Virus genome (UHGV): UHGV-1339911
Source: a virus
Reading direction: 5' to 3' (one strand)
Length of the DNA stretch: 12,823 nt
This document shows positions 1 to 12,823 of the stretch, one piece after another; positions within the stretch are counted from its first letter, which is position 1; each line of letters starts with the position of its first letter. The translations under genes were made by a program, and so were the position numbers. The notes beneath the pieces were generated by a model. The model was not told where the DNA came from, did no database searches, and worked only from the letters and a program-made list of their open reading frames with translations.

Positions 1-1272
1 AACGCCAGACAGGTCGAGACAGCAAAGCCAAAAGAGAAAACCTACAAAATGGCCGATGGCGGCGGTTTGTATCTCGAGGTTTCGGCTAAGGGTTCTAAAT
101 ACTGGCGCATGAAATACAGACGCCCCTCTGACAAAAAAGAGGATCGCCTCGCTTTTGGTGTTTGGCCCATGGTGACACTTGCTCAGGCAAGAGCAAAGCG
201 TGACGAGGCTAAAAAGCTCTTAGTGCAGGGCATTGACCCAAAAGCCGAGCAGAAAGAAGCTCAGGCTGAGAATTCGGGCGCATACACTTTCGAAACAATT
301 GCTCGTGAATGGCATGCCAGTAATAAGCGCTGGAGTGAAGACCATCGATCACGCGTTCTGCGCTATCTTGAGCTTTATATTTTTCCTCATATCGGTTCGT
401 CCGACATTCGGCAGCTTAAAACCAGCCACCTGTTAGCCCCGATTAAAAAAGTTGATGCCAGTGGCAAACACGATGTCGCTCAGCGCCTGCAACAGCGCGT
501 CACGGCCATTATGCGTTATGCCGTACAGAACGATTACATCGACTCTAATCCAGCCAGTGACATGGCCGGTGCGTTATCTACAACCAAAGCACGACACTAT
601 CCGGCTTTACCCTCTAGCCGCTTCCCTGAGTTTCTTGCACGTCTTGCTGCATATCGTGGCCGTGTAATGACAAGGATCGCGGTCGAGCTTTCCTTACTAA
701 CTTTTGTACGTTCCAGTGAGTTACGTTTCGCGCGATGGGATGAGTTCGACTTCGATAAATCTCTTTGGCGTATACCTGCAAAGCGAGAAGAAATTAAAGG
801 CGTGCGTTACTCGTATCGTGGCATGAAGATGAAAGAGGAGCATATCGTTCCTCTTAGTCGACAGGCGATGGTTTTGTTAGAGCAACTCAAGCAGATTAGT
901 GGCGATAAAGAGTTACTTTTTCCAGGAGATCACGACTCAACAAAGGTTATGAGTGAAAACACGGTAAACAGCGCATTGCGTGCGATGGGCTATGACACGA
1001 AAATTGAAGTTTGCGGGCATGGATTTAGAACGATGGCTCGTGGTGCGTTGGGTGAGTCAGGTTTGTGGAGTGATGATGCAATTGAGCGTCAATTGAGTCA
1101 CTCTGAGCGTAATAATGTGCGTGCAGCTTATATCCATACTTCTGAGCATTTGGATGAACGTCGTTTAATGGTGCAGTGGTGGGCAGATTTTCTTGATGCA
1201 AATAAAATTGAATTAATATCACCTTTTGATTACGGAAAGACGGTAATATTAAATGAAAACACCCAGCAATAG
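1..1272 (+). CDS. int: P4-family tyrosine recombinase (integrase), 5' end truncated by the window edge
   Basis: ORF track 49..1272, but the frame is open from base 1 with no stop before the ATG at 49, so the true N-terminus lies upstream. N-terminal KxYK-x-DGGGLYLEV-(x8)-W-R-x-K-YR motif is typical of P4-like integrases. C-terminal catalytic signatures HGFRTMARGAL (His-x-x-Arg) and RAAYIHT (Tyr) are present. Stop TAG at 1270-1272. Confidence 0.9.
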   Translation, partial: NARQVETAKPKEKTYKMADGGGLYLEVSAKGSKYWRMKYRRPSDKKEDRLAFGVWPMVTLAQARAKRDEAKKLLVQGIDPKAEQKEAQAENSGAYTFETIAREWHASNKRWSEDHRSRVLRYLELYIFPHIGSSDIRQLKTSHLLAPIKKVDASGKHDVAQRLQQRVTAIMRYAVQNDYIDSNPASDMAGALSTTKARHYPALPSSRFPEFLARLAAYRGRVMTRIAVELSLLTFVRSSELRFARWDEFDFDKSLWRIPAKREEIKGVRYSYRGMKMKEEHIVPLSRQAMVLLEQLKQISGDKELLFPGDHDSTKVMSENTVNSALRAMGYDTKIEVCGHGFRTMARGALGESGLWSDDAIERQLSHSERNNVRAAYIHTSEHLDERRLMVQWWADFLDANKIELISPFDYGKTVILNENTQQ

Positions 1273-1277
1273 CTGGG
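1262..1277. terminator. Hairpin (CCCAGC-AATA-GCTGGG) between the convergent int and SIR2-like genes; possible bidirectional intrinsic terminator
   Basis: Perfect 6-bp inverted repeat with a 4-nt loop overlapping the int stop codon. On the minus strand it is followed by a T-rich tract (complement of 1251-1261, TGTTTTCATTT); on the plus strand by CGTTTATAAT. Only 20 bp separate the two stop codons. Confidence 0.4.
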
Positions 1278-1292
1278 CGTTTATAATGATAG

Positions 1293-4200
1293 TTAAATGT
1301 GATTATCCCATTCATTTTTTATTTCGTCGAATTCATTTTTAGAATTGCACATTTTTTCCCATTCCTGAATTATATTTGGTTGTACAATACCTAGACGTTT
1401 GTTGTTGCAATAAATAGATGCTGCTAATTTTGTCGCGCTAAGTTTTTTTTCTAGATAGCTTAAGTGGTCATTATTGTTAATAAATTCTTTCCCATCCTCG
1501 AATAATAGGCCAGTTAAACCGCAATGAATTTTATTCATAAACTCATCAGAAATTGTAAAATCGCTAGAGCTTATTATAAACCTGACTAAATCATAGCATT
1601 CAGGAAGACATGGATCACGATTCCAGGCTATTTTTTCACTAAGTATTGTGATAATTTCTGGTGGGTACTCTTTATTTCTTATTAGTACATATACAGAGTT
1701 TATTGCTTCAATGACTTCTGTTTTAATGAAACTATATAACCCAGAACCTATATCTTTTAATAGGTCGCTTGAATGGTTCTTTTGATTCATTAAAAGCATA
1801 GTTAGTGCAGAATTTACAGGGATTCCTGATTTTTTCATCTTTTCTATCAAGTTTGTAATATGAATAATTGATTCACTATTCAATTTATTATAGTGGATTT
1901 CTAAAATTGTAGTGATAATTCTTGTTATGTTTTTAAATCTATGTGTAAATTCTTTTGATAAATCGTCCCGTTTCTCAAGCCAAATTTTATCATTGGAAAA
2001 CCACTTATTCATTTCAGATATGATCTCAGATAAGATAGTTTCGGACGGGGTTATATGATGAAGGGCACCATTAAGTTCGTTACAATAATTGTCGTTACCA
2101 CCTGTTATAGTAACGCTATTACCATTTTGAATAGGAAAATTATATGTTTTTATAATGGAAATAAATTTATCCTGAATATTTTCATTTTCAGGGTGAAGGT
2201 TATCTATAAAGAAAAATCTATAGTAACCACTATTAATTGGAAATCCATATTCATCGCGTTTAGCCCATAGGTTTTTTATTAGTTTTGAAATATCAGACTT
2301 GTTAAGTAGATCAAGATTATACAATGTAATTAACTTTTGTGATGCTGCTTTTCTTAAATCTTGATCTTCGCTTTTTAAATCATCAATATCTTTTCTGATT
2401 TTGGAAGATGTTATTTTTTTCAATAAACCATTAGGTCGTTTGATAATTGAAGCCAGTAGACATTCAAAAGGAGTAATAAAATTATATTTTTGACCCATAC
2501 CTAAATGATCATTAGAGGGTTTCGACGGATAATCGATAAAAATATCTATGAGGGATATTTTTTGAGAGTCATTCATACTCGCTATAGTACGTCTAAGCAA
2601 ATCCTTTGTCTCAGCAAAATCATAAAACCCCTCAGAGTTATATAACTTAAGAAGAAGGGTTATTATATCTTTTTTCTTTTCAAAAGAAACTTTTGTTACT
2701 AGTCTTGATAATATTTCAGGAATGATTGATAGGGTGGATAACTCTATTTCAAGCTTATCGCTAAGTCTTTCATCTATTTTTTTTAAGATGATTTGTTCGT
2801 ACTTTTTGAAGTATCCATCAAATAAATCTTCAACTTTTTTTCTTTCTAATAAAGAGAGTCTACCACGGTTAAAAAGACTTTTTGCTTTATCTTTATTAAA
2901 TGTTCTAAATATTGCAAAAATAGCGAATTCAGGGGAGTATGGATATATATGTCGGGATGCGTTTTCAACTATGCCACTAAAAATATTCATTCCAGGTATA
3001 TGGAAAGGCAGTCCAAGTTCTTCTGCTAGCAATAGAAAGTTGAAAGCATCTAAGGATTTAAGTTCCGCGGGACTCCCACCAAAATAAGTTGTCACAGTTC
3101 TTCTGTTAAGATCAAAATCAGTATCCTTTGAATTCTCAGATATACCTTGTGGGGATTCTAGTTTGATTTCTAAATACTTAATTTCGTTTTCTGGATCGCT
3201 ACGATATTGAGATAAAGTTGCTAATCTAGAATTGTATTCTGAAGTGTAATCATCGTTCTTGTTATTATTTTTCAAGCTTCTCTTGAACATTCTTAATATA
3301 TAAATGCAATAAGCTTCTTGGGACTCACTTGAATAGTCGATGTTCCTTGATGATAAAAGACTATTTCGGCGAATAGTTGATAAAGTTTCTTCAAGAAGAT
3401 TAATGGCTTCATCGAGCATGCCAAACTCAGCAAGTAGTCCCGCTCTTTTAATTTCATACTGTGGAAGAAGTTTATTTGTTTCCCAATTTGAAAGTTTTGT
3501 TCTGGCTTCATCAAAGTTCAATCTAAAATAAGAATGTAGGATATTCTCGTAATAGAATTCAGATTTAACTTCTGGAGTTAGTCTTTCTAAATTGGGAATC
3601 AGTAAATGATTTAATTCTTTCCATTTTGCTGTGAGATTCTCTTGGCGACAAAATTTCATTAAATTAATAACGATGGCTGAATATTTATCATCCAGATCTT
3701 TGTTTATTATGTTGTTAGTGTATTCGTCTTTATATTTTTCTGTGAGTTTAAATAAAAACTCTGCTGTGTCATTAAATATAGGTAGTAATGCTTTATTTAA
3801 TCGCCAAGTTAACTCATAACCAAAATTAATTTCTGCATATTTTTCCCAAATCACATCGTAGGTAACTACTGCCAACCACTCTCTAGTATCACGCCAAAGA
3901 TTACTGCGATTAGATTCAGGCAAAATAAGCCAGTTAGGATAAGATTTTCTTAATGATCCCCACTCAATAATGCATCGATTTATTTTTTCCATTTTTATTT
4001 CAGGGGTGTCATCGAAAGAAATGTGTTCTCGATTTTTTATTATTGGCCACTCTATTAAATTTTCTTTGTTTTTTGTTTCGTAGAGGGACTCTATAAAATG
4101 TTGATGAGCTAAATAATGATCTTTGCCAAAGTCCCCAAGTAAACTCAAGTCCACGATTGATATGTTTCTTTTTTCAAGCAATTTGCGCTGTGCTTCATTG

Positions 4201-4922
4201 AATGAGAAAAGACCTATCAGATAAATTTTTGGTGAGTTTTCTGCTCCAAGATTATCTCTTATCCAGCCAATCCAGTTAAGGAAATTAGGATCATCACCAG
4301 AAAAACCAATCAAACAAAGAGTATTTTCAATGAGTGATTGCTGTACTGTATTTACAAATGGTGAGTTATCTAAAGGATATTTCCTGTAATCTTCTTCAGT
4401 AATTATAAAAGGCCGCTCTGATGGGAAGCTTCCGTGAAGTTTGATGATCCTAGGTCTTTCAGCATTCATCAAATCACTTTTATTCAGTACCACATCATAT
4501 TTTCTGGAGTCAACATATACACATGCACGCTCAAGCAACGTGTCATAGTTAGTTGTAAAAACATCAACCCATGGTAACGATAAAAGAGAGATGTGTAATT
4601 TAGATGGTTCATACTCTTTATCAGGAACATGATCCATTATCAACTTATCAAGTGTTGCACGGCCGAAGGCGGCTTGTACCTCATCGCCAAGTTTGAGTAC
4701 ATTTAAATATTTGTTTAAATTTTTCTCACAGTAAATATTTTCATAAAAAATATCGCCTAAATCATTCCACATTGGGAATTGTCGTGCCTTGTTTGTTAAA
4801 GGTTTTGCATTTCGACTAAATCCAGCACCAATGAGTATTGCTGCGCGACCATCCCAAAGGCGAGATGATATATTATTTAATAGCGGTTTGATTTTTTTCT
4901 TATTTGTCATTATATATTCCAT
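1293..4922 (-). CDS. Large SIR2-domain fusion protein (defence-associated sirtuin / DSR-like); candidate single-gene NAD-depleting anti-phage protein with an unassigned ~950-aa C-terminal region
   Basis: Uninterrupted 1209-aa ORF. N-terminal ~260 aa carry SIR2_2-type motifs in canonical order: AAILIGAGFS (aa 27-36), VFTTNYDTLLE (aa 121-131, putative catalytic Asn125), IIKLHGS (aa 159-165, putative catalytic His163), CLIGFSGDDPNF (aa 203-214). No Walker A/P-loop seen anywhere in the protein. Gene is visibly AT-rich compared with its neighbours and lies between int and the late operon. Start-codon choice (M1 at 4920-4922 vs M5) is uncertain; no strong SD for either. Confidence 0.8.
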   Translation of the reverse strand: MEYIMTNKKKIKPLLNNISSRLWDGRAAILIGAGFSRNAKPLTNKARQFPMWNDLGDIFYENIYCEKNLNKYLNVLKLGDEVQAAFGRATLDKLIMDHVPDKEYEPSKLHISLLSLPWVDVFTTNYDTLLERACVYVDSRKYDVVLNKSDLMNAERPRIIKLHGSFPSERPFIITEEDYRKYPLDNSPFVNTVQQSLIENTLCLIGFSGDDPNFLNWIGWIRDNLGAENSPKIYLIGLFSFNEAQRKLLEKRNISIVDLSLLGDFGKDHYLAHQHFIESLYETKNKENLIEWPIIKNREHISFDDTPEIKMEKINRCIIEWGSLRKSYPNWLILPESNRSNLWRDTREWLAVVTYDVIWEKYAEINFGYELTWRLNKALLPIFNDTAEFLFKLTEKYKDEYTNNIINKDLDDKYSAIVINLMKFCRQENLTAKWKELNHLLIPNLERLTPEVKSEFYYENILHSYFRLNFDEARTKLSNWETNKLLPQYEIKRAGLLAEFGMLDEAINLLEETLSTIRRNSLLSSRNIDYSSESQEAYCIYILRMFKRSLKNNNKNDDYTSEYNSRLATLSQYRSDPENEIKYLEIKLESPQGISENSKDTDFDLNRRTVTTYFGGSPAELKSLDAFNFLLLAEELGLPFHIPGMNIFSGIVENASRHIYPYSPEFAIFAIFRTFNKDKAKSLFNRGRLSLLERKKVEDLFDGYFKKYEQIILKKIDERLSDKLEIELSTLSIIPEILSRLVTKVSFEKKKDIITLLLKLYNSEGFYDFAETKDLLRRTIASMNDSQKISLIDIFIDYPSKPSNDHLGMGQKYNFITPFECLLASIIKRPNGLLKKITSSKIRKDIDDLKSEDQDLRKAASQKLITLYNLDLLNKSDISKLIKNLWAKRDEYGFPINSGYYRFFFIDNLHPENENIQDKFISIIKTYNFPIQNGNSVTITGGNDNYCNELNGALHHITPSETILSEIISEMNKWFSNDKIWLEKRDDLSKEFTHRFKNITRIITTILEIHYNKLNSESIIHITNLIEKMKKSGIPVNSALTMLLMNQKNHSSDLLKDIGSGLYSFIKTEVIEAINSVYVLIRNKEYPPEIITILSEKIAWNRDPCLPECYDLVRFIISSSDFTISDEFMNKIHCGLTGLLFEDGKEFINNNDHLSYLEKKLSATKLAASIYCNNKRLGIVQPNIIQEWEKMCNSKNEFDEIKNEWDNHI

Positions 4923-4963
4923 CTGTTGTTCATGGCTATACTGAGTGTGCCGCAGTTGCTTCG

Positions 4964-4969
4964 ATTATA
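4964..4969 (-). promoter_or_regulatory. Candidate -10 hexamer (TATAAT on minus strand) about 42 bp upstream of the SIR2-like gene start
   Basis: Minus-strand sequence reads ...GGTCAAAATTTGCTTATAATCGA... ahead of the ATG at 4922. No convincing -35 element; based on the hexamer match only. Confidence 0.3.
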
Positions 4970-5502
4970 AGCAAATTTTGACCGCAGGGACATCATTACG
5001 AATGAAATTTGCACATCTCGGATTATCGTACATATCTATTGTTGAAAAAACATGCTTTCACTGCAACCCTCACTCGCTTCGCAAGGCGTTTTCAATTCAA
5101 ATTCAAACATGGTCTGCGACCGTACGGTATCTGGTGCTGGTCAAGATAAAAAGGTTGATGAAACGTATAGCTGTATCATGCTCACTTTGTATGACAAAGC
5201 GTGCGTGCTAACTGTATATGTGCAGCTTTCCACTGTTATTGCGGAGAACCTGATATTTAATAGGCTATTATCCCCTCAATAGTTGTCCATACCTCCTAAC
5301 AGTACAGCATTATTTGGAAGGGAGTTCTCTTTATCGTATTGATTTTACCTCAACACCTGCGCTGATATATAAGGCTGAGGTTACCATTTTCTTCTTCATC
5401 GCGAGCAGCCCCGCCCGCCTGCCCGCTTCGCTTAACAGACTGGTTTTCATGCACCCCGTAAATCGTCTCAGAAGCCACCACACAAGGGCTTTCGCGTCAA
5501 AA

Positions 5503-5537
5503 ATGGCGCATGAGACTAATGCGTTTTCATGCGCCAT
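5503..5537. repeat. Perfect 11-bp inverted repeat (ATGGCGCATGA ... TCATGCGCCAT) with 13-bp spacer
   Basis: Read directly: 5503-5513 is the exact reverse complement of 5527-5537. Lies in the apparently non-coding stretch between the cargo gene and ogr. Confidence 0.6.
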
Positions 5538-5581
5538 AGATATGCACTCATACGCTCTCAGGCCAGCCAGGGAAAAGGCGT

Positions 5582-5606
5582 AAAAAATCCCGGTACAGGA
5601 CCGGGA
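5582..5606 (-). terminator. Rho-independent terminator ending the sid-psu-ogr late operon
   Basis: 7-bp GC-rich stem (TCCCGGT / ACCGGGA, 5588-5594 and 5600-5606) with 5-nt loop, followed on the minus strand by a run of 6 T (complement of A 5582-5587). Sits 22 nt downstream of the ogr stop. Confidence 0.55.
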
Positions 5607-5628
5607 CTACGTGGGCGTATTTTGCTAA

Positions 5629-5901
5629 TCAGACAGGAATTTGCTGACGGCTTGACAGCTTTGACGCGGAGCCATAGCGGTTGAGAGTTTGCTGTTGTTT
5701 TTCAGGCATTTGTGCTTTGTCTGATTCCCGTTCATTGCGCCAAGGCTTCATAATTATCGTATCCACGCTTTCCAGAGCGGTAAATGTGCAGGAACATTCC
5801 AGATTCTGGCACTGATACCATGAGCGTTTAACCGATGGAGCTTCATAGGCACTGGTTCTGGCGTGAGCGACCGTCCCACATTCAGGACACTTCAGGGCCA
5901 T
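5629..5901 (-). CDS. ogr: Ogr/Delta-family zinc-finger late-gene transcriptional activator (single Ogr-like unit, 91 aa)
   Basis: MALKCPECGTVAHARTS...YQCQNLECSCTF...ESV matches the Ogr/Delta Cys4 zinc-finger signature (C-x2-C ... AHARTS ... QCQN-x2-C). I place the start at the internal ATG 5899-5901, which has a strong SD (AAGGAGG about 8 nt upstream) and sits immediately after the psu stop; the ORF-track start at 6003 overlaps psu and lacks an SD. Confidence 0.85.
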   Translation of the reverse strand: MALKCPECGTVAHARTSAYEAPSVKRSWYQCQNLECSCTFTALESVDTIIMKPWRNERESDKAQMPEKQQQTLNRYGSASKLSSRQQIPV

Positions 5902-5902
5902 A

Positions 5903-6457
5903 TCAGTACCCTCCTTTTTCATTAAGTCGGTTAAGGCGGGCCAGGAAAACTTTATGTTGTGCTGGGGTGAAACTGGCTGAAGCATCAGCGCACATTGATG
6001 CATCCACCGTTAATCCGGTTTCGTCGATAATGCTCTTGTATGCTGCTGAAATTACCGGAGTACGCACTTCCGTTTGTCGGGCTACAGCGGTTCGTAATAT
6101 TTTCATTGCCGCCTCAAGCCCGTATGGAGCGCAAAGAAAAGGAGCCAGAGCGTCAGTGAGTGCATCACCATGCTCGCTCATGAAGTTTTCCGTTGCGCTT
6201 GTAACACAACTCTCCAGCACAATCTGGTGAGCATAAAGACCATCCCGTGCAGCACAGTTAATCTGCCATTCGAGGACTGCAAGACGCTCACGAAGATCCT
6301 CAAGCTGGCTGGCATATGCTGCCAGTTTTTCTTCAGTATCCAGCAGAGCCGCCAGACGAAGCTGGCAGGTACTTTGCGTATTACGTAGTGTCAGCCAGCT
6401 TTTTATCGCCGAGCGGTAATCGTTGAGTGCTTCCTGAGTAATGCTTCCGGCATTCAT
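5903..6457 (-). CDS. psu: Psu-like protein (polarity suppression / capsid decoration protein of P4-type satellites)
   Basis: 184 aa. Segments FMSEHGDALTDALAPFL and the C-terminal FTPAQHKVF resemble P4 Psu as I recall it (FMQQHGTALAAALAPEL, FTPAQNMIF). Start overlaps the sid stop (ATGA), implying translational coupling. Confidence 0.75.
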   Translation of the reverse strand: MNAGSITQEALNDYRSAIKSWLTLRNTQSTCQLRLAALLDTEEKLAAYASQLEDLRERLAVLEWQINCAARDGLYAHQIVLESCVTSATENFMSEHGDALTDALAPFLCAPYGLEAAMKILRTAVARQTEVRTPVISAAYKSIIDETGLTVDASMCADASASFTPAQHKVFLARLNRLNEKGGY

Positions 6458-7206
6458 TTCTTCTCGCCCCCTTTAACCATGTCACGCTGTTTAAGCATCC
6501 GTGAACGCGCTGCAGGGCTGGGGGATTGTCTGGCATCTTGGATGGCTTTATCGTCCGCATAAATGCTGATCCCCGGCAGGGTAATATCATCCGTTGAAGA
6601 TACGTTACAGGACAGTGCCGGAGTGGTGAGTTGCTCGCTGATAAATTGCTTCAGCACACTTTCGGGGTCGTTTACGGTATGAACTACACCGATAACAGCA
6701 GAAGCGCTTCGGCCCAGAGTCATTTTCAGCAGTCCAAGGATCTGAATAAGTTTCTGGCCGTGTTCCTTCATAAACTCATTCCAGAGCCACACTGCATGAG
6801 TTTCAATCAGGCGATTATGCTCACTGATGTAGTGGTTTGCAGCATCCGCAGTTTTCCAGGGCAGGAATTCATTTTCTGCCGCCTGAGCTGCCAGCAAATC
6901 TTCGAACTCATCCAGTGTTTCGCGTCCGAGGGCGATTTCTGCCCGCAGTTTTTTCATGCGTGGCGTCATATTTCCCTGATTCTCACGAAACAGGTTTCGC
7001 CATTCATCATTAAGCGCCTGCGTTTCCGTTTTTGTATCTTCCTGACGTTTACGGATAGTTTCAATCATTGCAGCAGCTTCAGTTTGTTTTCGCCGTTCTT
7101 CCTGCCAGACAGCTTTTGCTACCTTAACTTTATCCACCGCTTCGCGAATTTTCGGTGGGAGGGAGGGTGTAATGTTTGCATCAGGGATCTGGTTAACAGT
7201 AGTCAT
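6454..7206 (-). CDS. sid: Sid-like capsid size-determination (external scaffold) protein
   Basis: 250 aa, charged and helix-prone, first gene of the leftward operon, immediately upstream of psu and ogr/delta. Size and position match P4 Sid (~244 aa). Assignment is mainly from synteny and size; I cannot confirm sequence similarity without a search. GGAG lies 5 nt before the ATG. Confidence 0.6.
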   Translation of the reverse strand: MTTVNQIPDANITPSLPPKIREAVDKVKVAKAVWQEERRKQTEAAAMIETIRKRQEDTKTETQALNDEWRNLFRENQGNMTPRMKKLRAEIALGRETLDEFEDLLAAQAAENEFLPWKTADAANHYISEHNRLIETHAVWLWNEFMKEHGQKLIQILGLLKMTLGRSASAVIGVVHTVNDPESVLKQFISEQLTTPALSCNVSSTDDITLPGISIYADDKAIQDARQSPSPAARSRMLKQRDMVKGGEKK

Positions 7207-7278
7207 GACTGCTCCGGTAGTGTTTTATTGTCGTGTCAATTGTGCCGGTGCCCATACAAGCGCACTACCGAGGGGGAT

Positions 7279-7310
7279 TGTGCCAGTGACAGAACAATGA
7301 CCTTGTTCTG
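7279..7310 (-). promoter_or_regulatory. Candidate Ogr/Delta-activated late promoter element (TGT-N12-ACA dyad) overlapping an 8-bp palindrome, upstream of sid
   Basis: TGT (7279-7281)-N12-ACA (7294-7296) matches the activator-site consensus described for P2/P4 late promoters. Its centre is about 80 bp upstream of the sid ATG, compatible with a site centred near -55 and a short leader. Adjacent perfect palindrome CAGAACAA-tgacc-TTGTTCTG at 7290-7310. Confidence 0.45.
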
Positions 7311-7360
7311 GCTAGCCAGAGAAATGCGTCATGTCTGATCTTCAACTTTCCTTTAATACA

Positions 7361-7580
7361 TACTATTCACTACTGTTCACTTTGATAAAAAAATTGATAA
7401 TACAGCTAGTTAAGAGGTGAAGGGTTGACAAGGCAGTATTCAGTGACTGTTCATGAGTGTTCATCGGAAGGCTGCGTGATTTATGATTTTTTTTCATCAA
7501 AAGTGAAATTTTTATTCCTAATGATTATTTTATTATTGTTCCTCACAACTATTCACCACTCTTCAGTAGTATTCAACAGA
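7361..7580. repeat. Array of iteron-like octamers related to TGTTCACC (ori-like) in the AT-rich control region
   Basis: TATTCACT 7364-7371 and TGTTCACT 7374-7381 (10-bp phasing); TGTTCATG 7448-7455 and TGTTCATC 7458-7465 (10-bp phasing); TTCACC at 7552-7557 and on the minus strand at 7416-7421. No ORF of 60 aa or more in 7339-8060 on this strand. Confidence 0.4.
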
Positions 7581-8118
7581 TGATGAAATAGACGATTTTT
7601 CTTTGCCGGGAAATAACATGATTCCCCCTTTTCCTGGTGTTGCATTTCAATCTGATTTTTATAAAACTAGAACTGTTCGGTCTTTTATGAATTTATTTGT
7701 ATATATTTTTAGGTTAAGAATGCGTGGTTATTGATTTTATGCGGTTTTAATGCTTCTGAGCTTGATGCAATTCATGAGTATATCCTGAAGTTAGGTTTGC
7801 AATGTAAAACCATATGTAGAAATTGTGCACCCCTGCTGAATGGGTTGCGGTTTCAGTACCATTAAGTTCTATGACTTATGGGGTAGTAACCCCTGGATGA
7901 AAGTTAGTTCCTATTAATGCCCCTGTATTTATAGTTCGCAGGCATAATATTTATCATGCCATTTTATGTGGTTTGATATAGTTTTAAATTCCATTAAATC
8001 AATATGTGACACTAAATAAATAATGGGTGCGTAAGCGAGCAATATATACATAATAAGGAGCTACCTGAATCCGGGGGGATTTATCCGGACTGATGAAGGA
8101 ATTAAAGAGGGTAGATAA

Positions 8119-8379
8119 ATGCATGATATTTCTGTTTCTGCGCCAGCTCCGGCTGCGCCATTATTTCCTGTGCTGAACCAGCATGAGCGATTTTTACGTC
8201 TTCCCGAGGTGATGCATTTATGCGGCTTGTCCCGCTCAACTATATACGACCTGATAAGCCGCGATGCTTTCCCGAAGCAGATCCCGCTTGGTGGTAAAAA
8301 TGTTGCCTGGGCACAGTCAGAGGTAAGCGCATGGATGGCGGATCGTATAAGTGCCCGCGGACGGGGATGTGATGCATAA
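8119..8379 (+). CDS. alpA: AlpA/Vis-family phage DNA-binding regulator (excisionase-like HTH)
   Basis: 86 aa. [53 protein letters not shown] is the typical AlpA/Vis helix-turn-helix core. SD GAGGG sits 7 nt upstream of the ATG. Confidence 0.85.
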
Positions 8380-8473
8380 TGATGCCTGAACGCATTAATC
8401 CCCTTTTTTCTGGCTTGCATCCTGCAGTCATTTCCAGGTATAGTTTTCCCGCTGCCGCAAAATCGGCTGCCGG

Positions 8474-8725
8474 GCGTAGGAACCCGAGTTACTTATTGGC
8501 GACACCAGACGCGCCGTGCGTCTTTTTTTACGTCGTTGCTCAGGCACACCCATTTTTCGGGCTGCGGTGCTTATACCTTAGTCCCTGTCAGATAATGGTG
8601 GTCCGGGCGGGGCAGCCTTCGGGCTGGCCGGTTTCCAATAAGGCCGGTATTCCTACCCCCGTCTGGGCTACCACCCATGAGCGTAGGAACTCCGGTGGTG
8701 GCATTTACCGCGACTTATTGGAGGT
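8474..8725 (+). promoter_or_regulatory. Candidate P4 CI-RNA-like immunity leader (seqA / seqB / seqC-like complementary repeats)
   Basis: Direct repeats GCGTAGGAAC...ACTTATTGG at 8474-8499 and 8681-8721. Between them, 8635-8658 (CCAATAAGGCCGGTATTCCTACCC) is approximately their reverse complement. The second direct repeat overlaps the GGAGG SD of the downstream small gene. The region is GC-rich and its conceptual translation (first ~118 aa of ORF 8379..8924) is low-complexity. Confidence 0.35.
8507..8529 (+). terminator. Intrinsic terminator-like hairpin plus T7 tract inside the alpA-downstream leader
   Basis: Stem AGACGC / GCGTCT (8507-8512 and 8518-8523), loop GCCGT, followed by 7 T (8523-8529). 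Lies inside the ORF-track ORF 8379..8924, arguing against that ORF's 5' part being translated. Confidence 0.5.
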
Positions 8726-8732
8726 TGCCCTT

Positions 8733-8924
8733 ATGGCTACGATCCTCGCCCCTTCACATCCTCAATTTATATTTGTTTTTGCCGCCGTTCGTCGTGCAGA
8801 ACGTAAACCACGTATCAGTATGCTGCGTATCGTCGCCAGCAATGAGCATCATGCACGTCTTTCACTGGTCCATGAGTATGTGCTTTGCCTTGCTGCTCGC
8901 CTGCCTGTCCGGGAGGTGATGTGA
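8733..8924 (+). CDS. Small early-operon protein, possibly Icd-like (host cell division inhibitor family)
   Basis: 63-aa short form starting at ATG 8733 with GGAGG 8 nt upstream ([63 protein letters not shown]). The C-terminal ...ARLPV... pattern resembles Icd-like proteins of P4-type elements as I recall them. Family assignment is tentative. Confidence 0.45.
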
Positions 8925-9145
8925 TGAATCACGCCGCAATCTCTTATGACGATATTGTCCGCCTGAAGCATCTTCGTAACGTGGGGGAGTTTGTCACCGG
9001 AATGGCTGTTCTTCAGGATTGCTACGAAAAACCTGCCGGTGCTCAATGTGAGCAACTGGCTTCCCTGATTTATCTGATGACAGAGCAACTTGATGGCGTG
9101 GTACAGCGTTGCCAGGATGACCTGATGAACATGGAGGTGGTGTAA
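8924..9145 (+). CDS. Hypothetical small protein (73 aa), early operon
   Basis: Start ATG 8924 overlaps the upstream stop (ATGA) with GGGAGG 7 nt upstream. Placed at [10 protein letters not shown] rather than the ORF-track start at 8885, which lacks an SD. No recognisable domain. Confidence 0.55.
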
Positions 9146-9474
9146 TGAAATCACGCACCCTTTCCCTTTCCCTTTCACTTCGGGTAGCGTTGTATCGCCG
9201 CGCGGTAGCCTGCGCCTGGTTGAGTGCCTGCTATCAGCAAAACCGCCATCTGCAGCTCACTCTGGATGAAATTGAAACCGCTATTGCCCGTGAGCTTGAA
9301 GGATTTTATCTGCGACAGCACGGGCAAACAAAAGGCATGGAAATCGCCTGCGCTCTGCTTTCAGACCTGATGGAATCCGGCCCTCTAATGTCCTGTCCCG
9401 CACTCTCCCAGCTCGGAATAGCCGTAATGGATGAGTTATGCGTCCGTCACATCAAAAAGCCGGTTTTACACTGA
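9145..9474 (+). CDS. Hypothetical small protein (109 aa), early operon, immediately upstream of the primase gene
   Basis: Start overlaps the previous stop (TAATG) with GGAGGTGG upstream. Position is analogous to the small genes preceding alpha in P4, but homology was not verified. Confidence 0.55.
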
Positions 9475-9488
9475 GGGAGAACTGCGTC

Positions 9489-11819
9489 ATGTCAGGAATG
9501 AAAGTCAGTCAGGCCGTGAAGGCTGCCCGCGGTCACTGGGCTAAGATTCTGCCAGCGCTGGGCGTGAATATATTGAAAAATCGCCATCAGCCTTGCCCGG
9601 TCTGTGGCGGTAAAGATCGTTTTCGCTTCGACGATCAGGAAGGACGCGGAACATGGTTCTGCAATCAGTGCGGTGCCGGGGATGGTATAGCGCTTGTCAC
9701 CAGGGCACTGAATGTGGATATCAGTGAAGCAGCTGACAGGATACATGGACTGACACATGGTCTGTCTGTAGTTAATTCCGAAGTCAGGGCGTTAACCGCC
9801 GATACCGATAGCGGGAAAGATGCAGCAGCACTTGCCGCGCGACTGCTGCAAGCCTCACGTGAATCTGCCGGAAACACTTATCTTACACATAAAGGTTTCC
9901 CGGAGCATATTTGCCATGAGCTGACTTCAGCTCATAAAACCGGTGGGGTGATGTTCCGCCCCGGTGATTTGATCGTCCCGCTCTATAACGCTGACGGGGA
10001 GCTGGTGAATATTCAGCTTATCAGTGGCAATGGTAGCAAGTGTTTTCTTAAAGGAGGTCAGGTTAAGGAGGCCTATCATCTGATAGAAGGGGGCGGGAGT
10101 TCTTTAAGAAGGATGTGGATTGCGGAAGGTTACGCCACGGCGCTTACCATTCATCATCTGACAGGAGAAGCCGTCATGGTGGCATTTTCGTCGGTCAACT
10201 TTCTTTCTCTGGCCAGCGTTGCCCATAACAAGTATCCGGGATATCAGTTAATTATTGCAGCGGACCGCGATCTGAATGGTTCAGGCCAGAACAGGGCTGA
10301 AACTGCTGCAAAAGCGTGTCAGTGTGACATTGTGCTGCCACCGGTTTTTGGTGACTGGAATGATGCGCTTACCCAATACGGAGAGGAATCCACCCGGAAG
10401 GCAATTCTTGAGGCTTTGAAGCCACATAATGCCAGTCCTTTCGACACAATGAGTGAAGCAGAATTCACAGCGATGAGTGTCAGCGAAAAAGCTCAGAGGG
10501 TTCGGGAGCATTACAGGGATGCACTGGCGGTTGATCCGAACGGGCAGCTTTTATCCCGCTACGAGTCTGGAGCGTGGAAAGTGATTTCTCAGTCAGATTT
10601 TTCCCGAGATGTCGCAGCCCTTTTCCAGCGCCTCGGTGCACCGTTTTCCTCAGGAAAAATTGCCTCACTGGTGGAAACATTAAAGTTAATTGTTCCGCAG
10701 CAGCAAAATCCGGCACGTCATCTGATTGGTTTTCGTAATGGCGTCCTCGATACGCGAACAGGGCTTTTTAGTCCGCACTGTAAAGAGAACTGGCTGCGTA
10801 CCCTGTGTGAAGTCGATTTCACGCCACCGGTAAAGGGGGAAACGCTTGAAACTCATGCCCCGGCATTCTGGCGCTGGCTGGACCGGGCTGCCGGACACAA
10901 GCCAGCTAAACGCGACATTATTCTTGCGGCGTTATTTATGGTGCTGGCGAACCGCTATGACTGGCAGCTCTTTCTGGAAGTGACTGGCCCTGGTGGAAGT
11001 GGCAAAAGTATTCTGGCTGAAATTGCGACCATGCTTGCTGGAGAGGATAACGCCACCTCTGCGACCATTGAAACGCTGGAGTCCCCGCGAGAACGTGCGG
11101 CTCTGATAGGTTTTTCTCTTATTCGCCTGCCTGATCAGGAGAAGTGGAGCGGCGACGGCGCCGGGCTTAAGGCTATAACTGGTGGCGATGCGGTATCGGT
11201 GGACCCCAAGTATCAGAATGCTTATTCAACACATATTCCGGCGGTTATCCTGGCCGTAAATAATAATCCTATGCGCTTCACTGATCGTAGTGGTGGTGTG
11301 TCCCGCAGGAGAGTGATTCTGCATTTTCCTGAGCAGATAGCACCGGAAGAACGCGATCCGCAGCTGAAAGATAAAATTGCTCGAGAACTGGCTGTGATTG
11401 TTCGCCAGCTCATGCAGCGTTTCAGCGATCCGATGAGCGCCAGAACATTGCTTCAGTCGCAGCAGAATTCAGATGAGGCTCTCACCATCAAGCGTGATGC
11501 TGATCCAGCATTTGATTTTTGTGGCTATCTTGAGGCATTACCTGACACCAACGGTATGTTTATGGGGAACGCTAATATTGTCCCACGCCAGCCACGTACC
11601 TACCTTTACCATGCCTACCTCGTATACATGGAGGCTAATGGCTATAAAAACATCCTGAGTCTTACGATGTTTGGCAAAGGGTTGCCAGTCATGCTGAAGG
11701 AGTACGGGCTACATTATGAGAAACGGCGAACTAATCAGGGAATGCAAACTAACCTCACTTTGAAAGAGGAGAGTAATGCAGACTGGCTGCCCAAGTGTGA
11801 TGAGCCAATATTAAAATAA
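9489..11819 (+). CDS. P4 alpha-type bifunctional DNA primase/helicase (zinc-binding primase domain, TOPRIM, P-loop helicase)
   Basis: Zn-finger CPVCGG...FCNQCG; TOPRIM-like acidic motifs (WIAEGYATALT, IIAADRD); Walker A VTGPGGSGKS. I prefer the start at ATG 9489 (MSGMKVSQ...), preceded by GAGGGAGA, over the ORF-track start at 9438. Confidence 0.9.
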   Translation: MSGMKVSQAVKAARGHWAKILPALGVNILKNRHQPCPVCGGKDRFRFDDQEGRGTWFCNQCGAGDGIALVTRALNVDISEAADRIHGLTHGLSVVNSEVRALTADTDSGKDAAALAARLLQASRESAGNTYLTHKGFPEHICHELTSAHKTGGVMFRPGDLIVPLYNADGELVNIQLISGNGSKCFLKGGQVKEAYHLIEGGGSSLRRMWIAEGYATALTIHHLTGEAVMVAFSSVNFLSLASVAHNKYPGYQLIIAADRDLNGSGQNRAETAAKACQCDIVLPPVFGDWNDALTQYGEESTRKAILEALKPHNASPFDTMSEAEFTAMSVSEKAQRVREHYRDALAVDPNGQLLSRYESGAWKVISQSDFSRDVAALFQRLGAPFSSGKIASLVETLKLIVPQQQNPARHLIGFRNGVLDTRTGLFSPHCKENWLRTLCEVDFTPPVKGETLETHAPAFWRWLDRAAGHKPAKRDIILAALFMVLANRYDWQLFLEVTGPGGSGKSILAEIATMLAGEDNATSATIETLESPRERAALIGFSLIRLPDQEKWSGDGAGLKAITGGDAVSVDPKYQNAYSTHIPAVILAVNNNPMRFTDRSGGVSRRRVILHFPEQIAPEERDPQLKDKIARELAVIVRQLMQRFSDPMSARTLLQSQQNSDEALTIKRDADPAFDFCGYLEALPDTNGMFMGNANIVPRQPRTYLYHAYLVYMEANGYKNILSLTMFGKGLPVMLKEYGLHYEKRRTNQGMQTNLTLKEESNADWLPKCDEPILK

Positions 11820-11830
11820 CGATTAACTGA

Positions 11831-11855
11831 CCCGGCTGATGCCGGGTTTCTTATT
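11831..11855 (+). terminator. Rho-independent terminator after the primase gene
   Basis: Stem CCCGGC / GCCGGG (11831-11836 and 11841-11846), loop TGAT, followed by TTTCTTATT. Begins 12 nt after the primase stop. Confidence 0.6.
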
Positions 11856-11877
11856 GGAAACGCACAAATGTAGAGAT

Positions 11878-12090
11878 AGCTGTTCACTCTTCACCTAGCT
11901 GTTAACACATAATCAATTGATATATATGTAAAAAATTACAGGGTGAATAGTGTGCATGGTTTTGCGAAAAAAAAGTATTTTTTGTAGAGTCAAGTCCCGG
12001 TTTGGATCCGTTTAACGGAACCTAACTGGATTGACTATTTCTCTGAGAATTTTTGGATAAATAATCAACAAAAATCAAAATGTGAACAGA
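11878..12090. repeat. Iteron-like octamers (crr-like) downstream of the primase gene
   Basis: TGTTCACT 11881-11888, TTCACC 11890-11895, AGCTGTT duplicated at 11878-11884 and 11897-11903, GGTGAATA 11942-11949 (minus-strand TATTCACC), GTGAACA 12083-12089 (minus-strand TGTTCAC). An exact TGTTCACC also occurs further right at 12773-12780. Confidence 0.4.
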
Positions 12091-12180
12091 GAATGCTGGG
12101 GGCACAAAAGGGGGCATAATTGAATTAACTATAATTAAATTTCAATTTTTACAATAAGTTAAATTTATGTGCGAGTCCGG

Positions 12181-12212
12181 CCTTCGCACCTTCGCACCTT
12201 CGCACCATCGGA
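12181..12212 (+). repeat. Tandem 8-bp repeat (CCTTCGCA) x3 plus a degenerate fourth unit
   Basis: Read directly: CCTTCGCA at 12181-12188, 12189-12196, 12197-12204, then CCATCGGA. Confidence 0.8.
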
Positions 12213-12221
12213 ACATCAATA

Positions 12222-12244
12222 GACGTCAACGGACGTTTTTTTTA
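12222..12244 (+). terminator. Terminator-like hairpin followed by a T9 run, with no annotated upstream ORF
   Basis: GACGTC-AACG-GACGT stem-loop immediately followed by nine T (12236-12244). Could end a small RNA or a short unannotated transcript. Confidence 0.4.
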
Positions 12245-12270
12245 TGACTGAAATCCGCGCCACACAAGGC

Positions 12271-12317
12271 TTTTCGCTATTTTTCGCTCAACCTAAGTCA
12301 ACCTACATCAACTTACT
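12271..12317 (+). repeat. 10-bp-phased direct repeats: TTTTCGCT(AT/CA) x2 then TCAAC(C/T)TA x3
   Basis: TTTTCGCTAT 12271-12280, TTTTCGCTCA 12281-12290; TCAACCTAAG 12288-12297, TCAACCTACA 12298-12307, TCAACTTACT 12308-12317. Helical-turn phasing suggests a protein-binding array. Confidence 0.6.
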
Positions 12318-12409
12318 GATGTGGATACAGCTACAGCTGCGGCTATATCCCGATTCGATAATGTTTGTACCCACACAAAACCCTTGAAAGGCTACAAGGC
12401 TGAAATTGT

Positions 12410-12595
12410 CTAAACCATAGAGATGATTTTTATGATCCAGTCTTTCTCTTGTTGAGATAGTTCCAGTTTGCTCACTCGTGTTAAGAAGGTATTGATCACC
12501 TGAACATCCGAATTGGTGAGCCTATTTAATAGAGCGGGTGGTATACCTTTACTAACAATTGCTTTGCGGTGACTTTCGTAGTTTTTATTACTCAT
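12410..12595 (-). CDS. Small hypothetical protein (61 aa)
   Basis: ORF with a good SD (GAGGA 6 nt upstream of the ATG at 12593-12595). No recognisable motif; could be a fragment or a small regulator. Confidence 0.4.
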   Translation of the reverse strand: MSNKNYESHRKAIVSKGIPPALLNRLTNSDVQVINTFLTRVSKLELSQQEKDWIIKIISMV

Positions 12596-12823
12596 TGGTG
12601 ATCCTCAAATATCATTGTATAGCGGCATTGATCGTTTCCAGCAACCTTTACTTACTCACTTCAAACTGCATCCTCGTAGACTGTTCCACTACAATAATCG
12701 AAAAGGCGCGGATGTCCATTCAGGTATCCCGCTAATACGTATAGCAATAACAATGGTTTATGCGGTGCGCGCTGTTCACCCTTATGCCAGATTTTTATAT
12801 TGGCAATTGCCTGCTGTAGCGAT

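What the first reader, a model, noticed from the sequence alone, without database searches (positions are those of the whole stretch)
1..7206. Compositional island: AT-rich cargo gene between a P4-type integrase and the sid-psu-ogr operon
The 3.6-kb cargo gene is conspicuously AT-rich (long A/T runs, AAA/AAT/ATT-heavy codons; my rough by-eye estimate is near 30% G+C versus roughly 50% in int, psu, sid and the primase gene; not computed). It is bracketed by hairpins/terminators on both sides (1262-1277 and 5582-5606). This is the signature of a swapped-in cargo cassette from a low-GC donor inside a conserved satellite backbone. The 700 bp between the cargo gene and ogr (4923-5628) has no convincing gene and may be a remnant of a previous occupant.
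Basis: partly seen in the sequence, partly recalled or inferred. Interest (0 to 1): 0.5.

Follow-up and report, generated by a model that had tools for sequence, protein, structure and literature searches.

The report
Dsr2 defence cassette in P4-satellite hotspot

Summary
The cassette at window 1235-5399 has 32.8% GC against 48.2% for the rest of the element. dsr2 has GC 31.7% and GC3 25.5%, and 300-bp windows of cassette and backbone do not overlap. The window is an E. coli P4-like satellite at tRNA-Leu, 99.9% identical to strain STEC388, where RefSeq already annotates dsr2. The cargo passes the NCBIfam Dsr2 equivalog cutoff and matches PADLOC Dsr2 end to end, with invariant SIR2 catalytic residues N125 and H163. 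Sister elements with the same int and ogr-psu-sid backbone carry SIR2-HerA, Lamassu, PD-Lambda-2-like or ABC-3C genes instead. This is the psu-int hotspot of Rousset et al. 2022.

- The right boundary is the cos-like site (5400-5431), not the 5582-5606 hairpin, which is the backbone operon terminator.
- The "empty 700 bp" is 229 bp of conserved backbone plus a 477-bp cassette-linked leader.
- A "low-GC donor" is not supported. Every tenant of the slot has 30-36% GC, and dsr2 relatives down to 54% identity sit next to P4-type integrases across Enterobacterales at about 30-34% GC.

One caveat: only the SIR2 domain and the overall architecture resemble the structurally studied B. subtilis DSR2. 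Sensor homology is not shown, so the trigger is unknown.

The parts
1..1272 (+). P4-type tyrosine integrase. The CDS starts 9 nt upstream of the window according to RefSeq. The last ~12 codons and the stop (about 1235-1272) are cassette-specific.
   Evidence: Pfam Arm-DNA-bind_3, Phage_int_M and Phage_integrase. RefSeq annotation in STEC388. The reading frame is open from window base 1. Homology to sister integrases ends at about 1235-1240.
1235..5399 (.). The variable cassette: dsr2 with its terminator and its leader. GC 0.328.
   Evidence: Backbone homology in 1,290 E. coli records stops at about 1234 and resumes at about 5396-5408. The cassette is found in 4 (+1 truncated) of 5,426 genomes. 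Composition.
1251..1282 (-). Intrinsic-terminator-like hairpin (core stem 1262-1277) plus U-tract downstream of dsr2. It lies between the convergent int and dsr2 genes, and the int stop codon lies inside it.
   Evidence: -18.6 kcal/mol, z = -5.6 on the minus strand; -15.0 kcal/mol, z = -5.1 on the plus strand. Pectobacterium and Providencia have versions downstream of their dsr2 that keep the stem paired.
1293..4922 (-). dsr2, an anti-phage defence-associated sirtuin. The longest ORF is 1209 aa; RefSeq and the database cluster start at 4910, giving 1205 aa.
   Evidence: PADLOC Dsr2 E = 0, 1698.7 bits, full length. NCBIfam NF041819 equivalog 1439.3 bits against a cutoff of 1400. RefSeq names it dsr2. 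P0001 is 100% identical at 1205 aa.
4068..4922 (-). N-terminal SIR2 (NADase-type) domain, about aa 1-285. Catalytic Asn125 (codon 4548-4550) lies in TTNYD and His163 (codon 4434-4436) in KLHGS.
1293..4067 (-). Helical middle region plus alpha-solenoid C-terminal region of Dsr2 (about aa 286-1209), the presumed sensor.
   Evidence: AF2 models with pLDDT 80.8 (full length) and 84.4 (residues 290-1200), all-helical. The best fold matches are generic HEAT/ARM solenoids; BsDSR2 ranks only 49th.
4923..5399 (-). Cassette-linked non-coding leader of dsr2. It is better conserved near the gene (4923-5060) and next to cos (5270-5395), and poorly conserved in between.
   Evidence: Alignment with the Enterobacter hormaechei element, including frame-breaking indels. 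No other match in E. coli genomes. No Rfam hit and z = -0.83.
4964..4969 (-). Candidate -10 hexamer TATAAT of a dsr2-own promoter, with no good -35 element. Inferred, not shown.
   Evidence: Conserved as TTGCTTATAATC in E. coli and Enterobacter leaders; coordinates. The consensus promoter scan did not flag it.
4993..5005 (-). Conserved palindrome TCATTCGTAATGA upstream of the candidate -10. A possible operator; speculative.
5400..5431 (-). cos-like block GCGAAGCGGGCAGGCGGGCGGGGCTGCTCGCG. It is the right-hand boundary of the hotspot and homologous in position and sequence to the P4 cos junction.
   Evidence: P4's ends read AAAGCGGGCG|GGCGAGGCGGGGAAAGCAC. In the multiple alignment, 8 enterobacterial elements are conserved up to this block and unrelated after it. 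The same is true of 21 IMG/VR P4-like contigs. Cleavage has not been shown.
5432..5581 (-). Conserved cos-proximal backbone spacer, including the inverted repeat GGCGCATGA...TCATGCGCC (5505-5535).
   Evidence: About 88% identity to the Enterobacter element and 85% to an E. coli element with a different dsr2. Repeat coordinates.
5582..5606 (-). Intrinsic terminator of the sid-psu-ogr operon. It belongs to the backbone, not the cassette.
   Evidence: Stem TCCCGGT/ACCGGGA followed by U6. Conserved, with base changes that preserve pairing, in all sister elements whatever their cargo.
5629..5901 (-). ogr/delta-like zinc-finger late-gene activator (90 aa).
   Evidence: Pfam Ogr_Delta 3.5e-16. RefSeq coordinates.
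5903..6457 (-). psu (polarity suppression and capsid decoration protein).
   Evidence: Pfam Psu 7.2e-35.
6454..7206 (-). sid-like capsid size determination gene.
   Evidence: Weak Pfam Psu-family hit, 3e-07. Its position and length match P4 sid.

Best explanation
The window is a roughly 12.4-kb P4-like phage satellite integrated at an E. coli tRNA-Leu gene. Between its integrase and its cos packaging site lies the variable 'defence hotspot' typical of this satellite family. In this copy the hotspot holds one self-contained cassette (1235-5399): the single-gene anti-phage system dsr2 with its own leader, a candidate promoter and its own terminator.

Shown: the cassette junctions lie inside the last ~12 codons of int and immediately beside the cos-like block, and relatives with the same backbone carry other defence systems between the same two junctions.

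Inferred: cassettes are exchanged by recombination between related satellites, using the conserved int and cos/ogr flanks as homology arms. Rousset et al. suggested that the cos ends start this process.

Inferred from family membership and invariant catalytic residues: Dsr2 is an NAD+-hydrolysing SIR2 enzyme that stays inactive until its large helical-solenoid region binds a phage component. It then depletes NAD+ and aborts the infection. This protects the host population, and with it the satellite and possibly its P2-like helper.

The low GC content is the normal composition of the mobile defence-gene pool that cycles through this slot. It does not mark a recent transfer from a low-GC organism.
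For: Satellite identity: Pfam hits for int, Ogr/Delta, Psu, Ash, DUF5375 and the primase; Rfam C4 and isrK; tRNA-Leu attL and a 15-nt attR repeat equal to the P4 att core.

Hotspot: 1,290 E. coli records match the flanks but only 4-5 match the cassette. Sister elements carry SIR2-HerA, LmuABC, PD-Lambda-2-like plus cII, ABC-3C or IS66 copies. The boundaries are sharp at cos and at the int 3' end. The literature describes exactly this locus, adjacent to cos (PMC9122126; PMC13586616).

DSR NADase and abortive-infection mechanism: Garb et al. (bioRxiv 10.1101/2021.12.14.472415).

Composition.
Against: No experiment shows that this copy is expressed or active. The candidate promoter lacks a -35 element and was not picked up by the consensus scan. 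The cos variant differs from the P2/P4 19-mer, and no P2-like phage with the same core was found, so packaging competence and the helper are not established. The sensor region shows no specific similarity to the only mechanistically studied DSR2, so the activation step is inferred from architecture alone.
Confidence: 0.88

Rival explanations
1. One reading: the cassette was imported recently from a low-GC donor organism and has not yet adjusted to E. coli composition.
For: The GC deficit is large, about 16-18 points. The SIR2-coding core has about 69% DNA identity to dsr2 genes on Clostridium and Bacillus plasmids.
Against: Those Firmicutes proteins are only about 36% identical overall. Enterobacterial dsr2 genes that have diverged to 41-84% protein identity all keep 30-34% GC, and those examined lie next to P4-type integrases. 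Unrelated tenants of the same slot have the same 30-36% GC. The gene is AT-shifted relative to its host in 44 of 49 loci from many phyla.
Confidence: 0.08
2. The poorly conserved middle of the leader (about 5060-5395) is a decayed remnant of a previous hotspot occupant, left behind by imprecise cassette replacement.
For: The 477-bp gap from cos to dsr2 is longer than the roughly 195 bp in another E. coli dsr2 element. The 2026 NAR study reports that small intergenic stretches in these loci are probably recombination remnants (PMC13586616).
Against: There is no similarity to anything else in 5,426 E. coli genomes at blastn sensitivity, nor to the phage collection. The ORFs have no Pfam or PADLOC hit. 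The whole spacer is collinear with the Enterobacter element that carries the closest dsr2, so it has travelled with dsr2 for a long time.
Confidence: 0.15
3. Dsr2 here works like B. subtilis DSR2 in full detail: a tetramer whose C-terminal domain binds a siphovirus tail-tube protein to switch on the NADase.
For: The name and the architecture are shared. Foldseek with the full-length model returns BsDSR2 chains as the top 44 hits over about 1,100-1,200 columns. BsDSR2 gives the best TM-score (0.33) among matches to the sensor-only model.
Confidence: 0.3
4. The cargo is not a defence gene but a satellite or host function, such as a protein deacetylase.
For: None beyond the generic SIR2 domain.
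Against: It has a full-length match to curated defence-family models. Its closest SIR2 relatives are the NADase effectors ThsA, KomC and Avs5. It sits in a locus shown experimentally to hold defence systems (PMC9122126).
Confidence: 0.02

Closest known systems
P4-like satellite defence hotspot between psu and int, adjacent to cos (Rousset et al. 2022, Cell Host Microbe, PMC9122126; extended in NAR 2026, PMC13586616)
   Same: The element type, the interval, the sharp boundary at cos, the 1-5 kb size, the high turnover among near-identical backbones and the defence-gene content are all the same. SIR2-domain cargos are already listed there.
   Different: Nothing essential differs. The gene order here is sid-psu-ogr, not P4's sid-delta-psu, so ogr rather than psu is the gene next to cos. 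The cos core is a variant of the P2/P4 19-mer. The one SIR2 system cloned in that paper (pFR88) is a different protein.
Dsr2 family as defined by NCBIfam NF041819 and PADLOC PDLC02184 (named after the DSR2 of Gao et al. 2020)
   Same: It matches end to end above the curated cutoff. It is a single-gene system of about 1,200 aa with an N-terminal SIR2 domain and invariant catalytic Asn and His.
   Different: None detected. RefSeq already labels the identical protein dsr2.
Bacillus subtilis 29R DSR2 (Garb et al. 2022; cryo-EM structures 8WKS, 8WKT, 8WKX, 8K9A and others)
   Same: An N-terminal SIR2 NADase domain followed by an all-helical middle region and an alpha-solenoid C-terminal region. The presumed logic is the same: a sensor solenoid gates the NADase, leading to abortive infection.
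   Different: It is about 200 aa shorter. No sequence similarity is detectable even with a family profile. By sequence, this protein's SIR2 domain is closer to ThsA than to BsDSR2. Specific similarity of the sensor region is not demonstrated. Neither the tail-tube trigger nor inhibition by DSAD1 can be transferred.
Thoeris ThsA SIR2 domain (SeThsA 7UXT; BcThsA 6LHX)
   Different: ThsA has a C-terminal SLOG domain that senses a ThsB-made signal. This protein has a ~900-aa helical solenoid instead and no partner gene.
Phage P4 gop-beta-cII region (NC_001609)
   Same: It occupies the same slot between cos and int and has the same AT-rich composition (36% GC against a 51% backbone).
   Different: The genes are unrelated.

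Membership tests
P4-like phage satellite | P4-type tyrosine integrase next to a tRNA attachment site with duplicated att core | tested here: met
   Pfam integrase domains. tRNA-Leu lies 164 bp upstream of int in STEC388. A 15-nt repeat of the tRNA 3' end, equal to the P4 att core, lies at window 12172-12186.
P4-like phage satellite | Helper-exploitation module (sid, psu, delta/ogr), alpha primase-helicase, and CI/C4 immunity RNA | tested here: met
   Pfam Psu, Ogr_Delta and the Zn_Ribbon_Prim/Toprim/D5_N/Pox_D5 set. Rfam C4 at 82.3 bits and isrK at 72.1 bits.
P4-like phage satellite | Functional cos site cut by a P2-family terminase | tested here: inconclusive
   A cos-homologous GC-rich block lies at the expected position (5400-5431) and is conserved in all relatives. 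It differs from the P2/P4 19-mer, and no P2-like phage with the same core was found. Cleavage cannot be tested here.
P4 psu-int defence hotspot (Rousset 2022) | Lies between the psu operon/cos and int | tested here: met
   The cassette at 1235-5399 is bounded by the int 3' end and the cos-like block.
P4 psu-int defence hotspot (Rousset 2022) | Different gene sets in the same interval of otherwise homologous elements | tested here: met
   SIR2-HerA, Lamassu, PD-Lambda-2-like, ABC-3C, IS66 copies, and a second dsr2 lineage.
P4 psu-int defence hotspot (Rousset 2022) | The cargo confers phage resistance | not testable with these tools
   This needs cloning and a phage challenge.
Dsr2 (NCBIfam NF041819 / PADLOC PDLC02184) | Full-length match above the curated family cutoff | tested here: met
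   1439.3 bits against a cutoff of 1400, model positions 1-1215 of 1215. PADLOC 1698.7 bits, positions 3-1221 of 1222.
Dsr2 (NCBIfam NF041819 / PADLOC PDLC02184) | N-terminal SIR2 domain with catalytic Asn and His | tested here: met
   Pfam SIR2_2 3e-24. N125 and H163 are invariant in 52 homologs. The SIR2 fold is confirmed.
Dsr2 (NCBIfam NF041819 / PADLOC PDLC02184) | Single-gene system (no conserved partner gene) | tested here: met
   Only dsr2 lies in the cassette. The neighbours of homologs vary apart from the satellite backbone.
Dsr2 (NCBIfam NF041819 / PADLOC PDLC02184) | Phage-triggered NAD+ depletion | not testable with these tools
   A biochemical or infection assay is required.
B. 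subtilis-type DSR2 (structurally characterised) | Detectable sequence homology to BsDSR2 | tested here: not met
   There are no DSR2 chains among PDB hits with phmmer at E <= 10 or with the 52-sequence profile at E <= 1.
B. subtilis-type DSR2 (structurally characterised) | Same domain architecture (SIR2, then helical MID, then alpha-solenoid CTD) | tested here: met
   AF2 secondary structure. Foldseek full-length alignments to BsDSR2 chains, E down to 6.5e-16.
B. subtilis-type DSR2 (structurally characterised) | Specific structural homology of the sensor (MID-CTD) region | tested here: inconclusive
B. subtilis-type DSR2 (structurally characterised) | Activation by a phage tail-tube protein; inhibition by DSAD1 | not testable with these tools
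   No experimental data for the enterobacterial clade were found in the searchable literature.

The most novel reading that the evidence does not exclude
The enterobacterial Dsr2 clade that rides in P4-like satellites shares only the SIR2 effector and a generic solenoid architecture with the B. subtilis DSR2 on which all mechanistic work was done. Its sensor may therefore recognise a different phage component, not a siphovirus tail tube. Because the satellite depends on a P2-like helper for its own spread, the sensor may be tuned to spare that helper. A minor addition: the conserved palindrome and -10 element in the leader could be a dedicated regulatory switch.
Probability: 0.4. Interest if true: 0.4.

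Novelty: already known. Interest (0 to 1): 0.15.

Why it matters
For a genome scan this is a positive control. A strong compositional island next to a P4-type integrase correctly flags a defence cassette. However, the locus type was described in 2022, the gene family in 2020-2022, and RefSeq already annotates this very sequence.

Two modest points come out of this check:
- The exact junctions of the cassette are mapped: inside the last ~12 codons of int, and at the cos-like block. This fits the published idea that exchange happens at cos.
- The databases' 'Dsr2' in Enterobacterales and the structurally studied B. subtilis DSR2 are not demonstrably homologous outside the SIR2 domain. Trigger and inhibitor knowledge should not be carried across by name.

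Tried and rejected
- An exact or 3-mismatch search for the P2/P4 cos 19-mer found nothing. cos was located instead by aligning the P4 junction with sister elements.
- blastn of the spacer against the phage collection gave no match.
- The search for related loci with the single protein returned nothing because its patterns were too specific. It worked with the family alignment.
- A search of IMG/VR for a helper phage sharing the cos-variant 20-mer returned 21 hits, all P4-like.
- I tried to confirm from the literature my recollection that the DSR2 tested by Gao et al. 2020 came from Cronobacter sakazakii and blocked lambda. The paper is not held and text searches were uninformative. It remains a recollection. 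The only related fact is that a Cronobacter protein is 78% identical (P0009).
- The SIR2 system cloned by Rousset et al. (pFR88) proved to be a different protein.
- A known RNA or stable structure in the leader was rejected.
- Small ORFs in the spacer (4945-5211, 5052-5282, 5314-5583, 5331-5537) were rejected as genes.
- The promoter-like match at 4938-4909 was rejected because it overlaps the start codons.
- H45 looked at first like a relic of cassette replacement. It is an IS1-mediated truncation of the same element.
Full report
**1. The observation**

A sliding-window profile shows GC falling from about 0.50 to 0.26-0.36 across roughly 1200-4950 and returning to about 0.50 by about 5400. 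Gene by gene, the 3.6-kb ORF 1293-4922 (minus strand) has GC 0.317 and GC3 0.255. int, ogr, psu, sid and the replication genes have GC 0.47-0.54 and GC3 0.43-0.55. A/T-ending codons are 77% against 54% (chi-square p = 3e-37), and amino acids encoded by AT-rich codons are enriched. In 300-bp windows the cassette and the backbone do not overlap: the cassette maximum is 0.42 and the backbone minimum is 0.453 (Mann-Whitney p = 4e-17).

No credible gene lies in 4923-5628.

**2. What the element is**

Pfam identifies the following:
- a P4-type integrase (1-1272);
- an Ogr/Delta zinc-finger protein (5629-5901);
- Psu (5903-6457);
- a Sid-like protein (6454-7206);
- Ash/Icd, DUF5375 and the alpha primase-helicase.

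Rfam finds the P4 immunity RNA C4/CI and isrK. The window is 99.9% identical to E. coli STEC388, where the element sits next to a tRNA-Leu gene. A 15-nt copy of the tRNA 3' end, identical to the P4 att core, marks attR at window 12172-12186. This is a roughly 12.4-kb P4-like satellite.

**3. What the cargo is**

The 1209-aa product (1205 aa from the RefSeq start) matches the PADLOC Dsr2 model end to end (E = 0, 1698.7 bits). It also passes the NCBIfam equivalog NF041819 (1439.3 bits against a cutoff of 1400). RefSeq already names the identical gene dsr2.

Pfam sees only the SIR2_2 domain (aa 121-256). In a 52-member family alignment the SIR2 catalytic motifs TTNYD (N125) and KLHGS (H163) are invariant. 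An AlphaFold2 model (pLDDT 80.8) shows a Rossmann-type SIR2 domain followed by about 900 residues of helical solenoid.

**4. The slot is a hotspot**

Of 5,426 complete E. coli genomes, 1,289 match parts of window 1-7206. The homology stops at about 1234 and resumes at about 5396-5408. The segment in between is present in four genomes, plus one copy truncated by IS1.

Other elements have a homologous int and an ogr-psu-sid module 88-98% identical, several at the same tRNA-Leu site. In the same interval they carry:
- SIR2-HerA (L002);
- Lamassu LmuABC (L003);
- a PD-Lambda-2-like set plus cII (L004);
- an ABC-three-component system (EDL933, L094);
- IS66 copies (L093).

[quoted passage not shown] 2022 (PMC9122126) and surveyed again in 2026 (PMC13586616).

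**5. Exact boundaries, and the '700 bp'**

I aligned the region downstream of ogr from eight enterobacterial elements and from P4. All share the operon terminator (5582-5606), a conserved spacer, and the GC-rich block GCGAAGCGGGCAGGCGGGCGGGGCTGC(G/T)CGCG (window 5400-5431). They become unrelated within a few bases after that block. P4's own cohesive-end junction aligns to the same block. Twenty-one IMG/VR P4-like contigs show the same break.

The right boundary is therefore the cos-like site. The 5582-5606 hairpin is the backbone's operon terminator, about 180 bp outside the cassette.

On the left, integrase homology ends at about 1235-1240. The last ~12 codons of int, its stop codon and the 1251-1282 hairpin are cassette-specific. 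Versions of that hairpin that keep the stem paired follow dsr2 in Pectobacterium and Providencia, so it is dsr2's terminator, set between two convergent genes.

- 229 bp of conserved backbone (5400-5628; about 88% identity to the Enterobacter element, and 85% to an E. coli element with a different dsr2);
- a 477-bp cassette-linked leader (4923-5399).

The leader is collinear only with the Enterobacter element that carries the closest dsr2, and their differences include frame-breaking indels. It has a better-conserved promoter-proximal part containing a perfect TATAAT (4964-4969) and a palindrome (4993-5005). It matches nothing else in E. coli genomes. A relic origin for its middle part is possible, and the 2026 paper suggests such relics exist, but nothing here supports it.

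**6. The 'low-GC donor' reading**

Three results argue against it.

First, every tenant of the slot is AT-rich: 30-36% GC against a backbone of 48-51%. This holds for unrelated systems and for P4's own gop-beta-cII.

Second, dsr2 relatives occur in Enterobacter hormaechei (84% identity), Pectobacterium (77%), Providencia (73%), Serratia marcescens (54%) and a second E. coli lineage (54%). All lie convergent with a P4-type integrase. All except the Providencia copy (type I RM and DUF4268 genes instead) have an Ogr/Delta gene on the other side, and three of them also have Psu-family genes. All have 30-34% GC.

Third, across 49 loci from many phyla the gene has lower GC than its flanks in 44 (median -7.4 points, Wilcoxon p = 1e-11), and its GC tracks that of the host (r = 0.88).

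No donor can be named. The nearest non-enterobacterial relatives are at most 38% identical. The plasmid matches are only the conserved SIR2 core of distant Firmicutes genes. Low GC is a standing property of this mobile defence-gene pool.

**7. How it most likely works**

Shown: the satellite backbone, the hotspot position, the cassette boundaries, the family membership and the intact catalytic motifs.

Inferred from established work on DSR proteins (Garb et al.; structural papers): the SIR2 domain is an NADase that is kept off until the helical sensor region binds a phage protein. NAD+ depletion then aborts the infection.

Inferred from Rousset et al.: the satellite benefits because it protects its host, and sometimes its helper, from competing phages. 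Cassettes are exchanged by recombination anchored at cos and int.

**8. A caveat on 'Dsr2'**

I then modelled the non-SIR2 part alone (residues 290-1200, pLDDT 84.4). Its best matches are generic HEAT/ARM solenoids: karyopherins, CAND1 and condensin. BsDSR2 falls to rank 49 (E = 1.8e-3), although it has the best TM-score in the list (0.33).

The architecture is therefore shared, specific sensor homology is not shown, and the trigger of this enterobacterial protein is unknown. From memory only, the DSR2 originally tested by Gao et al. 2020 was from Cronobacter and acted on lambda. I could not verify this. A Cronobacter protein is 78% identical to this one.

**9. Verdict**

The finding is real and correctly read in outline, but it is a textbook example of a known locus type holding a known, already annotated gene. 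The novelty rating is 'already known' and the interest is low. The only non-trivial open point is the nature of the sensor and trigger in this Dsr2 clade.

Noticed in passing
L112 (cos match 8429-8448; portal-like ORF 10253-11209) and L113 (cos match 4257-4276; portal-like ORF 1496-2452): Two IMG/VR P4-like contigs carry a gene 62.7% identical to the P2 portal protein gpQ about 1.8 kb beyond cos. It sits in the hotspot position, with the same placement relative to cos as Q has in P2. This could be a P2/P4 recombinant formed at cos or an assembly chimera. It is notable because the 2026 NAR study reports that P2 and P4 almost never exchange genes.
   Followed up: no
window 12172-12212: attR (CGAGTCCGGCCTTCG, equal to the tRNA-Leu 3' end and the P4 att core) runs directly into an 8-nt tandem repeat, CCTTCGCA x3 (12181-12212). 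The tRNA end therefore appears stuttered instead of cleanly duplicated.
   Followed up: partly
window 12396-12823 (L001 20396-23206): Beyond attR, RefSeq annotates a second, truncated tyrosine recombinase interrupted by IS100. This is a decayed second island integrated in tandem at the same tRNA-Leu site.
   Followed up: no
window 1235-1272: The last ~12 codons and the stop codon of int are cassette-specific. Each cargo gives the integrase a different C-terminal tail (for example ...FDYGKTVILNENTQQ* here, against ...YDFAKKTI* and ...FDFAKKNKA* in sister elements).
   Followed up: partly
window 5400-5431: The cos core of this large clade of E. coli and Enterobacter P4-like elements (GGCAGGCGGGCGGGGC...) differs from the canonical P2/P4 cohesive end GGCGAGGCGGGGAAAGCAC. 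No P2-like phage with the same core was found in IMG/VR or INPHARED, so the helper of this clade is not identified.
   Followed up: partly
window 5505-5535: A perfect 9-bp inverted repeat, GGCGCATGA(N13)TCATGCGCC, lies in the conserved cos-proximal backbone and is conserved in all sister elements. It may be a terminase- or protein-binding site, or a second terminator-like hairpin.
   Followed up: no
window 7207-8118 and 11820-12170: There are two further AT-rich patches (GC 0.365 and about 0.33-0.40). They lie where P4 has its ori and crr replication regions (sid to vis-like gene, and downstream of alpha). Only short direct repeats were found, and P4's type-1 octamer occurs once (12081).
   Followed up: partly
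L006 (E. coli 23AR0998) 5758-8201: An IS1-mediated deletion leaves only int plus 266 bp of the cassette (the dsr2 3' end and terminator), fused to a truncated fimF. This is a degraded copy of the same satellite.
   Followed up: yes
window 8379-8924: The C4/CI RNA (8591-8678) and isrK RNA (8451-8528) lie inside the ORF annotated as an Icd-like/Ash protein. This is the usual P4 immunity-region arrangement, so the protein and RNA annotations overlap.
   Followed up: no

What the first reader, a model, noticed from the sequence alone, without database searches (positions are those of the whole stretch)
1293..4922. 1209-aa SIR2-domain fusion protein in the P4 satellite cargo slot: candidate single-gene NAD-depleting anti-phage system
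Seen in sequence: the N-terminal ~260 aa carry the four SIR2_2-type motifs in canonical order and spacing (GAGFS aa 32-36; TTNYD with Asn125; KLHGS with His163; GFSGDD aa 206-211). The Asn-to-His spacing of 38 residues is what I recall for the catalytic Asn/His pair of DSR2. Established knowledge: SIR2-domain proteins (ThsA of Thoeris, DSR1/DSR2, SIR2-HerA) defend by NAD+ depletion on phage sensing, and P4-like satellites carry defence cargo in a hotspot next to int and psu. Inference: this is a single-protein abortive-infection effector of the DSR type. No partner gene is evident; flanking small ORFs look non-coding. Whether it is a known DSR subtype or a new SIR2 fusion cannot be decided without a search.
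Basis: partly seen in the sequence, partly recalled or inferred. Interest (0 to 1): 0.85.

Follow-up and report, generated by a model that had tools for sequence, protein, structure and literature searches.

The report
Known Dsr2 defence gene in P4 satellite
The large gene is a member of the already catalogued Dsr2 family of single-protein anti-phage sirtuins, predicted to destroy NAD+ when a phage is sensed.

Summary
The protein matches the Dsr2 models end to end: PADLOC 1698.7 bits, and the NCBIfam equivalog NF041819 at 1439.3 bits against a cutoff of 1400. An identical protein is in public databases. RefSeq annotates the gene as dsr2 in 4 of 5,426 complete E. coli genomes. It is 75% identical to Cronobacter sakazakii Dsr2. 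It lies alone between int and the delta-psu-sid genes of a P4-like satellite integrated at tRNA-Leu, which is the published psu-int defence hotspot. More divergent alleles (84% and 54% identity) occupy the same slot elsewhere.

One caveat concerns mechanism. The mechanistically studied B. subtilis DSR2 is not detectable by sequence. By structure, only the SIR2 domain and the overall SIR2-plus-alpha-solenoid architecture clearly match. The sensor region resembles DSR2 no better than it resembles generic HEAT-repeat proteins. NAD+ depletion is therefore a strong inference, and tail-tube sensing is only a hypothesis.

Novelty: already known. Interest: low.

The parts
1293..4922 (-). dsr2 coding sequence (1209-aa maximal ORF). 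The probable true start is Met5 at 4910, giving 1205 aa.
   Evidence: ORF listed. PADLOC Dsr2 scores 1698.7 bits over 5-1207. NCBIfam NF041819 scores 1439.3 against a cutoff of 1400. RefSeq annotates it as dsr2 at 99.9% nucleotide identity. The start at Met5 is supported.
4098..4895 (-). N-terminal SIR2 (sirtuin-type NADase) effector domain, about aa 10-275. Asn125 is codon 4548-4550 and His163 is codon 4434-4436.
1296..4097 (-). All-helical middle and C-terminal alpha-solenoid (HEAT/ARM-like) region, aa 276-1209. This is the presumed oligomerisation scaffold and phage-protein sensor.
   Evidence: AF2 models have pLDDT 80.9 and 84.9 and are all-helical after aa ~275. This region alone scores 1066.5 bits against PADLOC Dsr2. 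It gives generic HEAT-solenoid fold matches. It is the most divergent part of the family, with the last 379 aa at mean identity 32% against 70% for SIR2.
4923..5399 (-). Cargo-specific upstream non-coding region that travels with dsr2. It contains a conserved TATAAT (4964-4969) about 42 nt before the first ATG, which is the presumed native promoter and leader.
   Evidence: This region occurs only in the 4 genomes that carry dsr2, whereas 5400-5628 occurs in 847 genomes. It is shared with the locus of the 84% Enterobacter allele. Sequence shown. Its small ORFs have no family hits.
49..1272 (+). P4-type tyrosine integrase, convergent with dsr2. A hairpin at 1262-1277 lies between the two gene ends.
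   Evidence: Pfam Arm-DNA-bind_3, Phage_int_M and Phage_integrase. Terminator-like hairpin found. tRNA-Leu lies just upstream in the complete genome.
5400..5628 (.). Conserved P4 backbone segment downstream of delta, forming the boundary of the variable cargo slot. It includes the GC-rich core GGCAGGCGGGCGGGGC.
   Evidence: Present in 847 of 5,426 E. coli genomes at 80-99% identity. Conserved in all three aligned loci.
5629..7206 (-). Late operon of the satellite: sid-like gene (6454-7206), psu (5903-6457) and ogr/delta (5629-6003).
   Evidence: Pfam Psu at 7e-35, Ogr_Delta at 3.5e-16 and a Psu-like hit at 3e-07. PHROG 6165 at 1.6e-93.
8119..11819 (+). Satellite early region: alpA (8119-8379), isrK RNA (8451-8528), C4/CI immunity RNA (8591-8678), DUF5375 (9145-9474) and alpha primase-helicase (9438-11819).
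   Evidence: Pfam hits. Rfam isrK at 72.1 bits and C4 at 82.3 bits.
12172..12186 (+). attR core: a 15-nt exact repeat of the 3' part of tRNA-Leu. The satellite's right end is at about 12190.
   Evidence: Window identity to NZ_CP030939 ends at 12190.

Best explanation
The gene encodes a Dsr2-family defence-associated sirtuin, a single-protein anti-phage system carried as the sole cargo in the variable slot of a P4-like satellite integrated at tRNA-Leu. The slot lies between int and the cos-proximal end of the delta-psu-sid operon.

Shown here: family membership over the whole length, an intact SIR2 active site, the absence of a partner gene, and the satellite context.

Inferred from the family: the protein is made constitutively from its own upstream promoter in the satellite lysogen and is held inactive as an oligomer. 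A phage protein produced during infection then binds the fast-evolving C-terminal alpha-solenoid and releases the N-terminal SIR2 domain. That domain hydrolyses NAD+ to ADP-ribose and nicotinamide using Asn125/His163. [quoted passage not shown]

The trigger for this enterobacterial clade is unknown. A monomeric siphovirus-type tail tube protein, as shown for B. subtilis DSR2, is the leading but weakly supported candidate.
For: PADLOC Dsr2 scores 1698.7 bits end to end, and the NCBIfam equivalog NF041819 is above its cutoff. The non-SIR2 930 aa alone still score 1066.5 bits against Dsr2 and match no other defence family. RefSeq annotates the gene as dsr2 at 99.9% identity. The 90% cluster contains E. 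coli, Shigella and Salmonella proteins named Dsr2. The protein is 75% identical to Cronobacter sakazakii Dsr2.

The catalytic residues N, D, H and the GAGFS serine are invariant in 32 homologues. The SIR2 fold is closest to the proven NADases ThsA and KomC. All of the top 50 full-length Foldseek hits are B. subtilis DSR2 chains, aligned colinearly over about 1,150 columns at E down to 9e-16.

The conservation gradient fits a conserved effector with a variable sensor. Single-gene occupancy of the same slot by the 84% and 54% alleles is seen. The psu-int hotspot and its single-gene SIR2_2 entries are published (PMC9122126). DSR2 NADase activity, N133/H171 dependence, tail-tube activation and abortive infection are published for B. 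subtilis.
Confidence: 0.88

Rival explanations
1. The protein has the Dsr2 NADase effector but is triggered by something other than a tail tube protein. Candidates are another structural protein, a replication protein or a host perturbation. On this view, the sensor solenoid of the ~1,200-aa enterobacterial clade is not orthologous to the B. subtilis DSR2 C-terminal domain.
For: B. subtilis DSR2 is not detectable by sequence. The sensor region matches DSR2 no better than it matches karyopherins. The protein is about 200 aa longer than B. subtilis DSR2, which is 1005 aa. The C-terminal region evolves fast even between close alleles.
Against: All top full-length structural hits are DSR2, and the alignments are colinear. 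Within the SIR2-less search, DSR2 has the best TM-score, rmsd and identity of all listed hits. The literature treats both proteins as one DSR2 gene family.
Confidence: 0.4
2. The protein is a Thoeris ThsA-like or other SIR2 effector that needs a signalling partner which has been lost or is encoded elsewhere.
For: The closest solved sequences are ThsA proteins (E 2e-11). The PADLOC ThsA models hit at 4.9e-28.
Against: The ThsA matches cover only the SIR2 half of the models (profile positions 3-222 of 478). The remaining 930 aa are an alpha-solenoid that scores 1066 bits against Dsr2 and matches nothing else. No TIR or other partner gene lies in the slot, in this window or in three related loci.
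Confidence: 0.02
3. The protein is a housekeeping or regulatory sirtuin deacylase, or a decaying and non-functional passenger gene with no defence role.
For: Some database entries carry generic names such as 'SIR2 family NAD-dependent protein deacylase'. The gene is rare, occurring in 4 of 5,426 E. coli genomes.
Against: The 3.6-kb ORF is intact in AT-rich DNA. It is 99.9% conserved across unrelated strains. The catalytic residues are invariant. The location is a dedicated defence hotspot of a satellite. The SIR2_2 subtype is the NADase-type clade shared with ThsA and KomC.
Confidence: 0.03

Closest known systems
Dsr2, the defence-associated sirtuin 2 family of Gao et al. 2020, as modelled by NCBIfam NF041819 and PADLOC PDLC02184. 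An example is the 1,207-aa Cronobacter sakazakii Dsr2.
   Same: The match is end to end with the same length. The protein is 75% identical to the Cronobacter protein. An identical protein is already in public databases, and near-identical E. coli, Shigella and Salmonella proteins of its 90% cluster are named Dsr2. It is a single-gene system.
   Different: Nothing of substance differs. This allele has not itself been tested as far as I could find. The NCBIfam score clears the equivalog cutoff only narrowly (1439 against 1400).
Bacillus subtilis 29R DSR2 (Garb et al. 2022; cryo-EM structures 8K98, 8WKN, 8WY8 and others)
   Same: Both have an N-terminal SIR2 domain with the Asn...His pair 38 residues apart, followed by a helical middle region and a HEAT-like solenoid. 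DSR2 chains are the top full-length structural hits. Both are single-protein systems.
   Different: Identity is only 14-16% and the protein is undetectable by HMMER. This protein is about 200 aa longer. The sensor-region similarity cannot be distinguished from generic solenoid similarity. The trigger, the oligomeric state and DSAD1 sensitivity are unknown for this clade.
Thoeris ThsA (SIR2-SLOG)
   Same: It has the closest SIR2 domain by sequence and by fold, and presumably the same NADase chemistry.
   Different: There is no SLOG/STALD ligand-binding domain and no ThsB partner. Activation would be by protein sensing rather than by a cyclic ADPR isomer signal.
P4-like satellite psu-int defence hotspot (Rousset et al. 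2022)
   Same: The position is the same and the backbone genes are the same. The variable cargo is bounded by conserved sequence. Single-gene SIR2_2 cargos are listed in that study's Table S1A.
   Different: The SIR2 protein cloned in that study (pFR88, E. coli M605) is a different protein. I could not confirm that this exact accession appears in their table.

Membership tests
Dsr2 (Gao-type; NCBIfam NF041819 / PADLOC PDLC02184) | Whole-protein match to the curated family model above its cutoff, covering the full length | tested here: met
   NCBIfam scores 1439.3 bits against a cutoff of 1400, covering protein 8-1205 and model 1-1215. PADLOC scores 1698.7 bits, covering 5-1207 and 3-1221 of 1222.
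Dsr2 (Gao-type; NCBIfam NF041819 / PADLOC PDLC02184) | The family-specific non-SIR2 region also matches, so membership does not rest on the shared SIR2 domain alone | tested here: met
   aa 280-1209 alone score 1066.5 bits against Dsr2 profile positions 280-1221. No other PADLOC family matches at E<=1.
Dsr2 (Gao-type; NCBIfam NF041819 / PADLOC PDLC02184) | N-terminal SIR2 domain with intact catalytic Asn and His | tested here: met
   Pfam SIR2_2 at 3e-24. N125 and H163 are present and invariant in 32 homologues.
Dsr2 (Gao-type; NCBIfam NF041819 / PADLOC PDLC02184) | Single-gene system with no conserved partner | tested here: met
   No credible ORF exists between int and delta other than dsr2. 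The same holds for the 84% and 54% alleles.
Dsr2 (Gao-type; NCBIfam NF041819 / PADLOC PDLC02184) | Confers phage resistance that depends on the SIR2 active site | not testable with these tools
   This needs cloning and plaque assays. The primary paper (PMC7985843) is not held.
B. subtilis-type DSR2 (Garb 2022, structurally characterised) | Detectable sequence homology to the characterised protein | tested here: not met
   No DSR2 chain appears among PDB hits at E<=10, either with the single sequence or with a 32-sequence profile. The chains are present in the library.
B. subtilis-type DSR2 (Garb 2022, structurally characterised) | Same overall architecture: SIR2, then a helical middle domain, then a HEAT-like C-terminal solenoid | tested here: met
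   The top 50 Foldseek hits are all DSR2 chains, with E down to 9e-16 and 1,110-1,250 aligned columns. SIR2 fragments reach TM 0.73. Domain layout is from PMC11850899.
B. subtilis-type DSR2 (Garb 2022, structurally characterised) | Sensor (MID/CTD) specifically related to the DSR2 tail-tube-binding region, beyond generic solenoid resemblance | tested here: inconclusive
B. subtilis-type DSR2 (Garb 2022, structurally characterised) | Activation by monomeric phage tail tube protein, tetramer assembly, and inhibition by DSAD1 | not testable with these tools
   These are biochemical properties. They are published only for the B. subtilis protein.
Thoeris ThsA | C-terminal SLOG/STALD signal-binding domain and an adjacent TIR-domain ThsB | tested here: not met
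   The ThsA model matches stop at profile position 222 of 478. The C-terminal region is an alpha-solenoid. No neighbouring TIR gene is present.
DSR1 | Match to a Dsr1 model or a Dsr1-type sensor | tested here: not met
   No Dsr1 model appears among the PADLOC hits at E<=1, for either the whole protein or the C-terminal 930 aa.
P4-like satellite hotspot cargo (Rousset 2022) | Location between psu and int of an element that carries the P4 hallmark genes | tested here: met
   The hallmarks present are int, sid-like, psu, ogr/delta, alpA, DUF5375 and alpha primase, plus the C4 and isrK RNAs. tRNA-Leu attL is seen in the complete genome and the attR core in the window.
P4-like satellite hotspot cargo (Rousset 2022) | Variable cargo bounded by conserved backbone | tested here: met
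   Window 5400-5628 is present in 847 genomes, while 4923-5399 plus dsr2 are present in only 4.

The most novel reading that the evidence does not exclude
The ~1,200-aa enterobacterial Dsr2 clade may share only the SIR2 effector and a generic solenoid architecture with B. subtilis DSR2. Its sensor would then recognise a different phage cue. As P4 cargo, it would be tuned to spare the helper phage P2 while killing competitor phages. 'Dsr2' would then be two mechanistically distinct systems under one name.
Probability: 0.3. Interest if true: 0.4.

Novelty: already known. Interest (0 to 1): 0.15.

Why it matters
As a discovery it matters little. The gene is already named dsr2 in RefSeq, the family was described in 2020, and defence cargo in the P4 slot was described in 2022. 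Two points have modest value. First, this is a clean natural example of Dsr2 as the sole cargo of a P4-like satellite, with at least three divergent alleles (100%, 84% and 54% identity) swapped into the same slot. Second, the mechanistic model built on B. subtilis DSR2 (tail-tube sensing) cannot be transferred by sequence to this clade. The sensor-region relationship is unresolved, so the trigger of the enterobacterial Dsr2 remains an open but routine experimental question.

Tried and rejected
(1) I searched for the P2/P4 cos 19-mer recalled from memory and found no match within 3 mismatches. My recollection may be wrong, so I make no cos claim beyond a GC-rich conserved core.

(2) Megablast of the satellite backbone against the phage collection gave only trivial hits and did not recover P4 itself. 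P4-like identity therefore rests on gene content and the Rfam RNAs.

(3) Gao et al. 2020 (PMC7985843) is not held, and literature searches found no trigger or phage-range data for the enterobacterial Dsr2. My recollection is that the tested DSR2 came from Cronobacter sakazakii and protected against lambda. That is unverified, so I do not use it as evidence.

(4) I considered whether this protein is the SIR2 system cloned by Rousset et al. (pFR88). It is not, because the N-terminal sequences differ. The accession WP_170939248 is absent from their supplements as held.

(5) I looked for a hidden partner gene or small protein in 4923-5628. None of the five candidate ORFs hits a PHROG family. The 230 nt next to delta are satellite backbone and the rest is non-coding cargo leader.

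(6) I considered a Thoeris or DSR1 assignment and rejected both.

(7) I searched the phage collection for Dsr2 by tblastn. The only hit was a SIR2-domain match in a metagenomic phage.
Full report
OBSERVATION. The window contains an intact ORF at 1293..4922 on the minus strand encoding 1209 aa. It lies in a stretch of 28-35% G+C, flanked by DNA of about 50% G+C. A script confirmed all four motifs at the stated residues: GAGFS 32-36, TTNYD 123-127, KLHGS 161-165 and GFSGDD 206-211. That puts Asn125 and His163 38 residues apart. Pfam SIR2_2 matches aa 121-256 at E=3e-24. The only correction is the start codon. PGAP, a 54%-identical allele and the Cronobacter homologue all begin at Met5, so the protein is probably 1205 aa.

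WHAT IT IS. The PADLOC Dsr2 model matches end to end (1698.7 bits; protein 5-1207, profile 3-1221 of 1222). The NCBIfam equivalog NF041819 'anti-phage defense-associated sirtuin Dsr2' scores 1439.3 bits against a curated cutoff of 1400. The match does not depend on the SIR2 domain. Residues 280-1209 alone score 1066.5 bits against the Dsr2 profile and match no other defence family.

The DNA is present at 99.9% identity in 4 of 5,426 complete E. coli genomes, where RefSeq already calls it dsr2. A lower-stringency search finds no further alleles in that collection. An identical 1205-aa protein is in the public protein collection. Its 90% cluster of 216 members includes E. coli, Shigella sonnei and Salmonella proteins named Dsr2. 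The protein is 75% identical over its full length to the 1,207-aa Cronobacter sakazakii Dsr2. Full-length homologues extend down to about 34% identity in many phyla.

CONTEXT. The neighbouring genes are a P4-type integrase (49-1272), a sid-like gene, psu, ogr/delta (5629-7206), alpA, a DUF5375 gene and an alpha primase-helicase. Rfam finds the P4 immunity RNAs C4 and isrK. In the complete genome NZ_CP030939 the element sits directly next to tRNA-Leu. A 15-nt repeat of the tRNA 3' end lies at window 12172-12186 and marks attR.

The cargo boundaries can be placed. Window 5400-5628 is satellite backbone, found in 847 genomes. In contrast, 4923-5399 plus dsr2 occur only in the 4 dsr2 genomes. The cargo is therefore dsr2 plus about 480 nt of its own upstream sequence. 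That sequence is shared with the locus of the 84% Enterobacter allele and includes a conserved TATAAT about 42 nt before the ORF. None of the small ORFs in the gap has any family match. A hairpin lies between the convergent ends of int and dsr2.

Alleles of 84% identity (Enterobacter hormaechei) and 54% identity (E. coli) occupy the same slot as single genes in other P4-like elements. This is the psu-int hotspot described by Rousset et al. 2022. Their Table S1A lists single-gene SIR2_2 cargos. The SIR2 protein they cloned (pFR88) is a different protein.

An AlphaFold model (pLDDT 80.9, pTM 0.70) shows a Rossmann-type domain up to about residue 275, followed by about 930 all-helical residues. 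A Foldseek search of the PDB returns B. subtilis DSR2 chains as all of the top 50 hits. The alignments are colinear over 1,110-1,250 columns with E down to 9e-16. Global TM is low (about 0.3), as expected for a long multi-domain protein. Isolated SIR2 fragments give TM 0.73.

Conservation falls from the effector to the C-terminus. Against the 84% allele, identity is 94-99% in the first 200 aligned residues of the SIR2 domain and 74-79% in the last 300 aa. Across 31 homologues, the mean is 70% for SIR2 and 32% for the last 379 aa. This is the pattern expected of a conserved effector joined to a sensor under diversifying pressure.

The best-supported mechanism is therefore the family's. The protein is an autoinhibited oligomer. 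Its solenoid binds a phage protein made during infection, which opens the SIR2 pocket. NAD+ is then cleaved and the infection is aborted. All of these steps are published only for B. subtilis DSR2 and are inferred here.

THE CAVEAT. The Dsr2 models used for annotation and the mechanistically studied B. subtilis DSR2 are very distant. Neither phmmer with the protein nor hmmsearch with a 32-sequence profile retrieves any DSR2 chain from the PDB, even at E<=10. Those chains are in the library.

The architecture is therefore shared, but a specific relationship between the sensor regions is not demonstrable with these tools. Tail-tube sensing, tetramerisation and DSAD1 sensitivity should not be assumed for this clade. 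I found no experimental data on its trigger in the held literature, and I could not read Gao et al. 2020.

RIVALS. A Thoeris-like reading fails because the ThsA models match only their SIR2 half and there is no SLOG domain or ThsB. DSR1 models do not match. A housekeeping deacylase or a decaying passenger gene is unlikely, given the intact ORF, the invariant active site, the near-identity across unrelated strains and the location in a defence hotspot. The only serious alternative concerns the trigger rather than the kind of system.

VERDICT. The open question it posed is resolved in favour of 'known': this is a RefSeq-annotated dsr2, a member of a family described in 2020, in a satellite hotspot described in 2022. 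Novelty is 'already known' and interest is low (0.15). The residual open point is what the enterobacterial Dsr2 clade senses, and whether it truly shares its sensor with B. subtilis DSR2. That is a routine experimental question.

Noticed in passing
window 1293-1500; locus L005 7001-7208: E. coli 23AR0998 keeps the integrase and only the last 208 nt of dsr2. These are followed directly by IS1A and a truncated fimF. An IS1-mediated deletion appears to have removed the rest of the gene, the satellite and the adjacent chromosome up to fim.
   Followed up: partly
window 4910-4922: The maximal ORF starts 4 codons upstream of the start used by PGAP and by the homologues (Met5). Neither ATG has an obvious Shine-Dalgarno sequence.
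   Followed up: partly
window 4923-5399: About 480 nt of non-coding sequence travel with dsr2 as part of the cargo. They are roughly two-thirds identical by eye to the upstream region of the 84% Enterobacter allele. This is long for a simple promoter and leader, and no RNA family or ORF was found in it.
   Followed up: partly
window 8379-8924: The Rfam C4 antisense RNA (8591-8678) and isrK (8451-8528) lie inside the ORF that PGAP annotates as an 'Icd-like cell division inhibitor'. The RNA genes and the protein call overlap on the same strand.
   Followed up: no
window 12191-12823: To the right of attR the window diverges from NZ_CP030939, which has hsdR there. It instead matches a chromosomal region annotated as a phosphorothioated-DNA-binding restriction endonuclease, fully covered in 776 genomes. 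A 61-aa ORF at 12410-12595 (-) matches phrog_25874 at E 4e-47. The satellite therefore sits beside another variable defence region.
   Followed up: partly
window 5629-7206 compared with L004 5727-7601: Backbone gene order differs between P4-like elements carrying Dsr2 alleles. Here, and in the Enterobacter loci, the order is sid-like, psu, delta. In the E. coli element with the 54% allele, ogr/delta lies between the two Psu-fold genes.
   Followed up: no
window 7250-8100: A second low-GC stretch (33-35% G+C) lies between the sid-like gene and alpA. It has no ORF longer than 52 aa and is probably the divergent regulatory region of the satellite.
   Followed up: partly
dsr2 aa 1179-1205 (window ~1305-1390): The extreme C-terminus carries an invariant motif, W..xC....EF......W (W1188, C1192, E1197, F1198 and W1205 in full-length numbering). 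It stands out in an otherwise poorly conserved sensor region, and its function is unknown.
   Followed up: no
phage record PV036459.1 4478-5290: A metagenomic gut phage encodes a protein 45% identical to the SIR2 domain only (aa 24-280) of this Dsr2.
   Followed up: no

What the first reader, a model, noticed from the sequence alone, without database searches (positions are those of the whole stretch)
1293..4142. About 950-aa C-terminal region with no recognisable catalytic motifs: possible divergent phage-sensing domain
From aa ~270 to 1209 I see no P-loop, nuclease, protease, TIR or other signature; it is Lys/Glu/Leu/Asn-rich with a helix-favouring composition and repeated amphipathic stretches. 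In DSR2 the C-terminal helical repeat region is reported to bind a phage structural protein that triggers the NADase. If this region is unrelated to the DSR1/DSR2 sensors, it would be a new trigger-recognition module on a known effector.
Basis: inference. Interest (0 to 1): 0.6.

Follow-up and report, generated by a model that had tools for sequence, protein, structure and literature searches.

The report
Sensor tail of annotated Dsr2 sirtuin
The long helical tail belongs to an already catalogued anti-phage protein (Dsr2) carried on a P4-like satellite in E. coli, but it shows no detectable relationship to the sensor of the Bacillus "DSR2" whose phage trigger is known, so what it senses is still open.

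Summary
Residues ~285-1209 of the 1209-aa ORF (1293..4922, minus strand) have no Pfam domain and no catalytic motif, and are confidently predicted as all-alpha.

The region is not a new module. The whole protein matches the curated Dsr2 models end to end (PADLOC PDLC02184, 1699 bits; NCBIfam NF041819, 1439 bits against a cutoff of 1400). RefSeq already annotates 99.9%-identical copies as dsr2. The tail alone finds 2,518 cluster representatives, nearly all with the same SIR2-plus-tail layout. The gene is the sole cargo of the defence hotspot of a P4-like satellite at tRNA-Leu.

All mechanistic knowledge of "DSR2" (tail-tube trigger, DSAD1 inhibitor) comes from B. subtilis DSR2, which shares only the SIR2 domain with this protein:
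- hhalign SIR2 vs SIR2: 99.9%.
- hhalign tail vs tail: 1%. A positive control between two Bacillus-type tail clusters gave 99.9%.
- B. subtilis-type DSR2 does not hit either Dsr2 model.

Most likely this is an autoinhibited NADase released when the solenoid binds a phage protein of unknown identity. The gene is already known and of modest interest.

The parts
1293..4922 (-). dsr2 ORF, 1209 aa from the first ATG. The probable true start is M5 at nt 4910, giving 1205 aa as annotated in RefSeq. It is the only cargo gene of the satellite's hotspot.
   Evidence: ORF list and translation. PADLOC Dsr2 1698.7 bits full length. NCBIfam NF041819 1439.3 bits against cutoff 1400. RefSeq 'dsr2' at 99.9% identity. 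M5 conserved in >=95% of relatives. GC 31.7% against 47.4% for the rest of the window.
4074..4895 (-). N-terminal SIR2 (ThsA-like, SIR2_2) NADase domain, aa ~10-283. Catalytic-site residues are N125 (nt 4548-4550) and H163 (nt 4434-4436).
   Evidence: Pfam SIR2_2 E 3e-24. Family profile against PDB: B. subtilis DSR2 aa 24-300 at E 8e-22, then 7uxt and ThsA. TTNYD and KLHG align with the TTNYD and KVHG of B. subtilis DSR2. H171A is the inactivating mutation used in the DSR2 papers. N125 and H163 are >=95% conserved.
4005..4073 (-). Low-confidence linker between SIR2 and the helical region, aa ~284-306.
   Evidence: pLDDT dip and absence of secondary structure in both models.
3156..4004 (-). Helical module 1, aa ~307-589. 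It consists of stacked antiparallel helix pairs. It is the best conserved part of the tail and holds most of the invariant Trp/Arg/Glu/Pro residues (W321, R325, P329, W331, P335, W373, R374, R426, E459, W480, E499, S534).
   Evidence: DSSP and pLDDT 82-96. Conservation. Median identity 30%.
3063..3155 (-). Poorly predicted loop with a possible beta-hairpin, aa ~590-620.
   Evidence: pLDDT below 50. Short strands appear only in the full-length model.
2088..3062 (-). Helical module 2 (aa ~621-825) followed by a more irregular stretch (aa ~826-945) that carries the conserved W886...P895 motif.
   Evidence: DSSP. Conserved residues. Median identity 25-27%.
1296..2087 (-). C-terminal HEAT/ARM-like helical array, aa ~946-1209. 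It is the most variable part of the protein and the best candidate for the specificity-determining surface.
   Evidence: Weak profile hits to CAND1 and designed armadillo repeats at profile positions 1059-1165. Regular helix-turn-helix pattern with pLDDT ~90. Median identity 21%, with highest column entropy at aa 1001-1150. The role in specificity is inference.
49..1272 (+). P4-type tyrosine integrase. It marks the left end of the satellite, beside tRNA-Leu in the matching genomes.
   Evidence: RefSeq annotation of near-identical loci.
5629..7206 (-). P4 late genes: Delta/ogr-like zinc finger, polarity suppression protein Psu, and a Sid-like gene. Together with the integrase they bracket the cargo slot that holds dsr2.
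   Evidence: RefSeq annotation. ORFs.
8451..8678 (+). P4 immunity region RNAs: isrK (8451-8528) and C4 antisense RNA (8591-8678).
   Evidence: Rfam matches above gathering score: 72.1 bits against 50, and 82.3 bits against 45.
9438..11819 (+). P4 alpha-type primase-helicase.
   Evidence: RefSeq annotation. ORF.

Best explanation
The region is the C-terminal ~925 residues of a bona fide Dsr2-family defence protein. Dsr2 here means the family defined by NCBIfam NF041819 and PADLOC Dsr2. The gene is the single cargo of the defence hotspot of a P4-like satellite integrated at tRNA-Leu in E. coli.

The tail is a non-enzymatic, all-alpha solenoid with TPR-like and HEAT/ARM-like helix pairs. Its most likely role is twofold: to hold the N-terminal SIR2 NADase inactive, and to bind a phage-made protein during infection. 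Binding would release the NADase, deplete NAD+ and abort the infection.

Shown here: family membership, an intact catalytic site, the solenoid fold, the conservation gradient and the mobile-element context. Inferred by analogy with other SIR2-plus-solenoid defence proteins: the activation mechanism.

The trigger is unknown. It should not be assumed to be a tail tube protein, because the tail shows no detectable homology to the B. subtilis DSR2 sensor.
For: Membership:
- Full-length matches to both curated Dsr2 models.
- RefSeq annotation of 99.9%-identical genes as dsr2.

Effector:
- SIR2_2 domain present.
- N125 and H163 conserved in >=95% of 154 relatives. They align to the catalytic TTNYD and KVHG of B. 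subtilis DSR2.

Tail is a solenoid, not an enzyme:
- Confident all-alpha model (pLDDT 86, pTM 0.86).
- Foldseek top 50 are all karyopherin, CAND1, SF3B1 or condensin-type solenoids.

Sensor-like evolution:
- SIR2 median identity is 58%, the tail 21-30%, and the last ~260 aa are the most variable.
- The tail is almost always fused to SIR2: 163 of 190 collected relatives. The rest are N-truncated fragments apart from one possible effector swap.

Defence context:
- Low-GC single-gene cargo between the integrase and the Psu/Delta genes of a P4-like element.
- Other E. coli strains carry different cargo genes in this slot of the same element (DEAD/DEAH helicase with a HamA/DUF1837 protein, or S8 peptidase with AAA ATPase).

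Precedent for the mechanism:
- B. subtilis DSR2 uses a HEAT-like C-terminal solenoid to capture the tail tube protein and activate SIR2 (PMC11850899, PMC10973363).
- The Dsr1 TPR sensor recognises major capsid protein (PMC12803255).
Against: - No experiment on this protein or on its close relatives was found in the held literature. Every mechanistic DSR2 paper found concerns the B. subtilis protein.
- The analogy therefore rests on a protein whose sensor is not detectably homologous.
- Oligomeric state, autoinhibition and ligand could not be tested.
- The NCBIfam score is only just above its equivalog cutoff (1439 against 1400).
- That the database Dsr2 models descend from the DSR2 tested by Gao et al. 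2020 is from my memory. That paper could not be read here.
Confidence: 0.7

Rival explanations
1. The tail is a very diverged true homologue of the B. subtilis DSR2 MID/CTD sensor. It works the same way: the protein forms a tetramer, the tail tube protein is captured between two HEAT-like arms, and DSAD1-like proteins can inhibit it.
For: - With the full-length model, the best 44 Foldseek PDB hits are all B. subtilis DSR2 chains. Alignments span about 1,110-1,290 columns at E 7e-17 to 3e-11. SIR2-only chains of the same entries reach only ~1e-9.
- The gross layout is the same: SIR2, then an all-alpha region ending in HEAT-like repeats.
- In a family-profile search of PDB, the B. subtilis DSR2 SIR2 domain is the top hit.
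Against: - TM-scores of the full-length hits are only 0.22-0.35.
- hhalign of a 154-sequence tail profile against a 68-sequence B. subtilis-type tail profile gives probability 1.0%, P 0.055. The same method links two B. subtilis-type tail clusters that BLASTP cannot join at 99.9%, E 2e-35, over 665 columns.
- A near-identical B. subtilis DSR2 relative hits neither Dsr2 model.
- B. subtilis DSR2 has a mixed alpha/beta linker domain after SIR2. This model has only helices there.
- The SIR2 match to B. subtilis DSR2 (80.1 bits) is no better than the match to 7uxt (79.5 bits).
Confidence: 0.12
2. The tail is mainly a scaffold for oligomerisation and autoinhibition. Activation comes from a cue other than direct binding of a phage protein, for example a nucleic acid, a nucleotide-derived signal, or loss of a host factor.
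For: - No ligand is known for this family.
- The best conserved part of the tail (aa 307-590, with many invariant Trp/Arg/Glu) looks more like a structural or regulatory core than a diversifying surface.
- ThsA, whose SIR2 domain is about as close as that of B. subtilis DSR2, is activated by a small molecule. That point is established knowledge cited in PMC10973363.
Against: - No nucleotide-binding or SLOG-like domain is present.
- The fold is a protein-binding solenoid class.
- It is a single-gene system with no partner gene that could make a signal.
- The C-terminal array is highly variable, as expected for a surface tracking phage proteins.
Confidence: 0.15
3. The ORF is a decaying or non-functional passenger gene, and the tail has no function.
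For: - The allele is rare, found in 4 of 5,426 complete E. coli genomes.
- It has atypically low GC.
Against: - The 3.6-kb frame is uninterrupted.
- The four copies are 99.9% identical.
- Catalytic residues and about 70 family-wide residues are intact.
- The full-length HMM match has no truncation.
- Low GC and patchy distribution are normal for defence cargo.
Confidence: 0.03

Closest known systems
Dsr2, 'anti-phage defense-associated sirtuin Dsr2' (NCBIfam NF041819; PADLOC PDLC02184). From memory, this family descends from the DSR2 named by Gao et al., Science 2020.
   Same: - End-to-end match, same length (~1,200-1,220 aa) and same SIR2-plus-helical-tail architecture.
- Relatives at 45-84% identity in Enterobacter, Providencia, Serratia, Cronobacter and other genera are named Dsr2 by NCBI.
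- The identical gene is annotated dsr2 in RefSeq.
   Different: Nothing of substance: this is a member. The NCBIfam score is only 39 bits above the equivalog cutoff. This allele is rare in E. coli.
Bacillus subtilis 29R DSR2 (Garb et al. 2022; PDB 8K98, 8WKN, 8WY8 and others).
   Same: - It works alike in outline: an N-terminal ThsA-like SIR2 NADase with the same N/H catalytic pair.
- It is followed by a long all-alpha region that ends in HEAT-like repeats.
- It is a single-gene abortive-infection system.
   Different: - About 200 aa shorter (1,005 aa).
- The tail has no detectable sequence or profile homology and no specific fold match.
- It has an alpha/beta linker domain that is not predicted here.
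- It does not match the Dsr2 HMMs. NCBI names its relatives only 'SIR2 family protein'.
- Its trigger (SPR tail tube protein) and inhibitor (DSAD1) therefore cannot be transferred to this protein.
Dsr1 and the Avs7 TPR sensor.
   Same: SIR2 effector fused to a large helical-repeat sensor. The sensor recognises a phage structural protein, the major capsid protein (PMC12803255).
   Different: No hit to either PADLOC Dsr1 model at E<=1. The tail family found here is tied almost exclusively to SIR2.
ThsA (Thoeris).
   Same: The SIR2 domain is of the same subfamily: PADLOC ThsA 4.9e-28, and PDB ThsA chains at E 1e-10 to 1e-18.
   Different: No SLOG domain and no ThsB partner. The C-terminus is a solenoid of ~925 aa instead.

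Membership tests
Dsr2 (NCBIfam NF041819 / PADLOC PDLC02184) | Full-length match to the curated family model, above its cutoff | tested here: met
   NF041819 (equivalog) scores 1439.3 bits against cutoff 1400, aligning aa 8-1205 to model 1-1215. PDLC02184 scores 1698.7 bits, aligning aa 5-1207 to 3-1221 of 1222.
Dsr2 (NCBIfam NF041819 / PADLOC PDLC02184) | N-terminal SIR2 domain with an intact catalytic Asn/His pair | tested here: met
   Pfam SIR2_2 at E 3e-24. N125 and H163 are present and >=95% conserved.
Dsr2 (NCBIfam NF041819 / PADLOC PDLC02184) | Stand-alone single-gene system located in a defence island or mobile-element hotspot | tested here: met
   It is the only gene between the integrase and the Delta/Psu genes of a P4-like satellite. 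Other strains carry different cargo genes in the same slot.
Dsr2 (NCBIfam NF041819 / PADLOC PDLC02184) | Confers phage resistance through NAD+ depletion | not testable with these tools
   Needs plaque assays and NAD+ measurements.
B. subtilis-type DSR2 (PDB 8K98 family) | Homologous SIR2 domain | tested here: met
   Profile against PDB gives E 8.3e-22 over aa 6-284 vs 24-300. hhalign gives 99.9%, E 5.5e-31.
B. subtilis-type DSR2 (PDB 8K98 family) | Homologous MID (linker plus helical bundle) and HEAT-like CTD, which form the tail-tube-binding sensor | tested here: not met
   - hmmsearch of the tail HMM against B. subtilis-type proteins gives a best score of 5 bits.
- hhalign tail vs tail gives probability 1.0%, P 0.055. 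The positive control gives 99.9%.
- The B. subtilis-type protein misses both Dsr2 HMMs.
B. subtilis-type DSR2 (PDB 8K98 family) | Activated by siphophage tail tube protein, inhibited by DSAD1, and tetrameric | not testable with these tools
Needs biochemistry.
Dsr1 / Avs7-type TPR sensor | Match to the Dsr1 family models over the C-terminal sensor | tested here: not met
   No PADLOC Dsr1 model appears among the hits at E<=1.
ThsA (Thoeris) | SIR2 followed by a SLOG/STALD signal-binding domain, with an adjacent thsB gene | tested here: not met
   ThsA models match only aa 5-236, the SIR2 part. No SLOG domain is found. There is no neighbouring TIR gene.

The most novel reading that the evidence does not exclude
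The name 'DSR2' covers two independently assembled receptors. The enterobacterial Dsr2 family carries a ~925-aa composite TPR/HEAT solenoid with no evolutionary relationship to the B. subtilis DSR2 sensor. It recognises a different, still unidentified phage component. A few relatives, such as P0051, may have moved this same sensor onto a non-SIR2 effector. If so, tail-tube sensing is being wrongly transferred by annotation to thousands of genes, and a widespread sensor family is open for trigger discovery.
Probability: 0.55. Interest if true: 0.45.

Novelty: already known. Interest (0 to 1): 0.3.

Why it matters
The gene itself adds nothing new. It is a catalogued Dsr2 sitting in a well-known kind of satellite hotspot.

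What is useful is a caution and a target. Everything known about how 'DSR2' senses phage (tail tube capture, DSAD1 mimicry, the cryo-EM structures) comes from a Bacillus protein whose sensor region is not detectably homologous to the one in the family that NCBI and PADLOC label Dsr2. Mechanism should therefore not be transferred by name.

The tail-defined family is large, at about 2,500 clusters at 50% identity. Its members can be expressed in E. coli and tested against coliphages, which makes it a tractable system for finding a new phage trigger. Because this copy rides on a P4-like satellite, its trigger presumably has to spare the helper phage. That last point is inference.

Tried and rejected
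1. First hhalign run used a bad cut. The string I searched for to split SIR2 from the tail was absent, so the cut was wrong. I redid it. The 'B. subtilis-type' set in that run had been chosen by SIR2 similarity only. BLASTP clustering then showed it was a mixture: 3 true B. subtilis-type tails and 52 of another cluster. The weak signal (probability 9.2%, P 0.0036, 427 columns) came from that mixed profile. I do not rely on it. Clean profiles gave 1.0% and 0.8%.

2. Homologue search with the B. subtilis DSR2 SIR2 domain. This returned only short fragments of up to 483 aa and no full-length proteins. I replaced it with a scan of genome contigs and a search with the tail alone.

3. Hidden enzymatic domain in the tail. 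Rejected: no Pfam, PADLOC or NCBIfam domain, no motif, and only solenoid fold matches.

4. Internal sequence repeats. None detectable.

5. Phage-encoded relatives of the tail. tblastn against 50,697 phage records found no match.

6. Promoter and terminator scans around the gene. Counts were at or below those of shuffled sequence, so they are not informative.

7. Reading Gao et al. 2020. The paper is not held. Literature searches for work on the enterobacterial Dsr2 or its trigger found nothing.

Full report
**1. What is there**

The window holds one very long ORF on the minus strand, 1293..4922, of 1209 aa. The flagged interval 1293-4142 is aa 261-1209 of that ORF. The ORF has 31.7% GC, against 47.4% for the rest of the window.

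Its neighbours identify the element as a P4-like satellite:
- a P4-type integrase at 49-1272;
- Delta/ogr-like, Psu and Sid-like genes at 5629-7206 on the minus strand;
- the P4 immunity RNAs isrK and C4, both above Rfam gathering scores, at 8451-8678;
- an alpha-type primase-helicase at 9438-11819.

In near-identical E. coli genomes the element sits next to tRNA-Leu and the ahr/idnK genes. The long ORF is the only gene between the integrase and the late genes. In other strains the same slot of the same element holds other cargo genes, annotated as a DEAD/DEAH helicase with a HamA/DUF1837 protein, or an S8 peptidase with an AAA ATPase. This is the pattern of a satellite defence hotspot. That P4-like satellites carry such a hotspot near cos is stated in PMC11364771.

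**2. Checking the observation**

- Pfam sees only SIR2_2, at aa 121-256.
- No Walker A, HEPN, HExxH, GxSxG or CxxC motif occurs after aa 270.
- The composition is Leu/Ile/Lys/Glu/Asn/Ser-rich.

I made two AlphaFold2 models from a 34-sequence alignment: aa 10-1209 (pLDDT 83.7) and aa 285-1209 alone (pLDDT 86.0, pTM 0.86). Both are almost purely helical after aa ~305. Low confidence is confined to the SIR2-tail linker and a loop at aa ~590-620.

Three small corrections apply.
- The SIR2 fold ends near aa 283.
- The likely start codon is M5.
- The 'repeats' are structural helix pairs with no detectable sequence periodicity.

**3. What it is**

The whole protein matches both curated Dsr2 models from end to end. 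PADLOC PDLC02184 gives 1698.7 bits, aligning aa 5-1207 to model positions 3-1221 of 1222. The NCBIfam equivalog NF041819 gives 1439.3 bits against a cutoff of 1400, aligning aa 8-1205 to 1-1215.

RefSeq annotates the 99.9%-identical gene in four E. coli genomes as 'dsr2: anti-phage defense-associated sirtuin Dsr2'.

A search with the tail alone found 42 clusters. They are ~1,200-1,290 aa long and carry N-terminal SIR2_2, apart from a few shorter or partial entries. Several are named Dsr2 by NCBI.

A tail-only profile was scored against 1.84 billion cluster representatives. It found 2,518 hits at E<=1e-3 and 1,371 at E<=1e-30. In nearly all of the best 150, the tail starts at residue ~280-350 of a 1,200-1,320-aa protein.

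An HMM of the SIR2 part hits 163 of the 190 proteins collected. The rest are N-terminally truncated fragments, apart from one protein, P0051, which has a different N-terminal domain.

So the tail is a large, established family that is locked to SIR2.

**4.

All mechanistic papers on 'DSR2' that I could find concern the 1,005-aa protein of B. subtilis 29R. That includes the tail tube trigger, the DSAD1 inhibitor, and the cryo-EM structures of the tetramer with its linker, helical-bundle and HEAT-like domains. I tested whether that sensor is the same as this one.

(a) Sequence against profile. A profile of this family against all PDB sequences finds B. subtilis DSR2 first. The match covers only aa 6-284 against 24-300, which is the SIR2 domain, at 80.1 bits. 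That is no better than 7uxt at 79.5 bits.

(b) The reciprocal test. I recovered B. subtilis-type proteins from genomes. One of them, from locus L002, scores 2,119 bits against the solved chain over its full length. It hits neither NF041819 nor PADLOC Dsr2.

(c) Profile against profile. I compared a 154-sequence alignment of this family with a 68-sequence alignment of true B. subtilis-type proteins.
- SIR2 vs SIR2: probability 99.9%, E 5.5e-31.
- Tail vs tail: probability 1.0%, P 0.055, over 87 columns.
- Reversed-sequence controls: P ~0.65.

The method does have the power to see remote tail homology. The B. subtilis-type tail and the tail of 52 other SIR2 proteins, which BLASTP cannot link, align at 99.9%, E 2.2e-35, over 665 columns. 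This family's tail against those same 52 gives 0.8%.

The protein also shows no hit to the PADLOC Dsr1 models. The Dsr1 sensor is reported to be homologous to the Avs7 sensor and to recognise major capsid protein.

Conclusion of this section: the two proteins called DSR2 share a ThsA-like SIR2 domain and the general class of their tails (alpha-solenoid). I found no evidence that the sensors are homologous.

**5. How it most likely works**

Shown here:
- The SIR2 domain has its catalytic Asn/His pair, N125 and H163, conserved in >=95% of relatives.
- The tail is a confident, non-enzymatic solenoid.
- There is a conservation gradient. SIR2 has 58% median identity, aa 285-590 has 30%, the middle 25-27%, and aa 946-1209 has 21%. 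Column entropy is highest at aa 1001-1150.
- The system is a single gene on a mobile element.

Inferred: as in B. subtilis DSR2 and Dsr1, the solenoid keeps the NADase off and binds a phage protein made during infection. Binding opens the SIR2 site, NAD+ is depleted and the infection aborts.

I expect the conserved N-proximal helical module (aa ~307-590, rich in invariant Trp/Arg/Glu) to handle coupling and assembly, and the variable C-terminal array to set specificity. This is an inference from the conservation pattern alone.

The trigger is unknown. Tail tube sensing is possible but has no support here.

**6. Comparison, novelty and verdict**

The protein is a member of the database-defined Dsr2 family, and every testable membership feature was met. 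It works like B. subtilis DSR2 in outline, but it fails the membership test for that protein's sensor.

The gene is therefore already known and annotated, and the finding as written (a possible new trigger-recognition module) is not new.

The residual interest is that a widespread, E. coli-tractable sensor family has no known ligand. It also shares a name with a structurally solved protein from which its mechanism cannot safely be copied.

I rate interest at 0.3. The most novel reading still open is that the two DSR2 sensors are independent and have different triggers, which I put at probability about 0.55.

Noticed in passing
Protein P0051 (1,234 aa), found; not in the window: This is the one full-length relative whose ~205-aa N-terminal domain is not SIR2 and has no Pfam hit. 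It begins MSIQINSWYYVMKKIEVLDKIKIFLSSSMDPGKQLERRQ... The rest of the protein is this same tail (843 bits). It may be an effector swap on the same sensor.
   Followed up: partly
Loci L006-L064, for example L007 in Bacillus velezensis and L027 in Amphritea atlantica: 52 proteins of ~920-1,190 aa have a SIR2 domain like that of B. subtilis DSR2 and a tail that BLASTP does not link to it. hhalign shows the tails are homologous over 665 columns (99.9%). The two representatives scanned (from L007 and L027) hit the PADLOC Dsr1 and Dsr2 models only over the SIR2 part. The family related to the solved DSR2 therefore looks much broader than the annotation suggests.
   Followed up: partly
Locus L002 (Virgibacillus alimentarius) 3992-6946, and proteins P0268-P0339: Proteins nearly identical to the structurally solved B. 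subtilis DSR2 are named only 'SIR2 family protein' by NCBI. They miss the NCBIfam and PADLOC Dsr2 models. The name in the literature and the name in the databases refer to different families.
   Followed up: yes
window 8451-8528 and 8591-8678 (+): There are clear Rfam matches to isrK and to the C4 antisense RNA (the P4 CI immunity RNA). Overlapping ORFs listed there, such as 8379-8924, are probably not all coding.
   Followed up: partly
window 4923-5628: A ~700-bp stretch between dsr2 and the Delta-like gene has no convincing ORF. It contains only 76-89-aa GTG, TTG or ATG frames and none is annotated in RefSeq. By position it should hold the satellite's cos site and the dsr2 promoter. Promoter and terminator scans were uninformative.
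   Followed up: partly
window 12191-12823: The low-GC right end (~39-42% GC) lies beyond the primase gene. It diverges from two of the four closest genomes (matches end at 12190) and is interrupted by about 3.5 kb in a third, strain GmM077. There the element is followed by a 2-kb hypothetical gene and a phosphorothioated-DNA-binding restriction endonuclease. This may be a second variable cargo site.
   Followed up: partly
window 4910-4922 (-): The ORF's first ATG (4922) lies four codons upstream of the Met that is conserved across the family and used by RefSeq (4910). Neither has an obvious Shine-Dalgarno sequence.
   Followed up: partly

Follow-up and report, generated by a model that had tools for sequence, protein, structure and literature searches.

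A predicted two-site late promoter of the P4 Psid type upstream of sid in a P4-like satellite prophage of Escherichia coli

The DNA analysed here (12,823 nucleotides, hereafter the window) is a P4-like satellite prophage of E. coli. The sequence at 7279-7296 on its minus strand is very probably the upstream activator site, centred at about -55, of the late promoter of the sid-psu-delta operon. This promoter is predicted to be the orthologue of the P4 promoter Psid, activated by the Ogr protein of a helper phage or by the Delta protein of the element itself. The presence of a second dyad at 7241-7258 makes it, as judged from the sequence, a two-site promoter of the P4-Psid type.

The promoter is orthologous to a known and characterised type. 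It is thus an ordinary finding of low novelty, and the current understanding of the P4-like system is unchanged by it. What the result provides is the annotation of a helper-responsive late promoter in a common E. coli P4-like satellite. It also documents that all three sampled clades of P4-like satellites in Enterobacterales keep the two-site Psid layout, even where Delta has a single domain. The uses are in annotation, in the design of helper-inducible reporters and in P4-based delivery vectors.

Gene content of the satellite

In a DNA similarity search, the promoter region and the window were 100% identical to one E. coli chromosome. Similar sequence is present in 582 of 5426 complete E. 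coli genomes. Gene identities were assigned from Pfam scans. An integrase gene (int; 49-1272, plus strand) lies at one end of the window, followed by a gene on the minus strand (1293-4922) for a SIR2-like protein of 1209 aa that carries the SIR2-like domain at its N-terminus. The latter gene sits between the integrase and delta, a slot that is a known defence-system hotspot of P4-like satellites (PMC13586616).

The late operon is on the minus strand in the order sid-psu-delta. Its first gene is sid (6454-7206), coding for a 250-aa capsid size determination protein recognised by a Psu-family Pfam match. It is followed by psu, the polarity suppression gene (5903-6457; 184 aa; PF07455, E = 7e-35), and by delta, which codes for an Ogr/Delta zinc-finger protein of 90 aa (5629-5901; PF04606). 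The genes on the other side of the promoter region are on the plus strand and consist of an AlpA/Vis homologue (8119-8379) divergent from sid, an Ash-family ORF (8379-8924), a DUF5375 gene (9145-9474) and an alpha-type primase-helicase gene (9438-11819).

Two Rfam matches exceeded the gathering score, isrK at 8451-8528 (72 bits) and C4 antisense RNA at 8591-8678 (82 bits). Both fall within the Ash/Icd-like ORF 3' of vis, and the segment is probably the P4-type RNA immunity region. Rfam and tRNA scans gave no match in 7207-8118. A 235-aa ORF with a TTG start (6631-7338, plus strand) runs antisense to sid and crosses the promoter region; it is almost certainly spurious.

Two predicted activator dyads and a single-domain Delta

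The late promoters of P2 share the consensus TGT-N12-ACA and depend on Ogr, a zinc-finger protein with the motif CX2CX22CX4C (PMC3931495). Inverted repeats with centres near -55 are the binding sites of Ogr, which contacts the alpha subunit of RNA polymerase (PMC3152322). P4 genes including delta, psu and sid are trans-activated by Ogr, and Delta is an Ogr homologue (PMC7552001; PMC8628076).

Two exact matches to this consensus are found upstream of sid. Site I, the distal dyad (7279-7296, minus strand), reads TGTGCCAGTGACAGAACA, or TGTTCTGTCACTGGCACA in the sense of sid, and its centre at 7287.5 is 81.5 bp upstream of the sid ATG. Site II, the proximal dyad (7241-7258, minus strand; TGTATGGGCACCGGCACA in the sid sense), is nearer to sid, with its centre at 7249.5, 43.5 bp upstream of the ATG. 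The two centres are 38 bp apart. Both dyads are contained in a direct repeat, D2, of 21 nt with 76% identity and the same 38-bp spacing (ATTGTGCC.GTG.C...ACAA). Among 2000 shuffles of the window that preserved dinucleotides, the arrangement TGT-N12-ACA-N20-TGT-N12-ACA turned up once.

The original prediction, made from the sequence of the window, had proposed an Ogr/Delta-type late promoter dyad at 7279-7296, at the right distance from the sid start. The sequence matches exactly, and the assignment as an activator site is supported by the same geometry in P4 and by dyad arms that are invariant among relatives. That picture was of a promoter with a single dyad; the distal site stands, and the proximal dyad at 7241-7258 had been missed.

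The element also encodes a candidate activator. Its Delta has one cysteine motif of the form CX2CX22CX4C (C5-X2-C8-X22-C31-X4-C36) and is 49% identical to P2 Ogr over 51 residues. The protein aligns to each half of the two-domain P4 Delta, which has 166 aa. The earlier description of Delta as a single-domain protein is thus confirmed by its length of 90 aa, its one motif and its match to both halves of the P4 protein. The proposed tie of the late operon to a helper Ogr or to the element's own Delta is borne out as far as the sid-psu-delta operon and the cognate activator gene are concerned; the activation itself is a prediction.

Comparison with P4 Psid and the P2 late promoters

Alignment with P4 Psid and with the P2 late promoters had been proposed as a check of the promoter. 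For P4 the correspondence is close. Psid (NC_001609) has TGT-N12-ACA at 9493-9510 and 9531-9548, with centres at 9501.5 and 9539.5, 38 bp apart as in the window. The proximal centre is 43.5 bp from the P4 sid ATG (9583), the identical distance to that in the window (7249.5, with the ATG at 7206). ACAAT follows the proximal dyad in both. Psid drives sid, psu and delta, as its counterpart in the window would, and both adjoin an iteron-containing ori and diverge from vis.

This correspondence is one of position and motif. The promoter DNA of the two elements is too diverged for blastn, and a search of 6400-8500 against a phage collection matched only the vis region of P4; the comparison was therefore made by position and motif. 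The Sid proteins, aligned over their full length, are 22% identical. There are differences in organisation as well. The gene order is sid-psu-delta in the window and sid-delta-psu in P4, the 90-aa single-domain Delta of the window stands against the 166-aa two-domain protein of P4, and the sid-vis intergenic region is 912 bp in the window compared with 552 bp in P4.

In the P2 record, the activator sites of PP, PO, PV and PF have their centres about 55-58 bp before the mapped starts, and site I falls in the same register if the hexamer CACAAT described below is the -10. In PO the TGT is at -64, a register equal to that of site I. The P2 late promoters resemble the promoter in the window in having no -35 consensus and an activator with a CX2CX22CX4C zinc finger. 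They differ in having a single site, whereas the window has two perfect ones. The four P2 promoters also match TGT-N12-ACA imperfectly, for example as TGT-N12-CCA, which means that TGT-N12-ACA is a consensus and not a strict rule.

Conservation across relatives

A set of 14 sid-anchored loci was gathered without reference to the motif. It consists of the window, P4, three E. coli sid loci found by DNA similarity and nine loci found by alignment of the Sid protein, the nine coming from records named Scandinavium, Pantoea, Citrobacter, Pseudocitrobacter, Enterobacter and Shigella. Both dyads are present in all 14, always 38 bp apart, with the distal centre at -79.5 to -82.5 and the proximal centre at -41.5 to -44.5 from the sid ATG. 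The TGT and ACA arms are invariant in every one of these loci and the N12 spacers vary between clades, the pattern expected of a dyad that is contacted by a protein.

Viral contigs of IMG/VR were searched with a pattern consisting of the double dyad followed by ATTGAC, which returned 58 stretches. A few of these are unrelated chance matches (e.g. L022 and L027). Because the IMG/VR loci were chosen for having both dyads, they provide no evidence for dyad conservation and were used only for the sequence upstream of the dyads.

Predicted core promoter and activation

The hexamer CACAAT (sid sense; 7239-7244, minus strand) overlaps the ACA arm of site II and is a plausible, though weak, candidate -10. 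Its plausibility comes from the ACAAT that directly follows site II or its counterpart in each of the 14 sid-anchored loci, P4 among them. This hexamer would place the start of the sid transcript at 7232 +/- 2 nt on the minus strand, giving a 26-nt leader with a GGAG Shine-Dalgarno sequence at 7212-7215. With CACAAT as the -10 and the start near 7232, the centre of site I would be at about -55.5 and that of site II at about -17.5, an argument that is partly circular. The placement of the dyads at -55 and -18 thus rests on the -10-like hexamer together with the likeness to P2 and P4. A scan of 7100-8200 found no sigma-70 consensus promoter upstream of sid, and the -35 position reads TAGTGC, with no -35 consensus. 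Both features fit an activator-dependent promoter.

By homology, the promoter would be silent alone and would fire when a P2-like helper brings Ogr or when the element's own 90-aa Delta builds up. The activator bound to site I would recruit RNA polymerase through the alpha subunit, and the transcript would begin some 26 nt before the sid ATG. Site II, situated between the -10 and -35 positions, probably tunes the output, as has been reported for P4. Julien and Calendar in 1995 and Reiter et al. in 1998 reportedly described two Delta sites in Psid, near -55 and -18, the second of which is said to modulate the promoter.

The proximal dyad and core promoter are flanked by a perfect 8-bp inverted repeat, CGGTAGTG / CACTACCG (7215-7222 and 7263-7270). 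The upstream copy (GGTAGTG) is kept in several clades and the downstream copy is found only in the clade of the window.

The palindrome overlapping site I

A perfect 8-bp inverted repeat with a 5-nt spacer, CAGAACAA-TGACC-TTGTTCTG, overlaps site I at 7290-7310, exactly as the original prediction had read it. Site I and this palindrome together lie 73-104 bp upstream of the sid ATG. The palindrome is most likely lineage-specific and incidental, its sequence pattern among relatives giving no sign of function. It is best explained as a by-product of two neighbours, the TTGT half-site of site I and the CCAGA of a conserved element, TCTGGCTAGCCAGA. In the sid sense the region reads TCTGGCTAGCCAGA-ACAAGGTCAT-TGTTCTG...ACA. 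The arm TTGTTCTG is made up of the TTGT half-site of site I and four spacer bases, and the arm CAGAACAA begins with the CAGA that ends the palindrome TCTGGCTAGCCAGA. The outer ACA of the 7290-7310 palindrome does not form a third Ogr dyad; 15 nt upstream of it the sequence is CTC, not TGT.

In the alternative, the palindrome would be a clade-specific accessory operator to which a second regulator, a dimer, binds; the original prediction had named the divergently encoded Vis/AlpA homologue (8119-8379) as an example of a different regulator. A helper protein or a host factor is also a candidate, and whichever is bound would modulate access of the activator to site I. P4 Vis is said to modulate late promoters (Polo et al. 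in 1996). The overlap with site I would suit such a role, and so would the perfection of the repeat. Only about 0.013 perfect 8-bp inverted repeats are expected per 60 nt, which makes the palindrome mildly unusual locally, although it was noticed post hoc. Across the whole window such repeats, with spacers of 0-10 nt, are not enriched (6 versus 2.7 +/- 2.0 in shuffles).

The evidence from relatives points away from an operator. The palindrome was tallied in the register of the window over 71 double-dyad loci. The arms CAGAACAA / TTGTTCTG, complementary at 8/8 positions, are found in six loci including the window. The variant TTGTTCAG occurs in 15 loci with arms complementary at 7/8, TTGTTTAG in two at 6/8 and CATAACAA in one at 7/8. 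The remaining 47 loci, from other clades including P4, have arms complementary at 5/8 at most. Most close relatives thus carry a mismatch that is uncompensated, and no compensatory changes in the arms were seen among the 71 loci. The palindrome is missing from P4 and from two other clades, and the largest clade has no dyad in its register. In favour of an operator, most loci of the window's clade retain the inner 6 bp of each arm (GAACAA/TTGTTC); however, with an identity of at least about 85% over the region in this clade, such retention says little.

At much the same position a sister clade carries another small dyad, AAAGA-NN-TCTTT, which could also be taken to favour an accessory operator; its variation falls in the spacer. 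In one locus of that kind (L030), 15 nt inserted between CTGGCTAGCC and the activator dyad interrupt the AAAGA/TCTTT dyad of its clade, from which it follows that the linker tolerates indels.

The number and form of the sites also argue against a regulator of the Vis type. No further copies of the palindrome were found near vis, near int or elsewhere in the window. Exact copies of TTGTTCTG number three in the window, two being the arms of the palindrome and one lying within the SIR2-like gene, and matches with one mismatch are at chance level (20 versus 13.7 +/- 4.3). Known operators of Vis, AlpA and Xis type are arrays of direct repeats one helical turn (about 10-11 bp) apart, of which copies would also be expected at att and at the promoters under control, whereas the feature in the window is a lone inverted repeat. 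Recombination directionality factors bind direct repeats at this helical-turn spacing, not inverted ones (PMC7498355, which counts the P4 Vis paper among the studies with these features). The palindrome is probably not a separate operator; the second-regulator reading of the original prediction is not supported, and an accessory site for a dimeric factor is unlikely.

The palindrome was also considered as an intrinsic terminator and rejected; no T-run follows the hairpin and the terminator scan reports none there.

The 7307-7320 palindrome and the adjoining ori-like region

The element TCTGGCTAGCCAGA at 7307-7320 is a perfect palindrome of 14 bp and is better conserved than the one at 7290-7310. 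Every clade, P4 included, has kept its core, written (T)TTCTGGC(T) or TTTCTGGC(T), together with the palindromic GGCTAGCC that surrounds it. The form is CTGGCTTGCCGG in P4, CTGGCTCGCCAG in the relative L007 and CTGGCTGGCT-TTCAT-AGCC in the largest clade. The core is found at anything from 11 to 46 nt from site I, and so does not look like a part of the fixed geometry of the promoter. The element may belong to the origin or to something else.

An ori-like cluster of P4 type-I iterons, similar to GTGAACAGT and with 10-bp phasing, is present at 7361-7580 and adjoins the promoter as in P4. A search allowing up to one mismatch to the iteron gave matches at 7362-7556 and 11879-12090 (10 versus 2.1 expected). 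The two clusters correspond to the P4 ori, beside Psid, and to crr, the latter crr-like cluster being downstream of alpha.

The two overlapping dyads, TCTGGCTAGCCAGA at 7307-7320 and the palindrome at 7290-7310, could together form a composite operator for a putative dimeric factor in one clade, though this is improbable. If it were true, the factor would link late transcription from Psid with the replication origin next to it, and the TTTCTGGC(T) core would be its anchor.

Another reading takes the 7290-7310 palindrome and TCTGGCTAGCCAGA as parts of the origin, where the alpha primase-helicase or a host replication factor would bind or unwind the DNA. The iteron cluster begins about 40 bp away, the annotated P4 ori covers the corresponding region, and a GAACA core is common to the palindrome arms and the type-I iteron GTGAACAGT. 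The variable spacing of the TTTCTGGC(T) core from site I likewise suggests a place outside the promoter geometry. On the other hand, the iteron search at up to one mismatch did not match 7290-7310, neither arm agreeing with the iteron to that degree, and the palindrome there is not conserved. An origin function for the pair is very unlikely, and we keep to the by-product explanation for the 7290-7310 palindrome.

As for site I, the bare TGT-N12-ACA motif is not enriched, with 3 matches in the window versus 2.94 expected, two of the three directly upstream of sid. That site I is a functionless chance match is nevertheless extremely unlikely, since a number of matches expected of a window this size does not account for its pairing with a second dyad at the P4 spacing, its P4-like distance from sid, or arms that stay invariant in 14 of 14 sid-anchored loci across genera while the spacers diverge, and the comparative data contradict chance.

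Related promoters in the satellites

In some satellites of the largest clade the double dyad, again with a 20-nt gap, recurs as a second promoter roughly 1.4 kb downstream of Psid and in the same orientation. It is found at 6811-6866 in L031, and also at 2485 in L036 and 3339 in L037. It is followed by an ORF starting MSELLTEKTES..., which resembles tail assembly proteins of the P2 gpE type.

The promoter upstream of vis (8005-8022) is the counterpart of P4 PLL. In the window its only dyad is degenerate, reading TGT-N12-ATA. The relatives L003-L006 also have a degenerate form, whereas in P4 and L007 it is a perfect TGT-N12-ACA. Judging from these sequences, the vis operon in the clade of the window may be under weaker Ogr/Delta control or none.

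Follow-up and report, generated by a model that had tools for sequence, protein, structure and literature searches.

Predicted ori and crr sites on both sides of the alpha gene in a P4-like satellite prophage at leuX

In P4, a second iteron site (crr) is required in cis for replication, and initiators of the P4 alpha type reportedly work without DnaA. When a P4-like element carries short repeats on either side of its own primase gene, the question arises whether these repeats form such a two-part origin, as a preliminary description of the DNA studied here had proposed, or are relics of one, operators of neighbouring promoters, or chance words.

The element and its replication genes

The window, i.e. 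the whole stretch of 12,823 nucleotides that was analysed, is a P4-like satellite prophage inserted at the E. coli leuX tRNA gene. No tRNA gene was found inside the window; leuX lies just past its left end, about 170 bp to the left of the window start, and near-identical copies of the element in E. coli sit at leuX. Pfam domains of int, SIR2/Dsr2, Ogr/Delta, Psu (twice), AlpA, Ash, DUF5375 and a primase-helicase were found, and together with the RefSeq annotation of near-identical copies they give the order int, psu, delta, sid, alpA, ash/epsilon region and alpha. The C4/CI RNA is present as well, and the block from alpA to alpha is 72.6% identical to P4 at the nucleotide level. The DUF5375 gene, a homologue of P4 ORF106, is presumably cnr, which serves copy-number control. 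Like in this element, the core order of P4-like satellites of Enterobacterales is int, hotspot cargo, delta-psu-sid, alpA, ash/epsilon, cnr and alpha, with integration at tRNA genes and a defence gene (here Dsr2) in the int-psu hotspot (PMC8628076; PMC9122126), and 90% of P4-like elements have a member of the cnr family between epsilon and alpha (PMC8628076). Up to 5 places in E. coli genomes match the window, and similarity to the other E. coli copies stops at 12190. A P4/P2-type cos site (GGCGAGGCGGGGAAAGCAC) had no match in the window at three or fewer mismatches; a related G+C-rich stretch lies at 5398-5435, the expected position.

The alpha protein is full length, with 73% identity to its P4 homologue along the entire chain, its Walker A and zinc motifs are intact, and the Pfam domains Zn_Ribbon_Prim, Toprim_3, D5_N, DUF5906 and Pox_D5 all lie in one polypeptide. 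Its C-terminal 100 residues (670-769) match the structure of the P4 origin-binding domain (PDB 1KA8, E = 6e-49).

Two repeat clusters aligned with P4 ori and crr

As a reference we used the P4 sequence GenBank X51522, in which "ori type 1 repeats" are annotated at 9310-9413 and, in crr, at 4291-4590. All features are listed in Table 1.

Table 1. Predicted replication and attachment features of the element, with the P4 counterparts to which they align
Feature	Position	Strand	Sequence	P4 counterpart or basis
Iteron I1	7364-7371	+	TATTCACT	type-1 repeat 9406-9413
Iteron I2	7374-7381	+	TGTTCACT	type-1 repeat 9396-9403; direct, 10 bp from I1
A-rich spacer	7382-7415		block AAAAAA..GATAATACAG	TAATAAAAAAGATAAGTAATACAG; conserved across relatives
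Iteron I3	7416-7423	-	GGTGAAGG (minus-strand reading CCTTCACC)	inverted repeat 9353-9360, GGTGAACA
Iteron I4	7437-7444	+	TATTCAGT	repeat 9331-9338
Iteron I5	7448-7455	+	TGTTCATG	repeat 9320-9327; 11 bp from I4
Iteron I6	7458-7465	+	TGTTCATC	repeat 9310-9317; 10 bp from I5
AT-richest stretch of the region, candidate unwinding element	7480-7539		15% GC	composition profile; unwinding predicted
Iteron I7 (third trio, 7550-7577)	7550-7557	+	TATTCACC	exact 10-bp steps in the trio
Iteron I8 (third trio)	7560-7567	+	TCTTCAGT	
Iteron I9 (third trio)	7570-7577	+	TATTCAAC	
DUF5375 gene	9145-9474	+		ORF106; Pfam DUF5375, E = 6e-48
alpha gene, 776 aa	9489-11819	+		Pfam: zinc-ribbon/Toprim primase, SF3 helicase, C-terminal winged-helix origin-binding domain
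Terminator-like hairpin and T-run 3' of alpha	11830-11853	+	CCCGGCTGATGCCGGGTTTCTTATT	annotated t-alpha terminator
C1	11881-11888	+	TGTTCACT	TGTTCACCCTTCACC...TATTCACC in both crr units
C2	11888-11895	+	TCTTCACC	TGTTCACCCTTCACC...TATTCACC in both crr units
C3, degenerate	11900-11907	+	TGTTAACA	TGTTCACCCTTCACC...TATTCACC in both crr units
C4, inverted copy of TATTCACC	11942-11949	-	GGTGAATA	GGTGAACAGTGTGAACA
C5, degenerate	11951-11958	-	TGTGCATG	GGTGAACAGTGTGAACA
Imperfect palindrome between crr and attP arm sites	11999-12027		GGTTTGGATCC..GGAACCTAAC	GGTTTGGATCCgagctacGGATCCAAAC
attP arm-type repeats	12099-12119		GGGGGCACAAAAGGGGGCATA	identical to arm repeats annotated 4151-4174
attR core, copy of leuX 3' end, right end of element	12172-12209	+		attP core

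The upstream cluster, in the sid-alpA intergenic region, is by alignment a predicted ori1-type site and a diverged counterpart of P4 ori. Its position is that of P4, where the repeats lie in the gap between sid (start 9583) and ORF88/alpA; here sid starts at 7206 and I1-I6 span 7364-7465, in keeping with the distance of about 150-270 bp from the sid start that is expected of a P4 ori1-type origin. Two direct, one inverted and three direct repeats align in register, repeat for repeat, and the offsets of 0/10/52/73/84/94 bp are within 2 bp of the 0/10/53/75/86/96 bp of P4. The homology extends beyond the repeats: both regions have the A-rich spacer and a TAATACAG block, and the blocks AAAAAA..GATAATACAG..GTTAA..GGTGAA align with P4 and also among about 40 related loci, in which the I1/I2 pair is present too. 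The I3 octamer is common to the window, the EDL933 element and the locus L067, and the hexamer cores of I5 and I6, together with ACTGTTCAT around I5, are invariant in five relatives. The repeats themselves differ. Whereas all six in P4 are exact copies of TGTTCACC, none of the six is exact here, three having one mismatch and three having two, but the hexamer T[A/G]TTCA is retained in I1-I6 except for CTTCA in I3. The intergenic region is also longer (912 bp, as compared to 552 bp in P4), about 330 bp of it being absent from P4, and it has an additional well-formed trio, I7-I9, in place of which P4 has only degenerate TGTTTACT/TGTTTGTT 3' of its own trio. The I7-I9 trio is kept in 5/5 members of the subclade, and the AT-richest stretch sits between the two trios. 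An open reading frame of 52 codons at 7425-7583 is regarded as spurious, as it has a TTG start, spans the repeats and is not annotated by RefSeq in near-identical copies.

The downstream cluster, between the alpha terminator and attR, is likewise by alignment a predicted single-unit crr, the diverged counterpart of P4 crr. The order of landmarks is as in P4, with crr following the alpha terminator and being followed by the GGTTTGGATCC palindrome, the attP arm repeats and the att core. Within crr the order is also that of P4, namely TGTTCAC-CTTCACC, a gap of 18-19 bp, a direct repeat and then an inverted pair, and the offsets from C1 are +19/+61/+70 as compared to +18/+61/+70. There is one unit of 120 bp here, whereas P4 has two direct repeats; the degenerate positions C3 and C5 differ from P4 crr, and the inverted repeat leading each P4 crr unit has no clear counterpart here (5/8 matches at 11867-11874). 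C1 is conserved in Ec10_253, L054, L044 and L067, C2 in the same loci except L054 of Kluyvera, in which it is degenerate (TCTACACC), and GGTGAATAGTGTGCA of the C4/C5 region is common to the window and L054. The latter was compared at crr, and the examined part of that locus carries other DNA where ori is expected.

The preliminary description had claimed an ori/crr geometry flanking alpha at about 4.5 kb, and this is borne out, since both clusters align with the P4 annotation at a distance of 4517 bp; the alignment with P4 that it had suggested places both in register, with their flanking landmarks. Its octamers were located correctly (TATTCACT/TGTTCACT at 7364-7381, TGTTCATG/TGTTCATC at 7448-7465, TGTTCACT/TCTTCACC at 11881-11895, inverted TATTCACC at 11942-11949, inverted TGTTCACA at 12081-12088 and exact TGTTCACC at 12773-12780), but the list of phased pairs was incomplete, as it lacked inverted 7416-7423, direct 7437-7444, the trio at 7550/7560/7570 and the degenerate 11900-11907 and 11951-11958. 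The repeats are near-matches to TGTTCACC, as it had described them, but neither the nine ori repeats nor the crr repeats include an exact copy. Two of its crr-side copies have to be given up. The exact octamer at 12773-12780 lies about 560 bp past attR, and as the DNA beyond the attR core is not element DNA, this copy is unrelated; the inverted TGTTCACA at 12081-12088 has no iteron counterpart in P4 or L054 and is common only to near-identical E. coli copies.

Motif statistics, conservation and alternative readings

Counted against shuffled sequence, the octamer gave a divided result. Exact copies are at chance level in the window (1 as compared to 0.29 expected, reached in 47/200 shuffles), whereas copies with at most one mismatch are in about twofold excess (16 as compared to 8.3 expected, P ~0.01). 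In 2000 dinucleotide shuffles, four octamer matches within 250 bp had P ~0.0045 and two separate clusters of at least three matches each P ~0.0015. The hexamer core is a much stronger signal than the octamer counts: T[ACG]TTCA occurs in eight same-strand copies within 230 bp (7364-7570), with steps of 10 or 11 bp inside the groups, and the maximum in 1500 shuffles, with either the whole window or the intergenic region alone shuffled, was six. Singleton near-matches inside genes (9124, 10004, 11399 and others) occur at chance frequency and were rejected as sites. Octamer counting alone would wrongly include the copy at 12773; the alignment to P4 and relatives is the decisive test. Some 40 alpha-encoding loci, spread over many genera of Enterobacterales, share the ori layout; among complete E. 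coli genomes, the ori variant is present at 95% identity or more in 50 and the crr variant at 90% or more in 172. In a comparison with five relatives whose alpha is 81-98% identical, 45/54 of the iteron hexamer columns (83%) are invariant, as compared to 75/186 (40%) in the rest of ori (Fisher P = 2e-8), which indicates that the sites are under selection.

Judging from alignment and conservation, it is very probable that the clusters together make up the bipartite origin of this leuX-integrated P4-like satellite, composed of an ori1-type site and a single-unit crr. The alternative that deserves most attention is that both sites are homologous to those of P4 but are decaying relics in a domesticated carrier of a defence gene that has no replication of its own, with iterons drifting away from the consensus. 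Most relatives keep two to six exact TGTTCACC copies at ori, where the window has none of six, two to three mismatches are found at several sites (I3, I4, C3, C5), and crr has only one unit. The attR core has a 1-nt deletion relative to the leuX 3' end and, in addition, an 8-bp triplication, which could hinder excision. Deletion of a single ori iteron reportedly inactivates oriI of P4, so that function might be weakened or lost where sites are degenerate. However, the degenerate forms are themselves conserved across E. coli, Scandinavium and Enterobacter elements, which together with the excess of invariant core columns does not fit with drift; alpha and the cnr-like gene are intact; crr has been retained in L044 and L067 despite the insertion of cargo between alpha and crr; and in the family, crr more often has a single unit (at least 20 loci) than a double one (14 loci). 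Moreover, a variety of cargo genes is found on this one backbone in E. coli, suggesting that the lineage is mobile. Decay is for these reasons an unlikely explanation.

Considerably less probable still is that the repeats are mainly operators, bound by Delta/Ogr, AlpA or Cnr alone, of the divergent sid and alpA/late-left promoters, and that the origin lies elsewhere, for example in an ori2-like site in alpha. The ori cluster does lie between sid and alpA, where the divergent promoters are located, and P4 is said to have a further replicon, based on crr and an ori2 site within alpha. But the motif recurs at crr 3' of alpha, where there is no promoter to control, and a 10-bp phasing beside an AT-rich block is typical of origins; the P4 repeats are annotated as origin repeats, and are reported to bind alpha. 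Chance matches in AT-rich intergenic DNA, of no shared origin with P4 iterons, have a negligible probability in spite of the chance-level exact count, the merely twofold one-mismatch excess and the single exact copy, itself a coincidental match in DNA beyond the element, as this reading is refuted for both clusters by the register with P4 ori and crr including spacers and landmarks, the layout conserved in about 40 loci and a hexamer cluster never reached in shuffles, and stands only for 12773 and perhaps 12081.

The predicted replicon and its place in the family

With the bipartite origin as the preferred reading, the intact parts and their conservation make it likely that an alpha-dependent replicon is retained. 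How it would work can be proposed by homology with P4, from which binding, looping, the unwinding site and replication competence are all derived and which reportedly replicates in this manner. After derepression or excision, alpha would be made from the cnr-alpha operon, and its C-terminal winged-helix domain would bind the helically phased iterons at ori and crr; the bound sites may then interact across about 4.5 kb, the adjacent AT-rich DNA would be opened, and the SF3 helicase and primase of alpha would start bidirectional theta replication, while the Cnr-like protein would restrain the copy number. In E. coli PICIs and iteron plasmids, too, the origin has sets of short phased repeats on the flanks of an AT-rich region, to which the element's own initiator binds (PMC6092414). 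Unlike these, the predicted origin has two parts, its second iteron site lying about 4.5 kb from the first, and the initiator is a fused primase-helicase in place of a Rep protein.

The ori and crr clusters are an ordinary, expected part of P4-like elements, and the comparison adds detail to these satellites rather than a new element type. The family survey by Moura de Sousa & Rocha 2021 (PMC8628076) catalogued genes and never mentions crr or a replication origin, full-text literature searches yielded no survey of these cis sites in P4-like satellites, and the literature on P4 cosmids and P4-EKORhE contained no useful crr information. Because a single unit is commoner among relatives, the two-unit crr seems to belong to P4 and not to the family as a whole. 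What is recognised in the lineage of the window appears to be a hexameric core, T[A/G]TTCA, with relaxed positions 7-8, and not the strict TGTTCACC.

A tentative and rather doubtful extension is that P4-like satellites fall into replicon specificity groups, in which the winged-helix domain of alpha and the iteron sequence co-vary. With the P4-type recognition region (LSLKMFGLGLP...KRHTKQG), the iterons are almost only TGTTCACC and about 8% of the ori repeats end in T, whereas with the window-type region (LSLTMFGKGLP...KRRTNQG) T is at position 8 in about 46%. The subclade of the window has diverged further, with only the hexamer kept and the third trio added. Its origin-binding domain shows no visible difference from that of relatives with more canonical iterons, so that the additional degeneracy is not explained by a change in the protein. 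In a clustering of alpha based on residues 1-660, members with one domain type are interspersed among those with the other, which hints at module exchange and not at a single split. If such groups exist, several P4-like satellites could share one cell without cross-talk between their origins.

For annotation, ori can be sought in the gap between sid and alpA and crr between alpha and attR, with the att core as the end of the element. With alpha, a cnr-like gene, ori and crr, the full recognisable set of parts of a P4-type replicon is present in the defence-carrying prophage, which is relevant to the question of whether such elements can amplify and spread their Dsr2 cargo upon helper-phage infection. 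The biology is known, and the element is a new and somewhat degenerate family member. As judged from the compared sequences, the exact octamer and the doubling of crr characterise P4 and close relatives of it, and the minimum that is conserved consists of one crr unit and a T[A/G]TTCA core in phased copies. This minimum is not surprising, but it is useful for the design of P4-based vectors or for predicting cross-replication among satellites.

Repeat clusters flanking the alpha gene

By position, layout, spacing and sequence alignment, the two clusters of octamers on both sides of the primase-helicase gene alpha can be assigned to the ori1 and crr classes of phage P4, which supports the comparison with P4 made in the preliminary description. 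The coordinates given there are correct on re-reading of the sequence, and the observation as a whole is confirmed in part: one of the listed sites lies outside the element, one is doubtful, and several sites had been omitted.

In the P4 reference annotation (GenBank X51522), 'ori type 1 repeats' are found at 9310-9413; among all repeats annotated in P4 are the variants TGTTCACA, TATTCACC and TCTTCACC of the type 1 consensus TGTTCACC. Window 7207-7640 aligns with the sid-ORF88 intergenic region of P4, and the ori iterons I1-I6 pair one to one with P4's six, the offsets from the first repeat being 0/10/52/73/84/94 bp in the window against 0/10/53/75/86/96 bp for the P4 repeats. No iteron among I1-I6 matches TGTTCACC exactly, and I2 and I3 are separated by an A-rich spacer with the block GATAATACAG. 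The earlier list contained I1, I2, I5 and I6, lacked I3 and I4, and was incomplete also in missing a well-formed third trio, I7-I9. Between I4-I6 and this trio lies the AT-richest stretch of the region (7480-7539, 15% GC), a candidate unwinding element.

Two further features are seen in the sid-alpA gap. Three degenerate 10-bp units at 7961-7990 (ATTTTATGTG GTTTGATATA GTTTTAAATT) line up with the three 'ori type 2 repeats' of the P4 annotation (GCTTTAAGTG, GCTTTAAATG, ACTTTAAGTG), and about 330 bp of apparently non-coding DNA (7600-7930) have no counterpart in P4 and align closely with the EDL933 element. The latter stretch contains only short ORFs (up to 44 aa, mostly with TTG starts) and could encode a small RNA or protein or serve as promoter DNA.

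Counted by itself against shuffled sequence, the octamer gives modest evidence: the exact TGTTCACC occurs once against 0.29 expected (47 of 200 shuffles reach 1), and copies with at most one mismatch number 16 against 8.3 (P ~0.01), while in 2000 dinucleotide-preserving shuffles P is ~0.0045 for four copies inside 250 bp and ~0.0015 for two separate clusters of at least three copies. A much clearer signal than that of the octamer comes from the hexamer core T[ACG]TTCA, which has eight same-strand copies inside 230 bp, spaced by 10 or 11 bp within each group; the maximum in 1500 whole-window and 1500 intergenic-only shuffles was six.

For crr, the P4 annotation ('crr (cis required region for replication)', 4291-4590) gives two 120-bp direct repeats with five type 1 repeats in each. 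Window 11820-12230 can be aligned with the P4 sequence next to att and contains, in this order, the alpha terminator hairpin, a crr unit (iterons C1-C5), a palindrome, attP arm repeats and the att core. There is one crr unit in the window and there are two in P4, and the offsets within a unit are +19, +61 and +70 bp in the window and +18, +61 and +70 in P4. The sequence of the att core is GAGTCCGGCCTTCGCACC with two additional copies of TTCGCACC after it, and the leuX 3' end on the opposite side of the prophage (attL) is GAGTCCGGCCTTCGGCACCA. As similarity to other E. coli copies ends at 12190 and the genomes carry differing DNA beyond it, the element ends at about 12209. The exact TGTTCACC at 12773-12780, the only one in the window, had been listed with the downstream copies, but it lies ~560 bp outside the element and is unrelated. 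An inverted TGTTCACA at 12081-12088 was also rejected as part of crr, since neither P4 nor a Kluyvera relative (L054) has a corresponding iteron.

The attR core shows a tandem triplication of 8 bp (GCCTTCGCACC TTCGCACC TTCGCACCA) and, like other E. coli copies, lacks 1 nt that is present in the leuX 3' end at attL (CTTCGGCACCA). Loci L002 and L003 share this deletion and have a single copy of the 8-mer only; triplication and deletion could affect excision. The DNA to the right of attR (12210-12823) is outside the P4-like element, and L003 continues instead with an integrase/MobH island.

Features of the element with their positions in the window
Feature	Sequence or size	Position	Orientation	Basis
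Tyrosine integrase, truncated by window start		49-1272		Pfam
SIR2-domain protein	1209 aa	1293-4922	minus	Pfam
Ogr/Delta zinc-finger protein				Pfam
Psu and sid-like Psu homologue		5629-7206	minus	Pfam
I1	TATTCACT	7364-7371		alignment with P4 ori
I2	TGTTCACT	7374-7381		alignment with P4 ori
I3	GGTGAAGG	7416-7423	inverted	alignment with P4 ori
I4	TATTCAGT	7437-7444		alignment with P4 ori
I5	TGTTCATG	7448-7455		alignment with P4 ori
I6	TGTTCATC	7458-7465		alignment with P4 ori
I7 (third trio)	TATTCACC	7550-7557
I8 (third trio)	TCTTCAGT	7560-7567
I9 (third trio)	TATTCAAC	7570-7577
Hexamer cores	T[ACG]TTCA	7364, 7374, 7437, 7448, 7458, 7550, 7560, 7570	same strand
AlpA-type regulator		8119-8379		Pfam
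Ash-family ORF				Pfam
isrK (Hfq-binding RNA)		8451-8528		Rfam, 72 bits
C4/CI antisense RNA		8591-8678		Rfam, 82 bits
DUF5375 protein (cnr-like)		9145-9474		Pfam
Alpha: zinc-ribbon, Toprim, D5_N, SF3-helicase, Pox_D5 domains	776 aa	9489-11819		Pfam
Alpha terminator hairpin		11830-11853
C1	TGTTCACT	11881-11888
C2	TCTTCACC	11888-11895
C3	TGTTAACA	11900-11907
C4	GGTGAATA	11942-11949	inverted
C5	TGTGCATG	11951-11958	inverted
Palindrome	GGTTTGGATCC..GGAACCTAAC	11999-12027
attP arm repeats	GGGGGCACAAAAGGGGGCATA	12099-12119
att core (attR)		12172-12209

Gene content of the prophage

Pfam scans of the window's ORFs gave the gene set in the table, the block from alpA to alpha is 72.6% identical to phage P4 at the DNA level, and four complete E. 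coli genomes carry near-identical copies (99.4-99.9%) adjoining tRNA-Leu (leuX) beside ahr/idnK. These features identify the window as a satellite prophage of the P4 type, inserted at the attachment site of P4 itself. Strains WP5-S17-ESBL-11 and STEC388 are examples of carriers of this prophage. The isrK and C4/CI RNA matches, both inside the Ash/Icd-like ORF, constitute a P4-type RNA immunity region.

The int-psu hotspot is occupied by the large SIR2-domain protein; the near-identical E. coli copies have this cargo annotated as Dsr2, an anti-phage sirtuin. In elements with the same backbone (95-98% identical), Dsr2 is replaced by other cargo, according to annotation a DEAD/DEAH helicase with HamA, an S8 peptidase with an AAA ATPase, or an RNA-directed DNA polymerase. 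A 73-aa ORF without Pfam match between the Ash/Icd-like and the cnr-like gene (8924-9145) probably belongs to a 75-aa family that is present in 61% of P4-like elements and missing from P4 (PMC8628076). With up to three mismatches allowed, the cos sequence of P4/P2, GGCGAGGCGGGGAAAGCAC, is not found in the window, and a related G+C-rich stretch, CCCCGCCCGCCTGCCCGCTTCGC, is located at the expected cos position (5398-5435), together a hint of a variant cos and possibly of another helper.

Conservation among P4-like relatives

An alignment of the two alpha proteins, used to search one genome per species, yielded 80 loci; in about 60 of these the alpha homologue is full length, with identities of 38-96%. 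In most loci whose alpha is at least 55% identical, octamers with at most one mismatch cluster both directly downstream of alpha and at a set distance upstream of it, and BLAST with the ori and crr cores found homologues in ~40 loci each. One ori design is kept across Enterobacter, Citrobacter, Kluyvera, Klebsiella, Raoultella, Serratia, Erwinia and others in the multiple alignment. At least 20 loci have one crr unit and 14 have two, and in several loci crr is found farther downstream, behind inserted genes.

The window forms a subclade with the elements of E. coli O157:H7 EDL933, E. coli 10_253, Scandinavium lactucae (L067) and Enterobacter (L044), whose alpha proteins are 81-98% identical to that of the window, and all five have the degenerate repeat versions and the third trio. 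Purifying selection shows in the hexamer cores of all nine repeats: 45 of 54 columns are invariant in the five sequences, against 75 of 186 in the rest of ori (Fisher P = 2e-8), with free variation at octamer positions 7-8. Kluyvera L054 and E. coli 10_253 share the window-type crr (CTGTTCACTCT..GGTGAATAGTGTGCA). In L044 and L067 (region 7331-8760 of both loci), crr is kept about 1.36 kb downstream of alpha despite a gene inserted between the two, and the alpha-crr junction is thus another cargo insertion point; the product of the inserted gene starts with MKTVFVLGAGFSKEAGAP. Among complete E. coli genomes, the window's ori variant is present in 50 (at least 95% identity), more distant ori versions (~70-80%) in ~530 further ones, and the crr variant (at least 90%) in 172.

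Compared over the last 110 residues in loci L004-L067, the C-terminal domain of alpha occurs in two types, which were set against the ori repeats of these loci. With the P4 type (…LSLKMFGLGLP…KRHTKQGIQ…), almost all ori repeats are TGTTCACC and ~8% end in T; with the window type (…LSLTMFGKGLP…KRRTNQGMQ…), ~46% end in T. The domain type (K/L or T/K at the LSLxMFGx positions) thus correlates with ori repeats ending in C or T, an association confounded by linkage and shared ancestry. Since both types are interspersed in a crude clustering of alpha residues 1-660 (UPGMA on identities), there is a hint, offered as a hypothesis only, that the origin-binding domain may have been exchanged together with its own sites.

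Replication and the possibility of relics

The intact DUF5375 gene just upstream of alpha corresponds to P4 ORF106, which we take to be cnr. In 90% of P4-like elements, the family that includes P4's cnr sits between epsilon and alpha (PMC8628076). Alpha is likewise intact, being 73% identical to P4 alpha over the full length with zinc motif, Toprim residues and Walker A box kept, and its residues 670-769 match the structure of the P4 origin-binding domain (PDB 1KA8, E = 6e-49), a winged helix (PMC2777425).

By homology, each of the two clusters is most likely one half of a bipartite origin that depends on alpha. In P4, the C-terminal domain of alpha reportedly binds the type 1 repeats in ori and crr, both of which are said to be required in cis, replication reportedly proceeds bidirectionally from ori without need of DnaA or DnaG, and Cnr is said to modulate DNA binding by alpha and thereby to limit copy number; the P4 studies behind these statements are those of Flensburg & Calendar 1987, Ziegelin et al. 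1993 and 1995, Tocchetti et al. 1999 and Yeo et al. 2002. The prophage would be expected to behave alike: its alpha would bind the ori and crr repeats through the C-terminal domain, with a relaxed recognition core T[A/G]TTCA in place of the full octamer, ori and crr would interact and both be needed in cis, a replication-competent element would replicate bidirectionally from ori independently of DnaA/DnaG, and the Cnr-like protein would tune DNA binding by alpha and limit the copy number.

Under the main rival explanation, the prophage is domesticated and its ori and crr sites are relics in decay. Exact octamers are indeed wholly absent from these sites, which gives the rival some support, and deletion of a single iteron reportedly inactivates oriI in P4, which would strengthen it, but the variant repeats are conserved across genera and crr has been retained, which makes the rival less likely.

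The survey of P4-like satellites, as searched, mentions neither crr nor an origin of replication (PMC8628076), and full-text literature searches found no survey of ori/crr sites. The details are new only as annotation, and the biology is ordinary and expected. Comparison across the family suggests that the two P4 features missing from the window, the exact octamer and the duplicated crr, are traits of P4 and its close relatives and not of the whole class.

Follow-up and report, generated by a model that had tools for sequence, protein, structure and literature searches.

The type of immunity mechanism considered here is already known. It has been established since the 1990s, it has been described in P4-like prophages and it is curated in Rfam. 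According to the passages of PMC10111431 that deal with this region of P4 and summarise Forti et al. 1999, eta is a gene that contains the CI RNA, the seqA element and also the constitutive promoter. Eta is translated from an upstream late promoter, coupled to an alpA homolog; its translation prevents termination and is needed for read-through, and kil, nested in eta, is a truncated form which is translated on read-through (same passages of PMC10111431). In P4-like prophages the IsrK-like element corresponds to seqA and the C4-like element to the CI RNA (PMC3632133). CI and C4 RNAs have been reported as substrates of RNase P (PMC5499578).

The c4 RNA of P1 and P7 belongs to the same Rfam family, RF01695, as the CI RNA described below. 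It shares the logic of a processed antisense RNA with one target upstream and a second target over the start of an Icd-like gene. The target sites in P1 and P7 are a1/b1 and a2/b2, and the RNA controls icd-ant. P1 differs in that the downstream operon encodes an antirepressor, whereas the operon described here leads to satellite replication genes. Another relative is the anti-immunity locus of linear plasmid prophages of the phiKO2 / N15 type. Phage phiKO2 is 80% identical over positions 8437-8703 of our sequence, i.e. promoter -10, leader, CI RNA and the start of seqC, where its annotation reads repressor, terminator or Icd-like. In N15, an antirepressor operon lies downstream and is controlled by a small processed RNA. 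Both phiKO2 and N15 differ from the present element in their downstream genes. Finally, our leader RNA is in the same Rfam isrK family as the leader of the IsrK/STnc1160 pair of Gifsy-1 (Salmonella); IsrK was called a structural homolog of the P4 seqA RNA, with a processed RNA downstream (PMC4825925, PMC3632133). In Gifsy-1, however, the short RNA activates orf45-anrP translation in a lambdoid prophage, whereas here a P4-type satellite is concerned in which the role of the leader would be repressive.

The window (the whole stretch of DNA that was analysed, 12,823 nucleotides) is a P4-like satellite prophage beside tRNA-Leu in E. coli. Its gene order is integrase, Dsr2, delta/psu/sid-like genes, vis/alpA, immunity region, a small ORF, DUF5375 and primase. 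The P4-like core set of integrase, psu, delta, sid, alpA/vis and primase alpha is present, as judged from the PGAP annotation of a 99.7% identical locus, from Pfam matches (AlpA, DUF5375) and from P4 homology across the region. The vis/alpA-like gene (86 aa; 8119-8379, + strand) matches Pfam Phage_AlpA at 6.4e-20 and is annotated by PGAP in the 99.7% identical genome. DNA identity with P4 is about 72% for the immunity region and 80% for the segment comprising leader, CI RNA and seqC. P4 has the same elements in the same order and spacing, i.e. vis stop/eta start, promoter, leader hairpins, terminator, CI RNA, seqC over the Shine-Dalgarno (SD) sequence and kil, and the same genes after kil, DUF5375 and then primase. 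It differs in that the spacer between terminator and CI RNA is 45 nt (29 + 16 nt) shorter here. Of 5426 complete E. coli genomes, 2005 had matches to the region (60-100% identity), with 893 places on plasmids, and 547 contained at least 80% of the query.

The window also carries a Dsr2 anti-phage sirtuin of 1208 aa (1293-4922, - strand; PADLOC Dsr2, 1698.7 bits, with a concordant PGAP name). With the integrase on one side and the delta/psu genes on the other, it occupies the psu-int defence hotspot of P4 that Rousset et al. 2022 described (PMC9122126). This Dsr2 cargo at the hotspot is a further difference from P4.

A first-pass annotation, made from the letters alone, had read 8380-8732 as a probable P4 CI-RNA-like immunity leader, located after vis/alpA and ahead of the early genes that lead to the primase, and misread as the 5' part of a 181-aa ORF. 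The RNA part of this proposal held: both RNAs score above the Rfam gathering thresholds, P4 gives both matches at the aligned positions, and seqA, seqB and seqC covary in 62 relatives (see below). The placement, too, is as described and is supported by the gene context. The stretch is the well-known RNA immunity switch of a P4-like satellite prophage; the identification is correct, but ordinary. In full, our reading, which we hold with high confidence, is that this is a P4-type immunity region with a different specificity, and that the eta-like ORF, whose 5' part it forms, would be translated from an upstream late promoter. The sequence and comparative support covers a conserved promoter, a leader with seqA and terminator, a CI RNA with exposed seqB, seqC over the SD of kil, and an open eta-like frame coupled to vis.

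For the comparisons 62 elements from other Enterobacterales were retrieved by a C4-core pattern which left both specificity boxes and everything outside the core unconstrained. The CI/C4-type antisense RNA (8591-8678, + strand) starts about 60 nt downstream of the leader terminator and has a long stem (8596-8673) with two hairpins inside it; C-CCA comes next at 8674-8677. It matches Rfam RF01695 (C4 antisense RNA, a family which includes the P4 CI RNA) with 82.3 bits, where the gathering score is 45, over model positions 1-87 of 87 and with E = 2.5e-15. Its minimum free energy was -51.1 kcal/mol (z = -4.55 on the + strand and -0.60 on the opposite strand), and the MFE structure equals that of the Rfam model. 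The 17-bp closing stem was 99.9% paired in the 62 relatives, and three of its pairs were changed on both sides. Since the retrieval pattern had partly determined hairpins 5 and 6, their invariance is uninformative. Taken together, the intramolecular structures of leader and CI RNA were 97.9% paired, with eight compensatory pairs.

The transcript which carries these elements would start inside the long ORF. A putative P_LE-like constitutive promoter is located at 8415-8444 (+ strand), with a -35 TTGCAT at 8415-8420, an 18-nt spacer and a -10 TATAGT at 8439-8444. The -10 ends 7 nt upstream of the predicted transcription start at about 8451, the position at which the isrK model also starts. The promoter motifs GGCTTGC and TAnAGT are kept in 61 relatives and are identical in P4. 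A simple promoter scan with the rule of at least 4/6 matches to TTGACA did not list TTGCAT-N18-TATAGT. The leader RNA (isrK family, the P4 seqA leader; 8451-8528, + strand) comprises hairpin 1, hairpin 2 and an intrinsic terminator. Rfam RF01394 (isrK) matches 8451-8528 at full length with 72.1 bits against a gathering score of 50, and P4 gives 60.8 bits at the aligned position. Folded alone, the leader had no extra stability compared to shuffles (z = -0.05); its three helices were 98.8%, 83.9% and 99.2% paired in the 62 relatives. The last value is that of the rho-independent terminator (8507-8529, + strand; GACGCG-loop-CGCGTC, then T7), whose GC-rich 7-bp stem at 8507-8523 is the terminal hairpin of the Rfam match. 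Among the relatives it shows a CG/GC swap (32 vs 30), and the T7 run is invariant.

The geometry of the repeats is simple. Direct repeat D1, GCGTAGGAAC, occurs at 8474-8483 and 8681-8690, direct repeat D2, ACTTATTGG, at 8491-8499 and 8713-8721, and both are complementary to 8634-8661. The corresponding inverted repeats are 8471-8482/8650-8661, 8644-8656/8683-8695, 8634-8642/8714-8722 and 8492-8499/8635-8642. The composite GTAGGAA-N(5-35)-CTTATTGG has three occurrences in the window, at 8476-8499 and 8683-8721 on the + strand and at 8635-8656 on the - strand, and it did not occur in 200 dinucleotide shuffles. Thus, the first-pass annotation was accurate about two flanking direct repeats with a near-reverse-complement segment between them and about a strong intrinsic terminator at 8507-8529. 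It was equally right that the second repeat runs into the SD of the next gene, since box 2 at 8714-8722 overlaps GGAGG at 8720-8724.

The three copies are seqA, seqB and seqC. In seqA (8476-8499, + strand), box 1 GTAGGAA (8476-8482) occupies the hairpin-2 loop and box 2 CTTATTGG (8492-8499) a single-stranded spacer; folding gave unpaired probabilities of 0.78 and 0.54. In seqB (8631-8656, + strand), box 2 CCAATAAG (8635-8642) is in the hairpin loop 8631-8642 and box 1 TTCCTAC (8650-8656) in an internal single strand; both are exposed in the CI fold, with unpaired probabilities of 0.73 and 1.0. SeqC (8683-8724, + strand) has box 1 GTAGGAA at 8683-8689 and box 2 CTTATTGGA at 8714-8722, and its box duplexes with seqB have energies of -17.9 and -12.8 kcal/mol. 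The best two + strand partners of seqB within the window are seqA and seqC. Exposed segments that are complementary to an upstream and a downstream target copy, as in the C4 family, are therefore present. A whole-molecule duplex of CI RNA and leader was not discriminating (z = -1.15; 64/500 shuffles were equally good) because the method ignores intramolecular structure. As expected, RNA cofolding, which allows nested pairs only, gave no intermolecular pairs, since loop-loop contacts cannot be modelled in this way. Intermolecular pairing was judged instead by box-level duplex energies and accessibilities. The summed box duplex energies were -42.9 kcal/mol for partners of the same specificity class, -29.5 when one box differed and -16.9 when both differed.

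Do the repeats covary as RNA partners would? Covariation was computed on the 62-sequence alignment, and controls were partners slid by 1-3 columns and 500 shuffles. The 62 relatives fall into 19 specificity classes as defined by box 1 and box 2. Own seqA and seqC compared to own seqB had on average 0.22 mismatches per 30 nt, across classes 11.1. Between seqA and seqB pairing was 100% over 930 cells and 12 of 15 pairs were compensatory; between seqB and seqC it was 98.8% with 12 of 16 pairs compensatory. SeqA and seqC both track the seqB of their own element. The slid partners paired to 34-54%, and 0/500 shuffles attained the observed covariation score or percentage paired.

These data bear on the possibility that the locus is an ordinary protein gene, i.e. 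that a 181-aa two-domain product (Phage_ASH plus Icd-like) is made and that the repeats are coincidental or protein repeats. PGAP annotates the whole ORF as a protein, and Pfam PF10554 (Phage_ASH) matches residues 21-130 (8439-8768) at 6.9e-33. Yet one repeat copy is inverted, and the three copies covary as base pairs across the 19 classes. Further, the Phage_ASH stretch consists of promoter -10, seqA leader, CI RNA and seqC, and it lacks a protein-type substitution pattern, i.e. there was no codon-position bias in the 62 relatives. Two Rfam RNA families cover the same stretch, so that conservation at the RNA level, read in a conserved frame, accounts for the Pfam match. We consider the protein-gene explanation hardly tenable. 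PF10554 therefore largely models RNA-constrained sequence whose open frame is conserved.

The downstream target covers a translation start. The SD GGAGG (8720-8724) is followed by an in-frame ATG at 8733, and complementarity to seqB extends to 8722. As in P4, the first gene to be translated is kil (Icd-like), and seqC overlaps its ribosome-binding site. This kil-like gene (63 aa; 8733-8924, + strand) is nested in frame in the long ORF, matches NCBIfam NF033153 over residues 12-59 at 8.8e-20 and is the first gene translated from leader transcripts. It aligns with P4 kil (ATG 3260 to stop 3457, 65 aa). Its diversity by codon position among the relatives was 0.25/0.22/0.49, a strong coding signature, and synonymous changes amounted to 0.73 in frame versus 0.16 and 0.14 off frame. 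Within kil, the C-rich and G-poor segment 8740-8819 (+ strand; 31% C, 16% G) is a candidate Rho-utilisation region comparable to timm of P4; nowhere else between 8380 and 9480 is the C/G ratio as high as here (1.92). In P4, timm is reportedly located inside kil. When the seqC RNA was folded in isolation, the SD had an unpaired probability of only 0.02 due to a local hairpin. On this folding model the SD of kil may be masked even without CI, and binding of CI is perhaps not the sole block to kil translation. Two details of the seqC region are added: in the isolated RNA CUCCGG (8690-8695) and its neighbours pair with UUGGAG over the SD, and a small conserved hairpin (consensus GTAGC...GCTAC) lies between the two seqC boxes.

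The long ORF itself (eta-like, 181 aa; 8379-8924, + strand) is one frame running through promoter, leader, CI RNA, seqC and kil. The first-pass annotation had taken it for a misreading. Carried to its end, this means a purely non-coding leader: 8379-8732 would never be translated, and the 181-aa ORF would be an annotation accident joined to a 63-aa gene. Several results agree with such a view. Promoter, terminator and structured RNA are all inside the ORF. The diversity of its spacers by codon position was 0.33/0.40/0.41, i.e. without third-position bias, and the 5' part had no excess of synonymous changes (0.33 in frame vs 0.26 and 0.37 off frame). The 5' 118 codons are without constraint at the amino-acid level, and the curated Icd-like domain is confined to residues 130-177.

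The frame, however, is kept open. It is open in 63/64 relatives. Among 62 unique leaders this frame never contains a stop triplet, while the other two contain 303 and 123, and 10/10 of the box variants which contain a stop place it out of frame. The distance from seqA to the CI core is shifted in intact elements by +3, +6, +36, +45 or -6 nt, all multiples of three. Coupling to vis is common: in the window the TAA stop of vis overlaps the ATG of the long ORF as TAATG, and an ATGA overlap of the long-ORF start with the vis stop was found in 26 loci. In P4 the corresponding frame is open as well and extends from ATGATGATG, at the stop of vis, as far as the stop of kil; the two frames are 54% identical over the full length. 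As in P4, a long ORF thus runs from the vis/alpA stop through the RNA elements and is in frame with kil. Moreover, in the passages of PMC10111431 on P4, eta is reported to be translated and functionally required for read-through. Against these data an untranslated leader is improbable. The long reading frame corresponds to eta, which is known to be translated, and is no mistake of annotation. Hence, the earlier view stands in so far as the 5' part is not protein-like, and is not supported in so far as the ORF was called misread. A low-complexity peptide, as had also been claimed for 8379-8732, was not found: its Shannon entropy was 4.06 bits and the mean entropy of 12-aa windows 3.0, and vis, integrase and primase of the window had 4.06-4.16 bits and 2.96-3.02, respectively. 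In our reading, based on the comparative sequence pattern, selection on the 5' part would keep the frame open for the passage of ribosomes and not for a protein sequence. For annotation, two ncRNA features (a seqA/isrK-like leader and a C4/CI-like RNA) and a nested kil-like CDS are due besides the eta-like ORF.

The exception to the multiples of three is the element from Chimaeribacter coloradensis (L047). It is the sole relative with another spacing (-32; seqA at -101 instead of -133) and also the sole one whose long frame is interrupted both before and after the core, and is probably in decay.

By homology, the P4-type region would operate as follows. The promoter inside the long ORF would start a leader at about 8451 which carries seqA and the intrinsic terminator. 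Judging from the literature on P4, P1 and Gifsy-1, part of the transcripts would read through this terminator; for IsrK, partial read-through is documented (PMC4825925). The CI RNA would be excised from read-through transcripts, with RNase P making its 5' end. It would pair with seqA and seqC on new transcripts and so block translation of kil, and the untranslated RNA would be terminated by Rho inside kil, which the C-rich segment fits. DUF5375 and primase would then remain silent in the lysogen. When the late promoter fires, ribosomes coupled from vis/alpA would cross leader, terminator, CI RNA and seqC, and by this translation of eta late-promoter transcripts would be insensitive to immunity.

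The leader might act differently, in the manner of IsrK. The terminated leader RNA (8451-8528) would then not be mainly a termination target in cis; it would work mainly in trans, bind seqB either on read-through transcripts or in free CI RNA, free the SD of kil and switch expression on. In favour of this, the leader matches the Rfam isrK model at full length and has a putative promoter and a terminator to itself. The boxes of seqB are contested by seqA and seqC, and in the seqC RNA folded on its own the SD is paired. The short IsrK RNA of Gifsy-1 is an activator of translation on the transcript that reads through, and the processed STnc1160 is located downstream (PMC4825925). The sequence, however, is compatible with action in cis as well as in trans. 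Further, P4 seqA is reported to be needed to establish immunity, and IsrK-like elements are required in P4-like prophages of S. Typhi (PMC3632133); both argue for a repressive rather than an activating role. An IsrK-type activator is therefore rather unlikely, and we retain the repressive P4-type scheme.

A pattern search of the window did not find an exact TGT-N12-ACA late-promoter activator site upstream of vis; consequently, the promoter that would drive eta was not located in the window. Window-wide there were three such sites versus 2.94 expected, i.e. chance level. Two of the three, the dyads at 7241-7258 and 7279-7296, are just upstream of the sid-like gene (6454-7206, - strand), which is the expected place of a delta/Ogr-activated late promoter.

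All defining features of P4 immunity that could be tested are present here, except identity of the specificity boxes. The immunity specificity of P4 would call for identical seqB boxes; alignment to P4 showed that both differ, with matching changes in seqA and seqC. Box 1 and its partner are GTAGGAA/TTCCTAC here and GTGAGAA/TTCTCAC in P4, box 2 and its partner CTTATTGG/CCAATAAG here and TTCACAGG/CCTGTGAA in P4. With neither the seqB boxes nor their targets shared, heteroimmunity to P4 is predicted: the system is of the same type, but the immunity group would be a different one. Such heteroimmunity would bear on the coexistence or exclusion of satellites within one cell.

Among 64 elements there were at least seven box-1 and at least nine box-2 alleles in 19 combinations, and all four combinations of the commonest box alleles were present. 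Perhaps the two seqB boxes constitute an address of two independently reassorting parts which defines many heteroimmunity groups of P4-like satellites across the Enterobacterales; we put this forward tentatively, at slightly below an even chance. A switch of class needs matched changes at three sites, in the order A1-A2...B2-B1...C1-C2, and in addition a stop-free eta frame. Because of this order a single crossover cannot swap one box at all three sites. The arrangement suggests gene conversion among the three copies behind box switching. The catalogue of specificity classes could guide cross-immunity experiments. Only some aspects go somewhat beyond the literature that we found, namely the scale and modularity of the classes and the coexistence of RNA constraints with a stop-free frame; a survey of P4-like satellites (PMC8628076) is without discussion of the immunity RNA.

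A possible fourth target of the CI RNA was considered and left out of the system. Directly 3' of the terminator hairpin of the primase (11831-11849), CTTATTGGAAAC at 11850-11861 is complementary over all its 12 nt to the box-2 loop of seqB, GTTTCCAATAAG (8631-8642); about 0.0015 such matches are expected per window. The site is kept in E. coli relatives with the same box 2 (L066-L070) despite 3-9% divergence of the flanks. It was absent from the 62 cross-species loci, and L071, the sole E. coli relative with a different seqB, had no compensating version. Cross-species conservation and compensatory change were thus both lacking.

Some observations on individual alleles and elements may be added. 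The box-1 alleles TTCCTAC and ACGCCAA were each found with both CCAATAAG and CCATTGAG as box 2. All 12 of the 12 elements with ACGCCAA share the +6-nt spacer, yet they carry three box-2 alleles. Six genomes harbour two or three elements. Co-resident elements differed in at least one box in 6/6 genomes, a pattern which is not significant with six genomes (same-class pairs would be absent by chance with a probability of about 0.45), and often in only one box (L016/L044/L062, L020/L030, L004/L050, L018/L053, L059/L060 and L026/L029).

Follow-up and report, generated by a model that had tools for sequence, protein, structure and literature searches.

Towards the right end of the 12,823-nt stretch of DNA analysed here (the window) lies a gene-poor cluster of short repeats and a hairpin, at positions 12181-12317, and the question is what such an arrangement is doing at the edge of a mobile element. 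Three exact CCTTCGCA units (12181-12204) are followed by an imperfect fourth, CCATCGGA; two TTTTCGCT units start at 12271 and 12281; and three TCAAC motifs start at 12288, 12298 and 12308, spaced at exactly 10 bp. Among 200 dinucleotide-preserving shuffles of the window neither the CCTTCGCA triplet nor the phased TCAAC triplet was reproduced (0/200 in each case), and the TTTTCGCT pair was reproduced once (1/200). An earlier note on this DNA, made from its letters alone, had described these repeats and the hairpin, and they are present where it placed them, the repeats being beyond chance expectation. Its remark that no ORF of at least 60 aa covers the cluster is also correct, the longest and only overlapping ORF being one of 47 aa (12244-12387). 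Two details needed amending: the T-run given as T9 is T8 (12236-12243), and the hairpin called strong has seven pairs including a G-U, with an unremarkable minimum free energy (-6.3 kcal/mol, z = -0.14 by comparison with shuffles).

We conclude, with a probability of roughly 80%, that the cluster straddles the right junction (attR) of a P4-like satellite prophage in the E. coli tRNA-Leu gene leuX, and that it is made up of a slipped copy of the leuX 3' end, the displaced leuX terminator and the decayed integrase-control arm of an older island, all lying adjacent. These three parts are mutually unrelated relics side by side: an ordinary scar, with no working P4 array and no sRNA gene.

The satellite and its right end

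The last kilobase of the window has 95-99% identity to E. coli chromosomes. In the best-matching locus (L001) the gene order is ahr, tRNA-Leu (leuX), integrase, cargo, delta/psu/sid homologues, AlpA, an Icd-like gene, the alpha primase-helicase and the cluster region, followed by a truncated restriction endonuclease, an HNH endonuclease, nanS/M/C and fim. leuX is the classical attachment site of P4, the site reportedly being that of Pierson and Kahn (1987). The window begins inside int, so attL lies outside it. Its features are as follows.

1293-4922, - strand: SIR2-like cargo protein of 1209 aa (Pfam)
8119-8379: AlpA/Vis homologue (Pfam)
9438-11819, + strand: alpha-type primase-helicase gene, the last satellite gene before the right end (Pfam Zn_Ribbon_Prim, Toprim_3, D5_N, Pox_D5)
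11829-11848, + strand: terminator-like hairpin directly after alpha (terminator scan; 8 pairs, 6 of them G-C)
11881-12029, + strand: crr-like region with one P4 cis replication repeat and a palindrome (69% identity to P4 4391-4242)
11997-12029, + strand: the palindrome of the crr-like region (repeat search)
12098-12119, + strand: P4-type integrase arm-type sites of the P arm, GGGGGCACAA and GGGGGCATAA (match to P4 X51522)
12172-12207, + strand: attR core, a partial copy of the leuX 3' end (CGAGTCCGGCCTTCG...CACCA; alignment to intact leuX loci)
12208-12243, + strand: leuX trailer and predicted intrinsic terminator (the same sequence follows the CCA end of intact leuX)
12244-12287, + strand: conserved leader block of the older P' arm (leuX-to-int spacer alignments)
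12288-12317, + strand: three 10-bp-phased TCAAC units, the remnant of a four-unit TCAAY array (alignments; 0/200 shuffles)
12318-12346, + strand: decayed direct pair of putative integrase arm-type repeats, GATGTGGATAC and TGCGGCTAT (comparison with clade A arms)
12354-12395, + strand: rest of the int control region (alignments, blastn)
12694-12823, - strand: 5' part of a truncated phosphorothioated-DNA-binding restriction endonuclease gene (97% identity to L011 4686-4815)

The left-hand half of this junction is of P4 type. The counterpart of the alpha gene in L001 is annotated as a primase-helicase, and the P4 stretch matched by the crr-like region (4391-4242) lies inside the annotated P4 crr; iteron-like motifs occur in the window at 11881 (TGTTCAC), 11889 (CTTCACC), 11900 (TGTTAAC) and 11942 (GGTGAA). 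The P4 GenBank record also annotates a 20-bp core and five 12-mer 'attP arm sequence repeats' (NNGGGGGCAYNN), of which those at 4163-4174 and 4151-4162 are matched by the two GGGGGCAYAA sites of the window (12098-12107 and 12110-12119), about 52 bp before the core and at the same distance from it as in P4. Similarity to the P4 crr and P arm was 69-74% and was seen by local blastn with a word size of 7; a distant blastn search of 50,697 phage records with 11820-12823 as query returned no P4 match, its sole short match being a Salmonella draft record. The same GGGGGCAYAA pair stands upstream of the core in 35 of 37 attR junctions from IMG/VR. The arrangement is that of a P4-type attR: alpha and crr come first, two GGGGGCA repeats stand some 50 bp before the core, and the opposite end of the element, beside leuX, has a P4-family int.

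At the far side of the window, the endonuclease gene is annotated as a pseudogene in L001, L004 and L006 and is resident leuX-region DNA common to O157:H7, in which (L011) it lies just beyond a truncated copy of the older-island integrase.

The tRNA fragment and its 8-bp array

The leuX 3' end in L001 reads CGAGTCCGGCCTTCGGCACCA, and its 15-mer CGAGTCCGGCCTTCG recurs at 12172-12186 of the window. Compared with the last 20 bp of leuX (GAGTCCGGCCTTCGGCACCA), 14-15 bp are identical, as is the terminal CACCA; one G of CGGC is missing and there are 8-bp insertions. Written out against intact leuX, the core is CCTTCG-CACC[TTCGCACC][TTCGCACC]A, that is, the end of the tRNA gene minus one G and plus two 8-bp units. 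It is a fragment and not a gene, because ARAGORN finds no tRNA in the window.

The number of CCTTCGCA units on the same downstream flank varies, with two in L132, three in L133, L004 and the window, and four in L131; in L134 a P4-like P arm like that of the window is followed by a single unit and a different downstream flank. On the shared flank the array copies sit behind at least four unrelated upstream islands, and three units were present in about half of 60 records taken as a spread sample from 1,196 that matched. We read the array as a mini-repeat that is prone to slippage, sits in a tRNA fragment without function and moves together with the resident flank. Belonging to no functional tRNA, the core would have been free to change, and the 8-bp unit may then have expanded to three copies, probably by replication slippage. 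The predominance of three units across unrelated islands fits inheritance with the flank; recurrent expansion or a selective value could also account for it.

The form of the core that lacks the G was observed elsewhere. The exact sequence GAGTCCGGCCTTCGCACCA was present on 37 IMG/VR prophage contigs, with a P4-type P arm on its left in 35, and to the right of these 35 there were at least ten different host flanks. Two P arms with an intact GG core were found, in addition to the attP of P4 itself. A metagenome scan that allowed either form gave four P arm-core-P' arm junctions, all four of them G-less; and at the seven loci where both ends of one P4-like prophage could be seen, attL consisted of the tRNA with GG and attR was G-less in every case.

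Site-specific recombination is conservative, so the missing G must travel with the P arm; and a G missing on the P arm would place strand exchange 3' of CCTTCG, within GCACCA. It is possible, if rather doubtful, that P4-family leuX integrases exchange strands in these last ~6 bp of the tRNA gene. With equal reserve, the '20-bp core' might then be mostly a core-type binding site and not the region of crossover. A crossover at the 5' end of the core was considered and rejected, as it would not yield a GG attL with a G-less attR in every lysogen without recurrent mutation. The literature examined contained no statement that puts the crossover within GCACCA, and the G-less core is not discussed in the attR, attL and tRNA passages of a recent paper on P4/P2 defence hotspots, in which att sites were delimited by BLAST. 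Were the crossover there, the extra 8-bp units would lie on its host side (after the first GCACC) and would stay with the flank during island swaps; the array could persist while the upstream islands change because of that position. The extra units would also put a near-copy of the overlap (GCACCT) beside the binding site and, if all this is true, the length of the array could tune or lock excision of the resident island. The G-less attR may in addition offer a cheap handle, from sequence only, on the cut position of P4-family integrases.

The probable leuX terminator and the arm of an older island

The sequence that follows the core, TCGGAACATCAATAGACGTCAACGGACGTCTTTTTTT, also follows the CCA end of intact leuX in two loci (L002 and L003) where another kind of island lies directly after the tRNA gene, and post-core sequence identical to that after intact leuX occurs in dozens of species. 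The stem is formed by 12221-12227 and 12232-12238 around the loop AACG. For comparison we used 80 loci encoding relatives of the L002/L003-type integrase, from about 75 Enterobacterales species, together with six int-bearing E. coli loci, and analysed the 83 leuX-to-int spacers with a findable core. A run of T6-7 was present in all 83 and, directly before it, a hairpin of -5 kcal/mol or lower with a 6-bp stem and a 4-nt loop was present in 82; leuX of K-12 MG1655 has the same hairpin and T-run. The stem varies in a compensatory manner (GACGUC/GACGUC, GACCUC/GAGGUC, GUCACC/GGUGGC, GUCGCC/GGCGGC and others). Across 24 distinct sequences, whose selection for a common 6-4-6 geometry somewhat favours pairing, 100% of the 144 pair cells were standard and four of the six pairs showed double changes. 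The covariation score was 0.635 compared with 0.248 for shuffles, a value reached by none of 500 (0/500), and slid pairings scored 0.10 or less.

It is this comparative evidence, and not folding energy, that gives the hairpin its significance. The hairpin and T-run are best read as the intrinsic (rho-independent) terminator of leuX, which the P4-like element appears to have separated from its tRNA; its activity as a terminator, like protein binding anywhere in the region, is predicted from such comparisons. It would now stand 12 kb from the body of the tRNA with no tRNA left to terminate, because what precedes it is a mere tRNA fragment. Among the copies of this flank that lack int the length of the T-run varies and one (L007) has lost half of the hairpin to a 9-bp deletion; hairpin and T-run are intact in most.

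The homology extends well beyond the terminator. Positions 12208-12395 are homologous to the whole leuX-to-int spacer of intB/KpLE2-type islands, with 84% identity to L002 and, over the last 95 bp, 94% to L007. An intact spacer is about 190 bp long and its plan was constant in 80 distinct spacers: the terminator; TGYCTRAAATCC..CAAGGCTTTyC..GCTTTTyC; four 10-bp TCAAY units; a conserved (G)GTTCGATAAT with arm repeats on its flanks, of which two are direct and one is inverted; and then the ribosome-binding site and the ATG. This plan is also that of the K-12 leuX-intB spacer and is found across the Enterobacterales, and as a by-product the analysis provides a conserved blueprint of the leuX-to-int control region.

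Set against that blueprint, the window is a worn copy. Its leader block has CTGAAATCC at 12248, CAAGGCTTT at 12265 and the TTTTCGCT units at 12271 and 12281; this last pair is the version of the conserved GCTTTyC..GCTTTTyC pair that belongs to the lineage of the window, and in its exact form it was found solely there (L004, L006, L131-L133). TCAAY units number four in the int-bearing arms of clades A and B, in about 60 species, but three in the window, L004 and L007 and two in L006; clades C and D have just two clear units. The following direct repeats, intact as GCGGGTACA and GCGGGTAT in the counterparts, have the mutated forms GTGGATAC and GCGGCTAT in the window, with a 6-bp duplication (TACAGC/TACAGC) between them. 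Further on come the universally conserved TTCGATAAT (12354-12362), an inverted arm-type repeat, GTACCCAC (12367-12374), and an RBS-like GAAAGG (12386-12391). By blastn, homology to L002, L007 and L009 stops at about 12395, where the ATG of the integrase is due, and the gene is missing. TTCGATAAT is a candidate -10 element for int; a promoter scan of the intact spacer of L009 returned no promoter.

The 2+1 repeats change with the clade of the integrase (GCGGGTAC, GAGTATA, TTGGTAC and TTGGTAT; GGGGGCA in P4), and in cognate P arms the pair specific to the clade is found again, some 50-60 bp before the core. Their presence in both arms, as in the P4 annotation, marks these repeats as probable Int arm-type sites. 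The TCAAY units follow another pattern. None was found within 170 bp upstream of 14 displaced cores, all 14 of which had the arm repeats of their own clade; and the units are common to clades with different arm repeats (GCGGGTAC, GAGTATA, TTGGTAC/T), with no co-variation with clade. By both tests that define Int arm sites, occurrence in both arms and co-variation with clade, the TCAAY units would be something else, and in intact arms they fit better as putative accessory sites (for a recombination directionality factor, RDF, of AlpA/Vis type) or as elements of int-promoter control than as sites for Int. Their geometry is that of an RDF array: they repeat in direct orientation once per helical turn, they are confined to one arm, and the core lies to one side of them and the Int arm sites to the other. 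A published account describes RDF sites as having this orientation and spacing (PMC7498355), and in P4 both Int and Vis repress Pint (PMC7286903). An IHF site was also considered: the consensus WATCAANNNNTTR, compared by eye with the TCAAC units, did not fit.

The older arm appears to be dead, with a TCAAY unit deleted, the arm repeats mutated and split, and int gone. We suggest that the DNA downstream of leuX before the satellite came was the integrase-proximal (P') arm of an older intB/KpLE2-type island; the arrival of the satellite would have displaced this arm, which has decayed, and its integrase gene has been deleted.

Other readings and known counterparts

Lying at the boundary of the element, right after crr and the att core, and containing phased direct repeats of the kind typical of such sites, the cluster could be taken for a region where proteins of the resident P4-like element bind and work, whether at Int arm-type or Vis sites or in replication or packaging. 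We consider this very improbable. The P4-type arm sites are the GGGGGCAYAA pair at 12098-12119, outside the cluster; the crr-like DNA is likewise upstream (~11881-12027); nothing related to packaging is found in the cluster, and 12181-12317 contains no P4 type I or II iterons (type I being TGTTCACC) and no similarity to cos. The DNA from 12208 onward is found after intact leuX in genomes without a P4-like element and hence is no part of the element; moreover the same P4-like P arm has a wholly different downstream flank in L134. The earlier note had proposed a protein-binding architecture, with integrase arm-type, replication or packaging sites as its examples: an island-boundary recombination site with, in part, sites of an integrase system is indeed what we find, but they are not P4 arm-type sites and the other examples fall away. 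Alignment with the P4 cos, crr and att regions, which it had suggested, finds crr, the arm repeats and the core upstream and, by blastn, no P4 similarity in 12208-12823. Nor are the repeats shared with the other island boundary as seen in L001, a near-identical locus, whose attL arm has GGGGGCA repeats without the CCTTCGCA array or the TCAAC units. No better placed is its further idea, a small RNA locus ending at the T-run, and the same goes for a transcript of the tRNA fragment with that end. A hairpin with T8 does have the architecture of an intrinsic terminator and the stretch upstream is gene-free, yet no sigma-70-like promoter was found on the + strand in 11700-12823, an Rfam search of that interval gave just two chance snoRNA-like matches (E 0.6-0.9) and none at E <= 1 in the cluster region, the upstream 50 bp are wholly different among genomes that share the hairpin, and the terminator is fully explained as that of leuX.

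The int-less arm might instead have been kept for a purpose, as a secondary docking or landing site or as a promoter/terminator module that influences how newly arriving islands at leuX integrate, excise or accrete in tandem, or that insulates the genes downstream from read-through. Hundreds of E. coli genomes share the flank at no less than 95% identity, at least four unrelated islands precede it, and hairpin and T-run have survived in most copies; such a wide distribution is, however, expected from vertical descent and linkage to the hotspot, and constraint looks relaxed, given the loss of units (three or two compared with four), the mutated arm-type repeats, the 6-bp duplication, the hairpin deletion in L007 and the variable T-run. 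We regard retention for such a role as unlikely. Least credible is that slippage of simple sequence produced the entire cluster incidentally, without any biological history behind it, the outcome by which the earlier note would have been refuted. The CCTTCGCA array does behave as slippage-prone, with one to four copies, and the TCAAC array loses whole 10-bp units; but each part of the cluster has a specific homologue at a defined position relative to leuX and int in about 75 species, and the hairpin has compensatory substitutions. Slippage holds solely for the expansion step of the 8-bp array, which lies within a functionless copy of the tRNA 3' end and is nevertheless shared by many genomes; for the terminator and the arm this reading is contradicted.

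The attR reading has a direct bearing on annotation. A P4-like satellite at leuX ends at the tRNA-fragment core (12207), and the hairpin and phased repeats past this point are host history, not to be scored as satellite regulatory DNA or as an sRNA. It also offers a compact picture of how the leuX hotspot may grow, with the newcomer taking the tRNA and the old terminator and integrase-control arm being pushed downstream to decay. leuX corresponds to defence hotspot 37 of E. coli and is described as having the highest occupancy among the defence-island loci of this species (PMC12707154).

The kinds of sequence in the cluster are already well known, and this is another instance of them. By comparison with the P4 attachment site (X51522), the order is the same: alpha, t-alpha (annotated in P4 at the relative position of the hairpin at 11829-11848, which is its counterpart), crr, the palindrome, two GGGGGCA arm repeats and, about 52 bp on, a core derived from the leuX 3' end, with int at the opposite end of the element. 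The window differs in having one crr repeat unit where P4 has two, in a core that is one G short and has a 16-bp insertion (the two extra 8-bp units), and in being continued after the core by host and older-island DNA instead of the P' arm of P4. As in the rho-independent terminators of stand-alone tRNA genes, the stem in the spacers is short and made of G+C, the loop has 4 nt and a T-run is present, at 14-20 nt from the CCA end; the copy in the window is detached by a 12-kb insertion, and in lysogens the functional leuX is followed by a P4-type P' arm instead.

For the arm, the closest counterpart is the leuX-intB spacer of the cryptic K-12 element KpLE2 (PR-Y), together with its relatives at leuX in the Enterobacterales, which has the same order, the window being ~80-94% identical to clade A arms; the copy in the window follows a tRNA fragment, has one TCAAY unit fewer and mutated arm repeats, and leads to no integrase gene. 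The TCAAY units resemble the RDF sites of Xis, Apl, Cox and Vis/AlpA in their exact 10-bp phase and their confinement to a single arm, but they are common to integrase clades with differing arm repeats, and the array in the window is a truncated relic without its cognate island. Taken as a whole, the locus is like the tandem accretion seen at tRNA hotspots, where the newcomer sits at the tRNA and the old attL arm is pushed downstream and decays. Nothing here differs in kind: the example is small and clean, with only some 190 bp surviving from the left end of the older island.

The attR core and the proposed position of crossover

Comparison of the leuX 3' end with the attR cores of P4-like satellites showed the attR copy to be one G shorter (CCTTCGCACCA), nearly without exception (window 12172-12207; comparison loci L092-L128, L129-L130, L135-L138 and L001, the best-matching E. 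coli locus), whereas GG is retained at attL of these satellites and laboratory P4 attP is also of the GG form. At the sequence level, this implies that the G-less form travels on the P-arm side of the core and that crossover in P4-like elements would fall inside the terminal GCACCA. In locus L082 (Salmonella enterica subsp. arizonae, ~2784-2810) a tRNA-like sequence (CCGGTTCGAGTCCGGCCTTCGCACCA) lies before a G-less core; this core represents a damaged copy of leuX or else a displaced one whose block of identity is longer.

The copy number of the 8-bp unit within the core (window 12181-12204) varies among E. coli genomes, with 1, 2, 3 or 4 units (variants L131, ~1500; L132; L133; L134), and is tied to one specific downstream flank irrespective of the upstream island. 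L006, another comparison locus, carries a different duplication, CCTTCGCCCCATCGCACCATCG.

Cargo, candidate iterons and the distal flank

Three further regions of the window contain the following features:

1293-4922, minus strand: 1209-aa ORF carrying a SIR2-like domain (PF13289) at its N-terminus
7361-7381, 7435-7464 and 7543-7565, intergenic, beyond the sid-like gene: three short 10-bp tandem arrays, TACTATTCAC, AGTGTTCATG and TCACAACTAT
12410-12595, minus strand: 61-aa ORF

The SIR2-like ORF sits between int and the psu/delta/sid block, the variable cargo position of P4-like satellites; in L001, which is otherwise nearly identical, a reverse-transcriptase gene occupies this position. The arrays at 7361-7565 are probably counterparts of the P4 ori type 1/2 iterons and, in contrast to the 12181-12317 cluster, would represent a true phased array of protein-binding sites belonging to the P4-like element.

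The 61-aa ORF, which has no Pfam match, lies in a stretch of ~300 bp (12396-12693) separating the end of int-arm homology from an endonuclease pseudogene. Many E. coli genomes share this conserved stretch, and none of the int-bearing loci used for comparison has an equivalent of it.

The P' arm of P4-type elements

In lysogens, functional leuX runs into the P4 P' arm (L001 2437-2520; L135-L138), where the first T-run (AATCAATGNTTGCAGCGATTTTTT) is preceded by just a weak hairpin; P4 integration may therefore exchange a good leuX terminator for a poorer one. P4-type P' arms also carry 10-bp-phased repeats of their own, TCCAAGACCA TCCGAGAAAG TCCAAATATC and TTCCGAGGTTG TCCGTTGAAA TCCGGATATC:

P4 (L005, X51522) ~4075-4045 and 4000-3966, minus strand: P' arm phased repeats
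L001 2440-2550: P' arm phased repeats

Since these occupy the place held by the TCAAY units in other leuX islands, they may be positional analogues of those units and candidate Vis sites.
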